DNA of 64,000 nucleotides from a virus. Taxonomy: Duplodnaviria > Caudoviricetes. Shown one piece after another: positions 1 to 64,000 of this stretch. Location of the stretch: positions 32,001 through 96,000 of IMG/VR virus record IMGVR_UViG_3300046710_000146; one strand, written 5' to 3'. Made by a program: the position numbers and the translations under genes. The notes under the pieces were generated by a model, which was not told where the DNA came from, did no database searches, and saw nothing but the letters and a program-made list of their open reading frames with translations. The stretch's first letter is position 1. Each line of letters begins with the position of its first letter.

Positions 1-444
1 GAAACTGAAGGTGTTGAAGGGTTGGTGATCCAGTTCAAGAACGGCGACATGGTGAAGTGCAAGACCAAATGGTACTGTGATCTGCATCATGCGGTAACCT
101 TCACCCGATGGCGTGACATCGCTCGTGCGGTTGTTGCCGACAAATCGGATGATCTGAAGGGTGCATTTGCCTTGACTGGCCGCTCGATCGAGCCGATCAT
201 CCAAGTTGAACACAAGATCGCTCAGCGCATTCGCGTTGTTGAGAATGCGGTGGAGCAGCACGTTGGGAACGGCCGAGTGCTGAATCGCACGCCCAAGGAC
301 ATGGCCCTGGCGCTGCGTGATCATGAGCTGTTCGGGCTGATCATGCGCGCCTTCCGTGATCAAGAGGTGAACTACATGGAGTTCTACGAGAAGAACTACC
401 TTGATCTTGACTGGTCGTTAGAGGTTGTTGGAGAAGAACAATGA
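1..444 (+). CDS. rnlA: RNA ligase 1 (T4 RnlA-like), C-terminal part; gene starts before the window
   Basis: Frame is open from base 1: ETEGVEGLVIQFKNGDMVKCKTKWYCDLH contains ligase motif IV (EG-x-V) and motif V (K-x-K) followed by the WY..H typical of Rnl1. Confidence 0.8.
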   Translation, partial: ETEGVEGLVIQFKNGDMVKCKTKWYCDLHHAVTFTRWRDIARAVVADKSDDLKGAFALTGRSIEPIIQVEHKIAQRIRVVENAVEQHVGNGRVLNRTPKDMALALRDHELFGLIMRAFRDQEVNYMEFYEKNYLDLDWSLEVVGEEQ

Positions 445-629
445 AGTTCAAAATGACCCCAGCCCGTTGGCTGTTCATCGTGAGTACGATTTACTTCGTT
501 ATTGGCATGGGCAACATCTTCATCTACCACTTCACTAAGACTGAGATCATTCAGGTCGTGTGGGTGATCATCTTGAGCATGCCGCTTTATGTTCCCCCAT
601 TGGGGCGTTGGGTAGGGTTGAAGTTCTAA
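441..629 (+). CDS. small two-TM membrane protein
   Basis: Two hydrophobic segments; ATGA overlap with the upstream gene; GGAG SD. Confidence 0.6.
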   Translation: MKFKMTPARWLFIVSTIYFVIGMGNIFIYHFTKTEIIQVVWVIILSMPLYVPPLGRWVGLKF

Positions 630-1006
630 TGCTCAACACGACACTTTATACTGGTTCTGGCTTTACAGCAGGGGCGGCGCTCTGCATCAGACGCCGCCTG
701 TTCATTGCTGGTTGGGATCTTCTACCAACCTTGCAGCGCCTGAAGATGAACCCTCGTGAAAGCCGCCTTGCGGTTGGGTTCATAGATCAGACTCCAGTAG
801 CGCTCGCGTTGTTCGAAAAAGCAGACAGGATGGTGATGGCGTTCTGCCGCAAGGATGCACGCCGGAATGGGTACGGCTCCGCGTGCGTGCAGGCACTGAA
901 ACTCACGTTCGATGAGCATGGTTGGGCAGGTGAAGGCATTCAAGGTACGCATCTATTCTGGCAGAAGAACTGGGTACTTGTTAGCAGGCGCACGCGCTTC
1001 ATGTGA
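629..1006 (+). CDS. GNAT-family acetyltransferase
   Basis: Acetyl-CoA motif A 'ARRNGYGSACV' and C-terminal 'FWQK'; ATG overlaps the upstream TAA. Confidence 0.6.
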   Translation: MLNTTLYTGSGFTAGAALCIRRRLFIAGWDLLPTLQRLKMNPRESRLAVGFIDQTPVALALFEKADRMVMAFCRKDARRNGYGSACVQALKLTFDEHGWAGEGIQGTHLFWQKNWVLVSRRTRFM

Positions 1007-1010
1007 CATT

Positions 1011-1325
1011 ATGAGCCACTATGATGCATATGTGCGTGGCGACTGGGACCATGAGCGGCAAGATTATGTCTCTGGTCGAAAATATGGGAAACCCATGGGC
1101 CCAAATGCGCCACATATTCCAAATGGCGCGGAGCGGAAAGAGCTTGCACGGATCATGCAGCGATCTGGTCTGACTGAGGAAGAGGTGCGCCTGAATAAGG
1201 TTCACCGCATTGCACTGGCTAAGGCTAGAAAAGAACCAACCCGGTCAGGCACAACCGATCGCGTGAAGCTTGCACTAAAGCGCAAGGCTAGAAAAGCAAG
1301 GAACGCTGAAGTTCCACCGCTCTAA
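1011..1325 (+). CDS. hypothetical basic protein
   Basis: ORF (MSHYDAY...) fills the operon up to the terminator. Confidence 0.5.
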   Translation: MSHYDAYVRGDWDHERQDYVSGRKYGKPMGPNAPHIPNGAERKELARIMQRSGLTEEEVRLNKVHRIALAKARKEPTRSGTTDRVKLALKRKARKARNAEVPPL

Positions 1326-1345
1326 AGGTGCCCAGCTGCACCAGA

Positions 1346-1372
1346 AACAAAACCGGGACCCTAGGGTCCCGG
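1346..1372. terminator. intrinsic terminator between convergent genes (T-tract on the minus strand, for phoH)
   Basis: Perfect palindrome CCGGGACCCTAGGGTCCCGG preceded by AAACAAAA. Confidence 0.75.
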
Positions 1373-1391
1373 ACCTGTAAGGTACTACAGC

Positions 1392-2144
1392 TTATGCTCG
1401 ACGTTTCACCAGGCCACCCTTCGTGGCAAGTTCATCTGGTCCGTCCAGATAGGTCAGGAGCTCTTTGACGAGCTCGGAACGTTGAATATCGCGATGTGAA
1501 AATTCAATCACGTTGATCATGCTCGAGCGGCCACGGAGTCGACGTACCAACCACTCCAAACCATTCTCTGGAATGCCACGTAGATCAGACTGTGTGACAT
1601 CACCATTTACCACGAATGTCGAGTAGTTACCTGCTCGCGTGACAAAAAGCTTGATTTGTTCAATGGTGGTGTTTTGCGCTTCGTCGAGAATGACATACGC
1701 GTTGTTGAACGTTCGGCCTCGCATGTACGCGAGTGGCGCAAACTCAATCTTCTCATTATCCATGAGCTTCTTTGCCATGGTCGGACCAACCAGCTCCTCG
1801 AGTGCATCGAGCAGTGGCAGAAGATACGGGCTGATCTTCTCTTCAAAGGTCCCTGGAAGGAACCCTAAACTTTCTCCAGCCTCGCACACGGGACGTGTCA
1901 AGACGATCTTGGAGACCTCATTGCTCAGTAGCTTCTCAATGCCAACGGCCATGGCGAGAAAAGATTTACCGGCTCCGGCTGGCCCTGTTCCAATCGTGAG
2001 TCTTGAGTCACGAAGAGAGTCAAGGTAGTACTCTTGCGCGGGGGTCTTTGCCTGTGGGGTGAATTTCAGCTTGATTACTTTTGGCCCTTCTACGTTGATT
2101 GGTTGGGGGTATTTGTTGTCACGGTGCAGTATCTTACGACCCAT
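1392..2144 (-). CDS. phoH: PhoH-family ATPase
   Basis: GPAGAGKS Walker A, TRP, GFLPG, YMRGRTF, DEAQN, GDVTQSD; AGGAGG SD before ATG at 2144. Confidence 0.95.
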   Translation of the reverse strand: MGRKILHRDNKYPQPINVEGPKVIKLKFTPQAKTPAQEYYLDSLRDSRLTIGTGPAGAGKSFLAMAVGIEKLLSNEVSKIVLTRPVCEAGESLGFLPGTFEEKISPYLLPLLDALEELVGPTMAKKLMDNEKIEFAPLAYMRGRTFNNAYVILDEAQNTTIEQIKLFVTRAGNYSTFVVNGDVTQSDLRGIPENGLEWLVRRLRGRSSMINVIEFSHRDIQRSELVKELLTYLDGPDELATKGGLVKRRA

Positions 2145-2349
2145 GGATCCTCCTACAGGATGGGTTGTTACGAACGTCAAGTGGGGATGAACCCCCACTT
2201 GACGGGCCTGATTAGTCAGCGGGGCGGCAGATGTTTGCTGTGCAACGTTTATGTATGCACCTTTAGGTAGGAATATGCCCTTGACATCCTCGAGAACAGC
2301 GGCGACGTGATGCGCCGTTGGAGAGCTTGGAGCGCAGATGCGCATGTTC

Positions 2350-2715
2350 TTAGTACTGTTTGCCGAGGACGAAGTGCATCCAGTCCACTGGAGACTGGTC
2401 ACGGTTCCAAAGCAGGCTCTCACCAGCAGCGGTGCAATCAAGCAGATATGTCGCGAGCTTCACATGCTCAGCGTCGCTCAATGCTAACAGCGCTTCTTTC
2501 ATGGCAGATGAGGTACCCTGATCATTGAACGAGACAGGATTTTCAAGATAAAGATCGACACTCTTACAGCCGTTCTTGAAGAATGAGCTCAGGTGTCCAA
2601 GCACAAACAACTGGTACGGGTTCGTGACCTTGCCAGCTGAAATGATCTCTTTGAGAGTCAGATCAACTAGCCGCGTTGCGTGTTGTTCGTACAGAACCGA
2701 TTGTAAGAGCTTCAT
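2350..2715 (-). CDS. hypothetical late (probable head-interior) protein
   Basis: TAAATA box at 2743-2748; N-terminal MKLLQSVLYE resembles a head-protein propeptide. Confidence 0.6.
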   Translation of the reverse strand: MKLLQSVLYEQHATRLVDLTLKEIISAGKVTNPYQLFVLGHLSSFFKNGCKSVDLYLENPVSFNDQGTSSAMKEALLALSDAEHVKLATYLLDCTAAGESLLWNRDQSPVDWMHFVLGKQY

Positions 2716-2806
2716 GGGTCAACCCAATATGTTGTTGTGACTTATTTAGCCACTGTAGCCGGTCGTTCTAAGTACTGTATGACCTTATGACTACGGGAGA
2801 ACTTAA

Positions 2807-3019
2807 ATGTGGGTTGATCAACAAGAAACGCCGATGGTGCCAGCAACTGAATGGGGTGGGCTGTCGTACAACCAAATGTTGGATACGAAGAACCAGCTGT
2901 TGAACAAGCTCAGCATGGCCCGAGGAAACCCAGCATATACGAAGCCAATTGGGGAAGCACTCAAGCGGATCGAGGTTTTGCTCGCTGTGAAGCTGCATGA
3001 CCCTCGCGGCCTTTCTTAA
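2807..3019 (+). CDS. hypothetical protein
   Basis: GGGAG SD; 70-aa ORF. Confidence 0.55.
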   Translation: MWVDQQETPMVPATEWGGLSYNQMLDTKNQLLNKLSMARGNPAYTKPIGEALKRIEVLLAVKLHDPRGLS

Positions 3020-3023
3020 GCGG

Positions 3024-3950
3024 CTAGGCTAGCCGCATAAATGATGGGTCCTTCTTAATGTCATAAGCGGTTCGACCTGTTTTCTTACAGGCTTCTGTCA
3101 GGCCATAGTATTGCACGCCTCGAACTCGCACTGGCTTCGACTTCTGGCGCTTCTCTGCTTCTGTCGCCGCCTTACCTTTACGAGGGCTAATTCGCCCGAT
3201 GGATGCCACTGAAAGTTTAGCCCTCGTCTCACTAGAGAGGTGGCGACCTGTAGCGAGCACTCGTAATTTTTGACGCTGTTCTTCCGACATAGGAGTTCGC
3301 GTCTTTGGTTTCCAACGCGTAGAATCGTCCAATGATCCATCTTCATTAACAAGGCAAAATGTAGGAAGCTTCCTTAAGGCGTGTTTTGACGGAAGGTTCA
3401 ATTTTTTGATAGCATCCCGCATGGTGTCGTAAACAGTTCCATCAACAATGCACTGTTTAGCTGAAGGGTTGAGTGCACCAGTCTTTGAAATAGAATAGTT
3501 CGCCTTCTGATCGTTGGATCGTGCACCAGTAGAAACGCCCATTCTCGCCGCCGAGATTTTGGCACGGTGAGCGTCACTTATAATCATGCCAGTCATCTGT
3601 TCTTTAGTTGCTTCTGCCTTTAGCTTTCTTGATTCAGCAAACTGTCTAGATGTTGGAACGTGTCTTAGCCCACCGGAGCCGCGAACACAAAATTGCCATA
3701 GTGCGTGGCACATCTTCCGGTTGTCGGGCCCTGTCGTCATTCGCACCAATAGAAGATGGGCGAGGAAATGCTCTCGCCCAGTTAGCAAAACGAGATTTGA
3801 CCCGAGACCGCCGCCCATTGATTTTGGCACCGCGTGATGCACCTCGTAATAGGTGCCCTGACCCTTCTTACGTGGTTCACTGCGTGCTTTTTCAATAAGC
3901 CTAGCATAGTAGCGTGAGTACTTGTTATCTCTAAATAAGAACATCTTCAT
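3024..3950 (-). mobile_element. free-standing HNH homing endonuclease with NUMOD3-type DNA-binding repeats
   Basis: YYEVHHAVPKSMGG...NLVLLTGREHFLAHLLL HNH core; HRAKISAARMG and HLSSETRAKLS repeats; AT-richer than neighbours. Confidence 0.9.
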
Positions 3951-4014
3951 CAATCATAGCTGGCGATGAAGATATTTATGTGTTTCAGCCAGCGGAACCT
4001 AAGGAGTTCATCCC

Positions 4015-6093
4015 GTGTATAATTTATTTTGGCGTTCGCCAGCTCTTCCGTTTGTCCAAAAGCAGACCCCCATCCTAGTACCAGCCGGTGCAATTGTTTC
4101 AACTGCCTCGTCACTTCGGTTCACGGGTAAGGGTGCAACGAACTATGGCAAGGTCCAGCAGGAGAACCTGCTCCGATTACTCGAGAACTTCGCGGGTGAT
4201 GCATCTCCTGATTACCCAACGGTTGGGCAGGTCTGGTTTGATACTCTTGAGGGGGTGCTCAAGGTCTGCGTGAACACCTCACCGGGGCCAACGCTCTGGC
4301 AGCAGCTGAACAGCACGCAGGTCACCCCGCCTGGTGCACCGCCCCCAACAACGGCAACGCTTGGTGACTCTTGGTTCTCTCAGACTGGATCGGCATCGGG
4401 TGTCCTATATGTTTACACTGGCATCGGCCGCTATCCACAGGTTGATTGGGACGCGACCGCTGCTGGATACTGGCCAGCCCCTGCAACATTCGATCTTCAG
4501 GTCATTCTGAATGCACAGGTGTTCGGTCCTGCGAACACGAACTTCAATGAAATGTACATTCACGGCACAACGGCTGGGCTCCCTGCTGATGTGGCTGGTA
4601 GCGTGTTGCTCGATGGGGTGCAGACCGTCGTGCCGGCCGGGTTTGCCGGCGTGAACTACGCCGTTACTGATGGGCTTATTGTTGTTGACCCAACGGCGAC
4701 GATGACGAGCACCGCAGCCGGGCAGGCGTACTTTGTGGTCCGCCGATTTGACGACGGGCGCTGGTTCTACGATAATCACACCACTCAAGTCGAGTTCGTA
4801 CCAACTGCCGCAATGTACGCAATTGGGGTCTGCACGATCACTGAACAAGACGACCAGAACGCTCCTGGCGTGGTTGCCGCAACGATGTGGTCAGCGGCAA
4901 AGCGGCTGACGAACATCACCCAAGCTGCAGGCGCCATGGTCGCAGGCGCAATCGGGGGCTGGGAACAAGTATGGCCAACCGTTGAAGTTGCTGGTGGCCG
5001 TCTTGAGTACGAATATTTGTACAGCCAGCTGGCATCCTTGATTGGCGACCCAATCGTCTTTGGGGGTTCAGCCGCTGAAGGGAAGAGCATTCCGTATTTG
5101 ACGAACTTCCAAGTGCTGGACGCCAGCATGCAGGCAGCATACGCCACTCGGTTTCCAACTGACCAAAATGTTTTTGCGAACGGTACTCTAAATTCGCTGA
5201 AGGTCGCGCCAAACTCACAAGACTGGGATGCGTTGCTCTCCGCTTGCCGGTACGCGGTGAATAGACTTGAACTCCCAGTTGGTGCCGCTGATGACGTGGC
5301 AACCTATCCGTTCGTGCAAGATGATCTGCCAGGTAAGGCGATCGCGTTCACTGACATTCGTGCGCTGCCCGCAGCCCGCAAGGTGCGCACTCGTGTAGGA
5401 ACAATCACCCTCGTCTCGCAGTATCAGGAAACATCAAATGTGCTGCGCGCCGCGATCAACAATCGGTATGTTGGTAAAGGAATACTTGGTGCATCAGGAG
5501 TTGGAACACCCCTGCCAACGGTGGTCGCTACGAACCAAGCGTCGTACACCGCAAATGCAGCATCGTTCTCTGGGACCGTATCTCACGGGCTGGCATATCA
5601 ATTTGCGCACACGCACCCAGATCTTGAGGCGTTCTTCTATTCAGCTGGAGTTATTCAGCTCATGATGGCACACACCCCAAGCGGTTCACCCGCCGGTGCA
5701 GACGCAGCGCTGCAGTTGTTGACATCAACCTATGGACGAATTCGCATTGCTGCTGACAAAACATACGTGATGTCAACAGGCCCGATGCCAGCGCTTGTGT
5801 TGGTTCCAAATTCACTTGGGTTCAATAACTTTACTGCCGGTGGCGTGGTGTTGGCGTCGATAACAAGTGGAGCCTCAACAGTCGTGATTCGCGGAGTGCG
5901 TGAAAGCGCATGGGTCGTGTCAATCTATGTTGACATCACCGCTGGCGGAGCAACAACTGGCACGTTCAACGTTCTGTGGAGCTACATCGGTGACGCTGAG
6001 CAGTACAACAACCCAGGCCCAACCTTGGTTTATCCAGTTCCAGATGTGAACTCGACAGGTGTTCACAAGCGAGGATCGTTTTTGTTTGTGTAA
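4015..6093 (+). CDS. virion structural protein (baseplate/fibre-associated)
   Basis: N-terminal GKGATNYG..QENLLRLLENFA..P.YPTVGQVWFD motif seen in large-phage structural proteins; G/T/A-rich; AAGGAG SD; upstream TAAATA. Confidence 0.75.
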   Translation: MYNLFWRSPALPFVQKQTPILVPAGAIVSTASSLRFTGKGATNYGKVQQENLLRLLENFAGDASPDYPTVGQVWFDTLEGVLKVCVNTSPGPTLWQQLNSTQVTPPGAPPPTTATLGDSWFSQTGSASGVLYVYTGIGRYPQVDWDATAAGYWPAPATFDLQVILNAQVFGPANTNFNEMYIHGTTAGLPADVAGSVLLDGVQTVVPAGFAGVNYAVTDGLIVVDPTATMTSTAAGQAYFVVRRFDDGRWFYDNHTTQVEFVPTAAMYAIGVCTITEQDDQNAPGVVAATMWSAAKRLTNITQAAGAMVAGAIGGWEQVWPTVEVAGGRLEYEYLYSQLASLIGDPIVFGGSAAEGKSIPYLTNFQVLDASMQAAYATRFPTDQNVFANGTLNSLKVAPNSQDWDALLSACRYAVNRLELPVGAADDVATYPFVQDDLPGKAIAFTDIRALPAARKVRTRVGTITLVSQYQETSNVLRAAINNRYVGKGILGASGVGTPLPTVVATNQASYTANAASFSGTVSHGLAYQFAHTHPDLEAFFYSAGVIQLMMAHTPSGSPAGADAALQLLTSTYGRIRIAADKTYVMSTGPMPALVLVPNSLGFNNFTAGGVVLASITSGASTVVIRGVRESAWVVSIYVDITAGGATTGTFNVLWSYIGDAEQYNNPGPTLVYPVPDVNSTGVHKRGSFLFV

Positions 6094-6162
6094 CCTATTA
6101 CTCAGGTTTTACACGGGGTTCATGGAAGGCTACAATACACCTTAACCATAGGAGATTATTGA

Positions 6163-6447
6163 ATGAAGCGAACCCCCATCATAGCACCTGCACAGGTTTA
6201 TCTGCACAATGAACACAACGAGTATGTTGTGGTCACGAAGGTAAACCGAGGAGACATTCAGTTTAGGGGGAATGGGTTCTACGGGATGAATGAGTCAGAG
6301 CTTTTCCTTGAAAGATTCTCACCCGTTGATCCTGCTGACTTGACCACCGACGAAACGAATGAACTCACAATGTTCTTGGCCTCCCCTCAACCGCTTCTGG
6401 TTGGGTGGGTTACGCCAGACGACGATGAAGACGATTTTGAAGACTAG
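6163..6447 (+). CDS. hypothetical protein
   Basis: TTTACA / TACAAT sigma70-like promoter upstream; AGGAG SD. Confidence 0.7.
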   Translation: MKRTPIIAPAQVYLHNEHNEYVVVTKVNRGDIQFRGNGFYGMNESELFLERFSPVDPADLTTDETNELTMFLASPQPLLVGWVTPDDDEDDFED

Positions 6448-6455
6448 GAGGAGAC

Positions 6456-6956
6456 ATGGCAGGAAAGATTTTTAGTTCACGAGATGAAATTTCATTCGAT
6501 GCAACATTGAGTGACTTCGTTTTTCTTGTGCACGATGTCCTTGAAAAAGATGAAGAGCCGGCGGCTGGTATTGAAGACCTGTTGGCACAGCTTGATACTG
6601 GTCTTGTTGAAATTGCTGAGGCGTACCAGCATCTGCATGAGCTGTGTGCAGCTCTGGCGATGGATGTACTAACGCTGTCAGTACATAACGGCAAGATGCT
6701 GAATGAGCTTAAGGTGGCGTTGAGGGCATTGGAGGCGCTAGCAGCACCGCCAAATGGTCAACCATTCGAGAAGGCGCTTCTGATCTTGAAGCGCGAAGGC
6801 GAGCCAGACATCTCAGCGGCCTCAGTGAATCCAGCGGATCCAAATGAGATTGAGATGAATATACAGCTCACATTCACCGAGGAAAAACTTGCCGAAGCGC
6901 TGCGCATCGCGATTTCTGAGTACATTAACGAGACAGTCTTTGAAGCTCTAGACTGA
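6456..6956 (+). CDS. hypothetical acidic protein
   Basis: AGGAGGAG SD; 166-aa ORF. Confidence 0.7.
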   Translation: MAGKIFSSRDEISFDATLSDFVFLVHDVLEKDEEPAAGIEDLLAQLDTGLVEIAEAYQHLHELCAALAMDVLTLSVHNGKMLNELKVALRALEALAAPPNGQPFEKALLILKREGEPDISAASVNPADPNEIEMNIQLTFTEEKLAEALRIAISEYINETVFEALD

Positions 6957-7430
6957 CATCTTCGTTCTCTCTTGCCGGGGCCTGGTATCTTTACCACGGC
7001 CCCGGCTTTGGTTTGAGATCATGAACCCAGGGTACATCTGCTTGTACGCATTGGCCGTTTCAGCCTCCCGTACTTGAGCTAACTTCCTTGTCTCAAATCC
7101 ACCTTCCAACGCGATCAGCTTGAACTTAAAGCCAAGTGCCCCATGCATGTACCGTGGATCATACAGATCACTCTTGCCATGCTTGGTCTTTACTGAGCAT
7201 CGTACGAATTCAGAGATGTGCTCGCTTAATCGTACACGCGGGTCACGCGCGGTTTCGCCAATGTAGTGAAACAGGATCTCGCGATCAGCATGAACAATTA
7301 GGACCTGAAACAGGTACACCGTGTGCTGCCCCGGAACGTGCTTACCGGTGTCTGCAGCTTGACTATGAGGTAACGCTAGAATGAATCGCTGCCATTCTGA
7401 CGCAAGTTCGTTTAAAGAGTGTGGGGTCAT
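6948..7430 (-). CDS. GIY-YIG nuclease-family protein
   Basis: VYLF...HYIGET...RVRLSEH...E...N: GIY-YIG motifs with conserved R, H, E and N. Confidence 0.7.
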   Translation of the reverse strand: MTPHSLNELASEWQRFILALPHSQAADTGKHVPGQHTVYLFQVLIVHADREILFHYIGETARDPRVRLSEHISEFVRCSVKTKHGKSDLYDPRYMHGALGFKFKLIALEGGFETRKLAQVREAETANAYKQMYPGFMISNQSRGRGKDTRPRQERTKMSV

Positions 7431-7463
7431 TTCCGTCCTTGCTTCGACGGATATAGCATTGTA

Positions 7464-7531
7464 CGTTACAAGTTCCTTGATCGTTACAGAATCGTGGGAC
7501 CATCATCCTGAATTGGGTTTATAATTCACCC
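7464..7531 (+). promoter_or_regulatory. early promoter with paired GTTACA boxes and TATAAT; leaderless start
   Basis: CGTTACA at 7464 and 7482; TATAAT at 7520-7525; ATG 6 nt downstream. Confidence 0.6.
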
Positions 7532-7885
7532 ATGAACACAAATGATCTTACCTTCCACGCAATGACCGATATCGTCGTCATTGGTACGAACCCCGAATGC
7601 GCTGATTACGGCAATCCAAGCGGTGATATTTTTGGTCACGCTGCGTATGTGGTCGCTGAAGATCACCGCGGTGAACGAGTTCGCTTGTTTATCAAATCTG
7701 CTCGCTATGAGGAAGATGCTCTTCCTCAAGCTCAACGTCAAGCCGAAGCGCTTACCGCTCGTTTCGCACGTGGTATGCTGCCAATTGCCTTTGACTGCTG
7801 GACCTCTACTTATCCCGCTTATGGTTCCCCTGCGTTCTCAAACGATGAGATGCACGAATGGGAAGTCTCTTTGGAGCAAGCATGA
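7532..7885 (+). CDS. hypothetical early protein
   Basis: First ORF after the promoter; ATGA-coupled to the next ORF. Confidence 0.7.
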   Translation: MNTNDLTFHAMTDIVVIGTNPECADYGNPSGDIFGHAAYVVAEDHRGERVRLFIKSARYEEDALPQAQRQAEALTARFARGMLPIAFDCWTSTYPAYGSPAFSNDEMHEWEVSLEQA

Positions 7886-8055
7886 AAACCCCTCTCACTA
7901 CTCTTGAAGTCGGCATGCGCATCATCTGCATTGAGCACCCCGAATGGGGTACCTGGGTCGTGTCCAAGGACCGCAATGGTTGGGTGATCACCGCCTTTCC
8001 ACAGGGGTCGCGAATGCTTGACATCGCTGAAGCAAAATTTTGGAGACTTGCATGA
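7882..8055 (+). CDS. hypothetical protein (HPEWGTW motif)
   Basis: GGAG SD; ATGA overlaps at both ends. Confidence 0.6.
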   Translation: MKTPLTTLEVGMRIICIEHPEWGTWVVSKDRNGWVITAFPQGSRMLDIAEAKFWRLA

Positions 8056-8279
8056 TTGAAAGATTCTTCACTGAAAGATTCTTCACTGCGGTCATGCAGT
8101 ACATGATTGCTCGTATGCTCATGGGCGGCATGTACGTTAAGATGAAAGGTCGTTGGTATCCGTGCCACACACTGCGAGTGTTGGCTGATGGAACGCGAAG
8201 CTTCAAGCGTGATGACGCAGATGGTGGAGCATTCTACGACACATCCCCCGGAGTTGAGAACATCAAGGAGTACCTATGA
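8052..8279 (+). CDS. hypothetical protein
   Basis: GGAG SD; ATGA coupling; contains a 15-bp tandem duplication. Confidence 0.55.
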   Translation: MIERFFTERFFTAVMQYMIARMLMGGMYVKMKGRWYPCHTLRVLADGTRSFKRDDADGGAFYDTSPGVENIKEYL

Positions 8280-8545
8280 GCGATAAACTTGCAGCCGTCA
8301 TCACTGAACTGACAAAATCCAGGAACATGCAGAAGGGCGCATGGCAGCGCGTGATTGAGGCCAGCCGAGCATATGCACAGATGAAGGCGCATGGCTCGTA
8401 CATCGAGCGTGGATCCTTGATCTCCGTTTGCTTCAGCGATCGAGAACGCATGATCAAGCATTTTTCCGACAATCTGCTTGTTGAAGCAGAACGCGCGTTC
8501 ACTGAAGACGCGCTCATGGGCGCCGCGCTGGCCAATCAGACATGA
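8276..8545 (+). CDS. hypothetical protein
   Basis: AAGGAG SD; ATGA coupling. Confidence 0.6.
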   Translation: MSDKLAAVITELTKSRNMQKGAWQRVIEASRAYAQMKAHGSYIERGSLISVCFSDRERMIKHFSDNLLVEAERAFTEDALMGAALANQT

Positions 8546-8730
8546 ACTGGATTCAGTGCACCAAAGCCTCACTTGAGGCGCTAGAAGACGGCACGGTGTG
8601 TTGGGTGTTCAGTCGCGATACTAAAAGCGCGAGTGCCGCGGTGTTTCGCCAGGGTAAATGGCACTGTCATCATGCGGAGCACTTCACGGTGCCAGCCGTT
8701 TCACGTTATATTGTTCTTCCTTCGAAGTGA
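8542..8730 (+). CDS. hypothetical protein
   Basis: ATGA coupling; MNWI.. start common in small phage proteins. Confidence 0.5.
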   Translation: MNWIQCTKASLEALEDGTVCWVFSRDTKSASAAVFRQGKWHCHHAEHFTVPAVSRYIVLPSK

Positions 8731-8757
8731 TATAATGCGTCATCAACTGGAGATTCA

Positions 8758-10038
8758 ATGTCGCTTTTTAACATCCCCCGCCTAGAAAACTATCGCCGTC
8801 TTGGGTACAACGTGCTGATGTCGGGGCACGCTGGTGTCGGCAAAACCGCGGTGATCTCTGAGGTCTTCAAAGATCTGAAGTGGAAGTACTTCAGCGCATC
8901 GACGATGGATCCGTGGGTCGATCTCGTTGGGGTACCACGCGCGGTTTCTGATGAGAAACGTGGTGGTCAAGTTCTTGAACTTGTGCGACCGGAGTTCGTG
9001 AAAGCGGATGAGATCGAGGCGATCTTCATTGATGAACTGAACCGTGCGCCTGACAAGGTGTTGAACGCGCTCATGGAGCTCATTCAGTTCAAGTCAATCA
9101 ACGGGCAGAAGCTACACAACTTGAAGGTCATTTGGGCGGCAATCAACCCTGACGATGACGAAGGCGAGTACGCGGTGAACAAGCTTGACCGCGCGCTCAA
9201 GGATCGTTTCCAGGTGCACATTGCGATTCCGTACAAGCTTGATGAAGCGTACTTTGAAATGAAGTATCCCACGATCGGCCCGGCGTTCTGCACCTGGTGG
9301 AACGATCTGCCAGATGATTTGAAGAAGGAGGTCTCGCCGCGGCGGCTTGATTACGCCGCTGAAGCGTACATGAACGACTGCCATCTCGGTGATTTCCTAC
9401 CATCGCGCGCGAACATCTCTCAGCTCAAGCGATCAATCAAGGCGCTGCCATTCGCCGATCAGATGTCCGAGATCGAGACCGTTGCCGATGCAAAGCGCTT
9501 CCTCACCGACATCAATCATGCGACGAAGCTCCTGCAGCTCGTGACACACAAGAACCCAGAGGCAATCGCGTTCTTCGAGAAGTTCAAGAGCGTGATGCCG
9601 CAAGAGCTGGTCGACGCGATGACCCCAGCCGTCGAGGCCGCGGTTCGAGGGATTCGTGCCACCACGCTGAGTGATCTGCTCCCCTCCATTGACCGTGCTG
9701 GCAAGATTGGTGAAGTTGAGATCACGCATCTGTTCAACGAACCAGCGTTCGTGTATGCAACTGGATCGCTCCAGGAGGACGTCAATCGGCAAGTACGCGT
9801 GAACTCAAGCTCCTTCCGAAAGCTCGTCGCGCACATCATAGCGGTCATGACGAAATCATCTGAAGCAACGCTGAAAAAAGCGATGTTTAAACCTGATGGA
9901 GGTCGTGCGAATCTCGTCACGCTCGCGATGCATATCGCAATTGCTGACGCCACAATGCAGCACTTCACCAAGGAGGAGCGCAAGAAGATCAATGCGCATA
10001 CCTATCTCCTGAAGTGCGCCGCTTCGAAATGGATGTGA
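8758..10038 (+). CDS. MoxR-type AAA+ ATPase
   Basis: GHAGVGKT Walker A, DLVGVP, FIDELNRA Walker B, AAINP sensor 1, LDRALKDRF arginine finger. Confidence 0.9.
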   Translation: MSLFNIPRLENYRRLGYNVLMSGHAGVGKTAVISEVFKDLKWKYFSASTMDPWVDLVGVPRAVSDEKRGGQVLELVRPEFVKADEIEAIFIDELNRAPDKVLNALMELIQFKSINGQKLHNLKVIWAAINPDDDEGEYAVNKLDRALKDRFQVHIAIPYKLDEAYFEMKYPTIGPAFCTWWNDLPDDLKKEVSPRRLDYAAEAYMNDCHLGDFLPSRANISQLKRSIKALPFADQMSEIETVADAKRFLTDINHATKLLQLVTHKNPEAIAFFEKFKSVMPQELVDAMTPAVEAAVRGIRATTLSDLLPSIDRAGKIGEVEITHLFNEPAFVYATGSLQEDVNRQVRVNSSSFRKLVAHIIAVMTKSSEATLKKAMFKPDGGRANLVTLAMHIAIADATMQHFTKEERKKINAHTYLLKCAASKWM

Positions 10039-10050
10039 TAGAATCTCATC

Positions 10051-11313
10051 ATGCGCACTGACCTAAACGATCCAAACGAGATCTCACTGATCCCTAAGGA
10101 GCTGAAGCTCCAGATCAGCTCAGATCTCGAGCAGTTCCATCGCGTATTCGACGTGTTCTGGGAGCTCTCTGAGATCTACTTCAGCCCACCATCGCGATCA
10201 CTGAAGACCGCCTGTGTGACCTTTCCACCAGGTGGAAAATCGCACATGATCATCTCCAAGCTCTTCTGGGATTCGCTGAACGCCGATGAGAAGCTCTTCG
10301 TGATCATCCACGAGTGCCTGCACGTGATGCTCGATCATGGGATGCGAAATGCTCGGAACATTCCTGGCGCAACACACAAGTTGATCAACATCGCGCAGGA
10401 CATCACGATCAACGAGATGATCGTCGACATGTTCGGCTTTGCACGTGGGTTGATGCGCGACTGGCGGAAATACTGTTGGATTGAAACGTGCTTCAAAGAC
10501 CCAGCGTCCATCGAACGCAATCAGGTCTTCGAGTACTACCTCAAGAAGCTGATTGAGAATCCACCACCAGAAGGCATGGACACCCTTGACGAGCACGATG
10601 ACATGGGTGGATACAGCGACGGTGATCCTGATCCACTGGCACAGGCGCTTGGCGAGCATCTGACGTGGGATGAGCTCCAAGCAATGATCAAGTCGATGGG
10701 CAAGGAAGATGGGCGTGGTATTGGGCTCTCGCCGTTCAACGTGATCCTCGAGAACCGCACGCCCGCGAATATCGACTTCAACAAGCTCGTCGCGAAGCTC
10801 AAGCGGAACGCGAAGTCTAAAGAGCACAGGGAGATCGACTCCTTCGCTCGTGAACCTCGTCGATTTGGTGGATCACGTATGATCCTGCCCGGTCGAATGG
10901 AGACTGAACCGCACAAGCAGAAGCTTATCACCGCGTTGTTCTTCGACGTGTCAGGTTCCTGCATGTCGTACTTCAACGTGTTCAACTCGGTTCGCCAAGC
11001 GTTCGAGAAGGAAGAGAAGCTGTTCGACATTCGAACCTTTGCGTTCGATACTCGCGTCTTCGAGGTCGAACCTGGCAAGAAGCTCGCGGTCGGTGGTGGA
11101 ACCTCGTTCGACATCATTGAGCGAAAGTGTCAAGACATTGTGACTGAGGATGGTCGGTATCCAGACTGTGTAGTGGTCATCACCGACGGCGCTGGTAATC
11201 GCGTCGCACCTCAGCACCCTGGTCGCTGGGTCTGGTTGTTGACGAACGGCGCGACCCGCACGTACGTGGACTCACGCTCACAGGCGTGGCCGATCAAGAA
11301 CGTTACTTTCTAG
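10051..11313 (+). CDS. zincin-like metallopeptidase fused to a vWA domain (DUF2201-like)
   Basis: HECLH...NIAQD peptidase motif; MIDAS DVSGS, GGGTSF and VITDG. Confidence 0.9.
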   Translation: MRTDLNDPNEISLIPKELKLQISSDLEQFHRVFDVFWELSEIYFSPPSRSLKTACVTFPPGGKSHMIISKLFWDSLNADEKLFVIIHECLHVMLDHGMRNARNIPGATHKLINIAQDITINEMIVDMFGFARGLMRDWRKYCWIETCFKDPASIERNQVFEYYLKKLIENPPPEGMDTLDEHDDMGGYSDGDPDPLAQALGEHLTWDELQAMIKSMGKEDGRGIGLSPFNVILENRTPANIDFNKLVAKLKRNAKSKEHREIDSFAREPRRFGGSRMILPGRMETEPHKQKLITALFFDVSGSCMSYFNVFNSVRQAFEKEEKLFDIRTFAFDTRVFEVEPGKKLAVGGGTSFDIIERKCQDIVTEDGRYPDCVVVITDGAGNRVAPQHPGRWVWLLTNGATRTYVDSRSQAWPIKNVTF

Positions 11314-11322
11314 GAGATCAAG

Positions 11323-11538
11323 ATGTCAATTGAAGTCGAACAAGAGAATATTGAAGAACTGAAGTTGTGGGGGATGGGCTTGCATCTGGTGCAAGAACAG
11401 TGCTACTTTTGCGGGCAACCGACAAGAACGTGGCACCTCCTATCAAACACCCCCGTGTGTACTGACTGCGCAGGAACTCACAATCGAGATGACATCACGC
11501 GAGTTGACATCGTGCGTGCACCTGTTACACTTCTCTAG
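11323..11538 (+). CDS. small zinc-finger protein
   Basis: CYFC...CTDC; AGGAG SD. Confidence 0.6.
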   Translation: MSIEVEQENIEELKLWGMGLHLVQEQCYFCGQPTRTWHLLSNTPVCTDCAGTHNRDDITRVDIVRAPVTLL

Positions 11539-11586
11539 AATCTGTTACAGATTCCTGCGATTTTCTGGTCATAATCAGGTTAGAAT
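11523..11586 (+). promoter_or_regulatory. early promoter with paired GTTACA boxes and TAGAAT
   Basis: TGTTACA at 11523 and 11543; TAGAAT at 11581, the same 31-nt spacing as the 7464 promoter. Confidence 0.55.
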
Positions 11587-11615
11587 ACTCCTATCGAACA
11601 TCATCTGGAGAAACA

Positions 11616-12620
11616 ATGTCTAAGACCTGCACCGTGAAATTCAACAGCGGCCTATCGCGTTGGGAAGCCGTTTACAACAGCCGTGTCTTGGCCTCCTCGA
11701 AGGACGTCGCTGGCGGCCCTGAATACCTGAAGAAGGTTATTGAAGGTGGCTTCAGCCAGAAGGCGAAGAACTTCGGCGTCACGAAGTGCGAGGTCATTGG
11801 GAATGCAGACAATGGCCTGGTCGTGGCGAACACCGACGGCGGCGAAATCGAGACAGTGCCAGCCATGACGGTTGAGAGCGAGTTCCCAATCAATGAGCGG
11901 TTCCTGATTATGCAGGACTACACCGACATGGTCGCCAAACGCGAGCTCGCATCGGCCTTGGTCACTGGTGAAGGTGGTCTCGGTAAGACCTTCACGGTCA
12001 TGAAGACCCTCCGCGACTGCGGCGTCCAAGATGTCTCGAAGATGGAGATTGGCGCTCGCTTCGATGGTCAGAAAGGATACATCGTTGTGAAGGGTTACTC
12101 GACCGCCAAGGGTCTGTTCCGCACGCTTTACGAAAATCGGAATCAAATCATCGTGTTCGATGACTGCGACAACGTCCTGAAGGATCCGAACGCGGTGAAC
12201 ATCTTGAAGGCGGCGCTCGACAGCTACGACGTGCGCCTCGTGTCTTGGAACGCCGAAGGTTGGGGGAATGACGAAGATCTTCCCAAGGTCTTTGAGTTCA
12301 CCGGTGGAGTGATCTTCATCTCGAATCTGTCGAAGCACAAGGTGCCACAGGCAATTCGCAGCCGGGCAATGTGTGCCGATGTCTCGATGACCCGCGAGGA
12401 GGTTGTTGAGCGGATGCGGATGATCGTGAGCTCCCCCGAGTTCATGCCCGAGTTTGAAGATGAGCACAAGCTCGAGGCGCTCGAGTTCGTTGCCGAGAAT
12501 GCGAACAACCCAATGATCCCCGCGCTGAACCTGCGGTCCTTGGTGAACGTCGTGAAAGCTCGCGCTGCGAAGCCCGATCACTGGCGTCGTCTGGGTCTGT
12601 ACTCTATGGCGAACTCGTAG
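11616..12620 (+). CDS. AAA+/P-loop ATPase
   Basis: GEGGLGKT Walker A, IIVFDDCD Walker B, IFISN, AIRSR. Confidence 0.85.
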   Translation: MSKTCTVKFNSGLSRWEAVYNSRVLASSKDVAGGPEYLKKVIEGGFSQKAKNFGVTKCEVIGNADNGLVVANTDGGEIETVPAMTVESEFPINERFLIMQDYTDMVAKRELASALVTGEGGLGKTFTVMKTLRDCGVQDVSKMEIGARFDGQKGYIVVKGYSTAKGLFRTLYENRNQIIVFDDCDNVLKDPNAVNILKAALDSYDVRLVSWNAEGWGNDEDLPKVFEFTGGVIFISNLSKHKVPQAIRSRAMCADVSMTREEVVERMRMIVSSPEFMPEFEDEHKLEALEFVAENANNPMIPALNLRSLVNVVKARAAKPDHWRRLGLYSMANS

Positions 12621-12683
12621 CACACCTTCCGGCGACACGACGTTGTCGCCGGTTGCACCGAACTTCTTGACTTAAGGAACCAT

Positions 12684-13085
12684 ATGATGGACTACACGAA
12701 ATACACGAACGCCCTTCCGTACCTAGTGAAGGCGAATTTCCAGACCAAGTTCTGGTATCAGGCTGGCGTCACGGTCGCGAAGCGTGGACCTGATGGCGAT
12801 CTTATTATTCTCGTTCCCGGGTTTAGCCCCACTGACATTGAGAAGGTCAAGACCACCGAGACCACCATCGACGAAGCCGAATACAAGCGCGTACAGATCG
12901 CATACCGCCTTCATGAGCAGACGCTGCGAGAGCTCTTCAAAGCCGATCTGTTCAGAGAGCTTGGTATCGAGGAGAACCCCAAGCGTGAAAAGCTGTTCGC
13001 AAAGGCCTGGGAAGATGGCCACTCGTCCGGCCTTGCCGAAGTCGAGAACTGCGCCTGGAACCTCGTTGACCTGATTAAGGACTGA
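12684..13085 (+). CDS. hypothetical protein
   Basis: AAGGA SD; C-terminal AWEDGHSSG motif. Confidence 0.7.
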   Translation: MMDYTKYTNALPYLVKANFQTKFWYQAGVTVAKRGPDGDLIILVPGFSPTDIEKVKTTETTIDEAEYKRVQIAYRLHEQTLRELFKADLFRELGIEENPKREKLFAKAWEDGHSSGLAEVENCAWNLVDLIKD

Positions 13086-13087
13086 TC

Positions 13088-13519
13088 ATGCTTAAACTTC
13101 CTCCTGGCAAATACTACATTGGCGATCCCTGCTACGTCTTCAACGACGACACCTGGCAACGTTTGCTAGATGGCGCTCCCTTCGAGGGTGCTATCGTTGA
13201 ATTCGACGGTCGACAGCTCTGGGGCCAATCAACTGCCCATGGCGACGGGGTGTACCTCGATCAAGATGGGAACGAGTTCGGCGTCGACAGTGGGGTGCTA
13301 GCAGCGATCCCAATCGAGCTTGTTGACAACCCAGCTGGCGAAGAGGAGGGCGTGATCATTGATGCGCCGAATGGACTTGTTGTTGAACATGATGCTGGCA
13401 CCTTTTGGCTTGGGGAGCACTGCATCACGACCGATGATGTCCAAGATAGCTTCCCCACTGATGCCCTTGATGATCTTGATGGCGGGTATGATGGTGATCT
13501 GAGCTCGGAGTTCCGCTGA
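13088..13519 (+). CDS. conserved phage hypothetical protein
   Basis: PGKYYIGDPCYV...T.HGDG.Y...VDSG motif. Confidence 0.7.
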   Translation: MLKLPPGKYYIGDPCYVFNDDTWQRLLDGAPFEGAIVEFDGRQLWGQSTAHGDGVYLDQDGNEFGVDSGVLAAIPIELVDNPAGEEEGVIIDAPNGLVVEHDAGTFWLGEHCITTDDVQDSFPTDALDDLDGGYDGDLSSEFR

Positions 13520-13544
13520 CCACGCGAATGGGGTAAATAGCTCC

Positions 13545-13970
13545 ATGAAAACGGAGCTACCCTTGTCAGATCAAAACAAAAAGCTGCTCGCAAGAGCGCT
13601 CGATTCTGCTGTCCTCTTAGACCAACAGCTGAACCTCCTGTTGGACGCGTACGACTTCTATTCGGACCGATATGGTATCTCTCACCCAGTGCAAATGAAG
13701 GACCTACAGGTGTCGATCAAGGCCCTGGGCACTATCCCACGCCTGATCGCGCTGAATCTCGTAGCATGGCGAACAGGTGTCATGCCTGATTTAAGCCGCG
13801 AAGGTTTTGAGCTGAACGTGCTGAACGAACTCGTTCTGCATATGAACACCCTGTACCGGGCGTTCACCACCGAGAAGATTGATCTTGGGATCTTCAGCAC
13901 ACAGCTTGTATCTGACTGCATGCGCGATATCAAGATCGCAAATGATACGTTCAGCGCCGCGCCTGTGTAG
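13545..13970 (+). CDS. hypothetical late protein
   Basis: TAAATA at 13534, 5 nt before the ATG. Confidence 0.65.
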   Translation: MKTELPLSDQNKKLLARALDSAVLLDQQLNLLLDAYDFYSDRYGISHPVQMKDLQVSIKALGTIPRLIALNLVAWRTGVMPDLSREGFELNVLNELVLHMNTLYRAFTTEKIDLGIFSTQLVSDCMRDIKIANDTFSAAPV

Positions 13971-14062
13971 TCCCTTTGTTCAGGTTCAATGCCCTGTTCT
14001 CCGAGCTAAAATAGAAGGTCGCCGATGAGGTGACACCCTTCAACTACTCGGAGAACGAGACC

Positions 14063-14896
14063 ATGAGCACATCTGATAAGACCACGCTTGGCGACCGCAT
14101 GAAGTCGTACGAGCAACCCAGCACCTCCCGCAAGGCCTTCAAGGGGCAGCCCCTGATTGTTCGCCTTGATGGCAAGAACTTCCACACCTTTACCCGTGGG
14201 CTAAAGCGCCCGTATGATGAACGGTTATCAGCCTTGATGCTCGAGGTCACGATGGCCCTCGTTGATCGCTTCCAAGCGGTGATTGGGTACACACAGTCTG
14301 ATGAGATCACGCTCGTGTGGCACAGCGGCACATCTGCCACTGCTGAGTACCCATTTGACGGGCGTTTCCAGAAGCTAGACTCACTGCTCGCTGGATTTGC
14401 AAGTGCATACTTTAGTCATCGCCTTCCGGAGTTCCTGCCCGAGAAGACCCCATTCGGTCGGTTCGATGAGCGTGAATTCGTTTCACCCCCAACCTTTGAT
14501 GCCCGAAGCTTTGTGGTGCCAAGCTTGCTCGAGGCATATCACTGCTTTCTATGGCGGCAACAAGACTGCGTGAAGAACGCGATCAGCATGGCAGCACAGT
14601 CAATGTTCCCGCACAAGGAGCTGCAGGGGCTGCATGGCCCTGAGATGCAGGAGCTGATGTTCTCGAAGTTCGGTGTGAACTTCAACGACTATCCAGCGTT
14701 CTTCAAGCGTGGGCAGTTCGCGCGTCGCGTGAAGACACTTCGTACTCTCACTGAGCAAGAGCTCGATCGTATCCCGCCAGTGTATCACCCAACCGGGCCA
14801 GTTGAGCGGTCATTCGTGACAGCTGTCGACATCTGGCTCTCAAAACAAGAGGACCCAGTGGGGGTGCTCTTCCAAGAAAAGGAACCAATATGTTAA
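14063..14896 (+). CDS. thg1: tRNA(His) guanylyltransferase-like protein (Thg1/TLP 3'-5' polymerase)
   Basis: DRMKSYE, VRLDGKNFH.FT, YTQSDEI, FDAR, WRQQDCVKNAI, FKRG. Confidence 0.95.
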   Translation: MSTSDKTTLGDRMKSYEQPSTSRKAFKGQPLIVRLDGKNFHTFTRGLKRPYDERLSALMLEVTMALVDRFQAVIGYTQSDEITLVWHSGTSATAEYPFDGRFQKLDSLLAGFASAYFSHRLPEFLPEKTPFGRFDEREFVSPPTFDARSFVVPSLLEAYHCFLWRQQDCVKNAISMAAQSMFPHKELQGLHGPEMQELMFSKFGVNFNDYPAFFKRGQFARRVKTLRTLTEQELDRIPPVYHPTGPVERSFVTAVDIWLSKQEDPVGVLFQEKEPIC

Positions 14897-15105
14897 GCTC
14901 ATGTGCAAAGTTATCGCAGTTTGAAGAGAACGTCTTGAACGCGTGGGGTGAAACGCCTGCAGTCAAGAAGCTTCTCAAGAACGAAGGGAAGTTCGCGCTT
15001 GTTTTCGGATGGGACTCTGGGGTTGGAATGTCAATTCTAGCCACTGTGAAAGACAAAGCCGGGAACATCCTGTCAAAGGATATTACAGATTACAACTCTT
15101 GGTGA
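14890..15105 (+). CDS. hypothetical protein
   Basis: AAGGA SD; overlaps the thg1 end. Confidence 0.5.
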   Translation: MLSSCAKLSQFEENVLNAWGETPAVKKLLKNEGKFALVFGWDSGVGMSILATVKDKAGNILSKDITDYNSW

Positions 15106-15161
15106 TCGTTACAAAGTTTTGTGTTATGATCTGCTCATGAATCCTAGCCATGGAGACCATC

Positions 15162-15269
15162 ATGAACCGTGTTCTAGCTGCATTTCGAATTGCTGAACTC
15201 TCAATTGAGCTGGTGATCATTGACGTCCGGCTGGCCCTGAACGCCGTGCATTACTGGATTGTTACCTGA
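15162..15269 (+). CDS. 35-aa small protein (MNRVLAAFRIAELSIELVIIDVRLALNAVHYWIVT), not in the ORF track
   Basis: TG-T-TATGAT extended -10 at 15122-15130; GGAG SD; terminator directly downstream. Confidence 0.5.
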   Translation: MNRVLAAFRIAELSIELVIIDVRLALNAVHYWIVT

Positions 15270-15279
15270 AGTGCATACT

Positions 15280-15309
15280 AAAAGAGGGACCCTAGGGTCC
15301 CTCTCTTCT
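15280..15309. terminator. bidirectional intrinsic terminator
   Basis: AAAAGAGGGACCCTAGGGTCCCTCTCTTCT between convergent genes. Confidence 0.75.
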
Positions 15310-15321
15310 GGTGTACTGACG

Positions 15322-15708
15322 CTAGTCAGCCATACCTAGATTGCGGCGCACATGCGCGGCGTTTGCGTCACGAGCCTTGTCCATCCTTGCATTGATTCTA
15401 CGATCGTCGGGGCTAAGTGCAGATTCTAGATCATCATGCGAGACAACACCCTTTTGCTGGGGTTTTGTTCCAGCGGCAAAGGCTGCTAATGCAGCATCGA
15501 GTTCCTTCGCCTTTGTGGTCTTCAGCTTCTGGAGCTTCTGACGCTCAGCATTGATCTTCAACAGTGCGGCTTTCTTCTTGGCTGGATTGTCCCCAATGCT
15601 CTTGAGCCACCCGAAACCAGGCATGTCAGACAGGCCTTCTTGAATTTTGTTGAACTCTTCATCTGTCATCTGCACAGCGGCGTCGAATTCTTTGAACGTG
15701 ATAGACAT
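15322..15708 (-). CDS. probable internal head protein
   Basis: MSITFKEF resembles the T4 capsid-targeting sequence (MKT(F/Y)xEF); IQE site; TAAATA at 15733. Confidence 0.65.
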   Translation of the reverse strand: MSITFKEFDAAVQMTDEEFNKIQEGLSDMPGFGWLKSIGDNPAKKKAALLKINAERQKLQKLKTTKAKELDAALAAFAAGTKPQQKGVVSHDDLESALSPDDRRINARMDKARDANAAHVRRNLGMAD

Positions 15709-15824
15709 AATCTCAATCCTCAAATGTGATTCTATTTAGCCAGTTCCAGCGTCGTCCCAATATCCGGTTGCCTTTGGGGGCCCGCTCGTTACAATTAGAG
15801 CATGACATATCGAGATCTAAGACT

Positions 15825-16148
15825 ATGAGAAATTTCGTCCTAGTGACAGCAACCCGCTCAACCGGGCCGGTTACGGTGGGAAGTGGGATACGAAAGCTAA
15901 AGCGTGGCATGCAGCTTCGCGATTTCGTCTCTACCTACATTCGTGAAGAGGCCAAGCTTGATTTGCGCCAAGTGTATGACCGCGATGATACGATCACCGT
16001 GGTGACGACGATCGACGGGGCCTCATGTTCTTGGAGCTTCACTGTGTTTCCCGAAGATGAGCTGCTGACGGCAGTTTCGCATCTGTCGAAGGAAGAGCTT
16101 CTCCGCGATCTGAAGGAGCTCCTGCCGCTGAGGACGGAGCTCCAATGA
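15825..16148 (+). CDS. hypothetical protein
   Basis: ORF MRNFV...; ATGA-coupled to the kinase. Confidence 0.55.
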   Translation: MRNFVLVTATRSTGPVTVGSGIRKLKRGMQLRDFVSTYIREEAKLDLRQVYDRDDTITVVTTIDGASCSWSFTVFPEDELLTAVSHLSKEELLRDLKELLPLRTELQ

Positions 16149-16783
16149 AGATCATCGGCCTATCAGGCGCTCAAGGCGCCGGTAAAAGTACACTGCTAAC
16201 CGAATTGGTTTCCAGAGGCTGGAAGGTGGACACGTTCCGCGTATCCCGCGCGGTGCAAGCGGAGCTTGGTTGGGGCACCCTTGAGCGCGTCATGGAATCA
16301 CCAGAAACTATGATTGAGTTCCAGACTGAGGTGTTCAATCAGAAGTACAAGCATGATCTATCATTGCGGAATCAATCAACTGATGACATGATTCTGACTG
16401 AACGCACCTTTGCTGACATCGTGGCTTACACCGCGCAGTGGGCATGGCGCTTTGTTGATCAAGGAAAGATGGAGCTTTCTGCAGCCACGGAATTTGTGAC
16501 TGGCTTCACAGTGCGGTGTGTGCACGCTCAGTATGAAATTTATACGGGAACAATTCTTCTTCCGTATATGGAGCACGTGATCTGGGAAGACGACGCCAAT
16601 CGAGCGAAGCGCTCAGATGTGGATTCGGTGTTCGCAAATATTGAACGGTTCCTAGATATTTGTCGGCCAATCACACACCGATTAGATATTTGTCGGCCAA
16701 TCACACACCGATGTATGAAGATCTGCGGTAAAACCGTTCACGAACGAGCCGATGAGGTTCAAACTTTTTTGGAGACACTATAA
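16145..16783 (+). CDS. P-loop nucleoside/nucleotide kinase (dNMP kinase / AAA_28-like)
   Basis: MKIIGLSGAQGAGKST, LTERTFADIVAY, D.NR. Confidence 0.75.
   Translation: MKIIGLSGAQGAGKSTLLTELVSRGWKVDTFRVSRAVQAELGWGTLERVMESPETMIEFQTEVFNQKYKHDLSLRNQSTDDMILTERTFADIVAYTAQWAWRFVDQGKMELSAATEFVTGFTVRCVHAQYEIYTGTILLPYMEHVIWEDDANRAKRSDVDSVFANIERFLDICRPITHRLDICRPITHRCMKICGKTVHERADEVQTFLETL
16653..16712 (+). repeat. exact 30-bp tandem duplication, in frame
   Basis: TAGATATTTGTCGGCCAATCACACACCGAT x2, giving LDICRPITHR x2. Confidence 0.95.
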
Positions 16784-17461
16784 ATGGCATACGCTAAGGG
16801 ATATTCGAAGGCTCACCCAGGGCAACACGCATTGGTAATTGACTGGGAAACAACTGGATCTGATTTCGGCGGTGACTCAAGCGTCGCGTACCAGGGTATC
16901 GCATTCGGCGTGATCGTTGCTGACACCCAAACCTGGGAAGAAGTTGACACGCTGTACCGTGAACTGCACTTCGATGAGACGAAGTACAAGTGGACCGACG
17001 GCGCAGAGAAGATCCATGGTCTATCACGAGCGCACCTTGCCGAACACGGCGTTCCTCGTGAAGAAGCCCTTGCAGATCTGCTTGAGTTACTCCTGAAGTA
17101 CTGGGCGCCAGGTCAGAAGATCATGTTGATTGGGCACAACGCCTCGTTCGATCGTGACTTCACAGAGCAGCTGTTCCGCGACTTTGGTGTTGAGATCCTG
17201 ATTCACCACGTGATGCCTGACAGCTCACAACTCGGCTTCGTCTTGATGGGCGAGTATAAGTCGGACGTCGTGTTCGATCTTCTTGGTGGAATCGACAAGC
17301 GTAATCTGCACAACGCCCTGGAAGATGCTCGCGCGTGCCTGACCTGCTTACGAAATGCAAAGCAGATCTTCACCGCAGGACTTGAAGCTGGGGCCGAACA
17401 GACTGCGGGCTACCAACAAATGGTCTCGGTAATGGACCCATTTGATGAGTCCCCAACATGA
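16784..17461 (+). CDS. DEDDh 3'-5' exonuclease (DnaQ/RNase T-like)
   Basis: IDWETTG, GHNASFD, HNALEDA. Confidence 0.9.
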   Translation: MAYAKGYSKAHPGQHALVIDWETTGSDFGGDSSVAYQGIAFGVIVADTQTWEEVDTLYRELHFDETKYKWTDGAEKIHGLSRAHLAEHGVPREEALADLLELLLKYWAPGQKIMLIGHNASFDRDFTEQLFRDFGVEILIHHVMPDSSQLGFVLMGEYKSDVVFDLLGGIDKRNLHNALEDARACLTCLRNAKQIFTAGLEAGAEQTAGYQQMVSVMDPFDESPT

Positions 17462-17748
17462 ACTGCTATGCAGGATTTGTGGCGCAGTCAGTAGAAGCTG
17501 TCATCCCAGAGTGCGTATTCACGATGCAGGAGTTCAGGCTCATTTCGCAATCAGCCCTTCGCGCGCTTTGCGGGCTTTCTCCCGCCGAGTTCAAATGGCT
17601 AGACCCAGTTGCTCCTAAGCCGAGTCTGCCATCCAGTCCGAAGGACGAACGCAAGATCATGACCTCCCGCCCTGACGAGGTTATGCGGAAGCCGCGATTG
17701 ATCCCACAACGGAACTTCGGCAAACGTATCATCTCTAGTCGCCCATGA
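17458..17748 (+). CDS. hypothetical protein
   Basis: ATGA overlaps at both ends. Confidence 0.45.
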   Translation: MNCYAGFVAQSVEAVIPECVFTMQEFRLISQSALRALCGLSPAEFKWLDPVAPKPSLPSSPKDERKIMTSRPDEVMRKPRLIPQRNFGKRIISSRP

Positions 17749-17972
17749 TATTGATCTTCACTGCACCCTGGGATTGCGAGCAGCCAGACAAATATGACGC
17801 AGCCACAACACCGGTCCCGCGGGTCGGTGAAGTGGTTTTAGTGTGGGCTGATTTAGCGCAGAGAACGTACGTGCATTCCCCCGAACTGCCACGGCAGGTA
17901 CGTTGTGTCGTTAGCAGCGTTGAATACAATCTAACTGCACAGGTCATCAATGTGTTATTAGTGGACGAATAG
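17745..17972 (+). CDS. hypothetical protein
   Basis: PVPRVGE motif; ATGA coupling. Confidence 0.55.
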   Translation: MILIFTAPWDCEQPDKYDAATTPVPRVGEVVLVWADLAQRTYVHSPELPRQVRCVVSSVEYNLTAQVINVLLVDE

Positions 17973-17996
17973 ACAGGTTTGTGATACAATAGCCTC

Positions 17997-18299
17997 ATGA
18001 CATGGAAACTCTTTCTTGACGATGTACGTGCTCCGCCCGATGGTTCTTGGACCGTCGCGCGCAGTGTAGCCGCCGCTGAACACCACATTGAGGCGTACGG
18101 GCTGCCGTTGATCATGAGCCTAGATCACGATCTAGGAGATGGTCGAGACGCGCCGGTGTTGCTCCATCTGCTGATCAACCGATACCTCGATGGTCGCATG
18201 GATTCGCTGAAGTCGGTGCAGATCAGCGTGCATTCCGCAAATCCACGTGGCCGTGAAAACCTGCTGGGCCTCTGGGCCGGCTTTTTGAAAGATGGATAA
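17997..18299 (+). CDS. cyclic-phosphate-processing receiver-domain protein
   Basis: KLFLDD.R.PP..W..ARS, SLDHDLG, HSANP.G motifs. Confidence 0.85.
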   Translation: MTWKLFLDDVRAPPDGSWTVARSVAAAEHHIEAYGLPLIMSLDHDLGDGRDAPVLLHLLINRYLDGRMDSLKSVQISVHSANPRGRENLLGLWAGFLKDG

Positions 18300-18499
18300 T
18301 GAGCAGCACATACGTTCTACATGACACCGAGGTCAAGCTAACTGGCCGAACCGCGCAGCGCAAGATGCCTGGTGGTAAAGCACTGGAGCTCGTCGAGGTC
18401 TCTCCCGCTGATGAGAACGATGGAACCTGGAAGAAATGGGTTCCACGTGCAACGTTATTCGAGATCCAATCAAGCCCACTGCTCCAGGAGACGAAATGA
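18299..18499 (+). CDS. hypothetical protein
   Basis: TAATG coupling. Confidence 0.6.
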   Translation: MSSTYVLHDTEVKLTGRTAQRKMPGGKALELVEVSPADENDGTWKKWVPRATLFEIQSSPLLQETK

Positions 18500-18732
18500 A
18501 ATACACCACCCTCACAACTGTTCAGCTTCTGATCATGACCTTGCTGACGGGCCTGATCGCTGGTGCGCTTTCTGTTGGTGCTGGCATATACCATGAGTTC
18601 ATGCTGCTGCCAACCGTGTACCGAGCGGGTACGGAATGTGTGAAGGTCGTGAACTACCAGAATGGGCACGCATTCACCTGCCCAGATGTTGATGTGCTGC
18701 TCCGTCGGTATCGCATTGGGGTTTCGCAGTGA
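18496..18732 (+). CDS. small membrane-anchored protein
   Basis: AGGAG SD; N-terminal TM; two Cys. Confidence 0.6.
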   Translation: MKYTTLTTVQLLIMTLLTGLIAGALSVGAGIYHEFMLLPTVYRAGTECVKVVNYQNGHAFTCPDVDVLLRRYRIGVSQ

Positions 18733-18773
18733 TCTGACCGTATGTAAATAGGTTGTCCACACAAGGCAACCTC

Positions 18774-19949
18774 ATGACAAAACGTTACGTAAAACTGGAA
18801 TGCTCGATCTGCGCTCGCACTCGTGATTCGCTGATCAACCCAAAGTACTACACCCCCGATAAGTGCACGATCACCCTTGGGTGTGAAGGGCGGCTTTCGC
18901 CAGTCGGTGAAACATCTGATGGGTCTTCACTGATCGGGGTTCCTCCGATTGGGCTTCAAAATTGGTACGCGCGTTCTTCAACGCCAGTTGGCCCTACACC
19001 GCTAATGGCGGACGTGCTGTACGACACAAGCACCGGCAGAACAAGACAGCTGATCGTAGCTATTCAGGATTCTGCAATTGGCTTTACGCCTAATGACACC
19101 TGCACCCTAACCCTGAACCTGATTGCTGAACAGCAACAAGCTCGCGACTATCGCCAGTACACGTACCGTAAGACGGGTTCATTCGCGGTTGTGAATGGTG
19201 TTGAAGATGCAGTGGCGAAAAAGGTGCTACGGTACACGATCACCGGCGCAAATCCTGACCAGGTCGAGGTATATGTTGACGGGGTGAAACGCGTACGTGG
19301 AACAGGCGCTGCTGAATACCAGCTGTATGATGGGGTCGTTGGTTCGCCGGTGCCACCGAACAGTGTGCTGTTCAACACGGTGGTCACGGGTGTAGCACCA
19401 CAAGTAGATGTGATCGTGACCAAGGCGGCCACCCTATCAACACTAAGCCTTCCGCTCGTTCGCATGATTGCCGATGATTCACGTGTTGGGACTGGTGCAT
19501 GGGAAGGCGTAGATGGCATCAAAAAGTTGAACGATCGTTGGAGCTTGTTCTACTGTGACTTTACTGAAGTTGGAACCACGCCAGTTGATGTGAAGCTTCG
19601 ACTTGACCCTGCAGTGGCGAATATGGTTGTACAAGGTAATACGACCGCCATTGTGCCACCAGCGTCATCTGCCATTCTGTTATCACGTACAAAGCTGCAT
19701 ACTGCAGTGGATCGTACGCGTGGTAGTTGGGCGCCACTTTCGATGCTGACCTCGACCGCGAACTACCTGGTGATTAAGTTCTATGACGGGGCGCGGCAGC
19801 TTCTCGTGACAACCGCTTCGGTGCTGGATGTGTTCCCACCGCTCGAGGTTCTTCGGTACAACACCCCTACTTTACTTCGTACGGGGCTATCAGGAAACAA
19901 CGACGCTGGTGAAATTGACAGCTCAATCACGATTGGACCTGACGCATGA
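18774..19949 (+). CDS. late structural protein with N-terminal Cys cluster
   Basis: TAAATA at 18745; CSIC...C....C; VEVYVDGV beta-sandwich-like segment. Confidence 0.7.
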   Translation: MTKRYVKLECSICARTRDSLINPKYYTPDKCTITLGCEGRLSPVGETSDGSSLIGVPPIGLQNWYARSSTPVGPTPLMADVLYDTSTGRTRQLIVAIQDSAIGFTPNDTCTLTLNLIAEQQQARDYRQYTYRKTGSFAVVNGVEDAVAKKVLRYTITGANPDQVEVYVDGVKRVRGTGAAEYQLYDGVVGSPVPPNSVLFNTVVTGVAPQVDVIVTKAATLSTLSLPLVRMIADDSRVGTGAWEGVDGIKKLNDRWSLFYCDFTEVGTTPVDVKLRLDPAVANMVVQGNTTAIVPPASSAILLSRTKLHTAVDRTRGSWAPLSMLTSTANYLVIKFYDGARQLLVTTASVLDVFPPLEVLRYNTPTLLRTGLSGNNDAGEIDSSITIGPDA

Positions 19950-20395
19950 TCGTCCCACCTGCAGGCACTCCTGCATTCTACACGGTGCTATTTGAAGAAC
20001 CAGCGGCAAAGAAGCTCGCAAAGCTCATGTCGCCAAGCTCAGTTGACGTTGAACAGATTATTGTGACATCACTTGATCTTGGCTCTGATATAGAGGCCAC
20101 GAATGAGCTCGACGCCGCGGTGCGTTCCTTGTTTGAAGGACAGAAGTATGATCACACGATGAAGTTCAACCCGATCTATCTGCCAATCGAGGGTGAAGAG
20201 CTTTCAACAAAGCTAGAGTTAGATCATGATGGTGATCTAACTGCCATTGATGGTTTTGCGAGCCCATACGTCAGCGCATCGATCAAGCTCAGCATTGAGG
20301 ACTATCCCGATGTAGTTGACGGGGCAATCAACTTTAAACAGTTCGAGCTCCCAACAATGCGCGAGCTCATTGACCATCAGGTTCTTATCTCATGA
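19946..20395 (+). CDS. hypothetical protein
   Basis: ATGA coupling. Confidence 0.65.
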   Translation: MIVPPAGTPAFYTVLFEEPAAKKLAKLMSPSSVDVEQIIVTSLDLGSDIEATNELDAAVRSLFEGQKYDHTMKFNPIYLPIEGEELSTKLELDHDGDLTAIDGFASPYVSASIKLSIEDYPDVVDGAINFKQFELPTMRELIDHQVLIS

Positions 20396-20805
20396 CCACC
20401 ATCTCTCCTACACTTTATAAGTACGCGATGAACATCAAGCTTAGCTCGGTGGAACCATCGCCTATGAACCTGGTATTTCCAAGCATTGAGGACATGGTGT
20501 TATCCTCGCGAAAATTTGATAAGCTTGAGGAGGCTGTTGACTCAGCTAATCGATTAGTCGGTGAGATTACAGGAACGCTTAATCTGGCCGTTTCAGGCGA
20601 GAAGTACAAGATGGTGGCTGAGATCAACCCAAGATTTACCGGGAAAGAAACGATCTCAAAGGATTGGGAGACGAATGAGGTTGCGAAGCTTTGGATCTAC
20701 GACAAGATCCTGCACGAGGCAAAGAAGGGTGGAACTGGGAACATCCTAGCCATTGCGCTCACACAGCTTCTGGAGATCCCTGGAGATTCCGTGTTGTTGA
20801 ACTGA
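20392..20805 (+). CDS. hypothetical protein
   Basis: ATGA coupling. Confidence 0.65.
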   Translation: MTTISPTLYKYAMNIKLSSVEPSPMNLVFPSIEDMVLSSRKFDKLEEAVDSANRLVGEITGTLNLAVSGEKYKMVAEINPRFTGKETISKDWETNEVAKLWIYDKILHEAKKGGTGNILAIALTQLLEIPGDSVLLN

Positions 20806-20886
20806 CCCTGACCCATAGGCGGGTTGCACGGGGCTTGGTGTTACGTTACAATTACATCTGTATCAACACACCTACAAAGGTTTCCT

Positions 20887-21240
20887 ATGCGCAATCCCCT
20901 TGCTGTCGCCGGTGCGGCTGACAAACCAAACGTGAAGTTCAAGAGCATCCAAGACATCATGCGTGATCCCACCATGAAGGCAAAGCTGAACAACCTGGTC
21001 GATGAGGCCGTGCGTTGCAAGCAACGAATCTACACCGAACAACAGGCGATGAAGGATCTTCGCGACGTGGCCCGGAACGATGTGGCGTTGAACCCAAAGC
21101 TGTTCAACTACTACGTGGCCATGGTGTTCAACAACGACTACGCCGCTCGCAAAGAGAACGTTGATCAACTTGAAACACTGATTGAAACCGTGATGAACCT
21201 CGGTGGCATGGTTGACGATGCCCCTGGCTTCGACGACTAA
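20887..21240 (+). CDS. dsbA: double-stranded DNA-binding protein (T4 DsbA-like)
   Basis: L..LVDEA...K..I.....KDL...A...L.PKLFN.....F pattern recalled from T4 DsbA. Confidence 0.65.
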   Translation: MRNPLAVAGAADKPNVKFKSIQDIMRDPTMKAKLNNLVDEAVRCKQRIYTEQQAMKDLRDVARNDVALNPKLFNYYVAMVFNNDYAARKENVDQLETLIETVMNLGGMVDDAPGFDD

Positions 21241-21243
21241 TCG

Positions 21244-21495
21244 ATGACCTGCATTAGATTTGGTGATGATCGTTCCATGGGCTTTGTCTGTGTGAACGAT
21301 CAGATCCGGCTTCATGTTGGAAACCGGTATGTGTGGATGAGCTGGCACGATTACACTGGGCCTTCTTTCTACACAATGGAAAACGGCGAGGAGGTCTATT
21401 ATGATCCAGTTGACGAGAACGACCCAGTGTGGGAACCGTTCGGTCGCTGGCTTATAAAGCACAACGCCGCTAAAGAGGCACGCACCAAAAAATGA
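21244..21495 (+). CDS. hypothetical protein
   Basis: 83-aa ORF following dsbA. Confidence 0.55.
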   Translation: MTCIRFGDDRSMGFVCVNDQIRLHVGNRYVWMSWHDYTGPSFYTMENGEEVYYDPVDENDPVWEPFGRWLIKHNAAKEARTKK

Positions 21496-21500
21496 CAGTG

Positions 21501-22292
21501 TCATTGGCGGCAGTTGTCAAAATGCCATCGCCTCATGTTCCCTGCTGTTCCGGTTTTTCCACAATGTGGGCATGTAATCTTTGGCAAGCTTAGCCCCTGT
21601 TCACTGCGCTTCTGCCATGCTGCACGCTGACTCTCTTTATGTTTTTCAGACAGCGGTTTTCCAGTATGCAGTGCAACGAGCCGATCCCGTTGTTCTTGTG
21701 ACAACGGGATCCCCTTGCGGCTTTCAGACATCTTCCTGATTGTCTCGGCTGATCGTGGTTTGCCAGTAAACGCAGCCCTTAGTTTTGCCCGGGTTTCATC
21801 TTTAACCGGGCGACCCATCATGCCAGCGGAAATCTTGGCACACGTTTCAGCAGATGGCAGTGCTTTATTCTTTTGACCTTTACTGAGATTTGCACGCTCT
21901 TGCTCTGATCGTGGGCGACCTTTCTGAGCAGCCCCGATTTTGGCACGGTGCTCCGAGGATTTTGGCCTGCCAGCGACGCAAAAAGCGATACCGCCGGCTG
22001 GGTCAATAAAATGGCGATTGAGACATAGTGGATCTAACCGGTGCCCCTTAATCAGTTGCTGTTCTTCCCAATAGCAGTCTAGTGTTTCTCCAGTCATAAT
22101 GATTTGCCACTCAAATGCCTCGATCCCAAATGCGGAAATATTGCGCTTCATAATAGTGCTGGAGGACTGATAGTGATGTCTAAAATCTTGCTCAGGAGTT
22201 CGCTTCTTACGGATGTTAGCAGACCTGGACCCATAATAGAACTCGCCAGTTTGCTTGTTACGAATACAATATACATATGCCTGAAATGTCAT
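21501..22292 (-). mobile_element. free-standing GIY-YIG (Seg-like) homing endonuclease with NUMOD3 repeats
   Basis: YVYCIRN...FYYGSR, Y.SSS; repeated S.E.RAKIS/G motifs; CPHC..RWHFDNC tail; AGGAG SD and TAAATA upstream. Confidence 0.9.
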
Positions 22293-23995
22293 CAAATACT
22301 CCTAAAGATCAGAACTATTTAGCAAGTTCGTACATTAGTTCAACACACGATTGGGACTCCGACAAGATTCTTGTTTGGGAGCGCCCAATTGGTGGGGGTG
22401 AACGACGCGTCGTAATGCACGATGCCCCACGGTACTTCTACGTGCCGGATGATGAGGGTGAGCATACCGCAATTGATGGGGTGAAGCTCAAGAAGTTCGT
22501 GTTCGATTCGAAAGATGAGTTCACGGCTGAAGCCCGGCGCCATCGCATCAAGTATGAAAGCGATATCCAGCCCGAGGCCCGACTGCTGATGGAGGCGTAC
22601 TACGGGCGCCCAACACCAGTCGTGAACTACGCGTTCCTCGACATCGAGGTTGATTACTCCTCGAAGATTGGTTGGAGCTCGCCAGAGAATCCGTACGCCC
22701 CGATAAACGCGATCACGATCTTCCAGTCATGGACAGGTAAGTACCTGACGTACGCGGTGCCACCAAAAACCTGGAAGGGTGATGAGGCTACGCTGCAGCT
22801 TGAAGTCCAGCGACTCTGGAAAGAGCACAAGCTGGACTTTGTACCCGATGTCACGATCTGTAAGACTGAGCGTGATCTGCTGTTGTATATGCTCGGTGAT
22901 ATCGAGGATGCCGACATAATCAGCGGCTGGAACTCTGAGTTCTTCGACAACCCGTACATCATCAAGCGACTTGAACGAGTCCTTGGTAAGAAGGGTCCAG
23001 GGCACATGTCATTCAAGGGGGCACGACCCCCTGCTGAACGAATCGTGAATCGATTTGGATCGCCCGCGATCACGTTCACTTTGTACGGTAGAACACACCT
23101 TGACTATCTTGATCTCTTCAAGAAGTTCACGTTTGAAGGGCGGGTCTCATACTCACTCGCGAACATCGCGGCTGAGGAGCTTGACGTTCCGAAGCTCGAC
23201 TATCCAGGTACGTTGGAGCAGCTGTACCATAACGACTTCGCACATTTCATCACGTATAACGCCCGCGACGTTGAGGTGCTTGTGCAGCTGGATATGAAGT
23301 TCAAGCTCATGCAGCTTGTGAACCAGATGGCACATGAGAACACCGTGCCGTTCATGGCAATTCTTGGCACCGTCCGATACGTTGAGACTGGGATGATTAA
23401 TCGTGCGCACAACGCGCACAACTTGATCGTGTGCGACAAGAACATGTCGGGCGAGTTGAATGAGAAGGTTGAAGGCGCCGTGGTGATGACACCTCGTGCA
23501 GGTCTATGGGAATGGATTGGTTCAATCGATCTTACCTCGCTGTACCCAAGCACCGCCCGCGCCCTGAACATGTCGATTGAAACCTTCGTTGGGCAGTTCG
23601 TTGATGAAGAGCGTGCATGGGAAGGTATCCGTGCCAGAGATGACAATCCATGGGAGGCCGTGATCTCCCATGAGAGCATCACGGCTACTGGGGCTCAGTG
23701 GTTCGAGTACCTACGAGCCGAGAACTATGCAATCTCTGGGTTCGGCACGATCTTCGATCAGAACAAACCTGGAATCGTTGCGGACACCCTGACATATTGG
23801 TTCAATGAGCGGCTTCGGCTACAGGCCAGTAAGAAAGCCGCGATTGCGGAGGTTAAGACGCTCAAGGCAACCTTGGGTATTCCCGCCCCCGCAGGGCTAC
23901 TTATCAAGGAAATGGCTGATCATGATCCATCATCAAAATTAGACGAAGGACTGTCAATTTATAACGACGACGATGGAATGCCAAATCAACTATGA
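22277..23995 (+). CDS. family B DNA polymerase, N-terminal subunit (gp43A-like: exonuclease, motif A, first finger helix)
   Basis: ExoI DIE, ExoII GWNSEFFD, ExoIII YNARD, motif A DLTSLYPS. Confidence 0.92.
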   Translation: MPEMSSNTPKDQNYLASSYISSTHDWDSDKILVWERPIGGGERRVVMHDAPRYFYVPDDEGEHTAIDGVKLKKFVFDSKDEFTAEARRHRIKYESDIQPEARLLMEAYYGRPTPVVNYAFLDIEVDYSSKIGWSSPENPYAPINAITIFQSWTGKYLTYAVPPKTWKGDEATLQLEVQRLWKEHKLDFVPDVTICKTERDLLLYMLGDIEDADIISGWNSEFFDNPYIIKRLERVLGKKGPGHMSFKGARPPAERIVNRFGSPAITFTLYGRTHLDYLDLFKKFTFEGRVSYSLANIAAEELDVPKLDYPGTLEQLYHNDFAHFITYNARDVEVLVQLDMKFKLMQLVNQMAHENTVPFMAILGTVRYVETGMINRAHNAHNLIVCDKNMSGELNEKVEGAVVMTPRAGLWEWIGSIDLTSLYPSTARALNMSIETFVGQFVDEERAWEGIRARDDNPWEAVISHESITATGAQWFEYLRAENYAISGFGTIFDQNKPGIVADTLTYWFNERLRLQASKKAAIAEVKTLKATLGIPAPAGLLIKEMADHDPSSKLDEGLSIYNDDDGMPNQL

Positions 23996-25356
23996 ACCTC
24001 GCACAAATTAAGAAGCAGTTGAAATCCGGAGATCTGATTCTGGACGGGGGGAAACTGTACACAAAAGAAGAGTGGGAGCAGATCAAAGCAAAGCAAGCTG
24101 AAGCAGATCACTACGATTTGCTTCAGCTCACGAAGAAGATTCAGCTGAACTCGGCATATGGTGCGCTCTTGAATGAAGCCTTCCGTTTCGGTCGTCGCGA
24201 AATCGGTGCGTCAATTACTGGCACTGGTCGCCAGATCACGAAGCACATGGGGCAGACGATTGGGACCCTTGCAACTGGGAACAAATGCACGTTCGAGAAG
24301 CGCTATGGTGACTTCAAGAACAAGAGCACACGCGCTGGGTCGTTTGAATCAGGCGAGCTGTACGGTGAGTGGCTCCAAGCTGAGAACTTCGAAGCGCTCC
24401 GTAATCTGCCGCAAGAGCAGCAATGGACACGGAAGTTCAGCAAGGAAAAGAACGCCGAGGTTGATGTCGGTTCCGGTGCAATATGGTTCACAGAGTGCCC
24501 AGCAATCATCTATGGTGATACTGACTCGTGCTACTTCTTAACGTACGGAACAGACTACGACGAGGCGGTTGCGCTAGCTGATGAGATTGCAACGCAAACG
24601 AACGCGACATTCCCAGCGTTTATGCAAGAGGCATTCAACTGTACAGGCGGTCGAGAGCTGTTGATCAAAGGCGCTCGTGAAGTCGTAGCTGAGCGTGGAC
24701 TGTTCATGCACATTAAGAAGAAGTACACGTTGCGTGTTGTCAATCTCGATGGGTATGATCTGCGGTCAAAGCCGAAGTTGAAGTCCATGGGATCTGAGAT
24801 CAAGAAAGCTGACACGCCAAAGGTGGTGCAGGACTTCTTGAAGGATCTGATGGACCTGGTACTCACCGGTAAACCGTACGCCGCAATGGAGGAGTTCATA
24901 AATGCACATCGTGGATCGTTGATCGGCGACGCGAAGGATGTGCTTGAGCTTGCAACCGCGAAGCAGGTGAACAACTTGGACGCGCTGTACGCTGAGTACA
25001 AGCGCACCGAGAAGATCAATAATGGAAAGATGAAGCACTGCCCAGGTCACGTTCGTTCCGCGATAAACTTCAACGAGATGCTTGAGCTCTTCGATGCAGG
25101 TGGAATGCAACCGCTGAAGGCGGGTGACAAAGCCGCGATTCTGTACTTGAAGGACAACGCATACAGGATCAACTCAATTGGGTTTCCACCTGACATGCAG
25201 CACCTCCCTGACTGGTTCGTCGAGAACTTCGCGGTCGATCTACGAAAGACCGAAGAGAAGATGATCGATAGCAAGGTTTCAGGGATCTTCAAGGCCCTTG
25301 GATATGAGACCCCAACCCTGCAGATGGCGCACCTGAAAAGCTCCTTCACATTCTGA
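23992..25356 (+). CDS. family B DNA polymerase, C-terminal subunit (gp43B-like: motifs B and C, thumb)
   Basis: KIQLNSAYG, YGDTDS, KKKY; ATGA overlap with subunit A. Confidence 0.92.
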   Translation: MNLAQIKKQLKSGDLILDGGKLYTKEEWEQIKAKQAEADHYDLLQLTKKIQLNSAYGALLNEAFRFGRREIGASITGTGRQITKHMGQTIGTLATGNKCTFEKRYGDFKNKSTRAGSFESGELYGEWLQAENFEALRNLPQEQQWTRKFSKEKNAEVDVGSGAIWFTECPAIIYGDTDSCYFLTYGTDYDEAVALADEIATQTNATFPAFMQEAFNCTGGRELLIKGAREVVAERGLFMHIKKKYTLRVVNLDGYDLRSKPKLKSMGSEIKKADTPKVVQDFLKDLMDLVLTGKPYAAMEEFINAHRGSLIGDAKDVLELATAKQVNNLDALYAEYKRTEKINNGKMKHCPGHVRSAINFNEMLELFDAGGMQPLKAGDKAAILYLKDNAYRINSIGFPPDMQHLPDWFVENFAVDLRKTEEKMIDSKVSGIFKALGYETPTLQMAHLKSSFTF

Positions 25357-25402
25357 CCCAAGAGCCAAATGCCCTTTACTCCTATTTGTTTACAATCATC
25401 AT

Positions 25403-26128
25403 ATGAAACTAACTGAAGCTGATCTGCCTAAATTTCGTGCTGCGCTCCTAGCATGCAAACTTGCCGGTCTCGACACCGTTGTGATCTCTGAAGGTATGCT
25501 TCGGGGTCTTGGCGATAAACGGAACGCCGCAATTGTGAGTGAGCTGAAGCTCTCAATTGATCCTGTGATCAGCATGGGGATCTCACGGGTGCCTGAGCTT
25601 GAGAAACGAATTGCAATGTTCGGTGAGCTCGTTGAGATTGATCTTGATGTGAACGATGCGAATAAGGTCAGAAAGCTTACCATTCGTGGTAAAGGCGGTA
25701 AGGTTGAATTCCGCTGTACTGACGAGAAGCTGATCACATACCCAAAGGCGAACAACGACGAACCAGGGGCAGTGGTGACGTTCACCAGACCCGAGGTAGC
25801 ACTCCTGGCAAAGGGCGCTAAGACCCTCTCTGTCGATCAGCTCACGTTCCAGATCAAGCGTGATGGCGCGGTGCATATTGAATGCGCTGATGCAGCCATG
25901 GACCGATTCGAGATTGATCTGGAAACCCCCGCGATGTTCGTTGAGGACTCATATCCAATTGTGAATCCATTCGATGTGTCTTCGGGTGGTGTGTTCCTCC
26001 AGCTGCTGGAACACATGGTCAAGGACTCAGACAGCATTGAACTTGTCGTCATGAAAACGGGGAACGTTGGCATGAAGATCTTTGGGCACGATGTGCTCGC
26101 AATCCCACGCGTACAAATTGGAGATTAA
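25403..26128 (+). CDS. probable sliding clamp (gp45-like)
   Basis: 241 aa; alternating alpha/beta two-domain pattern; directly after the polymerase; no diagnostic motif. Confidence 0.5.
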   Translation: MKLTEADLPKFRAALLACKLAGLDTVVISEGMLRGLGDKRNAAIVSELKLSIDPVISMGISRVPELEKRIAMFGELVEIDLDVNDANKVRKLTIRGKGGKVEFRCTDEKLITYPKANNDEPGAVVTFTRPEVALLAKGAKTLSVDQLTFQIKRDGAVHIECADAAMDRFEIDLETPAMFVEDSYPIVNPFDVSSGGVFLQLLEHMVKDSDSIELVVMKTGNVGMKIFGHDVLAIPRVQIGD

Positions 26129-26130
26129 TC

Positions 26131-26487
26131 ATGGATGATATGGAAAAGAACCGCAGCGAGAACGTTGCAAGCTTGGAAACTCAGCTGCAACACGCGCTAT
26201 CTGAGGCCGCAAGGTACAAAGCTATCGCTGACAAATGGGAGCCAGTGTGCCATGCTGAAGTCGGCACCGAGGAGGTGCGTGTTACGCTTTCATTCGGCGG
26301 CAAGCGCTCAACTGCCTCGATCACGTTCGATTCTTTGGCAAGAACTGATGTCGTCACGGCGACCTCGGCAATCGTTGATGTGCTGATTGACAGCAACGTA
26401 GCAGCGCGTCTTCGTGAGGCGGTACAACCTGAGATTGCGCGCATTCAACCATCGTTGAAGGCCGTTGAGAGGGCAGGCAAATGGTGA
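26131..26487 (+). CDS. hypothetical protein
   Basis: GGAG SD. Confidence 0.65.
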   Translation: MDDMEKNRSENVASLETQLQHALSEAARYKAIADKWEPVCHAEVGTEEVRVTLSFGGKRSTASITFDSLARTDVVTATSAIVDVLIDSNVAARLREAVQPEIARIQPSLKAVERAGKW

Positions 26488-26855
26488 ACTGGTTTAAACG
26501 GCTCTTCTCCAGTGAGCGATCGGCTGAGCGCCAGGATGCTGAGCTTCTGTTAGCCGACCGCGATCGGTTCTTTGCAACGATGGAGGCAAGCGATCAGCCA
26601 TGGGCCATGTTCGAGATCAAGGACTTCCCTGCTGATGGACAGATCAAGGTCGAGTTCAACTGGAACAAAGCCTTCATTGCCCGCATTAACGGTCTTGGGT
26701 TCCAAGCCGAGAATGAACAAGACACCGTGCAGCTGTTCTTCTATGCCAGCCAGATGAAACCACAGGATCTTGCTGATGAAGGTGGTGATGGCGATGCGGC
26801 TCAGTCTGACAATCATCCAACCTTGACCGCTGCTACAAATCGAGTAGCACGATGA
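26481..26855 (+). CDS. conserved phage hypothetical protein
   Basis: EFNWNKAFI..L..G motif. Confidence 0.65.
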   Translation: MVNWFKRLFSSERSAERQDAELLLADRDRFFATMEASDQPWAMFEIKDFPADGQIKVEFNWNKAFIARINGLGFQAENEQDTVQLFFYASQMKPQDLADEGGDGDAAQSDNHPTLTAATNRVAR

Positions 26856-27106
26856 GCATCTCATTTAAAGATCTAACTTCAGCTGATTTTGCGAAGGCCA
26901 TTAAGAACGGCATTCAGCTGGAGCTTGAAGCGGCGATCGTCAAGGAGCTCACCAATGTCGTGATGCCAAAGATTAAAGAGCTGGCAAAGAAGGCCGCTCG
27001 TGATGTGTGCGAACGGGGTAATGCGCAGATCGTGCATGACGCGATGTCCCAAGAGCTTCGTGCATATGTGTCATTTGATAGTGGCGTGACAATTGAAGAG
27101 GCTTGA
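26852..27106 (+). CDS. hypothetical protein
   Basis: ATGA coupling. Confidence 0.6.
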   Translation: MSISFKDLTSADFAKAIKNGIQLELEAAIVKELTNVVMPKIKELAKKAARDVCERGNAQIVHDAMSQELRAYVSFDSGVTIEEA

Positions 27107-27109
27107 ATT

Positions 27110-28126
27110 ATGAAACGAATGGTATGTGACGTCTCAAATTTATTTTGGAGATCAGTGAGCGCTCAACAGCGGTACGGCCCGGCTGATGCGACTGATTCAG
27201 CTGGTCTCGGGCTGCATATGAGCTTGATGTCGCTGCGCAAGCACTGGAACAACATCAAGCCAGACAAGCTCGCGATTGTGTTCGAAGGAAAGCAGAACTG
27301 GCGGAAAGAATACACCCGCTCTGATCAGTGCTATTCTCAGCGGCTGTACAAGGGAAACCGTGTTGCTGATCCAAGCATGGCTGTTCTGTTTGAGGTCATG
27401 AAGGCCTTTGAAGATCTTGCACGGCAGCATACGAACATCGTGACACTCGTGCACCCACGTCTTGAAGGCGATGATTTGATCGGTGGCTATGCGCATCATT
27501 TTGCTCAGCAGGGCGATGAGGTTGCAATCTTGTCTGGTGACAAGGACTTCGTGCAGTTCCTTGGTAACCCGCTGATCTCGCTGATCAACCCAGATGATGG
27601 CAAACCGCGGACCTTGTTGGATGTCTGTGGGGTTGATGATGCTGGGTACTTCATGTTTGAGAAGTGTTTCCGTGGCGACGCAGGCGACAACGTTCTCCCT
27701 GGGTTGCCGCGCGTTCGCAAGACCAAGCTGCAGAAGGCGTACGGCATAAATGGGGTGCCGGCCGATGACTTCGAGATGACGAACCTGATGAATAGCTCAT
27801 GGGAGTTCATCCACCCCGAGTCAGGCGATAAGCGCATGATGTCTGTCGAGAAGATGTACGTGGAGAATGATCTGTTGATGAACCTCCGTGGGCAGCCACC
27901 TGAGATTCAGGCACTGATCACCCAGGTCATCGAGCATGAAAGTGAGAACCATGGGAAGTTCGACTTCTTCCAGTTCCAGAAGTTCCTTGGCACATACAAG
28001 CTTCAACAGATCGCTGAGCGCTCGACGGACTTTGTGCCGATGTTCAGCGGGAAGTCACCATCAACGGTTCCAGCAAATTCAAAGGTCAAACAGCTCGCTG
28101 AGCGGCTTGGAGGGCTATCATTTTGA
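27110..28126 (+). CDS. rnh: T4-type RNase H / 5'-3' flap exonuclease
   Basis: D.SN, WRK..Y, YKGNR, EGDDLI, SGDKDF.Q, GD.GDNV. Confidence 0.92.
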   Translation: MKRMVCDVSNLFWRSVSAQQRYGPADATDSAGLGLHMSLMSLRKHWNNIKPDKLAIVFEGKQNWRKEYTRSDQCYSQRLYKGNRVADPSMAVLFEVMKAFEDLARQHTNIVTLVHPRLEGDDLIGGYAHHFAQQGDEVAILSGDKDFVQFLGNPLISLINPDDGKPRTLLDVCGVDDAGYFMFEKCFRGDAGDNVLPGLPRVRKTKLQKAYGINGVPADDFEMTNLMNSSWEFIHPESGDKRMMSVEKMYVENDLLMNLRGQPPEIQALITQVIEHESENHGKFDFFQFQKFLGTYKLQQIAERSTDFVPMFSGKSPSTVPANSKVKQLAERLGGLSF

Positions 28127-28359
28127 TTAAGATCTATCACATCTTTGATGAGGGTGGTGACGATGAAGGTGAGATCGAGGGGATGTTCAACAAAGACGGT
28201 GAACTCCTCGGCGGTTGGTGCTTGAATGACGGGAACTGGCGTGGCGAGTACATGAATGGGTTCTTGGCTGCACTCGGCATTGAAGTCGTTGACGACAGCG
28301 GTCGGAACACGAAGAAGCGAAAAGACATGGTCAAGAAACTGCGTGAGCAACTGGTATGA
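28123..28359 (+). CDS. hypothetical protein
   Basis: TTG start with GGAGG SD; coupled at both ends. Confidence 0.55.
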   Translation: MIKIYHIFDEGGDDEGEIEGMFNKDGELLGGWCLNDGNWRGEYMNGFLAALGIEVVDDSGRNTKKRKDMVKKLREQLV

Positions 28360-28676
28360 ATATAACGGACCCTAACACTCCAGGTACCCCGTCTTCTCGG
28401 TTCACTCATCTCTTAGGTGAGCTTGATAAGCGGTTCCCAGACAAAAGACCGTTCTCGGCCGATCCCGCCGAGGGTCGATACCTAAACGAGATCGATCGTA
28501 TAATTGCTAAGACTGCCGATAAGCTCGTGCATCAGGTGAAGCTTGATGACTGGGCGCATGTTGTGCGGGTGATGAAGGAATACAAGAAGAAGGTCCATGC
28601 TCGGTACTACCTGCATGTGTCCGAGCTAAAAGAAGGATATCGTGTGAAGATCTTCAAGCGAGCTGCATATGATTGA
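28356..28676 (+). CDS. hypothetical protein
   Basis: ATGA coupling. Confidence 0.6.
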   Translation: MNITDPNTPGTPSSRFTHLLGELDKRFPDKRPFSADPAEGRYLNEIDRIIAKTADKLVHQVKLDDWAHVVRVMKEYKKKVHARYYLHVSELKEGYRVKIFKRAAYD

Positions 28677-29211
28677 TTACGCCCGGCTTGGGCGATCAGT
28701 CGAGCACTACGAGAAGGTTGGGTACACTCACGTTGAGGTGCCTTGGACCGTCACCCAAGCGGTGTCGAATATCACGAAGCCGCCAGGTGCTGGCGAGTAC
28801 TTGATAAACAGCAAGAATAAAGTGCTTGTTGCCTCGGGTGAGCAAGGATTTCTGTACCTCGCCCTAAAGGGGTTCTTGCCACCTGGGAAATTCCAAGCGA
28901 TTACGCCGTGTTTTCGTGATGAGCCATTCGATGTCTCGCACACGAAGTACTTCATGAAGAACGAGCTGATCATCACCGATGATCCGTCTATCGAGATGGT
29001 CAAGAAGATCATAGGCGATGCGTTGGAGTACTTCCATACTGAGCACCCAACGGGGGTGCTGCGCGTAGTTGAAACCGCGGTGGGGTGCGACATCGAGCTG
29101 AATGGCATTGAGCTCGGTTCATATGGGTTACGAAAGACGAGCTTCCTGACCTGGGTGTACGGCACTGGGCTGGCTGAACCCCGATTTACAATGGCGAAGA
29201 ACGCAGCATGA
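28669..29211 (+). CDS. minimal class II aminoacyl-tRNA-synthetase-like catalytic domain
   Basis: Motif 1 GYTHVEVP, motif 2 PCFRDE....H...F.K.E, ELGS, motif 3 GTGLAEPR; no anticodon-binding domain. Confidence 0.75.
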   Translation: MIDYARLGRSVEHYEKVGYTHVEVPWTVTQAVSNITKPPGAGEYLINSKNKVLVASGEQGFLYLALKGFLPPGKFQAITPCFRDEPFDVSHTKYFMKNELIITDDPSIEMVKKIIGDALEYFHTEHPTGVLRVVETAVGCDIELNGIELGSYGLRKTSFLTWVYGTGLAEPRFTMAKNAA

Positions 29212-29390
29212 TTGAAAAAACTAAACTAGAACCCTGCCAAGGGACATGTGAAAAGCACGTCGGAGAAGTATCCGAAGTCGCTGTTTCAGGGTGGGGGACA
29301 TTCTTCTACTGCGAAGAGGCTATTGCAGAAGATAAACGTCGTGGGCTTACCGTTTACAAGGTGCAGAAAAGAGAAGCGCAACATGATTGA
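29208..29390 (+). CDS. small Cys/His (zinc-binding) protein
   Basis: C...C..H...YC..A...D; coupled at both ends. Confidence 0.5.
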   Translation: MIEKTKLEPCQGTCEKHVGEVSEVAVSGWGTFFYCEEAIAEDKRRGLTVYKVQKREAQHD

Positions 29391-29991
29391 GCTAACAGAC
29401 GCGGCTGAGCGGTTCTATAATATGAACCCCCGTGAATATCACAATTACGATCATCACGCCAATGATGTAGTCAGACAAATTTTTACACTCTGTGAAAAGC
29501 CGTCGAATGCACTTGTTCTTGCTGGCGTGTGGCACGACGCCATTTATTTTCCTGGCGCTGATCAAGTTCAGAAGGCGCTGAATGAACACGCCTCGGCAGC
29601 GGCGTTGTTCAGCACGCACAAGACCTTGCGGTCTAAGGTGAAGCAAGCGGATGTGGATCAAGCGATGGTGCTTATCATTGGGACCTGCATCGATGAGCAC
29701 CTATCAGCGCTGCCAAAATCAGGTGATCAAGCGATCTTGATGGACGCGGATCTTGGTGGGTTGGCGGCGCCGTGGCTGCAGTTCATTGATAGTCAGGAAA
29801 AGATCATCCGTGAGAACAATGCCGAGGTGAATGAGACCTCGCTGCGTGCATGCTCCACATTCTTAACTCGGTTGCTGAACTGCCGTCCACATCTGTATCA
29901 CACTGATCTGGCTCGAGAGCTTTATGAAGTCAGGGCCAAAGCGAACATCATTGCATTTGAGGTGCTACATAATGAGCTACCATCTAGCTGA
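29383..29991 (+). CDS. HD-superfamily phosphohydrolase
   Basis: REYHN..H...WHDAIY...NE..SA...DADL. Confidence 0.85.
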   Translation: MIELTDAAERFYNMNPREYHNYDHHANDVVRQIFTLCEKPSNALVLAGVWHDAIYFPGADQVQKALNEHASAAALFSTHKTLRSKVKQADVDQAMVLIIGTCIDEHLSALPKSGDQAILMDADLGGLAAPWLQFIDSQEKIIRENNAEVNETSLRACSTFLTRLLNCRPHLYHTDLARELYEVRAKANIIAFEVLHNELPSS

Positions 29992-30214
29992 AATTGAACG
30001 GGGTGTATTCGGCGAGTTCTCCAAGATCGAGGAGGAGTTCCTCGAGGCGAAGGATGCCCTAGCACAGGAGAACCCGGTGATGGTTCTTCAAGAGCTGAGC
30101 GACATGCTTGGCGCCATTGAGGCGTACACTGCCAGATACAACATCACGCTGATTGATTTGATCATCATGAAGGACGCCACGAAGCGTGCATTTGAGAGCG
30201 GACATCGGTCATGA
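29972..30214 (+). CDS. MazG-like NTP pyrophosphohydrolase
   Basis: KIEEEFLE.KDA.......ELSDM.G = ExxE...ExxD all-alpha motif. Confidence 0.7.
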   Translation: MSYHLAEIERGVFGEFSKIEEEFLEAKDALAQENPVMVLQELSDMLGAIEAYTARYNITLIDLIIMKDATKRAFESGHRS

Positions 30215-30471
30215 GTAACTTCGTTCAAGAGCTGCCAGTTGATCCGGAAGAAGGGTGCTTGGTCTGGCTGTCGCTCGGCAAAGAGGGATTTTGGTCTGAG
30301 CAGCTTTTCAAAGATGGCAGGTGGTGTGAAGTTGGAGGTATGGCCGTGCCATATATTCCATCAGAGTTTAAGAAGCTAATTCCATTGCTCCGTGTGGCAT
30401 CAGAGCGCTCAATGACTCTTGAGAAACTTGGGATGTTTCCAATGGGTAGCCCCGAGGTAAAAAGCTCCTAG
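30211..30471 (+). CDS. hypothetical protein
   Basis: ATGA coupling. Confidence 0.5.
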   Translation: MSNFVQELPVDPEEGCLVWLSLGKEGFWSEQLFKDGRWCEVGGMAVPYIPSEFKKLIPLLRVASERSMTLEKLGMFPMGSPEVKSS

Positions 30472-30587
30472 CAGGTGCTTTCGGCCGGGCCTTGTAAATA
30501 AAGTGCGGCTTCGTCCGCACAAAGGGTTCAGGTCAGCTGTTGCTGCCCTGGTAAATCGTTCACGATTACCCATACAAGGAGCATAGA

Positions 30588-31016
30588 ATGGCAACACGTA
30601 ATGTTATCGAAAAGCGCGCGACTGATCTCCGCCACGTTTTCCTCATTGACTGGAACGACGATGGTCTCCTGAAGGAGATTGCAGTCGTCATGGAAACGAC
30701 AGATGGCACGATCTTCGGCATTCAAGTTGATCGGCTTCACCCGATTGACAAAGGCCGTCTGAAAAAGGTGGTCACGAGTGTGCACGCAGACAAATATCCG
30801 CTGTGGGAACTTCTCTCACAAGGCAAGTTGAACAATGGCATGAACGCATTGGACTTCTTCCATACAAACTACGTGAAGATTAAACGTCCACGTGGTGCGG
30901 TTGTTGGCGGCGGCTTGGCTACTATTCAACTCGACCTGGATGATGGCAAGCAAATTGGCTCGCAGTTCTCGGACCCACGTGGCGCCGTGGTTGCGGGTGA
31001 ACGTCCACAGATGTAA
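30588..31016 (+). CDS. conserved hypothetical late protein
   Basis: TAAATA at 30495; AAGGAG SD; own terminator; LWELL...L.NG.NAL.FFH. Confidence 0.8.
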   Translation: MATRNVIEKRATDLRHVFLIDWNDDGLLKEIAVVMETTDGTIFGIQVDRLHPIDKGRLKKVVTSVHADKYPLWELLSQGKLNNGMNALDFFHTNYVKIKRPRGAVVGGGLATIQLDLDDGKQIGSQFSDPRGAVVAGERPQM

Positions 31017-31035
31017 TTCATCTGGGCGCAAGCAG

Positions 31036-31059
31036 AAGGTCGCTTCGGCGACCTTTTTT
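31036..31059 (+). terminator. intrinsic terminator
   Basis: AAGGTCGC-TTCG-GCGACCTT-TTTT. Confidence 0.9.
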
Positions 31060-31170
31060 GTTAACCTGAACAGGAGAAACACCGTTAATTAAACGCTCTG
31101 TATAATGAGCCTACCTCTGACCCATAGAATAGACGGGGGAACCCGCTGAACTATCACTAAGGAGATACCA

Positions 31171-31812
31171 ATGTACAAGATCCATGCAGCCCTTGCGGTT
31201 GTACTTTCTCTTGTTACCGCTGCCGTCTTGAAGCTTGATTTCTTGATGCCAGAACCAACCGCAAACGTCGTGTTGGCCGAAAAATCGAACGTCATTCTCG
31301 GCGGGCAGGCAGCCGTCGTAGTTCCTGGCGATCTCTCAACATCTCAACATCTGATTCTGAACAAGGCATATGAGCAGGCAAAGGCCGACGGGCACAAGAA
31401 CCCCGAGCTCGTGCAGGGTGTGCTGCTCCAAGAATCCAAGGCGGGTGGCATGGCATCGTACAAGGTCGCCGGAAATAAAGGCGACGAGTACTTTGGGCTT
31501 GGGCAGTTGAAGCTGTCCGCTGTCCGTGATGTGATGTTGAAGTGGCCTGCACTTTGGGCGAAGTACAAGTTCCAGACGCGCACCGATGATGAACTGAAAG
31601 CGAACTTGATCTTGAACCACGCGTTCAACATTGAGTGCACGTCAAAATACCTGCGGCTGCTGCAGCTCACGTACGGCTTTCAAGGTCGTGAGCTGGTGAA
31701 CGCGTATAATCGCGGGCCTGGTGGCGTGAAGGCAATAAACAACGCCGACTTCCACTACGCAATAGGTGTTGAACAGAAGCTAGCAAGTGCCCGGCGCAGT
31801 GGGAAGATGTGA
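31171..31812 (+). CDS. lytic transglycosylase (SLT) with N-terminal hydrophobic anchor
   Basis: QES catalytic Glu, GLGQ, NI....KYL, AYNRG. Confidence 0.85.
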   Translation: MYKIHAALAVVLSLVTAAVLKLDFLMPEPTANVVLAEKSNVILGGQAAVVVPGDLSTSQHLILNKAYEQAKADGHKNPELVQGVLLQESKAGGMASYKVAGNKGDEYFGLGQLKLSAVRDVMLKWPALWAKYKFQTRTDDELKANLILNHAFNIECTSKYLRLLQLTYGFQGRELVNAYNRGPGGVKAINNADFHYAIGVEQKLASARRSGKM

Positions 31813-31842
31813 AGATGTGAAGATGTGAAGATGTGAAGATGT
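31803..31842 (+). repeat. octamer tandem repeat (GAAGATGT)x5
   Basis: Directly visible; overlaps the SLT stop codon. Confidence 0.95.
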
Positions 31843-31870
31843 GTTTTGATCCAACTTTAGAAAGTGTAAA

Positions 31871-32287
31871 ATGAAAAAAACTCTTATTGCAATGAGTCTC
31901 GTGTTTACGGCTGCATTGGCAAATGCAAATATGGTCATGATTGGTGAGTCTGCAACGGGTGGGCTACGGCTCATGGTGGATGCGCAATCTCTCGTCAAGA
32001 ACGTGGGCAATGATGGAGTGCCCCGTTACGCCGCGGCTTTTCAGTACGTGGAAAATGGCGTATTTGAACCAATGATCGTATACGCCACCGCCGCAGCATC
32101 GTGCCGTCAGAAACAGGGGAAGCTGTCGCTCTTTGAAGACGCAGCAGGTGGCGGTGTTGTGAACACTGCCAATTACTTCTGGGTTGAAGGTGGCAGCAAA
32201 ATGTATGACTTCGCAGGCATTGCGTTATGCGCGCTTGCCAACATCGATGCCAAAAAGCCCAAAAAGATCAACAAGGAAAAGCTATGA
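31871..32287 (+). CDS. secreted/periplasmic protein
   Basis: Signal peptide MKKTLIAMSLVFTAALANA; two Cys. Confidence 0.7.
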   Translation: MKKTLIAMSLVFTAALANANMVMIGESATGGLRLMVDAQSLVKNVGNDGVPRYAAAFQYVENGVFEPMIVYATAAASCRQKQGKLSLFEDAAGGGVVNTANYFWVEGGSKMYDFAGIALCALANIDAKKPKKINKEKL

Positions 32288-32826
32288 CAATGCGCATCCC
32301 GCTGACCGGTGAAGGTGCTGAAGCCCCGAAGAATTTGCAACGGTATATCAAAGAACGGCACGTGATTCAGCGGCTGAATACGATGGGTGAGTGGGAAGAT
32401 GTAATTGAAGCAGATGCTGGTGCCATCGATCCAAAAACACTTGCTGAAATCGACTTCGCCGAGGCGATCGCTGATAATTTCAACGATGAACACATTGCTA
32501 GAGTTGATGTGGTGAACGCGGTTTATGCTGGGATGCGCTTCAAGATGCAGCAAGAGGTGCCCGCGCCCCGCTCAATTCTGCGCCTGACCCCAGAAGAGCG
32601 GAAGGAGATCATGGCGAAGAACCCGCCCCTGATCGCAGGAATTCACAGTGCTAATGCGTACTTCGATTGGCAATGGCAAGGTTGCGGCTTTGGCCAGTTG
32701 GCTTTCAGCTATGATCGCGAAACTGACGAAATCACGTGTTCAGACGAACGCATGGGCAAGGAGCGGGTCCGCACACTTTTGTACGCGCTGGCTGATCACA
32801 TCGCTGATAACGCCACGTTCGACTGA
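32284..32826 (+). CDS. hypothetical protein
   Basis: AAGGA SD; ATGA coupling; W...G.GFGQ...D.E.M..E motif. Confidence 0.65.
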   Translation: MTMRIPLTGEGAEAPKNLQRYIKERHVIQRLNTMGEWEDVIEADAGAIDPKTLAEIDFAEAIADNFNDEHIARVDVVNAVYAGMRFKMQQEVPAPRSILRLTPEERKEIMAKNPPLIAGIHSANAYFDWQWQGCGFGQLAFSYDRETDEITCSDERMGKERVRTLLYALADHIADNATFD

Positions 32827-32846
32827 CTACGGAGTGAGAGCCAAAA

Positions 32847-33044
32847 ATGATCAGCACAATTCAATTTGAACATGGTAAAGAAACCTGTGCAAGTAAGCCC
32901 GGTGTATTTTGTCGTTGGCAAGGTGCAATGGGTTTTGGTACACGTCCTGTTTGCATGTTGTTTAACAACGAACCACTGCGGGATAAAGATGGTTGGTTGC
33001 AACGCTGCAAACAATGTAAAGAAGAATTCCCACCCGCACCTTAA
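32847..33044 (+). CDS. small Cys-rich protein
   Basis: Five Cys in 65 aa; AT-rich. Confidence 0.5.
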   Translation: MISTIQFEHGKETCASKPGVFCRWQGAMGFGTRPVCMLFNNEPLRDKDGWLQRCKQCKEEFPPAP

Positions 33045-33151
33045 ATGGCCAAAGGTTGGGTTGCGCAACATACGTGCGCGAATGTTGGAATCAACCCAAT
33101 GTCGTGCTCCCTTTACGAACGCACCTCGGCATAATCCTCGGCCCTCCAGAC

Positions 33152-33181
33152 AATGCCCGGTTCATCCGGGCATTTTTGTTT
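33152..33181 (+). terminator. intrinsic terminator
   Basis: AATGCCCGG-TTCAT-CCGGGCATT-TTTGTTT. Confidence 0.85.
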
Positions 33182-33252
33182 ATGGAACCTATCATCTGAT
33201 CCCGGACCTTCTGCAGGGACGCACGTCATGGCCCAATTGTTACAATTGAGCT

Positions 33253-33588
33253 ATGAAACACAAGACCCCAAAGTGCGATAACCCAAAAGCCAAGAGAGTC
33301 GAGCTTGAACGATCTTGGGCTGCGATGCTTGCTAAGCACGCCAAGCCGTTGGAGCGGGGTGCGTGCGCGTTTGGTATCAAGGTCAAAGCGCAGGCACCCA
33401 AACCGGTCGAAGTTCCTCCTCGGATTCGATCTAATCCAAACTGCATGATGGGGCCAGCAACGAAGGCCCCACCAAAGATCTACACAGGGAACAAGATCAT
33501 TGGGATCGCCACGATGCACAAGTCGAACATGGTGCCGATCTTCAATGAAGAGGCGGCAATTGAGGTCGCGCAGATGCGCAGGAATTGA
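33253..33588 (+). CDS. conserved T4-like phage hypothetical protein
   Basis: YTG.KI.GIATMHKSN.VP.F motif; extended -10 6 nt upstream. Confidence 0.8.
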   Translation: MKHKTPKCDNPKAKRVELERSWAAMLAKHAKPLERGACAFGIKVKAQAPKPVEVPPRIRSNPNCMMGPATKAPPKIYTGNKIIGIATMHKSNMVPIFNEEAAIEVAQMRRN

Positions 33589-33589
33589 T

Positions 33590-33721
33590 ATGGGCTATGA
33601 ACGTAAGAACAGTGACGATGATGAAGCGAACGGGCAGTTCAGCTGGTTTGGGGCGTGCTCGATCCTCGTCATCTGCCTCAGTCCGCTAATACTTTTGGTG
33701 ATACTCCAACTGAAGACATAA
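33590..33721 (+). CDS. 43-aa membrane peptide
   Basis: MGYERKN...ILVICLSPLILLVIL; TAATG coupling to the primase. Confidence 0.45.
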   Translation: MGYERKNSDDDEANGQFSWFGACSILVICLSPLILLVILQLKT

Positions 33722-34746
33722 TGCAACAGAAGCTTCTTCGTGACTTAATCGAGTCGAACATTCACCTGGGTCAAGAATCCAGCACGGGATTTCGAGGGCT
33801 GCGATGCGCGGTCTGCAATGATCACTCTGAACGTGCTGGGTTTAAGTTCGACGGTGACATGGTGATCTACAACTGCTTCAACTGCCATACGAAGTCGTTG
33901 TACGAGGAGCGCACGACCGACATGTCGGTCTCGATGAAACGGGTCCTTGAGGCATTCGGAATCTCACGAGAGAAGATCAACGAGGTCGTTGGTTCCGCGT
34001 TCTTTGTGCAGAGCCAAGAACCAAAGGAGATTACCTCAGCTTCAATGAAGCCACAGGTTCGGCTGTTCACCCCCGAGGTTCCGCTTCCACCGAAATCATA
34101 TCCAATTGGCGCCCCGCATAATGAGGACCTTCAGCTTCCGCTCGCCGAGTACATCGTTCACCGAGGGTTGGATCCAGAAAAACTGAATGCGCACTTCAGT
34201 CTTGACACTCGGTTTCTCAATCGCGTGATCCTCCCGTGCATGCGTGATGGGAAGGTCATCTATTGGCAGGCGCGTACGCTTGGGAACACCAAACCGCGGT
34301 ACCTATCGCCAGGCACGAACAAAGATGCGGTGATGTGGGGGTACGATAATCTTCGTATGAACTACGATGCGCCGCTGTTTATCACCGAGGGAATCTTCGA
34401 TGCTGCATCATGTGATGGTGTTGCACTGCTTGGGTCGGAGATCAATGAGTCAAAGCTGCAGATTCTAAATCGGTCGCGGCGAAGACGAGCGGTCGTGATC
34501 GACCGTGATGACAATGGTGGGCGGCTTGCCCAACTCGCACTGAGCCATGGCTGGGAGATCACGTTCCCGCCAACAGGTGCGAGCGATGTAAATGACAGCG
34601 TGCAGAAGTTCGGAAAGCTGTTCACGATCTGGACCCTACTTCAGAACATGACGGTCCCAACAGGACTGAGAACAGCTGAAGGTACCACGTTACAATCACA
34701 ACTACAGCTTGGTGTGCAGATGGCACTGGCAAAGATGAGGAGATAA
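33721..34746 (+). CDS. DNA primase (gp61-like)
   Basis: CAVC...NCFNC zinc finger; YWQAR; TOPRIM ITEGIFDA and DRD..G; D.ND. Confidence 0.9.
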   Translation: MQQKLLRDLIESNIHLGQESSTGFRGLRCAVCNDHSERAGFKFDGDMVIYNCFNCHTKSLYEERTTDMSVSMKRVLEAFGISREKINEVVGSAFFVQSQEPKEITSASMKPQVRLFTPEVPLPPKSYPIGAPHNEDLQLPLAEYIVHRGLDPEKLNAHFSLDTRFLNRVILPCMRDGKVIYWQARTLGNTKPRYLSPGTNKDAVMWGYDNLRMNYDAPLFITEGIFDAASCDGVALLGSEINESKLQILNRSRRRRAVVIDRDDNGGRLAQLALSHGWEITFPPTGASDVNDSVQKFGKLFTIWTLLQNMTVPTGLRTAEGTTLQSQLQLGVQMALAKMRR

Positions 34747-34747
34747 G

Positions 34748-34915
34748 ATGGCAGAATTTGGAATAACACTTGGGTTTGTGATCACCGCAGATTCATATGA
34801 GGGCGCGGGTGAGATTGCCGCAAAGATACGAGATGACGCTGTTAAGGCAGGTGATGCTAACTTCGGGAACATTGCCGAAGTAGAGCTCATTTCAGGCGAG
34901 GTGTCTGATGAGTGA
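34748..34915 (+). CDS. 55-aa hypothetical protein (not in the ORF track)
   Basis: GAGGAG SD; MAEFGITLGFVIT...; fills the primase-helicase gap. Confidence 0.5.
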   Translation: MAEFGITLGFVITADSYEGAGEIAAKIRDDAVKAGDANFGNIAEVELISGEVSDE

Positions 34916-36251
34916 GTTCATGGTCGATGATGCCGCACAACGGCTATACATAAACGCAATGTTGGGGAACCCATCGCTGTTTGCACGTGTTCAACATCTG
35001 GTGCAGCCATCATACTTTGACGGTGGTCTCCAAGGGGGCGTGCAGTTCATGAAGGAGTTCTACTACAAGCACCGCGGGGTGCCATCACCTCAGGTGTTTG
35101 CAGCCGGTACGAAGCTCAAGGTCGATGCACAGGAGCTCCCATTGCAGGATCTTGCTTTCGTAGCTGAACAGATCGCTGGGTTCTGTCAGATTCGAGCGGT
35201 CACTGAGGCCGTGCTGAAGGCACCAGCCTTGATGGAGAAGGGTGACTTCGGCAAGATGGTCGAGCAGATCAAGCTTGCATCACAGGTTCAGCTGCACTCT
35301 GATCTCGGCATCGAGTACTTCTTGGATCCCGTTGCACGCCTTGAAGAGAGTGAAGCACTTGAGGTGTTGATCCCGTTGGGATGGAGCTCAGTTGACGATA
35401 TGATCGGTGGTGGTGTTGGCCGACAAGAGCTCGTGCTGATCACCGCGAATTCTGGTGGCGGTAAATCCGTCGTGATGTTGAACATTGGCTTTAACCTCTT
35501 AAAACGTGGGTTGAATGGCGTGTACATCACATTGGAGATGCGTGATCGTGTCGTGGCAAAGCGCCTTGACTCAATGATCAGCCGAATCTCGGGCAAGAAC
35601 ATCTTCATGAACAAGCTTAAGGTAGGCCAAGAGGTTGAGCTGTTCAAGGAGCAGGAGGCCGGTCGGTTGTTCATCAAGCGTATGCGCGAAGGCTCCACCA
35701 CGGCAGATCATATCGCCTCATACCTTCGTGAACTAGAGGCCGTGCACGGCTTCCGGCCAGACTTTGTGATCGTTGACTACATCGACCTGATGTCGTCAAT
35801 CCAAAAGCATGATGGTTCGAACATGTTCACCAAGGACAAGTTCGTGACTGAAGAGGTCCGTGCAATCGGCTTTGACTTCGACTGTCTGATGATCAGCGCA
35901 TCACAACTTGGGCGCGGCGCCATTGAAGCAACCCGTGAGCAGAAGTCATTGGATCAAGCGCACATCCAGGGCGGCATCTCAAAGATCAACACCTCCGATC
36001 TCGTGATCGCGGTCGTGAAGGATGAGGCGATGGATGCCGCTGGTGAATATCGATTCGAGTTCCTAAAAGCTCGAAATTCAAATGCCGTGAATAAAAAGGT
36101 CACCATGGCATGGGATGCTGACAGTCTACGGGTCACGGACCTGGGGCTAAAACTTGTGACCGCGCCGCATCGTCGACCAGGGCTAACCCTTCCAGACACT
36201 AAACCTGGCAAGGGTGGAGATGGCCTGGCCGATTTGCTGGGACGAAAGTGA
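34908..36251 (+). CDS. replicative DnaB-like helicase (gp41-like)
   Basis: ANSGGGKS Walker A, YITLEM, IVDYIDLM, SASQLGR, K.R. Confidence 0.93.
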   Translation: MSEFMVDDAAQRLYINAMLGNPSLFARVQHLVQPSYFDGGLQGGVQFMKEFYYKHRGVPSPQVFAAGTKLKVDAQELPLQDLAFVAEQIAGFCQIRAVTEAVLKAPALMEKGDFGKMVEQIKLASQVQLHSDLGIEYFLDPVARLEESEALEVLIPLGWSSVDDMIGGGVGRQELVLITANSGGGKSVVMLNIGFNLLKRGLNGVYITLEMRDRVVAKRLDSMISRISGKNIFMNKLKVGQEVELFKEQEAGRLFIKRMREGSTTADHIASYLRELEAVHGFRPDFVIVDYIDLMSSIQKHDGSNMFTKDKFVTEEVRAIGFDFDCLMISASQLGRGAIEATREQKSLDQAHIQGGISKINTSDLVIAVVKDEAMDAAGEYRFEFLKARNSNAVNKKVTMAWDADSLRVTDLGLKLVTAPHRRPGLTLPDTKPGKGGDGLADLLGRK

Positions 36252-36313
36252 TTTTTCGATCTCGCTAAATACCAGTGGTACCAACCACATATCTCAACCT
36301 ATAGGAGTTAATC

Positions 36314-36607
36314 TTGGAACAATCAAAGCAAACTATCACCCTCGACGGCCAAGCATACCCGCTCGACCAATTCAGCCCAGCCGTTCAACAAGCTGTTGGC
36401 ATCTACAACGCGATCGGTGCCGACCTCCAGAAGGCTCAGCTCGATGTCGTGAAGTGCCAGTCTGCTATGCAGAGCATCAGCGCTCAGATCGGCGAGACCG
36501 TGAAGAAAGAGCTGGCTGATAAGGCCGCTGCTGAAACAGCCGCTGCGCCTGTTGAAGCCACCGTCGTCGACGCTGAGGTGATTGCTGCAGGCCAAGCGAA
36601 CGCATAA
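36314..36607 (+). CDS. small late coiled-coil protein
   Basis: TAAATA at 36266; AGGAG SD with TTG start; terminator follows. Confidence 0.7.
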   Translation: MEQSKQTITLDGQAYPLDQFSPAVQQAVGIYNAIGADLQKAQLDVVKCQSAMQSISAQIGETVKKELADKAAAETAAAPVEATVVDAEVIAAGQANA

Positions 36608-36624
36608 GCTGCCTCTTCGAGAAT

Positions 36625-36655
36625 ATGAAGCCGCCGCAAGGCGGCTTCATCGTTT
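36625..36655 (+). terminator. hairpin terminator
   Basis: ATGAAGCCGCC-GCAA-GGCGGCTTCAT followed by a weak T tract. Confidence 0.7.
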
Positions 36656-36672
36656 CCGGGCCTAAATAGCCA

Positions 36673-38994
36673 ATGCGCACTATGACCCGACTTTCCGAAT
36701 CCATTGTTCACATCGAGGATCTTCCAATCGATGAGTTCATCCGCACCCTGCAGAACATGAACACCATGGTCGCACAGGAAAAGTTGGATGGAGCAAATCT
36801 CTGGGTTGGCATTGACGAAGATGGGAAGCTCTTTACCTCTCGTGAAGGCAAGCGTGGTAACGCTGAGCGCCGATACTCTGAAGAAGAGTGGCCAAAGGTT
36901 TCAGCATTTAATCAATTCCGCGCGGCGCAAGCTGCCCTGCAGTCGAAAGAGCAGGAGATTAAGCGCATAATGCGCCCAGGCGACATGGTTGAGGCCGAGG
37001 TGCTGTTCGGGCGGCAGCCTAATAGTGTCACATACGGTGCTGGCGGAAAGAGCTATATCGCCTTCCTGCGCGCCGTGAATGATACGCCTGATACCATCGC
37101 TGACCAGCTCAGCTCGTCGCTGGCGAATCAACAGGCTGATGCGAAGCTAAAGCTCGTTGACACCTCTGATGGTACAGACCTATCGATGCGTGAAACTGAC
37201 GTGTCGTTTCAGTTCATTGCGGCACAACGAATGGACGCCGCAAAGCTCAAGAATGAGTCAGGGGTTGACCCATTGCTCAAGAAACTTCAGACATTCCTGA
37301 AGCAGGATTCAGCCGTCGCTGGATATACAAATCAAATGTTGGCGACGCTTTCATTGAACACCGTCCCAAAGGAAGAGCGCGAAGCTATAAAGCAGGCACG
37401 CATTGAACTTCTTGCGCAGCTCCAAACTGAATACAAACTGCCAATTAAGAACGCGCTGTTGTCAAAGGCGGGCACAAAGTCTGGGTTGGCGGCTGATGAC
37501 ATAACTCCTGACGAGGATGTTGGTATCGAAGGCATTGTGCTTCGGGATCCAAGTACTGGGAAGCAGGTGAAGGTTGTTGATAAGGACATCTTCACCGCGA
37601 TCAATCGCTTCAATCAGTCAATGCGTGGTGAGGTTCAATCAGCGCTGAACAGCACTGACCCGGACGCGCCGCTCGAGAGCCGTGGTGGCTTGCTCGGCGC
37701 GTTGCGCATTGAGATTGCGGCGGCACTTGGTAATCGTGAACTTGCAAAGCCATCAAATGTTCGAAAGCTGCTTGAGCCGCTCAAAGGCGGCTCGCCAGAA
37801 GAGGCGATCAAGAACTTCGCAAAGTCATTGAACATTGATGATTTCGTTGGCGTTAAAAAGAAGATCCTTGCGCTGGCTGCAAACACCGCAAAGAAGCTGA
37901 ATGAGAAGCTCGAGTTCTTCAAGGAGAACAAAGAAAATTACCGTCTAAAGCTCAAGAATGGCAAGGAGATTGGGTTATCAGATGAAACAATCAAGAAGAC
38001 ACTGCTGTCGTTCGCTGAAGCCCGTCGTAATCTAGTTGAGCTGTTCGACAAGTTGAAGCTTGCGAAGACGCCAGCATCGATGCTGGCGGTGCTGTATGGT
38101 AACTCAGCACGTGCTGTGCATCAGACTGAAGGGCTGACTGAAGAGATGCTGCTCGAGAAGCGCCGAGATAGAACTGGCGAGATCAGCACAAGCGATTTCG
38201 AGCGCAAGGATACCTTCCAGCTTGTGAATTCATATATGTCAACGGTCATGATGGCTATGATCATCTACCACGCTGATGATACGATTGGGATGCGATACCT
38301 TCGGGACCGCAAGAACTACTTGATGCGATCGCACAATGACGATATGAGCCCATTGAATCATTGGGGGTTTGTAATTTGGCGGACTGGTAAGCCAGACCTG
38401 AAGAAACATGTGATGAAATCAGCGATCTCGGAGCTCACACGGGTCACGAAGAAGATCCCAACCCCTTGGTGGAAGTACCTGCATATGGACTTTTCATATG
38501 ACAAGAAGGTCAAGGTTGATTGGGGAGACCATAAGCGAACCCTGAACCGCCTTTTGGAACTGTCCGGGCTACGCACTGAACGTCTAAATACTCTACTTGA
38601 TCTGTCTGTCCGATTCGACGAATTGGAGCTGAAAGAGCAGAAACACGCGGTAAAGATGCTGCAGGCATTTGCCTATCGCTTTGTTCCGCGCTCCAGACTG
38701 CTTTCACGGATCAGGGTCATTGCGAACGGCTTGAAAGATGCGAAGGAACCAATTGTGACAGAAGGACTTCTACGGAAAATTGCAGCGCTCTCTGAAGAGG
38801 GTGAGGCTGCCGTCGATGGAACCGAGGTGAACACCACGGTGAACGGCGCGTCAAGCGGTACCGCGGCAGGGGCGATTAGCTCGCTCCCAACCAAAATTTT
38901 TGGCGGCGCGCGTAAAACCGTGATGATGAAACGAAACAAGAATCCACAGTTCGCGCGTGAGCTGTTGAAGTTCAAAGACACACGGAAACCCTAA
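36673..38994 (+). CDS. late multidomain head-interior protein with N-terminal ligase-type nucleotidyltransferase domain
   Basis: QEKLDGAN (motif I), EAEV (III), EGIVL (IV), VKVV (V); xxE sites LSE, LTE, LLE, VTE; TAAATA at 36663. Confidence 0.7.
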   Translation: MRTMTRLSESIVHIEDLPIDEFIRTLQNMNTMVAQEKLDGANLWVGIDEDGKLFTSREGKRGNAERRYSEEEWPKVSAFNQFRAAQAALQSKEQEIKRIMRPGDMVEAEVLFGRQPNSVTYGAGGKSYIAFLRAVNDTPDTIADQLSSSLANQQADAKLKLVDTSDGTDLSMRETDVSFQFIAAQRMDAAKLKNESGVDPLLKKLQTFLKQDSAVAGYTNQMLATLSLNTVPKEEREAIKQARIELLAQLQTEYKLPIKNALLSKAGTKSGLAADDITPDEDVGIEGIVLRDPSTGKQVKVVDKDIFTAINRFNQSMRGEVQSALNSTDPDAPLESRGGLLGALRIEIAAALGNRELAKPSNVRKLLEPLKGGSPEEAIKNFAKSLNIDDFVGVKKKILALAANTAKKLNEKLEFFKENKENYRLKLKNGKEIGLSDETIKKTLLSFAEARRNLVELFDKLKLAKTPASMLAVLYGNSARAVHQTEGLTEEMLLEKRRDRTGEISTSDFERKDTFQLVNSYMSTVMMAMIIYHADDTIGMRYLRDRKNYLMRSHNDDMSPLNHWGFVIWRTGKPDLKKHVMKSAISELTRVTKKIPTPWWKYLHMDFSYDKKVKVDWGDHKRTLNRLLELSGLRTERLNTLLDLSVRFDELELKEQKHAVKMLQAFAYRFVPRSRLLSRIRVIANGLKDAKEPIVTEGLLRKIAALSEEGEAAVDGTEVNTTVNGASSGTAAGAISSLPTKIFGGARKTVMMKRNKNPQFARELLKFKDTRKP

Positions 38995-38995
38995 T

Positions 38996-41293
38996 ATGTC
39001 ACTCCTTAAAGAACTCTCCAAAGGCTCAATGCAAACTGACCTGAAAACCAGTGATGGTTCTTCAGCAGGCACGACTGACGTCTCAAAAGCAACTGATGAC
39101 GTTGGATTCTCACTCATGCGGAACATGATCAATAAAGACGGTCAGGTGACCGGCTCTAATGTGAATGATTATCTCGAGCGTGCGCAGGATCTGAACGATG
39201 AAGTTGAAAGCGTGGGCTTCGCCGTTGAGACTGATGATGGCGACATCATCAAGATCTACGTGAACGCCACTGAGGCCGACAAGTTTGAAGAAGCACTCTC
39301 AAAGCTACTTGGCCTTGAGGGTGACACAGAAGAAGCAATCAATCAGCTTGCACAAGAGTTCGACATTGTCGATGTAGTATGGCCACGAGACCCTGAGGGT
39401 GACGATGAAGCTGAAGCTGACCCAGACGCCGATCTATCGATTGACGATATGGAGCTGGATACAGAAGAAGAAGGTGATGACACCGCAACCGCTGATATGC
39501 CGGTTGAACCAGATGCCGAGATTGATGCGGCTGCGGCGGCCGATGTAGAAGCCCCAGCAGAAGATGAAATTCCTGCTGATGAAGCCCCACTTGATGACGA
39601 GGGCTTTGAAGACATTCCACCAAAGCCTGAAGGTGAAGAAGAGCCTGAAGGCGAAGCTGAAGGTGAAGAAGAGCCTGAAGAGCCTGAAGAAGAGCCTGAA
39701 GAAGAGATGGAACCTGTTCTTAATGACGATGGCACTCAGAAGCTTGACAAAGACGGTAATCCAGTCATGCGCAAGAAGGCTGAGAAGAAACCTGAAGTTA
39801 CTGAAGAAGGTCTCAAAGGTCTTCGAAAGCTGGCTGAAGCAGCTCGCGATGAAATGGGCAAACACATTAAGGCGGTTATCGACAAAGGTAACACCGGTAA
39901 GTGGATGATCATGAAGCGCGTTTCAGGTGGTATCGCTGGGCTAAAGACGGCGCCATTGAAGCAGGACGGCGAGGTCATTCACTTTGATAATGAAGAGCAA
40001 GCCCGTGCCGAGGCTGAGAAGCTTACCAAAAAAATGAATGGGGCTGGTGCAACCGCCTCGTACACATACATTCCAAAGCTTGTTGAAGACAAGCAACCAC
40101 AAGCAAAGGACAACTCAATGACAATCGGATCAAAATTTCTGGACCGCCTCTTCGAAGCAGAAGACAAAGATGCCGTCAAAGACGGTATGAACATTCCACT
40201 GGATGCTCAACAGAAGGCACTCGTGTCCCAGTTGAAGCGGCCACTGGAGAAGAAGATCGTTGCGTTCTTCGCAATGTGCGGTATTATTGGCCGTCTCCTG
40301 AATCAGGAAGCTGATGTAGTTGACAGTATCCGTACCGCCGGTGATGTGCTGCGTAAGAACGCCACGGCGCGGAATACCTTCAATACGTTTTATTCCTCGC
40401 TCGCAACCGCGAAGGGGTTTGCAATCAAGCCTGAGGTGAACGAAGCCATTGGTAAGCTGACTCCAGTCAAAGGAGTAAAAGCTGATAACGATGAGGAATC
40501 ACTTCCTAAGGAGAACACTGAGAAGTCAAAGAAGCTCCGCGGCTCCATGATGCAGAAGAAGCTCGAAGCGGTTATGATCGCACTGGGTCTACCACGTGCG
40601 TTGGTCACGACTGATGGCCCTGGTCAATTGGCGCCATATCTACACAAGACCGCAATGACTATCGACAGCGATTCAAATCTCGAGCACCAGCTCCGGATGT
40701 TAGCAACCCGCCTTGGTGTGAAGCTTAATGAGGCTGTTGCGGTGACGGTGAATGACCCGTTCGCTAAGGACGTACTTGCACTGCTCCGGGCAATAGGTGT
40801 TCCTGAGGAACACCTGTCTTACAAGCCAAATGATCTGCGCGCTGCGCTGATTGGCTTTGGTAAGTCACTGACGAACCGCGCGCTGGTAGACAACCGCATC
40901 GAACAGCTGCTCGACGTGATTTCAAAGGGCAAACGTGTCGAAAAAAAAGTAGTTCAGCAGGAATCTCTGACTGAGGCCTTTGGCGAGCTTGAGGCGCTCG
41001 TTGACAGTGATATGACTGAACACGACGTGCTCGAGCCAAATGGCGGACCGGCAATGAAGGCGTTCTATGACGGTGCTGGCACTCATTCTGAGACCGTGCT
41101 GTTGTTAGGCGTTGACCCAGAGCGTGATGGAAACAAGAATCTGAAGGTCAGCGTTGATGGGCCATGGGACGGCACAATTCATGCACGGTATTTTCCAAAT
41201 GACAAGGATGGGTACAAGGCCGCGCTGCAGTACGCGAATCAGCTTCGCTCAGCAAATCTAAAATCTGGTGGCCGTCCAAAGGGGTGGAAATGA
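38996..41293 (+). CDS. large acidic head-interior/scaffold-like protein
   Basis: MSLLKEL start; long D/E/P tract; VTE, LVE, LFE, VNE, LNE, LTE sites. Confidence 0.7.
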   Translation: MSLLKELSKGSMQTDLKTSDGSSAGTTDVSKATDDVGFSLMRNMINKDGQVTGSNVNDYLERAQDLNDEVESVGFAVETDDGDIIKIYVNATEADKFEEALSKLLGLEGDTEEAINQLAQEFDIVDVVWPRDPEGDDEAEADPDADLSIDDMELDTEEEGDDTATADMPVEPDAEIDAAAAADVEAPAEDEIPADEAPLDDEGFEDIPPKPEGEEEPEGEAEGEEEPEEPEEEPEEEMEPVLNDDGTQKLDKDGNPVMRKKAEKKPEVTEEGLKGLRKLAEAARDEMGKHIKAVIDKGNTGKWMIMKRVSGGIAGLKTAPLKQDGEVIHFDNEEQARAEAEKLTKKMNGAGATASYTYIPKLVEDKQPQAKDNSMTIGSKFLDRLFEAEDKDAVKDGMNIPLDAQQKALVSQLKRPLEKKIVAFFAMCGIIGRLLNQEADVVDSIRTAGDVLRKNATARNTFNTFYSSLATAKGFAIKPEVNEAIGKLTPVKGVKADNDEESLPKENTEKSKKLRGSMMQKKLEAVMIALGLPRALVTTDGPGQLAPYLHKTAMTIDSDSNLEHQLRMLATRLGVKLNEAVAVTVNDPFAKDVLALLRAIGVPEEHLSYKPNDLRAALIGFGKSLTNRALVDNRIEQLLDVISKGKRVEKKVVQQESLTEAFGELEALVDSDMTEHDVLEPNGGPAMKAFYDGAGTHSETVLLLGVDPERDGNKNLKVSVDGPWDGTIHARYFPNDKDGYKAALQYANQLRSANLKSGGRPKGWK

Positions 41294-41568
41294 AAATAGC
41301 TGAACTTATGCAAGAGGCTAAGGCCTTCGTGAAACTTCCTAACACCAAAGCTGGTGTTATCCAGATGTTCAAGGACAAAGGACAGGTGAAGCCTGCGCTC
41401 GCTGCTGAGCTTGACATTGAGAACTGCAAGATCACCCCCAATCGAACTGAAGAGGGGAAGTGGCATGTCTACAATCCAACGACCAAGAAGCGCGTTGACG
41501 TTTGGCTCGGCGGTTATGAAGATCAGAACGGTCGCGTTCGACCATTTAATGACTTTGAAGAGCTGTGA
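41290..41568 (+). CDS. probable small internal head protein
   Basis: MKIAELMQE propeptide-like start. Confidence 0.6.
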   Translation: MKIAELMQEAKAFVKLPNTKAGVIQMFKDKGQVKPALAAELDIENCKITPNRTEEGKWHVYNPTTKKRVDVWLGGYEDQNGRVRPFNDFEEL

Positions 41569-42125
41569 GCACCTTAGGAACACCAAAGAAAGTTGACGGC
41601 TGGAATGTGGCTGAACTTGCTGGTGGGCTGTTGCTAAGTGCTGAGGGCTTCATTTTACAGTTGTCAACTGATCAGGTTGATCGATTCCTCGAGATCCTAA
41701 ACTCTGGTAAGGACGGCACCGTGCATGACAGCCATGGTGACCCAGTCCAAGTCAGCACCCCGAAAAGAGAGTACGTGATCCTTACACGGGTAGGTGATGA
41801 GACCTATCCGCATGGTATTATCCTACCTGTAGACGCATTCTCTGAGCTTGAAAGCGACGAAACACCGGTGATTGAAGGAGTTCGCGCGGCGTTCCGTCGC
41901 GTTGGCACTAAGATCAAGCGCGGCTTTCGTGTGACTTCAGGACGGCGTAAAGGCCGTGTTGTTGCGAATCCAGGAACGGCAAATAAACCGCCAGTATCAG
42001 GTTCCACACGTGCAAAGCTTCGTGCTGCCTCCCATCGGAAGCGGCTGGTTCGTGCCCTTAAAGCTAAGATGACACGCCGTAAATCCGCGTCGATCCGTCT
42101 TCGCCGCATGAACCGTACAGACTAA
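41565..42125 (+). CDS. prohead core-like protein with Arg/Lys-rich C-terminus
   Basis: VIE site followed by a highly basic domain (TSGRRKGRVVA). Confidence 0.6.
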   Translation: MSTLGTPKKVDGWNVAELAGGLLLSAEGFILQLSTDQVDRFLEILNSGKDGTVHDSHGDPVQVSTPKREYVILTRVGDETYPHGIILPVDAFSELESDETPVIEGVRAAFRRVGTKIKRGFRVTSGRRKGRVVANPGTANKPPVSGSTRAKLRAASHRKRLVRALKAKMTRRKSASIRLRRMNRTD

Positions 42126-42805
42126 TGAACAAATTTCCATACGCCGACTATCAAGCTGAGATGGTGAAGGGCATGCGGTGGTATCATACCCCGCACGGCG
42201 CGTTCCCATCAATCACCACAATTCTGGGGGTCAGTGAACCAGCTGAGAAGACAGCTTCACTTGAGAGCTGGCGTATGTCGCTTGGCCACGAGAAGGCCGC
42301 ATCCGTTACGCAGAAGGCATGTGATCATGGCACAATGGTTCATCTATTGATTGAACGACATCTCGCAGGTGAAGACCCATTCGCGCTTGTAAATGGGCAG
42401 AAGATCCCCGACCCAGATAAGTCAGCGTTCAATGCGTTGAAGTTGAAGCTGAAGTTGATCAACGAGGTTTGGGGGCAAGAACAGGCGGTGTACTCACCAT
42501 CCCTTGAAGTTGCTGGTCGATTAGACTGTGTGGGCGAATATAAGCAGGTCCCATCGATCATCGACTTTAAGACCTCCATGAACAAGGTCAAGAGCAAAGA
42601 TGACATCAAGGACTATGAGCTGCAGCTTGCATTTTATGCGCAGGCGCACAATGAGTTGTACAACACAGACATCAAACAAGGTGTGATCTTGATGGTGGCG
42701 CAGACTGGTTTTCCACTGGAGTTCACCATTGATCTTGAACCAAAATTAGATGAGCTCAAAGCCAGGATCAAGATCTTCTGGGCTAAAGTTCTTGCTACAG
42801 TTTGA
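42125..42805 (+). CDS. PD-(D/E)xK exonuclease (T4-like phage family)
   Basis: PSITTIL, GT.VH, E, GRLDC, IIDFKTS, QL..YA. Confidence 0.88.
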   Translation: MNKFPYADYQAEMVKGMRWYHTPHGAFPSITTILGVSEPAEKTASLESWRMSLGHEKAASVTQKACDHGTMVHLLIERHLAGEDPFALVNGQKIPDPDKSAFNALKLKLKLINEVWGQEQAVYSPSLEVAGRLDCVGEYKQVPSIIDFKTSMNKVKSKDDIKDYELQLAFYAQAHNELYNTDIKQGVILMVAQTGFPLEFTIDLEPKLDELKARIKIFWAKVLATV

Positions 42806-42850
42806 GCCCGAACTGATCTAAATAAACCGAATGAATTGCTCGGAGCCAAA

Positions 42851-43471
42851 ATGTCAGATCTCAAAGAATTTTCCATGAACATGCCAATGATCGGCATCGG
42901 CGGCTCGGTGCCGTCGTATGATGTCACTGCAGCGGTCGAGATGCCAGCTGAGGTCTGTGCTGATAAGGTCGACCACATCTATGTTGCTGTTGACTCAGCA
43001 ACTGTTTCAAATTACTCGGCAACTGACCCAATGGTCTGTGTTGACCTTGTTCTTACCGTTGGGATCACAAATCCAATCGGTGGTGAGAGCATGAACTACA
43101 AGATGGTGAAGCGCCTGAAGCTCGACAAGGCAAAGCTCGCCTATGAAGCTGAATCGCTGACACCGATCGCGGTCGCTGAAGAAGAGGACCCACTTGAGGT
43201 TGCTCGCATAATGGAAGCGTTCTATGCAGCAACTCGGGCCCGCGAGATCGCAGGCCTAACTGAATCTGCTGGCACCAAGGCGTTCAAGGTCATGATTAGC
43301 TTTGATGACGAGAAGGCGAGCAAGGAGCATCCAGATGCTAAGCATCGCGCGTCAGCGGTAGTTGAAATCAAGGCAGTTCGCGACGCAGCGCATGCACGGC
43401 ATGTGTTCGACGTGAAGTACGCCAGCAAGTACCCAGGTGTGAAGATCACACGCGTCACGGAGGTCGCATAA
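42851..43471 (+). CDS. late virion protein
   Basis: TAAATA at 42818; GGAG SD; R.RE.AGLTE motif. Confidence 0.65.
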   Translation: MSDLKEFSMNMPMIGIGGSVPSYDVTAAVEMPAEVCADKVDHIYVAVDSATVSNYSATDPMVCVDLVLTVGITNPIGGESMNYKMVKRLKLDKAKLAYEAESLTPIAVAEEEDPLEVARIMEAFYAATRAREIAGLTESAGTKAFKVMISFDDEKASKEHPDAKHRASAVVEIKAVRDAAHARHVFDVKYASKYPGVKITRVTEVA

Positions 43472-44436
43472 TGCATCCAATCGTAATGATCGCTGGTGAT
43501 AAAGATCCAGCAATTGGCAAGGCCGTTGAGGATCTCGAGGCTGCTGGCTTTGAGGTTCGTGTTCTGAACTCCGCGAAGGCGAAGCTCATTGACTTTCTTG
43601 GTGCCATTGCTGGCGCTGATGAAGAGCCTGATGAAGAGGGTTCTCCTGAGGATGAGGTTGCTGATGAACCAAAGCCCAAGAAGGAACCTGCTTCAGAACC
43701 CGCTTCAGAACCCACCGATGAACTGCCACCTGAAGAATCTGCTGACGAAGAAGAGTCGGATGAATCTGATCCGCTTGATCCAAGGAACTTAATTAAGAAA
43801 GAAGCTCGCATCTCAGGTGAACTAGTGCAGGTTGTTCTCGTTGATGGGGTCAACATCACGTTGCACCCATCGTCAATCACCGCTGGGGCAAAGACCTTCT
43901 ATGCGCTGAATGAAAGCCAGTTCTCATTCTGGCCTGGTGCCGTGAGCAATGAGCCAATTACTGGTGGCGTTGAGCTCTCACTAAATGGTGAAGAGATCAC
44001 TCATCTCACAAAGGTGATCTTCAGCGAAGAGGCTATGAATCCGCCAGTCCTCAAGATTGGGCGTACTTGGCTCAAAGAGGCCAAGTACCCGCAGAATTCC
44101 TGGGCGCTGCTTCCAGCATCAAAGATCCTGTACAACAAGGCGAAGGTCGGCGTTGAGGACATCCGTAAAGAGATGGGTAGCAAAGGCGTAATCTTGGTCT
44201 GCACCCGCGATGGGAGGGGGCTTTTCCTCCTGACCAGCTATGGTCACATTGCAAAACCCGGTACCGACAAGATGGGGCACAATGACCAGACATTCCGAAA
44301 TCTCGGCGCGTTCCATGTGGTTGGTACCATTGAGCTCGGCAAAACTGCTGCTGACGACAAAGTTGAACATGAGAATAATGATCTGAAGAAATTCGATCCA
44401 GCCACCCTCAAGGGTCCAGTTTACGTTTTCAAATAA
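43471..44436 (+). CDS. late acidic virion protein
   Basis: Acidic linker; LNE and LKE sites. Confidence 0.65.
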   Translation: MHPIVMIAGDKDPAIGKAVEDLEAAGFEVRVLNSAKAKLIDFLGAIAGADEEPDEEGSPEDEVADEPKPKKEPASEPASEPTDELPPEESADEEESDESDPLDPRNLIKKEARISGELVQVVLVDGVNITLHPSSITAGAKTFYALNESQFSFWPGAVSNEPITGGVELSLNGEEITHLTKVIFSEEAMNPPVLKIGRTWLKEAKYPQNSWALLPASKILYNKAKVGVEDIRKEMGSKGVILVCTRDGRGLFLLTSYGHIAKPGTDKMGHNDQTFRNLGAFHVVGTIELGKTAADDKVEHENNDLKKFDPATLKGPVYVFK

Positions 44437-44443
44437 GATTCAA

Positions 44444-44638
44444 ATGCTCGTAACATATACCCCCTTAGCCTCGCTCTCAACAGGCGAGCGACAACAGCTC
44501 TTGAACGTCCTGCCAAACATGGTCCTTGAAGGCCGTGCATATGTGGACATTGGCGGCAAGTACATTTCCTGCGCGGAACTTCGCGGCGTTAAAGAATCGA
44601 TGGCGCAATCAGCACAACGGCAACGGCTATTCGAATGA
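44444..44638 (+). CDS. hypothetical protein
   Basis: ATGA coupling to the next gene. Confidence 0.5.
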   Translation: MLVTYTPLASLSTGERQQLLNVLPNMVLEGRAYVDIGGKYISCAELRGVKESMAQSAQRQRLFE

Positions 44639-45270
44639 TTCATTCTCCTTTTCACGTTATCGAGGACTTCGTCTCTCCGCTTCGCTGTGAGCAACTTGCT
44701 CGCCAGCTCGGGCTATCTGAACCTGATCAAACCCCAGAAGGAAAGCCGCTAAAGCACGAGCGAATAGTGCCAAGTGATCTGATCGGCGACATAGCGTCTG
44801 ACTTCAGCGCGATTGGTCCGATCCTCGAACATCGGTATAAGGCGCAGCTCAGTGGTGAGCCAGGGTTCGTGTTCCAACAATTCCCCGAGAACCCAAAGAC
44901 ACCAGCTGAACAGCACACCGCTGAGGGGTGGCGATATCTGCGGAAGAAGTGGACCAAGGTCAAGGACATTGATTTGGTTGGGTTTTTATGGCTCAAGGAC
45001 TATCACACCTCAGTTCCACTGGATCCTCGTCATGAGGTGTACGGCGGGAAGCTCGAATTCCCAGGGTACAACTTCAGCTTGACCCCAGTTCGTGGAACAC
45101 TTGTTGTGTTCCCAGCCACACCACATTTCATCCATGCAATCTCTCATGTGATGCTCGGTTCGCTTGAGCAAATTAAGATCACCGCTCGTTTACGGAATGA
45201 CGGGCTTCCCTGGATCTATGACCCAACGGCTTTTCCGGGCGCGTTCCAAGAGTGGTTCACTGAAGAGTGA
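44635..45270 (+). CDS. 2OG-Fe(II) oxygenase-fold protein (P4H-like, divergent)
   Basis: VIEDF.S..RCE, Y.GGKLEF, P.RGTLVVFP, HAISHV. Confidence 0.7.
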   Translation: MIHSPFHVIEDFVSPLRCEQLARQLGLSEPDQTPEGKPLKHERIVPSDLIGDIASDFSAIGPILEHRYKAQLSGEPGFVFQQFPENPKTPAEQHTAEGWRYLRKKWTKVKDIDLVGFLWLKDYHTSVPLDPRHEVYGGKLEFPGYNFSLTPVRGTLVVFPATPHFIHAISHVMLGSLEQIKITARLRNDGLPWIYDPTAFPGAFQEWFTEE

Positions 45271-45503
45271 CCGTTACACCGTTACAGATTCAGCCGGGGG
45301 TTGGTACGACCTCGCAAAAGCGAGCTCAATGGATCTCACCGGCTCGGTTCCAGAGCTGATGGCACTCGTAAACGCTTCTCACTGATGTTAACTGCTGTAC
45401 AGCAAGCCCAGACTGATCGCCTTGCCTTCAGCTGGCTCAGCACCGGTATGGTTTGTGAACATTGGTCCGCCGCGTACGCGGCCCTTGGATTTTGGGGACG
45501 GAA

Positions 45504-45773
45504 ATGAAACTCGTGATCTGCTACAGCGTCGGCGACTGCTGCACGTACTCATGTGATGTCGTGCGTCCAGTTGAATATGAGTCCGCTGAGGCGGCGATTG
45601 TTGAGTTTGAACGCCTGGCAGTTGAAGCCCGTGCGGCATCGGGTTATGTTTTCTGGTTTGCTGGTCACGAGTTCGACACCTCAGATTTCTTTTGGAAGAA
45701 CACAACGCCTGATCGGTTGTATCTGCCTGAAATCCTAACAATCGACGAGTGGTTCGCTCAACCTAATCAATAG
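45504..45773 (+). CDS. hypothetical protein
   Basis: GDCCTY....P.EYES.E motif; GGGGA SD. Confidence 0.6.
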   Translation: MKLVICYSVGDCCTYSCDVVRPVEYESAEAAIVEFERLAVEARAASGYVFWFAGHEFDTSDFFWKNTTPDRLYLPEILTIDEWFAQPNQ

Positions 45774-46670
45774 TCAACTGTACCGCTGCCAGCTCCCAAT
45801 GCTGGCGGTGTCACCTACCCACTCAAAGACCTGATTGAGCACCCCCATCGAGCCATCATCCTTCTCGGAGTAGTTCAGATGGATCATGACCCGGTCGGGG
45901 CCGGTGTTCAACCCAACAGGCGTGCTTGGTAGCCCATCACCGCCGCCCATATTCGTCGGTGCAAGCGCGCTGAGAATATCATCGTCTACGCCCGTATCCT
46001 GTGCATCTTCACCACCGCTCGTTGGGGCGATCAGGGCGCTGCCCCGCGCCGGCATGTACACGAACCCGGTGGTGTCAGCATTCAGGGCGGCCCGGAGGGC
46101 ACCGGGGTCCCAGCCTATAGTACTTTGCATCGTGATCTGATCGGTGACGACGTGGGACACCAGGGGGTACCGACGGGTGCGTGGCCGTAGATAGACGACT
46201 GCTCCTGTCGGCCAGCCTCCAATTCCGGTGACTTTGAATGAGATGTTGCCTGCGCTGAACAACCCGTCATGCACCTGGCCAAGATCAACTGCTGGGGGCG
46301 TTGGACCGGCCGCTATCTGCCACCTAATGCCTGTTAATTCCGCCCGCCACTCGGTGCCATTGAACTTGATCCTCAGTTCTTGGTTCCAATCGATGGTGAG
46401 CTTTAGAAGTGCCAACGTTGGCACTTCCATCCCCGTTGCAAAGATCTGCTCGTCGGGTTTAAGACGCGTGTGATGGACGACACAGGTCCCCTCAGCTCCG
46501 TCTTCAACAACGGCGATCTTGATTAGATTTGCCTGTTCACCCCGCTCAATCGATCTAAAGAATGTGCCCGCGACGTAAAGTCGCGATCTGGTCGCCGACC
46601 TAGACGTGAGCTTCACTGGCCCAACTGGATTGGGAACATACGAGCCTGATTTGGGTTGATTCAATGACAT
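45774..46670 (-). CDS. hypothetical (probably structural) protein
   Basis: Coupled to the PAAR gene in the late operon. Confidence 0.65.
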   Translation of the reverse strand: MSLNQPKSGSYVPNPVGPVKLTSRSATRSRLYVAGTFFRSIERGEQANLIKIAVVEDGAEGTCVVHHTRLKPDEQIFATGMEVPTLALLKLTIDWNQELRIKFNGTEWRAELTGIRWQIAAGPTPPAVDLGQVHDGLFSAGNISFKVTGIGGWPTGAVVYLRPRTRRYPLVSHVVTDQITMQSTIGWDPGALRAALNADTTGFVYMPARGSALIAPTSGGEDAQDTGVDDDILSALAPTNMGGGDGLPSTPVGLNTGPDRVMIHLNYSEKDDGSMGVLNQVFEWVGDTASIGSWQRYS

Positions 46671-46969
46671 CAAGCTTCAACGTAAACGTCAGGGGAGGCG
46701 GAGGAAGCAACGCCGCCATGGGTTTGTTTACCACATCGATGCGGCACGATTGAGGTCACACCAAGTAAAGCGACTGCTTGGTTGTTCACGAATACGGTAC
46801 TTGACCAGCCACCTGAAAATACAGTTGGCGGAAAGCACCCATGCCCCGTGGTTGTTTTTTGCCCTTGGTGTGTGATTGGCAACCCGTTCGCGAACACGTT
46901 GTTCGACCCTGCGGCCGAATGATCGCCGCATGATACGCTATCGCCAATTCGAACGGTATTTCCTGCCAT
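46670..46969 (-). CDS. PAAR-repeat baseplate spike tip (gp5.4-like)
   Basis: VRIGD..SCG...GS.NVFANG, GHGCFPP, VFVN, H.C...H. Confidence 0.88.
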   Translation of the reverse strand: MAGNTVRIGDSVSCGDHSAAGSNNVFANGLPITHQGQKTTTGHGCFPPTVFSGGWSSTVFVNNQAVALLGVTSIVPHRCGKQTHGGVASSASPDVYVEA

Positions 46970-46990
46970 GCCCTATTTAGGTCGTCAGAA

Positions 46991-47539
46991 TCACATATTC
47001 ACTGAGATCGTTGGGGTGCACCCAAGCGCCCGAAGATCTGACTTCAAACGCCCTGGTGAAAGATTCAAATTTGGCAGCGGCACACCACCTTGATGTAGGA
47101 CATCAGCAACCAACTCAGAGCAGACCTGCCGCTTAGTATTACCTGCTGGGATCCCAAAGAACTCCTTCAGCCCAATGCTGATTAGGTCGAAGTATCCATA
47201 CGGCTCATCCGCAACCCGTGACAGCAACAGCTCTTCCATCTTGGTGAAGTCACCGGGACAAGGGGTGACATCAAATTTGAAGTTTGCGTAGTGACTCAGT
47301 GGAATTAGCCGCTTGCCATCACCCGCGGCATGGGCCTCAACCATCATCAACCGGTCAATACCACTTGGGGACTTCATCCAGATCACCATCCCAGTGTGAT
47401 ACACGGGCGAGCCCGTGAAGATTCTGACGAGCGTTGGGAAGATCTTCTTTAGTGAGAGCGAGAATGTCGTGTAAACAGAGATCACATCTCCATTCTTGAT
47501 AAATGCGCGCGCGGCCTCATAGCTCATGTCTTGTGTCAT
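46991..47539 (-). CDS. permuted papain-like NlpC/P60 enzyme (YiiX/YebB-like)
   Basis: KNGDVI, HTG, EA, PY, CSELV order (His before Cys). Confidence 0.8.
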   Translation of the reverse strand: MTQDMSYEAARAFIKNGDVISVYTTFSLSLKKIFPTLVRIFTGSPVYHTGMVIWMKSPSGIDRLMMVEAHAAGDGKRLIPLSHYANFKFDVTPCPGDFTKMEELLLSRVADEPYGYFDLISIGLKEFFGIPAGNTKRQVCSELVADVLHQGGVPLPNLNLSPGRLKSDLRALGCTPTISVNM

Positions 47540-47548
47540 ATTGAATCC

Positions 47549-49174
47549 TTATAATGCTGGAAGTGATTGGCAGTATGCCAAACAGTTGTTCGCACGAGTC
47601 GTCCAGCCTGGGAAGTCGGCAAGTCGTGCAAGCTTCTTGATGAAGTTCAAGCGGGCGGTGTTCAGCTGAACACACATCGCCTGCTGCTGCGCCTGAGATT
47701 GAACACCGCTGATTGCAAGACCAGCATCGTTGAAGATCTTTCTACCATTTCCGCCGCCATGATGGAAGTTTATGTCAAACAACATCACGCTGACGAGTGG
47801 AGCGTTCGTCAATAAGGTTCCCGTAGATGGGATTGGGGACCCCTTCCAGTAGTTATTGAACCCAGTCTTCTTGGCGCCCGCGTAGTCGACAGTTCGTACG
47901 ACAGTTCGTGGATTTGGTTTCTGTGCAATGCCAAACTTTGTTTCTCCACCTGGAAAATTTTCAATGTTCACGTACCCAACTTTGTTTCGCTGGGCGGAGG
48001 TACCAATCAAACCCGCGATCACATCTGGATCTGATGCAGAGGAAGCTGACCAATGCGGTCCAACTTCGGCGGTCATTGTGAAGAACCAAGCTAACTCAAA
48101 TGGATCATTTGTTGGCGGTGCAGGATTCGCTGGATCAGTAGTCTCTGGTGGCAAAGCAGCTGGATATGCTGGTCCAAATGGTTCACAGCTCTCTTGTCGT
48201 GCTTGAACCTCGGCTTCACCTAATGATGCGGTGCTGGTCCGTGTTTCAACATCAGCCCCATCGCCGTTCGGAAGGGTTGAGCGTGCAACATCTAGCGAAC
48301 CGCGGATAAGTGGTTCTGGATCAATGAACTTGCCATCAGGCAGCTTGCATTCAAAGTGCAGGTGATTACCGGTGCTCGCGCCTGTCGATCCTTCCAGCCC
48401 GATCTTCTGGCCCGCCATAACCTTCTGGCCCTCTTGCACATACACCTTTGCTAGGTGATTGTACGTCGTCGTGCACAGATGTTTACCAGCACCGCTTAGG
48501 TGCTTCACCCATACTCGAACGCCATATCCAGTTCCTGGATTTCCACCAGCGAGCATCACGGTGCCGTCAGCTGCGGCTAGGCAGTCTTTGACCGCCCGAT
48601 CAGCATACTTCATGTCGATGCCAGTATGCATCTTCATGACCTTCTGAATTGGGTGCATGCGCGGACCGAACTTAGAGTTCACAATCGACCCGGGTAGTGG
48701 GCTGATCAGTTGAATCTCAGTGCCTTCACCACCAGCGGATGGGGCTACGGTATATCCACGAACATCGAGGGTTCCACCACTCCAGGCGACGGTGATCTTG
48801 ATCTTGTACTTTGCGGTCAGATCACTGAACGTGCCACTCAGGTGACCGCTGGTGGTGAGCGTCAACCCTGGTGGTAGGGTATCAATTGTCCAGGCAAGGG
48901 TGCTCTCAGTCTCATGTGTGGAGCCCTTAGTTAGCCTGAACTGCACGTCCACTGATGCTGATGTTGGGGTGCGCACAATTGGGATCGAAGCATTCTCGAT
49001 CTTGTCGTTCACATTCCCCGTGGCATCATCTTGTAACCCCGTTGTGTTTCCACCACGGGCCATGTAGCATTCAACGGTCTCTCCAGGGCGCATGTCACTC
49101 TCGGGGCCGCTGGCCTCAGAGAAGGCTGCACCGATCGCGGTACTTGGTGGAACTGGTGGGCAGCAGCCGGCCAT
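47549..49174 (-). CDS. multidomain peptidoglycan hydrolase: Ig-like + M23 peptidase + GH108-like domain
   Basis: LPPGLTL...G.LSG (Ig); H.GID, Y.HL, STGNHLHFE (M23); GGETKFGI, FD..HHG, GW..R (GH108 plus PG-binding). Confidence 0.85.
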   Translation of the reverse strand: MAGCCPPVPPSTAIGAAFSEASGPESDMRPGETVECYMARGGNTTGLQDDATGNVNDKIENASIPIVRTPTSASVDVQFRLTKGSTHETESTLAWTIDTLPPGLTLTTSGHLSGTFSDLTAKYKIKITVAWSGGTLDVRGYTVAPSAGGEGTEIQLISPLPGSIVNSKFGPRMHPIQKVMKMHTGIDMKYADRAVKDCLAAADGTVMLAGGNPGTGYGVRVWVKHLSGAGKHLCTTTYNHLAKVYVQEGQKVMAGQKIGLEGSTGASTGNHLHFECKLPDGKFIDPEPLIRGSLDVARSTLPNGDGADVETRTSTASLGEAEVQARQESCEPFGPAYPAALPPETTDPANPAPPTNDPFELAWFFTMTAEVGPHWSASSASDPDVIAGLIGTSAQRNKVGYVNIENFPGGETKFGIAQKPNPRTVVRTVDYAGAKKTGFNNYWKGSPIPSTGTLLTNAPLVSVMLFDINFHHGGGNGRKIFNDAGLAISGVQSQAQQQAMCVQLNTARLNFIKKLARLADFPGWTTRANNCLAYCQSLPAL

Positions 49175-49428
49175 TATTTGCAGCTCTTCAGCGCGATCCG
49201 GAGTTCATTTTCATATGCAGTTGTGACCTCAACATCACCCATTAGATCACGAACAGCCTCGAAGACATCAGTGTACGGCGGGGTGAACCGAAGGGTAGGC
49301 GCAGCTGGCTCTTCAGTCTTGCATGGCACCTGCACCTCGACCTTTACCACTGGTGGAACTTGAATTGTTGGGGCTGTTACGCAGCCACCCAATGCCAGCA
49401 TAAGAATCAGCGTGAATATAAGTTTCAT
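49174..49428 (-). CDS. o-spanin (Rz1-like lipoprotein)
   Basis: Lipobox LGGC; Pro-rich; C-terminal Cys; follows the i-spanin. Confidence 0.8.
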   Translation of the reverse strand: MKLIFTLILMLALGGCVTAPTIQVPPVVKVEVQVPCKTEEPAAPTLRFTPPYTDVFEAVRDLMGDVEVTTAYENELRIALKSCK

Positions 49429-49787
49429 TTTTGCACCCCGTTGATCAGATCTAATGCAGACTTGCAGGAGTTTCCTGGTGTTGACGGCGGCGTCTTGTAG
49501 ATCATGGTCGCCTTCTTCTTTGCCTTCACCGTCTCAGCCTTAGCAGCATCGATCAGGACCTTTGCTTCAGCAACTCGCTTGTCAGCCACAACCTTGGCCG
49601 CATCCACCGCGGCGTTCTGATCAAGGATCTTCTGCGAGAGGACATTGCCCTGAGCCGCACAGGTTATAAGCTGCTGCTCAAGGTCTTTGACAGCGTGCTG
49701 CAGATGTGACACATACAAGAGTGCGCCAACGCACGCGGACACGATAAGTCCAATGCCAATCAACTTGGCGTATAGTCCTGATAACAT
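49425..49787 (-). CDS. i-spanin (Rz-like)
   Basis: N-terminal TM, coiled coil, C-terminal Cys. Confidence 0.8.
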   Translation of the reverse strand: MLSGLYAKLIGIGLIVSACVGALLYVSHLQHAVKDLEQQLITCAAQGNVLSQKILDQNAAVDAAKVVADKRVAEAKVLIDAAKAETVKAKKKATMIYKTPPSTPGNSCKSALDLINGVQK

Positions 49788-49807
49788 ATGGGTATGCTCC
49801 TATGGAG

Positions 49808-50416
49808 TTAGATGAAGTCGATTGTGCCTACAGCTTCACCGATCGAACCAACCGATGGGGAAGAAATTGTGATTGCCACAGAGTATGGCAATAGATATGT
49901 ACCACCCGGTGTGAAGGTTACGTGTACCACAGCGCTGGTTGCGCCAATAGCAAAGGTTAAGGTACCGGCGTCGTTGAACGGGGCATCACCGTCATACGCG
50001 CCGTATGTGCCATCATTGCTGGGCAGTCTGACCATCGACCAAGCCACCGTGGCTGCTGGTGTATCACCAGTCCGGGTCACGGTGAATGGCGCGGTGAATC
50101 CATCAACGGTGGTGTCAATTGTACTTGCACCCGCATAGAACACGGTTGGGTACGCGAACACTGGGTCAATTGCCTGGGCTCCAATTGGATGTATATCAGC
50201 AACATTGCCATACAGGCGAACGGTGCCGCTGTATGGTTTTGTGAACTCAACCAAGAGCTCCGTGGTGCTAACGGCTTTCACTGACATTGGAAGGATCTGT
50301 GTCGCCACCCCATCAATGATAGTTACCACACTGGTGATTGGCACATTGGTGTACGAGTGATTGATCGTCCATGTTTGAGCTGGAACGACCTGAGTAAAGA
50401 TTTGCGCAAAGTTCAT
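49808..50416 (-). CDS. fibre-associated protein: W-x-I-x-H module + Calx-beta-like domain
   Basis: TWTINH...; FTVTRTG...GTLTFAIG. Confidence 0.7.
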   Translation of the reverse strand: MNFAQIFTQVVPAQTWTINHSYTNVPITSVVTIIDGVATQILPMSVKAVSTTELLVEFTKPYSGTVRLYGNVADIHPIGAQAIDPVFAYPTVFYAGASTIDTTVDGFTAPFTVTRTGDTPAATVAWSMVRLPSNDGTYGAYDGDAPFNDAGTLTFAIGATSAVVHVTFTPGGTYLLPYSVAITISSPSVGSIGEAVGTIDFI

Positions 50417-50646
50417 GATAGCGTCGCCTTTCCGGTGAGCGGAACCGAGAACGTGATCGTGCACGTATTTGGATTCGTGTACGCCACAGATTTTGGCAGG
50501 ATCTTCTGGCTCTCACCTTGATAGTCGACAAAGACATCAACAATGGGGTACATCCCCATGTTGTGTACAATGACCCAAGATGCAGACGCCACGGCTTGGG
50601 TGTGTTCAAACACCTGTGATGGTAGCTGTGAGTGCAGGTTTGCCAT
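50413..50646 (-). CDS. stand-alone W-x-I-x-H-N-L module protein
   Basis: HTQAVASASWVIVHNMG...ITFS.P.TG.A; AAGGAG SD. Confidence 0.75.
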   Translation of the reverse strand: MANLHSQLPSQVFEHTQAVASASWVIVHNMGMYPIVDVFVDYQGESQKILPKSVAYTNPNTCTITFSVPLTGKATLS

Positions 50647-50659
50647 TATTGCTCCTTGA

Positions 50660-51259
50660 TTAGATGAGGCGCGCGTAACCAACCTGCGGGGTGCTGAACG
50701 TTACGGTGATTTGGTTCAAGCTGTCATGAATGATCGTGAGCGGCTGAACTTCCTGTGAACCGATAAAGACTCGAACAATTGGGTAGTACCCAAGATTGTG
50801 CACAATAGTCCAGGCAGAATCAGCTGCGCCTTGTTGAAACGTGAATGCGTATGTTGGCTTCACATTACCGTCAAACATACCTGAGATACATACAGCGCGA
50901 CCGGCCATTGCACCCGCAAAGGTGATCGTTGCGGTGTTTGCACTGGTGGTTTCAATCTGGTCAGGAATCACAACCCGATTTGAGTTGTCAAAAACCTGGA
51001 AGTTCACCGATGAGGTGTTCAGCCCGTGCACAACGTACCAGGTGGTGGCAGCGGTAACCTGAGGATGCGTGTACGCGGTGATTTCATTTGTGAGAGGAAC
51101 CCAAACTGGAAGGGCTCCGGCTGCAACGCAGATGTATACGATGCTGTTCATAAATGCGATCTGCCCAACGCCTGGAAGTGGCGGGAAGGCGGTGAGAGTT
51201 TCGAGAGTTGCATTTTGCAACTGGTTCTGTTGTAGATTGGCGTGGCCGTAGAACTTCAT
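50660..51259 (-). CDS. fibre-associated protein with two W-x-I-x-H modules
   Basis: TWYVVHGLN and AWTIVHNLG; TAAATA at 51293. Confidence 0.8.
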   Translation of the reverse strand: MKFYGHANLQQNQLQNATLETLTAFPPLPGVGQIAFMNSIVYICVAAGALPVWVPLTNEITAYTHPQVTAATTWYVVHGLNTSSVNFQVFDNSNRVVIPDQIETTSANTATITFAGAMAGRAVCISGMFDGNVKPTYAFTFQQGAADSAWTIVHNLGYYPIVRVFIGSQEVQPLTIIHDSLNQITVTFSTPQVGYARLI

Positions 51260-51319
51260 TTGGGTGTCCTCAATTAGGGAAGTGGTCAGATGTATTTATG
51301 AGCTTAGGGGATCTGGATG

Positions 51320-51349
51320 AAAAAAGGGGTAGTCCATCGGACTACCCCT
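51320..51349 (-). terminator. intrinsic terminator
   Basis: AGGGGTAGTCC-ATC-GGACTACCCCT with a T6 tract on the minus strand. Confidence 0.85.
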
Positions 51350-51381
51350 GTTTCATGTACCTAGCGATAGGCGATCGTCAA

Positions 51382-54126
51382 TTAGACAATACCCATAACA
51401 ACGACCTTACCAGCGATGGCGGTGTTGAAGGTAACTGTCAGGCTGGTGGTGCCATCGAACTTGATGGACTGTGGGATCACCACTTCGTCGGTTGAATCGA
51501 CAATGGTCACGTTGCAGTACTTCTGGCCGATACCGTGGGTAACGGTCCATGAAGTAGAAGCTACAGCTTGAGTGTGCAGGTGATAGATCTTCGCAGCTTG
51601 CCAAGCAGAACCGTCAGCGATCAGAGCTTGACCAGCGGTCGTTGCTGGTGCAATACCAACATCTTGCAGATCACCAAGTGTAATCGTTGCACCAACCGCA
51701 GCTGGAGTAACAGCAACCCAGTCACCAGCGCTCTTCTGCAGCAGGCTGTTCGTAGCAGCGGCGTCAGCGGCTGAGACGTTTGACAGCGCGTCGAGCGAAG
51801 AAGCCAGAGTCACGGCGCCATTTACATCGACCGCGAAGTTTGCAGCTGCAAACGAAGCAACGCCGGTAAGCGAGGCAGTTGCCTTGCGAGCCGTGATCAC
51901 CAGGCTGTTTGCACCCATAGCGGTCGAGATCGCAGCACCGTCACCGATGATTGCGAATGACTCACCAAGTGCAACTGGATCAGAACCGGCGACGCTGTCA
52001 GTGATGGTGATTGTGCTGTTGTCCAGCTGTGCATTCGAAATTGCAGCAATTGAAACAACGCCAGCAACCACAGCAAAGTCAGCCGATGCGAACTGTGCAA
52101 CACCCTTCTGAGTGTATGATGCATCAGCAACACTGATGGTAACGCTTGAGGTGCCAGCTGGCGACTCAGTCGTTGCAGTAGAAACACCTTGAGCTGGCGT
52201 ACCCTTGATCTGCAGTGTATCACCAAGAATGAGAGCATCGGTACCGGTGTCACCATTCAGGGTGAACTGTGAGTGAACCAACATGTCATTCGTAACACCA
52301 AGTGCCGAGATCTTCAGACCTGCAGTTGATTGCTCAAGACCAGCACCATCCAACATGAATGTCAGTTGACCACCAGCAGCAACCGATGAGAGCTGAACAG
52401 CCTTGTTCGGAACAATGTCGAGACCAATTTCATCAGTTGGGAGCTCGGAGATACCAGCACCAAGGTTCACATAGATGGTGTTGCCAGAAGAACCGAGACC
52501 AGTGCCCCATGTGTATGTGCTTGAACCAGAGAACTGGGTCCAGACAACTGGAGATGTACCGATCGTGGTAACAGTGCTGGTTTGTGTCCAACCTGAGTTA
52601 TCATTGATCGTACCGTCAAGAACGAAGACCGTTGCGCCATTGAACTCAGCGGCAGTGTCCATAGCTGGATCACGAACTGGAGCACCAGCAGCTTGAACAA
52701 CGTAGATGCCGTTTTCAGCAGGAGCGGTCTGATCTTTGACCAAGACACGATTGCCAGCAATAAGCGTGATGCCGTCAAGAACGGAACCAGCTGTGATGGT
52801 TGCCAGTGCAACGTTAGCAACCGTAGCGGCGTTAACAGCTTGCTTCCATGAGAGACCAGCAGCAACTGCGTCAACGTATGCTTTGTTTGCACCTTGATTG
52901 TCGAGCGTTGGGACACTGTCCATGGTCACGAAGTTCGTGCCCATAATCAAGTTACCCGACATGGTGTCACCAATGACGTTCACGTATGTAGCATCAGTCA
53001 AGGCGGTGATATCGGCAAGAACCACCGCGGTGTTACCAACAACACGACCCTTAGAGTCAAGGGTGATCTTACGGAAGTCACCGGTGGCGGCTTGCGTAAC
53101 AGGTGCCAGACCAAACGTGGTGTCAGTAGTGATACCAGCTGCGTCACCAGTAATCACGATGTCGGCAGCAACCGTTGAGAATGAACGGGTTGTTGCGCCG
53201 CCGTCAGCAGTGCGAACAATATAACCGGTCGTTGCGAGGCCTTCAAGAGCAGCCAAGTCATTGGCAAGCGCAAAGGTTGGGTTACCAGAACCGTCGAGAT
53301 TTGACAGCGTGAAACCAGCAGCTGGATTCACAAAGGTCCGTGAAGAAACGATGTTCCCAGTTGCATCAACGGTGACGAAGCCAGGGCCGGTCAACGAGGC
53401 CAACGAGGTCAGACCGGCATCAAGCGGTTGCTTGTTGTCAAGTTGGCCTTGAATGCCAGAGGTAACACCATCAACAAAGCTCAGTTCACCAGCTGTGAGG
53501 GTAGATACGATGCCGGTAAGGACATTCAGCTCAACAGCGGTAGAGGTGACGTTGTGCAGCTTGATGAAGTCAGCTTGAACAGCGGTACCAAGGTGCAGCT
53601 CATTCAGCTCGAGTGCAGTTGCGGTAACATTCGAAACGTCAGCGAGGACCAGCGTGTGATCGAGCCAGTTTGAATTTCCAGCGGTGAACAGGAACTTAGC
53701 GCCAGTTGGAACTGCGGCTGACAACGTAACGTCATCGAGTTCGTACAACGTGTTGTTCGCGGTAGCGTACGCAGCAATTTGGTTGATCGCGTTCGTGAAT
53801 GATGTTGGGGTCGACAGGCCGGCTTGGGCTGGGAAGCCAGCAGCGTTGAACGTACCGTCGGTGTTGATACCAGCACCGAGGGAAGCCTCGATTGCATCGC
53901 CTTCAGCTTGTGAGAACGCGGTGCCACCAGTTGCCGTTGCAACCCATGATCCGCCGCCAATGGTGTCTGAACCGAAGGACAGCACTGAGGTAGTTGAATT
54001 GTAGATCAGACGGCCATGGTCTTGTCCTGGGGTGTAACCTGGCATTGCGGCGTATTTTTCAACGCGAAGGTTCTTGATTTCTGATGCGGATGATGCATCA
54101 AATGCTAGTGAGCCGTTAACTTTCAT
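51382..54126 (-). CDS. long fibre/whisker-like structural protein (914 aa)
   Basis: A/T/G-rich; ANKAYVD, RVLVKDQ....NGIY, KGVAQF repeats; C-terminal SWTVTHG module; AGGAG SD. Confidence 0.85.
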   Translation of the reverse strand: MKVNGSLAFDASSASEIKNLRVEKYAAMPGYTPGQDHGRLIYNSTTSVLSFGSDTIGGGSWVATATGGTAFSQAEGDAIEASLGAGINTDGTFNAAGFPAQAGLSTPTSFTNAINQIAAYATANNTLYELDDVTLSAAVPTGAKFLFTAGNSNWLDHTLVLADVSNVTATALELNELHLGTAVQADFIKLHNVTSTAVELNVLTGIVSTLTAGELSFVDGVTSGIQGQLDNKQPLDAGLTSLASLTGPGFVTVDATGNIVSSRTFVNPAAGFTLSNLDGSGNPTFALANDLAALEGLATTGYIVRTADGGATTRSFSTVAADIVITGDAAGITTDTTFGLAPVTQAATGDFRKITLDSKGRVVGNTAVVLADITALTDATYVNVIGDTMSGNLIMGTNFVTMDSVPTLDNQGANKAYVDAVAAGLSWKQAVNAATVANVALATITAGSVLDGITLIAGNRVLVKDQTAPAENGIYVVQAAGAPVRDPAMDTAAEFNGATVFVLDGTINDNSGWTQTSTVTTIGTSPVVWTQFSGSSTYTWGTGLGSSGNTIYVNLGAGISELPTDEIGLDIVPNKAVQLSSVAAGGQLTFMLDGAGLEQSTAGLKISALGVTNDMLVHSQFTLNGDTGTDALILGDTLQIKGTPAQGVSTATTESPAGTSSVTISVADASYTQKGVAQFASADFAVVAGVVSIAAISNAQLDNSTITITDSVAGSDPVALGESFAIIGDGAAISTAMGANSLVITARKATASLTGVASFAAANFAVDVNGAVTLASSLDALSNVSAADAAATNSLLQKSAGDWVAVTPAAVGATITLGDLQDVGIAPATTAGQALIADGSAWQAAKIYHLHTQAVASTSWTVTHGIGQKYCNVTIVDSTDEVVIPQSIKFDGTTSLTVTFNTAIAGKVVVMGIV

Positions 54127-54138
54127 GGGTGTCTCCTG

Positions 54139-54366
54139 TTATAGAATGCGTTTTGTGGCGGTTGTCAACGCCTTTACCGCGTTGTTCAATGCGACTGGTT
54201 CAACTCGAGATTGTCCCAAATTGAACTCTGTTAGCTGCGAATCCTCAACATCGGCAAAGCAAAAAATGCCTCGCTTACCGTCTTTTTCGATCCGGTCAAG
54301 GCGATACCCGTGCACTTTTAACACTGCAGCTAGGACGATATCACTCGTTTCGACGTGTTGCTTCAT
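54139..54366 (-). CDS. small protein (DUF5659-like)
   Basis: ETSDI.LAA.L...G.......G.R..F.F pattern; TAAATA at 54400. Confidence 0.6.
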   Translation of the reverse strand: MKQHVETSDIVLAAVLKVHGYRLDRIEKDGKRGIFCFADVEDSQLTEFNLGQSRVEPVALNNAVKALTTATKRIL

Positions 54367-54439
54367 GGATAAACATCTTGGTCTGGTTTTCTTCAGTGGT
54401 ATTTAGAGAATTGACTGTAAGAGCAGTAAAAAAGTGCTA

Positions 54440-54838
54440 TCAATCTAAAAATATCACCCGGGCAACCCCAGCCTGAGCCGTGTTGAACGTGATGACGATG
54501 GTGTTTGCGTCCAAAATCTGCATGTTATCTGGAATGATCACGTACTTGTTCTCATCGAACGCCTGGATAATCACCTCTTCCGAGGCCAAATTATGTGCTA
54601 CCACCCATACGGCGTTAGGTACCATGACAGCGAGTTTAAAGGATCGAAGTGTAGAGTTTGGAACGCCTTGAACAACGCCACCAACTGAGCCTAGAACTTG
54701 CCCATCGGCAATCGGAACACCAACGTGCTGACGGGGTCCAGGCCCGCGACGGACTAGAACATTTTCTTGACCGCTATCAGTTTCAGTATATGGTCGTTTA
54801 GGTAGCTCTACCTGAACGAAGGTCTCAAATGCACTCAT
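54440..54838 (-). CDS. fibre-associated protein with C-terminal W-x-V-x-H-N-L module
   Basis: VWVVAHNL...ITFN..QAG.ARV. Confidence 0.75.
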   Translation of the reverse strand: MSAFETFVQVELPKRPYTETDSGQENVLVRRGPGPRQHVGVPIADGQVLGSVGGVVQGVPNSTLRSFKLAVMVPNAVWVVAHNLASEEVIIQAFDENKYVIIPDNMQILDANTIVITFNTAQAGVARVIFLD

Positions 54839-57351
54839 TATGCAGCCTCCGCCACGGTTAGCTGCAGGGTTCCAGAGGTGTTAGCTCCAGAGAATGCTAA
54901 GTCAGAGATGAATATGTACGAACCAACTGGGTCAAATACTCCAGCCGCGTTCACAATCGTGAAGTTCTGGAACACATTGTTCGTGTCAGATCGCCGTGTC
55001 AGCACTGAAGATCCAGTGTACAAAGCGGTGACCTTGCTGAAGTCAACAATTCCAGTACCAATCGCATGGAACCGTTCGAACGCGGTGAAGGTGATCACCC
55101 GGGCTGTGAAGCCGCCGACGATGTATGAAGCCCCTGAGGTGATTGTCGTACCAGTGACACCAGCCAATCCCGTTAGAGACATGGCACTGAAAGACTGCGT
55201 AGCCTTTGGATTGGTGTCAACAATTCGAAGTACCCGTGTCCAAGTGGTTCCAGCACCAGTCCAACTACCTTGCCATGTACCTGATGAGGCTGACAGAGTT
55301 GGTGCTGATGCTAGCAGTTGATCAGTGGTGAGTATGATTGTGTAATCGACACCAGCGGGCGATGAGAACAACCGGGCTGGTGAACCAACAATTGTGATTG
55401 CCGCTTGTGGTGCAGCATCCGCAATTGTGACTGCTGAAGACGCGGTGCTTGTTGCATTGTTCGATGCCTTATTCGCGGTGATCGTGTAGTTCTGGGCGTT
55501 GTACGAGTATGAACCACCTGTACGGGTAACAACCTTAGCGGAGCTGTATATTCCCGGATTGAACACCGACATATTCAGCGCGGTGTACAACACGGTGTCA
55601 AAGTTCGAGATCGTTGATGTGATCGTTACCGCTTCAGCACCCTTGATAGCCGATTGTCCAACTGGATAGATGATCGTGCGCGGCCCAATTGCAGGGTATG
55701 TTTGATTCAGTGTAATGTTGTTCGACGATGTAAATGGTACGCCAAAGGTGCCAAGCACCGTCTTACCACGTGCTTGAACAGTCTGTACCCCTGTGCCATT
55801 TCCAATCGACAACACGGCGTACAGCGTCCGATATCCAACCCCACCAGAATCCAGTGCACCAAGAGTCATTGGCACCAATACTCCGGCTGCGCCACCAGCC
55901 ATAATCTCAGCGTACACCGCGGCATTTTGAATCGCGCCGGTCACAACCACTGTGTCACCGGCCTTGACTTCAGTCTGTGATCCTGGAAGTGTACCAATGA
56001 TCAACGAACTCAGGGTTGGACCCACTGCAGCACGTTGAATGAGCAGCGTCGCGGTTGCACCAGCGCTCGAAACAGCGGTAACCGTGGTATTCGCAGTTAT
56101 CCCTACGAGCGGGGCGGTGCCATAGTATGAGCGCTTGTGAGCAGGATCTTCAGTGACGGAGGCGATGACCGGCCCACCCGCTTGTGCAGGTACCGTTGTG
56201 ATCGTAATTGTTGGTGAAAAGAATGCAGAGTCCCCTTCAGCAAATACCGTCACCGTCACCGAATCTGTATCAGTTGTCGCTTGGTAGATCACCTTGTTTG
56301 CCGGCGTTGTGCCGGAAACATAGAGCTTATCACCAACATTTCCGGTCGAGGTTGCACTAACGTCCGTGAAGAACAGCCCAGGAGCGCTTCCACCACCGCC
56401 CGTGCTTGCAGTTACCCAAGAGACCACGGTTCCATTTGTGCTGAGCACCTTGCCAGTTTGCCCAGTCTGATCTGGGACAAGTGCATTGATCGCAGCGCTT
56501 GCAGTAGTTTCACCAGTACCACCCTTGGAGAGTGGAACGATGTTCAGCTCAAGCGCAATTGTACCTGCCGCCGTGATTGGCGAGCCGGTTACCGTCAGGT
56601 CATCAGAGGTAACTGCAACTGAGGTTACTGAGCCGCCGCCACCTGCACCACCGCCCGTGATGAAGGTGTCAATTGCAGCCAGCACCGACTGAACATCGGT
56701 CCCAGGAAGATTCGTAAGTGCCGCAACGCTGATTTGGCTGGCGGCGTGCTTAATGCCACTAACGGCGATATGCGATGTGAACGCGTTATAAAACGTAGCA
56801 AAATCAATGCCACCAACATTCAGGGTCCGAATGATGGTGTCACCAAGCGCGTCAATGACGAAGACCGGTAGCCCACCATTTTGATTCTGGATCTTGACCA
56901 GATCAGACGTCATCATGACACCAGGCATCGGCTCAATCAACAGGCTTGAGATCGTACCAGCCGGTGCGCTAATTGAGATCTGATCAACGTTGCTGATCGT
57001 GCCTTCAATGACGCTCGACGACCCAAGAACCTCGAGGTCACCAGTGATCGTGACCTTACCGGTTGCGGCGTTGAACTGGAAGGCCTTCGAGTTCAACGCA
57101 TTGAACACCAGATCTCGGCCACTGGTCAGGTTAATTGTGGCTGGGAATCCGCTGTTGTTGTACGCGCCTTGCAGCGAAAGTGACAACGATGATGGTGATC
57201 CATCCGTTGTGGATCCATCGGCAAACATCAGCGGTTTGCCGCCTACCGTGAAAGTTGGCCCGATGGCGCCGCCAATGTCTACAATTGCAAACTCTGGGAG
57301 CCTCCCTAGTTCGCCGCTAACGGTGTTTAGGTAAACAAGTTTGAAGGTCAT
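54838..57351 (-). CDS. tail-fibre-like structural protein (837 aa)
   Basis: GGGSVTSVA, VPL.KGGTG, GKVLSTNG fibre motifs; T/G/A-rich beta domains. Confidence 0.8.
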   Translation of the reverse strand: MTFKLVYLNTVSGELGRLPEFAIVDIGGAIGPTFTVGGKPLMFADGSTTDGSPSSLSLSLQGAYNNSGFPATINLTSGRDLVFNALNSKAFQFNAATGKVTITGDLEVLGSSSVIEGTISNVDQISISAPAGTISSLLIEPMPGVMMTSDLVKIQNQNGGLPVFVIDALGDTIIRTLNVGGIDFATFYNAFTSHIAVSGIKHAASQISVAALTNLPGTDVQSVLAAIDTFITGGGAGGGGSVTSVAVTSDDLTVTGSPITAAGTIALELNIVPLSKGGTGETTASAAINALVPDQTGQTGKVLSTNGTVVSWVTASTGGGGSAPGLFFTDVSATSTGNVGDKLYVSGTTPANKVIYQATTDTDSVTVTVFAEGDSAFFSPTITITTVPAQAGGPVIASVTEDPAHKRSYYGTAPLVGITANTTVTAVSSAGATATLLIQRAAVGPTLSSLIIGTLPGSQTEVKAGDTVVVTGAIQNAAVYAEIMAGGAAGVLVPMTLGALDSGGVGYRTLYAVLSIGNGTGVQTVQARGKTVLGTFGVPFTSSNNITLNQTYPAIGPRTIIYPVGQSAIKGAEAVTITSTISNFDTVLYTALNMSVFNPGIYSSAKVVTRTGGSYSYNAQNYTITANKASNNATSTASSAVTIADAAPQAAITIVGSPARLFSSPAGVDYTIILTTDQLLASAPTLSASSGTWQGSWTGAGTTWTRVLRIVDTNPKATQSFSAMSLTGLAGVTGTTITSGASYIVGGFTARVITFTAFERFHAIGTGIVDFSKVTALYTGSSVLTRRSDTNNVFQNFTIVNAAGVFDPVGSYIFISDLAFSGANTSGTLQLTVAEAA

Positions 57352-58994
57352 GGTCGCACCCCAATCGTCGCAGTCGCTGAGTTATCAGCAAGCGTGCTGT
57401 CGGTTTCTGGAGAGCTCACGGTGCCTTCGAGCTGCATGCTGGTTACGTTTGCGTTCACCTGTGCCTGCAGGGTGATCACGGTATTTCCACCTGATAGAAT
57501 GTTCGTCAGGGGCAGGGTGATGGTTGTTCTACCACCAACGTAAGAAACGTTGGTGCCAGTTGGCACTGAGGTCATGGTGATCTGCGAGTTGTTGTTCGCA
57601 CGAAGCTTCAGCGTGCGCAGCACATTCGTTGCGTTTGCCAGGCCATCATTCGTCACGATGACTTGGAAGTTGAAGACTTGCCCACCGGTAACTTGACCAG
57701 GAACACCAAATGATAAGCCAAGGTTCGTGAACGTCACGCCTTGAGTTGGGAGGCTAACCACAATGTACCCGACTTTGATCTCATCATCTTGCCCAAAGCT
57801 ATTGATGGCACGCTGACGAACAGTGTATGTTCCAGGCGTCGCATATGTGTATGTTGCAGTCGAACCAGTCGCATCAACGAATGAATCATTTATGAAGTCC
57901 CACTCGATGTTCGTTGCATATACGCTGGTCGAGGTGAAGTTCACGGTCAACGGAGCAATACCAGTCGTGGGTGTTGCGGTGAAGTTCGCAATTGGGCGGG
58001 TCAGCGGTGGTGGTTCAGGTGGTGGAATGAGGTCATCGGGGTTGTCAAGCACAATCACCTGGTGTATGTTCATCAAGATTGAATCGACGTCATACACGTA
58101 CCCAATTTGCTGCAGTGCTCCCTGTTGTGGCGGAATTAGTGTGACCTCACCAGCCGCACCACAGAACAGCGGCTTGTTGATCTTATCAACTGGCCATGAC
58201 CAAACGGTTGATCGTACAATACCAGAGGTGATCAACTTACCGACGTCGCTCTCATATAGATCCTCAACAACCAATCCTGAAACCCGTGACCGATAGTCGG
58301 TCGAGCGAGCAAGAACAGACCTAAACCCAGCACGAATCTGCACCAAGCTGTTCTTTGGAATCTCTTCCAGCGCCATAACGTATGTGATCGTGCTCTCAAG
58401 ACGAGAGGTGACGGTACCAAGGTTAATTGCGCCGAAGCGTGTAACTGATGTGACAAACGCGCCGTTTGATTCACGAAGCGGCTTGTTGAAGCTGTCAAGG
58501 ACAATGTTGCCGCCTTCGCAGTCACCAACCAAACCAGCCTGTGATCCGATCTTTGCTGGCCGGACAATTGCACCTGAGGTAACATAACCAGCAAATAGTC
58601 GAACACGTTCAGACCAGCCCTGTGCGGTCCAGACATGGAACACATTGTCGCTGGTATCAAACCAATTTTGATCGATTGCAGGCGCCACTGGCGCAGTCGA
58701 GCTGTAAAGCGGTGGCAACAGCGTCATGCCGCGCGTCAGCGCGCCGGTCAGAAGATTGATGTCCCAGTACAGATACCGCGTCGCGGGCGTTGTAATAGGC
58801 CCCCAAGCGTTCTTGACGGTCTTTAGCTCCTCAACGATGTAGTTTGCATCGTGGTGTGCAAAGGTGAGCACACATGGATCTGGTGATACGATGAGATCAA
58901 CAAAGTTCCCAGTTGCAGAACGTTGAAGGAAAGTAGGATTTCCGCTAACGTCTGTCTGGTGTCTGATGATCCCTTGTCGGAAATTTAACTTCAC
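57348..58994 (-). CDS. virion protein with PKD and DUF11-like Ig domains
   Basis: P.ANFTA.PT.G.APLTV.F, WDF, Y..PGTYTV; VTN.G...ATNV, D....DNSA; TAAATA at 59010. Confidence 0.8.
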   Translation of the reverse strand: MKLNFRQGIIRHQTDVSGNPTFLQRSATGNFVDLIVSPDPCVLTFAHHDANYIVEELKTVKNAWGPITTPATRYLYWDINLLTGALTRGMTLLPPLYSSTAPVAPAIDQNWFDTSDNVFHVWTAQGWSERVRLFAGYVTSGAIVRPAKIGSQAGLVGDCEGGNIVLDSFNKPLRESNGAFVTSVTRFGAINLGTVTSRLESTITYVMALEEIPKNSLVQIRAGFRSVLARSTDYRSRVSGLVVEDLYESDVGKLITSGIVRSTVWSWPVDKINKPLFCGAAGEVTLIPPQQGALQQIGYVYDVDSILMNIHQVIVLDNPDDLIPPPEPPPLTRPIANFTATPTTGIAPLTVNFTSTSVYATNIEWDFINDSFVDATGSTATYTYATPGTYTVRQRAINSFGQDDEIKVGYIVVSLPTQGVTFTNLGLSFGVPGQVTGGQVFNFQVIVTNDGLANATNVLRTLKLRANNNSQITMTSVPTGTNVSYVGGRTTITLPLTNILSGGNTVITLQAQVNANVTSMQLEGTVSSPETDSTLADNSATATIGVRP

Positions 58995-59036
58995 GCGTTA
59001 TCCTCAAGTTATTTAGTCCTGGAGAGAACGGGCGAA

Positions 59037-59675
59037 TTAAGTCACGGTGATGGTGAGTGTATAAACGATTGTTAGTTCACGATTTCCGGTGTGTTCAATT
59101 GGTGAGAAGATCAGGTGTGACAACATGAGCTCATCTGTCTCATTCAGAATGTCTGGGGTTCCAATGCCTTCAGTAAAGAGCCCAAGCTCATCAAAGAAGA
59201 ACTGCCCTTCCGTTGGGGTTGCTGAAACGCCATCAAGACCACCACCATCAGCGGTGACCGCGTCGGCTTGGTCAGTTGGGCGATTGACCGCCTCATTTGC
59301 AGCAACAATACAGGTCACGATAACGCGGGTGCTCGTGCTCAACGGAATGTTCGTGAACGTTACGCTGTTCCCAACACCGGTACCAGCGCCCGCATCATCA
59401 ACCACTTCGTAGTACGTAGGGTTGTACAGATCAGCGGTAACACCAGCGGTGTTTGGCGGACGGAACACGATCTGTTGCGATGAATCAACATATGTTCCTT
59501 GATTACCAAGCTTTAGTTTCCAAATTTGATGATTGGGGGCATTTGATAGGCCGCGCGCGATCGCGGTTGCCATATTTCCTGGGTGAATTGCGTTCGTGTT
59601 GTTCACGAGCACGTTTCCAAGATCATCCTTTACGAGGACATGACCTAGGACTTTAGTGACGAGTGCTTCCTGCAT
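59037..59675 (-). CDS. baseplate/tail structural protein
   Basis: GHV...D, NAIH..N, FDELGL, H.IF.PI..R...I.YT; TAAATA at 59701. Confidence 0.75.
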   Translation of the reverse strand: MQEALVTKVLGHVLVKDDLGNVLVNNTNAIHPGNMATAIARGLSNAPNHQIWKLKLGNQGTYVDSSQQIVFRPPNTAGVTADLYNPTYYEVVDDAGAGTGVGNSVTFTNIPLSTSTRVIVTCIVAANEAVNRPTDQADAVTADGGGLDGVSATPTEGQFFFDELGLFTEGIGTPDILNETDELMLSHLIFSPIEHTGNRELTIVYTLTITVT

Positions 59676-59711
59676 GGAGGTTCCTTAGCTTGAATGGTTC
59701 TATTTACCAAA

Positions 59712-62700
59712 TTAGACGATGATGACCTTGAGCTCAGCCGGCGCAGGTAGGTTGAACCTGAGTCTACGCGCTGATGGGCGTTCTACCACAGGAACAATTG
59801 ACGGTTCTGGGTCAGTTGGTCGCCAGATCTTAACAGTTGAAAACACCGGCAACCCATTAAATGAAACTTCGATAATGCGACCAACGGCAAGCGCCGCTAA
59901 TCGTGTATCAAAGAGCTCATAGCTGATCACGGTACCTGTGCCGCTGCCAGCCGCCGTAGCCACAAACATCGTAAGTGGATTGTTATCCGGTGCACCGAGC
60001 GTGGTATAATCGGTGCTTCCAACAGATTTAATGGTGTATCGAACGCCTGGAATGATGGTAGCGGCGCTGAACGGCACCGGCCCGCCGAATGGGGCAGGTA
60101 GGTCTTGTGGCAACCCAGACGGGAACATCACGAGCGTACTCTCGGGTGGCTCATCCAATGGGCCAATGTCATATTCAACCTGATTAAATCCGTACCCAAA
60201 GTCAACCGCCAGAATGGAGGCAGCCTCGGCGATATTCGTGCTGGCGGTTCCGGTTGAAGACGTCTCAATCTGCATGCCCATGCCAACCGCAGGAATACCA
60301 AAGCCACCAGTCGTTGGGGTCCAGTTCAGCGGGTTATTATGCAACGGCTGGGTCGGTGGGCTGGCACCGATATTCGCGACAAACTCTGTCAGCGTAGTCG
60401 TCAGGATATCACCATCGAGCCAAGGGCCTAGAACACTGAGCAGCTCATTTAACAAGGCCTGTTGCGGTGCGGTCAGAGATGAAAGTAGTGAAAGCCCCTG
60501 CGCCTGTTGGAACCAATCGGTTAGCGGCACGCCAGCGTCATAGTAACCGTCTGGGGTTTCACTGTTCAGATCACCAACACCAGCTTCAAAGTCAAACTGC
60601 AGGTTGTCGTACCCCGGCATGAAGCCGCCGAACGGGCCATCAGCAATTGTTATACCAGCAGCTTCATTGTATGTTGAGGAGATTGATAGCGTCGTTGTAT
60701 CAAGGATGTTCGCCTGCATCACGTCCGCGAACAGCACATCTTCGAGCAAACCACCACCGCTGATCAAGAACAGAACGTCATCCGTCATATTCACGTTCAC
60801 ACGGTCATTCATACCTGACCCAAGTGTGACGATCATTGCCTCAGCATTCAGTGGCAGGTACTTTCTATGGAACGCCGTATCCCAACGGAAGATCACTGGC
60901 TCGGCTGGTGTTGGCCCTAGTGACAGAACTTCACCGATAGTTTCACCTGTAGCGGCGGCTCGGACCACGACGTGCGTCTGAGCGTCACTGAACTCAGCAA
61001 TGGATAGGCCCTTATCATATCGGGTTTCAAGCAACGGGATCCACCCCTGGAGAACCGCAGTTTCTGGAGAAGTAACCGAGAGCGGCACCCCAGAAGTTGT
61101 GAAATGATCGACGTTCGTTAACACCTGGCCATATGCAGTCCCAACGGCTGACAGCGGCTGCAGCGCCATCGCGTGCGCTGGATCTTTCGGCTTAATTGAG
61201 ATGCTCAGGGTATCGCTCTTTGAGCGTTCAAGTAGCACGAAGTCATTGGCAGTTGGTTCACGTCCTGCTGTCGTACGAACTATTGCCAGATCGTGCCCAA
61301 TGGTTAGTGGCCGCTCCTGCCCACGCACGCTCAAGATGAACTCAGTCCCAATTGGGGCGGTTGGCATCGTCACGCTTAGGGTCTGGTCACCAACGATGTT
61401 AACACCATCAGCAATTAGGGCACCATTCCGGTACAAGGTCCAGTGCCCGGCAGCCTGTGACTTGATTCGATACGTGGCCGATTTTGCATCAGCCCGTAGG
61501 TAGTTCAGGGTGATCTGTCCAAAGGTGGTAATCCAAGGGGCTTCAGCCCCAAGTTGATCGCCAGACGCATTGAACAGCCAGACTTCGGCAACTGGAATCT
61601 TAAAGCCAATCTTCCCATTCCAGTACCACTCACCAACGACCGCATCAGCCTGCCAACCAGTGACGGAACCGTGCACGAGATACGATGGCTTTCGGCTGAA
61701 CGTACTGAACGTAAAGGAGTCAGTTCCCGCTAATCCTGCGGCACCGTTCACCACGGTGTAGTGAATACCAACCGCATCATTCTTGTATGAACGACCATTG
61801 TCCGTGGTATTCACGCTGATTGGAGAATCAAAGATATGCTGACCATTCAATGAACCGCCGACATGCGTTCCTTGAAGATCGTACTGGCTTGGCCCGGTGT
61901 ATGTGAGCGTCCAGCTTGCTGGGATTGAGAAATGATAGCTGTCACCGTACATCACCAGCCGTGGAATGCGGCGGCTGGTTAGACTAGCGGGTTCAAGCTG
62001 CACTGGTGGATCATTCCGAACGGTCCACGCGATCGTATCACCACCAAAAAGCTGCTCAGCAACTATTGGGCCTGTTGGGCTGTCGTAGCGACTTGAGTTT
62101 AAAACTGCCGCGATGAATGGTTTACCAGTCTGAACAATCGTGAACGAGAGCCCATGCGTTAGGTTTGTGTACGGGGCATTTATCGGAACGTTGTCGACTG
62201 AGACCCACGTCATTGTTACATCATTGTAGTACTCTAACTCAAATGAGGTTGCGTAGTACAGCAACAGATCAGCAACAACATCTGGGTCATTTGAGGACTG
62301 AACACCCTCTCCCGTTACAGTATTCGCCATGTCTACCTGCAGAATTGCAAGTGGATTCAGAGGATCATTGGTTGCAATTACGCTAACCTCATTGGTTCCA
62401 GTGGCAGGTGACGTGATAGGGTGCAGATTAAGCGGCATCGACAGATCAGCAACTGCACGAAGACGCCACTGAACGTCCTGCGCTGTATTTGGGGTCAGCA
62501 CTAGACCGAAGGTTGTAAGATCGTACCCAATAAAGCGGCTGTCGAAGTTAAAGTCAAGTGACTTTAAGTAGTCGGCCAACAGGGCATTCATGTTGTTGTA
62601 CACCATCGGCCCAGTTGGAACGATTATGGTTGGCTCGATCGGATTACCAAATACATCGTATTCTGGTGAATAGCTTGGTGAGCCAGCATCATACGAGTCG

Positions 62701-64000
62701 AAATCATATCCGTAATACAGATCCAGCCCTTCGGCATATGGAGGATGATTCTCAATTTCAATGAAAAATTTATCACCGACTGTGAAGGTGTACGCTGACC
62801 CAGCAACAATTGTGAATGCCACTCGACCGTCATTGAACGCGGTGTTCACTGGAATGGTCGCGTTGTACGTTGCCTCAGCGGTCGATGTAAGATCAAAGGT
62901 GGTTGGTGATGTTGCCGTAAGCACCAACGTACCAGTTGGCAAGCCAGTATCAAGAATCGTGACCTGATTCAGCGCGAGGGTCTGTGATCGAATGAACCCA
63001 TACCGTGTTGAAGAGAACACCGGGCGGCTGTATGCCAGTGGATTTGTCTTGATCAGACTCCAGGTTTCAAGTGGTGCATCGTAGTGCACCGTGATATCGG
63101 CTCCAGGGGTCAGCACGATAGTTGTGCCAACTGGAACTGTGGCTGGGCCAGAGAAGTCAAAGCCAAGTTGTGGGCTGCTGAAGGCGCCGCTTGGTAGTGT
63201 GATCGCGCCAATTGAACCAGAGCTTGAGCCGTAAACGAGGAAGGTGTTCGCTGCCGTTGCCTTCAGCGTCCATTCTTCGTACATTACCCGAAATGGATCG
63301 CCATGGATATTTGAAACTGTGACGCCACTTTGCTTAACGTTCGCGTACTGTAACCGCCCACTTTCGCGATTGGCTACGTCGGTGTACAGATTGAAGTACA
63401 ACCCTGGCGACAGCGCGGACAGAGTCTGATCAACATAGGCGTCGGCATACGGTGCGGTAATATCCCGCCCGCGCCAACCAGCGTATCCAACAATGACAGG
63501 CGTAGCCCCAGCGATCAGCGCGTTCAACAGCCCCTCATACGAGTTCGGCAGCATTGGGGTGCTAAGAACACCTTGAATAATTGCAAGTTCAGCCGATGCA
63601 TTTGCATTTGGCGTTAACAGAAGCTGCGCCTCGATCGAGCCAAGGACTGCTGCGATCTTGTTTACGGCAGAAGCTGGATTGCTAACGTCAAGGGCAAGTA
63701 CCTGCACAGCGGTCGTTGCTGCAGCAAGGGTATTTTCCTTCTGACGTTCAGTAAACAGTGGATCATAATTTAATGAATTTGACAGCCCAGTGACCTTCAC
63801 TAGGCCAGGTCCCGTGACAGAGATTGATGTAAGCGAAACCTGTGTTGCTGGGCCAATGACCACAAGTGCATCAGCGTTTGTGAATGTCATTGAAACTAGA
63901 ACGGGGTACGGGCCGTCTGTTGCAGTCCATTCATGTGTATATCGCCCCACGACCGGTGGTTGAGTGTTCACCGTCTGCTTAATCTGGAACACGTATGCAC
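59712..64000 (-). CDS. very large virion structural protein (>1426 aa; 5' end outside the window)
   Basis: Frame open to the window edge; repeated beta-rich units; GYD..YD motifs. Confidence 0.8.
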   Translation of the reverse strand, partial: AYVFQIKQTVNTQPPVVGRYTHEWTATDGPYPVLVSMTFTNADALVVIGPATQVSLTSISVTGPGLVKVTGLSNSLNYDPLFTERQKENTLAAATTAVQVLALDVSNPASAVNKIAAVLGSIEAQLLLTPNANASAELAIIQGVLSTPMLPNSYEGLLNALIAGATPVIVGYAGWRGRDITAPYADAYVDQTLSALSPGLYFNLYTDVANRESGRLQYANVKQSGVTVSNIHGDPFRVMYEEWTLKATAANTFLVYGSSSGSIGAITLPSGAFSSPQLGFDFSGPATVPVGTTIVLTPGADITVHYDAPLETWSLIKTNPLAYSRPVFSSTRYGFIRSQTLALNQVTILDTGLPTGTLVLTATSPTTFDLTSTAEATYNATIPVNTAFNDGRVAFTIVAGSAYTFTVGDKFFIEIENHPPYAEGLDLYYGYDFDSYDAGSPSYSPEYDVFGNPIEPTIIVPTGPMVYNNMNALLADYLKSLDFNFDSRFIGYDLTTFGLVLTPNTAQDVQWRLRAVADLSMPLNLHPITSPATGTNEVSVIATNDPLNPLAILQVDMANTVTGEGVQSSNDPDVVADLLLYYATSFELEYYNDVTMTWVSVDNVPINAPYTNLTHGLSFTIVQTGKPFIAAVLNSSRYDSPTGPIVAEQLFGGDTIAWTVRNDPPVQLEPASLTSRRIPRLVMYGDSYHFSIPASWTLTYTGPSQYDLQGTHVGGSLNGQHIFDSPISVNTTDNGRSYKNDAVGIHYTVVNGAAGLAGTDSFTFSTFSRKPSYLVHGSVTGWQADAVVGEWYWNGKIGFKIPVAEVWLFNASGDQLGAEAPWITTFGQITLNYLRADAKSATYRIKSQAAGHWTLYRNGALIADGVNIVGDQTLSVTMPTAPIGTEFILSVRGQERPLTIGHDLAIVRTTAGREPTANDFVLLERSKSDTLSISIKPKDPAHAMALQPLSAVGTAYGQVLTNVDHFTTSGVPLSVTSPETAVLQGWIPLLETRYDKGLSIAEFSDAQTHVVVRAAATGETIGEVLSLGPTPAEPVIFRWDTAFHRKYLPLNAEAMIVTLGSGMNDRVNVNMTDDVLFLISGGGLLEDVLFADVMQANILDTTTLSISSTYNEAAGITIADGPFGGFMPGYDNLQFDFEAGVGDLNSETPDGYYDAGVPLTDWFQQAQGLSLLSSLTAPQQALLNELLSVLGPWLDGDILTTTLTEFVANIGASPPTQPLHNNPLNWTPTTGGFGIPAVGMGMQIETSSTGTASTNIAEAASILAVDFGYGFNQVEYDIGPLDEPPESTLVMFPSGLPQDLPAPFGGPVPFSAATIIPGVRYTIKSVGSTDYTTLGAPDNNPLTMFVATAAGSGTGTVISYELFDTRLAALAVGRIIEVSFNGLPVFSTVKIWRPTDPEPSIVPVVERPSARRLRFNLPAPAELKVIIV

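What the first reader, a model, noticed from the sequence alone, without database searches (positions are those of the whole stretch)
28669..30214. Minimal class II aaRS-like ligase + HD hydrolase + MazG-like pyrophosphatase: candidate new nucleotide-modification or alarmone module in the replication block
Seen: four overlapping ORFs encode a 180-aa class II aaRS catalytic core (motifs 1-3, no anticodon-binding domain), a small Zn-binding protein, an HD phosphohydrolase and an ExxE/ExxD MazG-like protein. They sit between polymerase/RNase H and primase/helicase. Established: truncated aaRS-II paralogues (EpmA, AsnA) ligate amino acids or ammonia to non-tRNA substrates. Class II enzymes such as LysU make Ap4A and the HD protein YqeK hydrolyses it. 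The 2-aminoadenine pathway uses a ligase + HD + MazG trio (PurZ, DatZ, MazZ). Inference: this cluster has similar logic with a different ligase. It could make a non-canonical nucleotide and purge the canonical pool, or make and destroy a dinucleotide signal against host defence.
Basis: partly seen in the sequence, partly recalled or inferred. Interest (0 to 1): 0.8.

Follow-up and report, generated by a model that had tools for sequence, protein, structure and literature searches.

The report
Mini seryl-synthetase core with pyrophosphatase partner
This peat phage carries a stripped-down, apparently active seryl-tRNA-synthetase core and a small HisE/MazG-type pyrophosphatase that travel together (sometimes fused) in over a thousand phage lineages and have no known job, whereas the HD hydrolase and the small cysteine-containing ORF between them are local add-ons.

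Summary
The four tightly packed + strand ORFs exist as described. Three calls hold. The 180-aa protein is a complete class II synthetase catalytic core, closest to SerRS. The 202-aa protein belongs to the HD superfamily. The 80-aa protein is HisE/MazG-like. The "Zn-binding" 60-aa ORF is an orphan with no support.

The trio is not a conserved system. The conserved unit is the synthetase core plus the MazG-like protein:
- They are adjacent in 67 of 70 loci.
- They are fused in Microcystis phages and in 7 of 150 representative clusters.
- They show matching tallies in 276 and 259 isolated phage genomes.

The HD gene lies between them only in this clade (3 loci). HD relatives elsewhere lack the pair.

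Catalytic and serine-binding positions of SerRS are invariant, while the tRNA-binding arm is absent. Unrelated lineages place the pair beside tRNA arrays, CCA-adding enzyme, RlaP, RNA ligase, a HAD RNA-repair phosphatase or a YqeY domain.

My best guess (about 0.35) is a two-part, serine-activating enzyme that acts on tRNA/RNA 3' ends. A PurZ-like DNA-base pathway is unlikely.

I found no published study of the pair. This scan has noted the same pair before on other DNA (53 findings in at least 47 genomes).

The parts
28669..29211 (+). Mini class II aminoacyl-tRNA-synthetase catalytic core (SerRS-like, 180 aa). It is one half of the conserved pair.
   Evidence: PHROG 4806, E 1e-39. AF2 pLDDT 92. 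mt-SerRS Z 19.3 with 178 residues aligned. Foldseek PylRS/SerRS. Motifs 2 and 3 and the SerRS-equivalent positions are invariant. More than 1,500 representative clusters.
29208..29390 (+). 60-aa orphan ORF (3 Cys, 1 His). It is not part of the conserved module, and whether it is coding is unproven.
   Evidence: No family hit. No homologue in 70 loci. It is replaced by a gp5.9-like gene in the 83%-identical relative L005.
29383..29991 (+). HD-superfamily metal-dependent phosphohydrolase (202 aa). It is a clade-specific insert between the two halves of the pair.
   Evidence: PHROG 19425, E 1e-15. H...HD...D is invariant in 14 homologues. Atlas clusters include one named 'Metal-dependent HD superfamily phosphohydrolase'. 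It is linked to the pair only in WIN, L005 and L007.
29972..30214 (+). HisE/MazG-like all-alpha NTP pyrophosphohydrolase-type protein (80 aa). It is the other half of the conserved pair.
   Evidence: PHROG 6408, E 2e-26. Invariant K18, E21 E22 E25, E41 D44 and N-terminal Y3 H4. AF2 pLDDT 93, three helices. Best fold hits are HisE, MazG and iMazG. It lies adjacent to the synthetase core in 67 of 70 loci and is fused to it in MaMV-DC and 7 representative clusters.

Best explanation
The functional unit is a two-part enzyme, not a trio. It consists of a 180-aa SerRS-derived catalytic core and an 80-aa HisE/MazG-type pyrophosphohydrolase, encoded as coupled neighbours or as one fused polypeptide.

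Inferred mechanism:
- The core binds ATP and L-serine (or a similar small amino acid) and forms an aminoacyl-adenylate.
- It lacks the SerRS coiled-coil arm and has a motif-2 loop shorter by 7 residues, so it cannot pick tRNA-Ser in the canonical way.
- The partner keeps the metal-binding glutamates and aspartate of enzymes that cut the alpha-beta pyrophosphate bond of a nucleotide.
- I think the pair most likely works on the nucleotide 3' end of tRNA or RNA, either unblocking it or re-charging it. It would then be part of the RNA-maintenance and counter-defence toolkit of large phages.

In this clade an HD phosphoesterase has been slotted between the two genes as an accessory. This may parallel the HAD RNA-repair phosphatase, RlaP or CCA-enzyme genes placed beside the pair in other lineages. 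The 60-aa ORF is unrelated filler.

What is shown: the fold, the conserved residues, the pairing and fusion, and the neighbours. What is inferred: serine activation, physical coupling of the two proteins, the RNA-end target, and the role of the HD protein.

My odds by layer: about 0.9 that the pair (not the trio) is the unit, about 0.55 for serine activation, and about 0.35 for the RNA/tRNA-end role.
For: Pairing:
- The MazG-like gene is on the same strand next to the core in 67 of 70 loci, mostly with overlapping stop and start, in either order.
- Tallies are 276 versus 259 phage records with matching genus counts.
- Fusions occur in MaMV-DC and in 7 of 150 representative clusters scattered over the tree.

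Active core:
- S56-x-E58, R83, F95, K97, E99, E148, S151, T166 and R172 are invariant.
- These align to E. coli SerRS T237-x-E239, R268, F287, K289, E291, E355, S358, S391 and R397.
- The best structural match is SerRS (Z 19.3, 20-23% identity).

Partner:
- The EExxE/ExxD residues are invariant.
- HisE and MazG are the best fold hits.

RNA-end context in unrelated lineages:
- The pair lies inside a tRNA array in CcrBL9.
- tRNA genes lie within 8 kb in 30 of 69 loci.
- All 20 long records tested carry tRNAs.
- RlaP occurs in 7 loci and RNA ligase in 9.
- RlaP and HAD_SAK_2 were confirmed by Pfam.
- In phage W70 the order is CCA-adding enzyme ... RlaP - x - MazG-like - core. In VEcB the order is MazG-like - core - YqeY.

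Literature: a 2022 paper lists a MazG-superfamily pyrophosphatase in rV5-type phage RNA-repair neighbourhoods (PMC9503650).
Against: - Neither protein has an RNA-binding domain, and both families are acidic (median pI 5.6 and 5.2).
- The motif-2 loop that SerRS uses on the acceptor stem is shortened.
- No known chemistry explains why an NTP pyrophosphohydrolase should be obligatorily coupled to a synthetase core on an RNA end.
- In this window the pair sits in the replication block. The 114-kb record has no tRNA gene and no RlaP, although the record is estimated at only 32% complete.
- Neighbours such as Nampt and NMNAT-Nudix point equally to nucleotide metabolism.
- Gene proximity may only reflect a shared 'auxiliary gene' region in large phages. 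Many of the 70 loci are related, so the counts are not independent.
- The residue roles in SerRS come from my recollection of the T. thermophilus structures and were not checked with a tool.
Confidence: 0.35

Rival explanations
1. Free-nucleotide chemistry. The pair makes or processes a small amino-acid-nucleotide conjugate. For example, the MazG-like half converts an NTP to an NMP, which the core then serylates, or it trims a serylated NTP. The HD protein acts on the same pool.
For: Known substrates of the partner's superfamily are free nucleotides (HisE and MazG hits). The proteins are fused. Both are small and acidic with no RNA-binding domain. An HD hydrolase is inserted here. Nampt and NMNAT-Nudix are neighbours in 10-12 loci.
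Against: I know of no truncated class II paralogue that loads a free nucleotide. The recurrent tRNA-end neighbours would be unexplained. No product is predictable from sequence.
Confidence: 0.2
2. Dinucleotide-polyphosphate module. With no tRNA to accept the amino acid, the core turns seryl-adenylate plus ATP into Ap4A-type compounds. The MazG-like protein (and here the HD protein) degrades or shapes them, as a signal or RNA-cap system.
For: SerRS is among the synthetases known to make Ap4A from the adenylate (established knowledge, not tested here). The ATP-binding and adenylate-forming residues are intact and no tRNA arm is present.
Against: A strictly coupled or fused maker and destroyer would be a futile cycle. 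As far as I know, MazG/HisE enzymes are not known as Ap4A hydrolases. The HD protein gave no NCBIfam match that would tie it to YqeK and is absent from almost all loci with the pair.
Confidence: 0.1
3. A real, minimal seryl-tRNA synthetase. It charges host or phage tRNA-Ser (or another tRNA) during infection, with tRNA binding supplied in trans.
For: Serine-site and catalytic residues are conserved. The carriers are tRNA-rich phages. A YqeY tRNA-binding-type domain is encoded next door in phi92-like phages.
Against: The coiled-coil arm that SerRS needs for tRNA-Ser is missing. The serS equivalog model gives no hit. The motif-2 loop is shortened. The obligatory MazG-like partner has no role in plain aminoacylation.
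Confidence: 0.08
4. One reading: a ligase + HD + MazG trio that builds a non-canonical DNA base and purges the canonical dNTP, analogous to PurZ/DatZ/MazZ.
For: The three enzyme types are adjacent here and lie inside the replication block. The trio is kept in two relatives (L005 and L007).
Against: HD is absent from 64 of the 67 loci that show both halves of the pair. HD relatives elsewhere lack the pair. There is no PurZ-like gene. The pair occurs across phage groups with unrelated DNA chemistries. The core resembles SerRS, not a purine or pyrimidine enzyme.
Confidence: 0.04
5. Non-catalytic use. The core is a HisZ-like sensor or sponge that binds an amino acid or an amino-acid-adenylate-like immune signal and regulates or presents it to the MazG-like enzyme.
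For: HisZ and HisRS chains are among the best structural matches (Z 16.6-18.4). The partner's best hits are HisE.
Against: The motif-2 and motif-3 arginines and the metal-binding glutamate are invariant over 44 sequences that share only 51-83% identity with the window's protein. That fits catalysis better than mere binding. Identity to HisZ/HisRS is only 10-13%, against 20-23% to SerRS.
Confidence: 0.05

Closest known systems
Seryl-tRNA synthetase (class IIa) catalytic domain
   Same: It is the best structural match (human mt-SerRS Z 19.3, 178 of 180 residues; other SerRS chains Z about 17 at 20-23% identity). TPCFR-E, the T/S-x-E loop, F-x-K-x-E, E-x-x-S and G-[ST]-G-L-A-x-x-R line up with E. 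coli SerRS.
   Different: It has no N-terminal coiled-coil tRNA arm and is about 70 residues shorter within the core (178 model residues align across residues 235-467 of mt-SerRS). The motif-2 loop is shorter by 7 residues. The serS model TIGR00414 gives no hit. It is always coupled to a MazG-like protein.
Amino acid:[carrier protein] ligases (Bll0957/Atu2573 type, SerRS-like paralogues)
   Same: These are also truncated SerRS-type cores without the tRNA arm, encoded next to a small helical partner of about 80 aa. The structural match is Z 15.2 (3mey).
   Different: The partner here is HisE/MazG-like, with invariant metal-binding acidic residues and no phosphopantetheine carrier signature. The match is weaker than to SerRS itself. 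The family looks phage-restricted in my searches.
Other class II paralogues with non-tRNA functions: HisZ, AsnA, EpmA (GenX/PoxA)
   Same: They share the catalytic fold reused outside translation (HisZ Z 13.5-17.6, AsnA 12.8-13.5, EpmA 13.3).
   Different: Sequence identity is lower (10-16%). These proteins are about 275-380 residues long as solved. None is known to pair with an NTP pyrophosphohydrolase.
All-alpha NTP pyrophosphohydrolases: HisE (PRA-PH), MazG, iMazG, DCTPP1
   Same: The 80-aa partner has the EExxE...ExxD signature. Its best fold and profile hits all lie in this superfamily.
   Different: It has only three helices. It carries an invariant N-terminal G-Y-H arm not described for the superfamily. 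It scores below the Pfam cut-offs. It is obligatorily linked to a synthetase core.
PurZ-DatZ-MazZ 2-aminoadenine pathway of phages
   Same: It also combines a ligase, an HD hydrolase and a MazG-type enzyme in phage replication regions.
   Different: The ligase is of a different superfamily. The HD gene is not conserved with the pair. No PurZ is present. The phage distribution does not track any DNA modification.
Phage RNA-repair and tRNA-end toolkits (RlaP, CCA-adding enzyme, RNA ligase, HAD 'Swiss-army-knife' phosphatase; Iyer et al. 2021 PMC7824862; Iyer et al. 2022 PMC9503650)
   Same: The pair is repeatedly encoded beside these genes. A MazG-superfamily pyrophosphatase is listed in one such neighbourhood.
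   Different: Neither paper mentions the synthetase core in the passages searched. This window's copy sits in the replication block without those neighbours.

Membership tests
Class II aaRS catalytic-core superfamily | Antiparallel beta-sheet catalytic fold | tested here: met
   Foldseek gave 500 or more PDB hits, all class II aaRS in the rows shown; PylRS/SerRS E about 1e-9. VIA-align gave Z 12.6-19.3 for the 50 listed chains (class II aaRS cores and class II paralogues), spanning residues 1-180.
Class II aaRS catalytic-core superfamily | Motif 2 (fRxE) and motif 3 (GxGxGxxR) with their arginines | tested here: met
   R83 and R172 are invariant. Position 85 is E or D. TPCFRDE and GTGLAEPR align to SerRS and PheRS motifs.
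Class II aaRS catalytic-core superfamily | Motif 1 / homodimer interface | tested here: inconclusive
   E23-x-P25-W26 is invariant at the expected place. Dimerisation was not tested.
Seryl-tRNA synthetase proper | Scores as SerRS with the curated equivalog model (TIGR00414) | tested here: not met
   No match at E <= 0.001 in the record, while all 14 control genomes ring. NCBIfam lists only a weak pheS hit.
Seryl-tRNA synthetase proper | N-terminal coiled-coil arm that binds the tRNA-Ser variable arm | tested here: not met
   The protein starts at the catalytic core. Model residues 1-180 align to residues 235-467 of mt-SerRS.
Seryl-tRNA synthetase proper | Serine-site residues (T-x-E loop, Glu after motif 2, Ser after the metal Glu, Thr/Ser before motif 3) | tested here: met
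   S56-x-E58, E99, S151 and T166 are invariant and align to E. coli T237-x-E239, E291, S358 and S391. The roles of these residues come from memory of the T. thermophilus structures.
Seryl-tRNA synthetase proper | Serylation of tRNA-Ser | not testable with these tools
   Needs an aminoacylation assay.
Amino acid:[carrier protein] ligase system | Adjacent phosphopantetheine carrier protein as acceptor | tested here: not met
   The adjacent 80-aa protein matches HisE/MazG, not carrier proteins. Its acidic metal-binding motif is invariant.
All-alpha NTP pyrophosphohydrolase superfamily (MazG/HisE) | EExxE ... ExxD metal-binding motifs on two helices | tested here: met
   E21 E22 E25 and E41 D44 are invariant in 35 sequences. 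They lie on helices 16-31 and 35-56 of the model.
All-alpha NTP pyrophosphohydrolase superfamily (MazG/HisE) | Fold match to solved members | tested here: inconclusive
   The ten best Foldseek hits are HisE, MazG or a MazG-related protein (probability 0.69-0.99, TM 0.52-0.63), but with E 0.5-2. Profile hits to 1vmg, 1yvw and 2a7w have E 0.3-1.
All-alpha NTP pyrophosphohydrolase superfamily (MazG/HisE) | Pfam gathering score (PRA-PH / MazG) | tested here: not met
   PRA-PH scores 14.7 bits against a cut-off of 21.3, and 18.7 bits in the fused P0191.
HD phosphohydrolase superfamily | H ... HD ... D metal-binding residues | tested here: met
   H20, H25, H51-D52 and D121/D123 are invariant in 14 homologues.
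HD phosphohydrolase superfamily | Pfam HD (PF01966) or a characterised subfamily (YqeK, DatZ, SpoT-type) | tested here: not met
   No Pfam or relevant NCBIfam hit. The only PDB profile hit is 2pq7, 'predicted HD hydrolase', at E 0.019. PHROG and the Atlas support only the superfamily.
PurZ-DatZ-MazZ type base-replacement pathway | PurZ (adenylosuccinate-synthetase-like) gene present | tested here: not met
   PF00709 gives no hit in the 114-kb record, while all controls ring. The record is a fragment.
PurZ-DatZ-MazZ type base-replacement pathway | The three genes co-occur across related phages | tested here: not met
   HD lies beside the pair in 3 of 70 loci. None of 21 HD loci have the pair nearby. 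None of 12 HD-bearing records have the core (with positive control).

The most novel reading that the evidence does not exclude
The mini-SerRS core and its HisE/MazG-like partner form one phage-specific enzyme. It uses seryl-adenylate chemistry on the terminal nucleotide of tRNA/RNA, or on a nucleotide, without any canonical tRNA-recognition element. This would be a new way for phages to unblock, shield or re-arm tRNA 3' ends against bacterial tRNA-targeting immunity. It would also be the smallest natural, active class II synthetase core.
Probability: 0.15. Interest if true: 0.85.

Novelty: new variant of a known kind. Interest (0 to 1): 0.55.

Why it matters
- Scale: a 180-residue protein that keeps every catalytic and serine-site residue of SerRS would be about the smallest natural class II synthetase core I know of. 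It belongs to a family of more than 1,500 representative clusters that in my searches looks phage-restricted.
- Unknown chemistry: its strict coupling, and repeated fusion, to a HisE/MazG-type pyrophosphohydrolase points to chemistry that no studied synthetase paralogue performs.
- Annotation: databases name these proteins inconsistently as histidyl- or seryl-tRNA synthetase, RNA polymerase alpha CTD or hypothetical.
- Testability: the pair occurs in easily handled coliphages (rV5-like, phi92-like), so the question can be tested directly. The answer bears on how large phages keep translation running under tRNA-directed defence, and on how small a synthetase active site can be.
- For this window: the practical result is a correction. 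The unit is a pair, not a trio, and a DNA-base pathway is unlikely.

Tried and rejected
- Complex prediction of the core (A1) with the partner (A2) returned 'no answer/no support'. I draw no conclusion from it.
- The look-up of sequencing runs listed no RNA holder. The only full holder is a peat metagenome that may be the source sample.
The contexts of HD homologues P0125, P0127 and P0130 were therefore checked through IMG/VR loci instead.
- Megablast of the region and tblastn of the HD protein against isolated phages found nothing. tblastn of the core against plasmids found nothing. PADLOC had no hit for any of the four proteins.
- A 'longer proteins' search for fusions found only P0121 (443 aa), whose C-terminal 265 residues match nothing.
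- The genome-contig scan found 2 MAG contigs only. It used narrow peptide patterns, so it does not exclude cellular homologues. Earlier notes of this scan claim CPR and DPANN members; I did not test that.
- Subclass assignment by sequence alone was ambiguous. Pfam tRNA-synt_2 and 2d, NCBIfam pheS, and PDB profile hits to PheRS-alpha and SerRS were all below threshold. I settled on SerRS from the VIA-align ranking and identities and the motif alignments.
- tRNA proximity as a statistic was dropped as a formal test. The tested carrier records hold 1-67 tRNAs, often dispersed, and the loci are related.
- Literature searches found no study of the pair.
Full report
**What is in the window**

Between 28356 and 30471 the + strand carries a run of ORFs whose stops and starts overlap by 4-20 nt. 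Four of them make up the finding:
- 28669-29211 (180 aa).
- 29208-29390 (60 aa).
- 29383-29991 (202 aa, counted from the ATG at which all homologues start).
- 29972-30214 (80 aa, counted from the ATG that gives the family's N-terminal M-[GS]-Y-H).

Upstream lie a family B DNA polymerase split into two ORFs, a clamp-like protein and a 5'-3' exonuclease. Downstream lie a primase and a DnaB-like helicase. The window is part of a 113,862-base IMG/VR viral record judged about 32% complete. A peat metagenome is its likely source. The record contains no tRNA gene.

**The 180-aa protein**

It matches PHROG 4806 (labelled 'histidyl tRNA synthetase') at E 1e-39. It matches Pfam class II synthetase models only below threshold. 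An AlphaFold2 model built on 44 homologues has pLDDT 92.
- Foldseek finds only class II synthetases, with PylRS and SerRS first (E about 1e-9, TM 0.66-0.75).
- The Foldseek-independent VIA-align search ranks human mitochondrial SerRS first (Z 19.3, rmsd 2.6, 178 of 180 residues, 20% identity).
- HisRS/HisZ follow (Z 16.6-18.4 among the top rows, 10-13% identity), then further SerRS chains (Z about 17, 20-23% identity) and PylRS (16.9).
- The carrier-protein ligase Bll0957 scores 15.2, and AsnA and EpmA about 13.

A profile-profile alignment with E. coli SerRS pairs three segments: VLVASGEQ with ALIPTAEV, TPCFRDE with TPCFRSE, and YFMKNE with QFDKVE. In the C-terminal half, E148-x-x-S151 and G-T166-G-L-A-E-P-R172 match E355-x-x-S358 and G-S391-G-L-A-V-G-R397. 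All of these positions are invariant in the family alignment; position 85 is E or D.

From my recollection of the T. thermophilus SerRS structures (offset 10-12 residues from E. coli), these positions are:
- the motif-2 and motif-3 arginines;
- the adenine-stacking Phe;
- the metal-binding Glu;
- the residues that hold the amino and hydroxyl groups of serine.

That assignment is knowledge, not a tool result. The spacing of the remembered residue numbers agrees with the E. coli sequence read.

So the protein is a complete, probably active, SerRS-derived catalytic core. It lacks the N-terminal coiled-coil arm. Its motif-2 loop is 7 residues shorter than in E. coli SerRS. It does not score with the curated serS model. 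It is not a SerRS in the membership sense.

**The 80-aa protein**

It matches PHROG 6408 at E 2e-26 and Pfam PRA-PH only at E 0.04. In 35 homologues K18, E21, E22, E25, E41 and D44 are invariant. This is the EExxE...ExxD signature of the all-alpha NTP pyrophosphohydrolases. Y3 and H4 in an unstructured N-terminal arm are also invariant.

The model (pLDDT 93) has three helices. Its ten best Foldseek hits are all HisE, MazG or a MazG-related protein, with iMazG and DCTPP1 close behind. E-values stay at 0.5-2, as expected for so small a helical protein. I accept 'HisE/MazG-like' as the best reading, with fold membership formally inconclusive.

**The HD protein and the 60-aa ORF**

The 202-aa protein matches PHROG 19425 ('phosphohydrolase', E 1e-15) but has no Pfam HD hit. 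It has only 13 homologues besides itself in the 5.8-billion-protein collection. Some of those are named 'predicted metal-dependent HD superfamily phosphohydrolase', and the H...HD...D residues are invariant. Atlas feature and structure neighbours include clusters named as HD-family proteins of Pseudomonadota, besides unnamed clusters and phage clusters. It could not be tied to any characterised subfamily.

The 60-aa ORF has three Cys and one His and no detectable relative anywhere. In the contig with the 83%-identical core (L005), the same slot holds a T7 gp5.9-like RecBCD-inhibitor gene. In L007 the slot does not exist. 'Zn-binding protein' is unsupported.

**What is conserved: a pair, not a trio**

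The core family is large: 906 proteins by word-indexed search and 1,584 representative clusters by exhaustive HMMER. Its nearest Atlas clusters are 91-100% viral. A pattern-limited scan of 185,579 species genomes found only two MAG contigs.

- In isolated phages, the core is found in 276 records and the MazG-like protein in 259, with matching tallies: Escherichia 112/112, Acinetobacter 61/59, Caulobacter 13/13, Cronobacter 8/8.
- I examined 70 loci: the window, 9 from databases and 60 IMG/VR contigs. The MazG-like gene lies on the same strand next to the core in 67 of them. It is usually downstream with overlapping stop and start, and sometimes directly upstream.
- The three exceptions are two contigs that end just after the core and Acj61, where I found no MazG-like gene. 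In a related Acinetobacter phage (vB_AbaS-Bhz15) it lies about 400 bases upstream of the core.
- In Microcystis phage MaMV-DC the two are one 266-aa polypeptide.
- Seven of the 150 best representative clusters are full-length fusions of the same order. They fall in six separate places on a weakly supported tree.

By contrast, the HD gene is present only in the window, L005 and L007, always between the two.
- In other lineages, whatever sits between the pair is heterogeneous and unrelated.
- 19 IMG/VR loci and two other contigs with HD relatives have neither partner within 5 kb.
- 12 HD-bearing viral records, four of them at least 99% complete, lack the core altogether. The same search finds the core in 4 of 4 positive controls.

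**Clues to function**

Beyond the pair, no neighbour is shared by more than 15 of 70 loci. The recurring neighbours nevertheless have a theme.
- In Caulobacter phage CcrBL9 the pair lies inside a tRNA gene array.
- 30 of 69 loci have tRNA genes within 8 kb. All 20 long carrier records tested have tRNAs, between 1 and 67.
- RlaP, the RNA-ligase-associated Pol-beta nucleotidyltransferase, occurs in 7 loci and RNA ligase in 9.
- Pfam confirms RlaP beside the pair in a Vibrio phage. It also confirms a 'Swiss-army-knife' HAD RNA-repair phosphatase directly after the pair in L009.
- In the rV5-like coliphage W70 the order is CCA-adding enzyme (PolyA_pol + HD) ... RlaP - one ORF - MazG-like - core.
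- In the phi92-like phage VEcB the order is MazG-like - core - YqeY. The YqeY domain is GatB-tail-like and known elsewhere to add tRNA affinity.
- Iyer et al. 2022 list a MazG-superfamily pyrophosphatase in the rV5-type sirtuin/tRNA-ligase RNA-repair neighbourhood, without mentioning a synthetase (PMC9503650). I did not establish whether that MazG is this family.

Nampt and NMNAT-Nudix genes also recur, in 10-12 loci. A nucleotide-metabolism reading therefore cannot be dismissed. Both families are acidic and have no RNA-binding domain.

**Most likely mechanism and its status**

Shown:
- an intact class II active site of SerRS type without tRNA-recognition elements;
- a partner with the metal site of alpha-beta pyrophosphohydrolases;
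- obligate genetic coupling, including fusion;
- repeated placement beside tRNA-end enzymes.

Inferred:
- The core makes seryl-adenylate.
- The two proteins act as one enzyme.
- The target is the 3'-terminal nucleotide of tRNA/RNA, as part of phage RNA maintenance against tRNA-directed defence.
- The clade-specific HD protein is an accessory phosphoesterase. It is comparable in position to the HAD, RlaP or CCA+HD genes of other lineages.

I put about 0.9 on 'the pair is the unit', about 0.55 on serine activation and about 0.35 on the RNA-end role. Rivals, with my odds:
- chemistry on free nucleotides (0.2);
- Ap4A-type synthesis (0.1);
- a real minimal SerRS helped in trans (0.08);
- a HisZ-like sensor (0.05);

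The last is weakened by the unlinked HD gene, by the absence of a PurZ-like gene, and by the pair's presence in phage groups with unrelated DNA chemistries.

**Novelty and prior notes**

I found no paper that describes the pair. Genome papers simply call the core 'SerRS' and treat MazG genes separately (for example PMC8953757).

Earlier agents of this scan have reported the same pair on other DNA: 53 findings in at least 47 genomes. They drew the same main conclusions. Their leads to RlaP, YqeY and the 2022 paper were checked here. Their claim of CPR and DPANN members was not.

I class the finding as a new variant of a known kind: a class II synthetase paralogue with a non-canonical partner. 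It is real and untested, and it is less exotic than the three-enzyme pathway first proposed.

Noticed in passing
window 22277-25356 (+): The family B DNA polymerase is split into two ORFs that overlap by 4 nt: an exonuclease plus N-terminal polymerase part (572 aa) and a C-terminal polymerase part (454 aa).
   Followed up: no
window 36673-38994 (+): A 773-aa protein shows a weak N-terminal RNA-ligase-type match (Pfam RNA_ligase E 6e-5, below cut-off; PHROG 548 E 6e-4). It is followed by a 765-aa protein with no match. This is the only RNA-repair-flavoured gene I saw near the pair in this window.
   Followed up: partly
L005 1523-1729: In the closest relative (core 83% identical), a T7 gp5.9-like RecBCD-inhibitor gene occupies the slot of the window's 60-aa ORF. 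The slot seems to accept unrelated small genes.
   Followed up: partly
L035, about 5 kb downstream of the pair: ARAGORN calls a tRNA with a CUA anticodon ('tRNA-Pyl') within a small tRNA cluster. This is a possible amber suppressor in that phage.
   Followed up: no
P0121 (443 aa, from a 322-kb contig): The core is fused to about 265 C-terminal residues that match no Pfam or NCBIfam family. This could be a different partner or a gene-calling merge.
   Followed up: partly
L095 (Escherichia phage W70) 5743-6246: In this rV5-like phage the MazG-like module is the C-terminal half of a 167-aa protein. Its N-terminal 85 residues or so have no family match.
   Followed up: no
L013 5386-5625 and 5849-6088: Two MazG-like genes follow one core gene, a local duplication of the partner.
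   Followed up: no
L029/L030 8536-9102: A 188-aa protein of PHROG 4784 (function unknown) lies between the core and the MazG-like gene in these jumbo-phage contigs, in the position the HD gene has in the window.
   Followed up: partly
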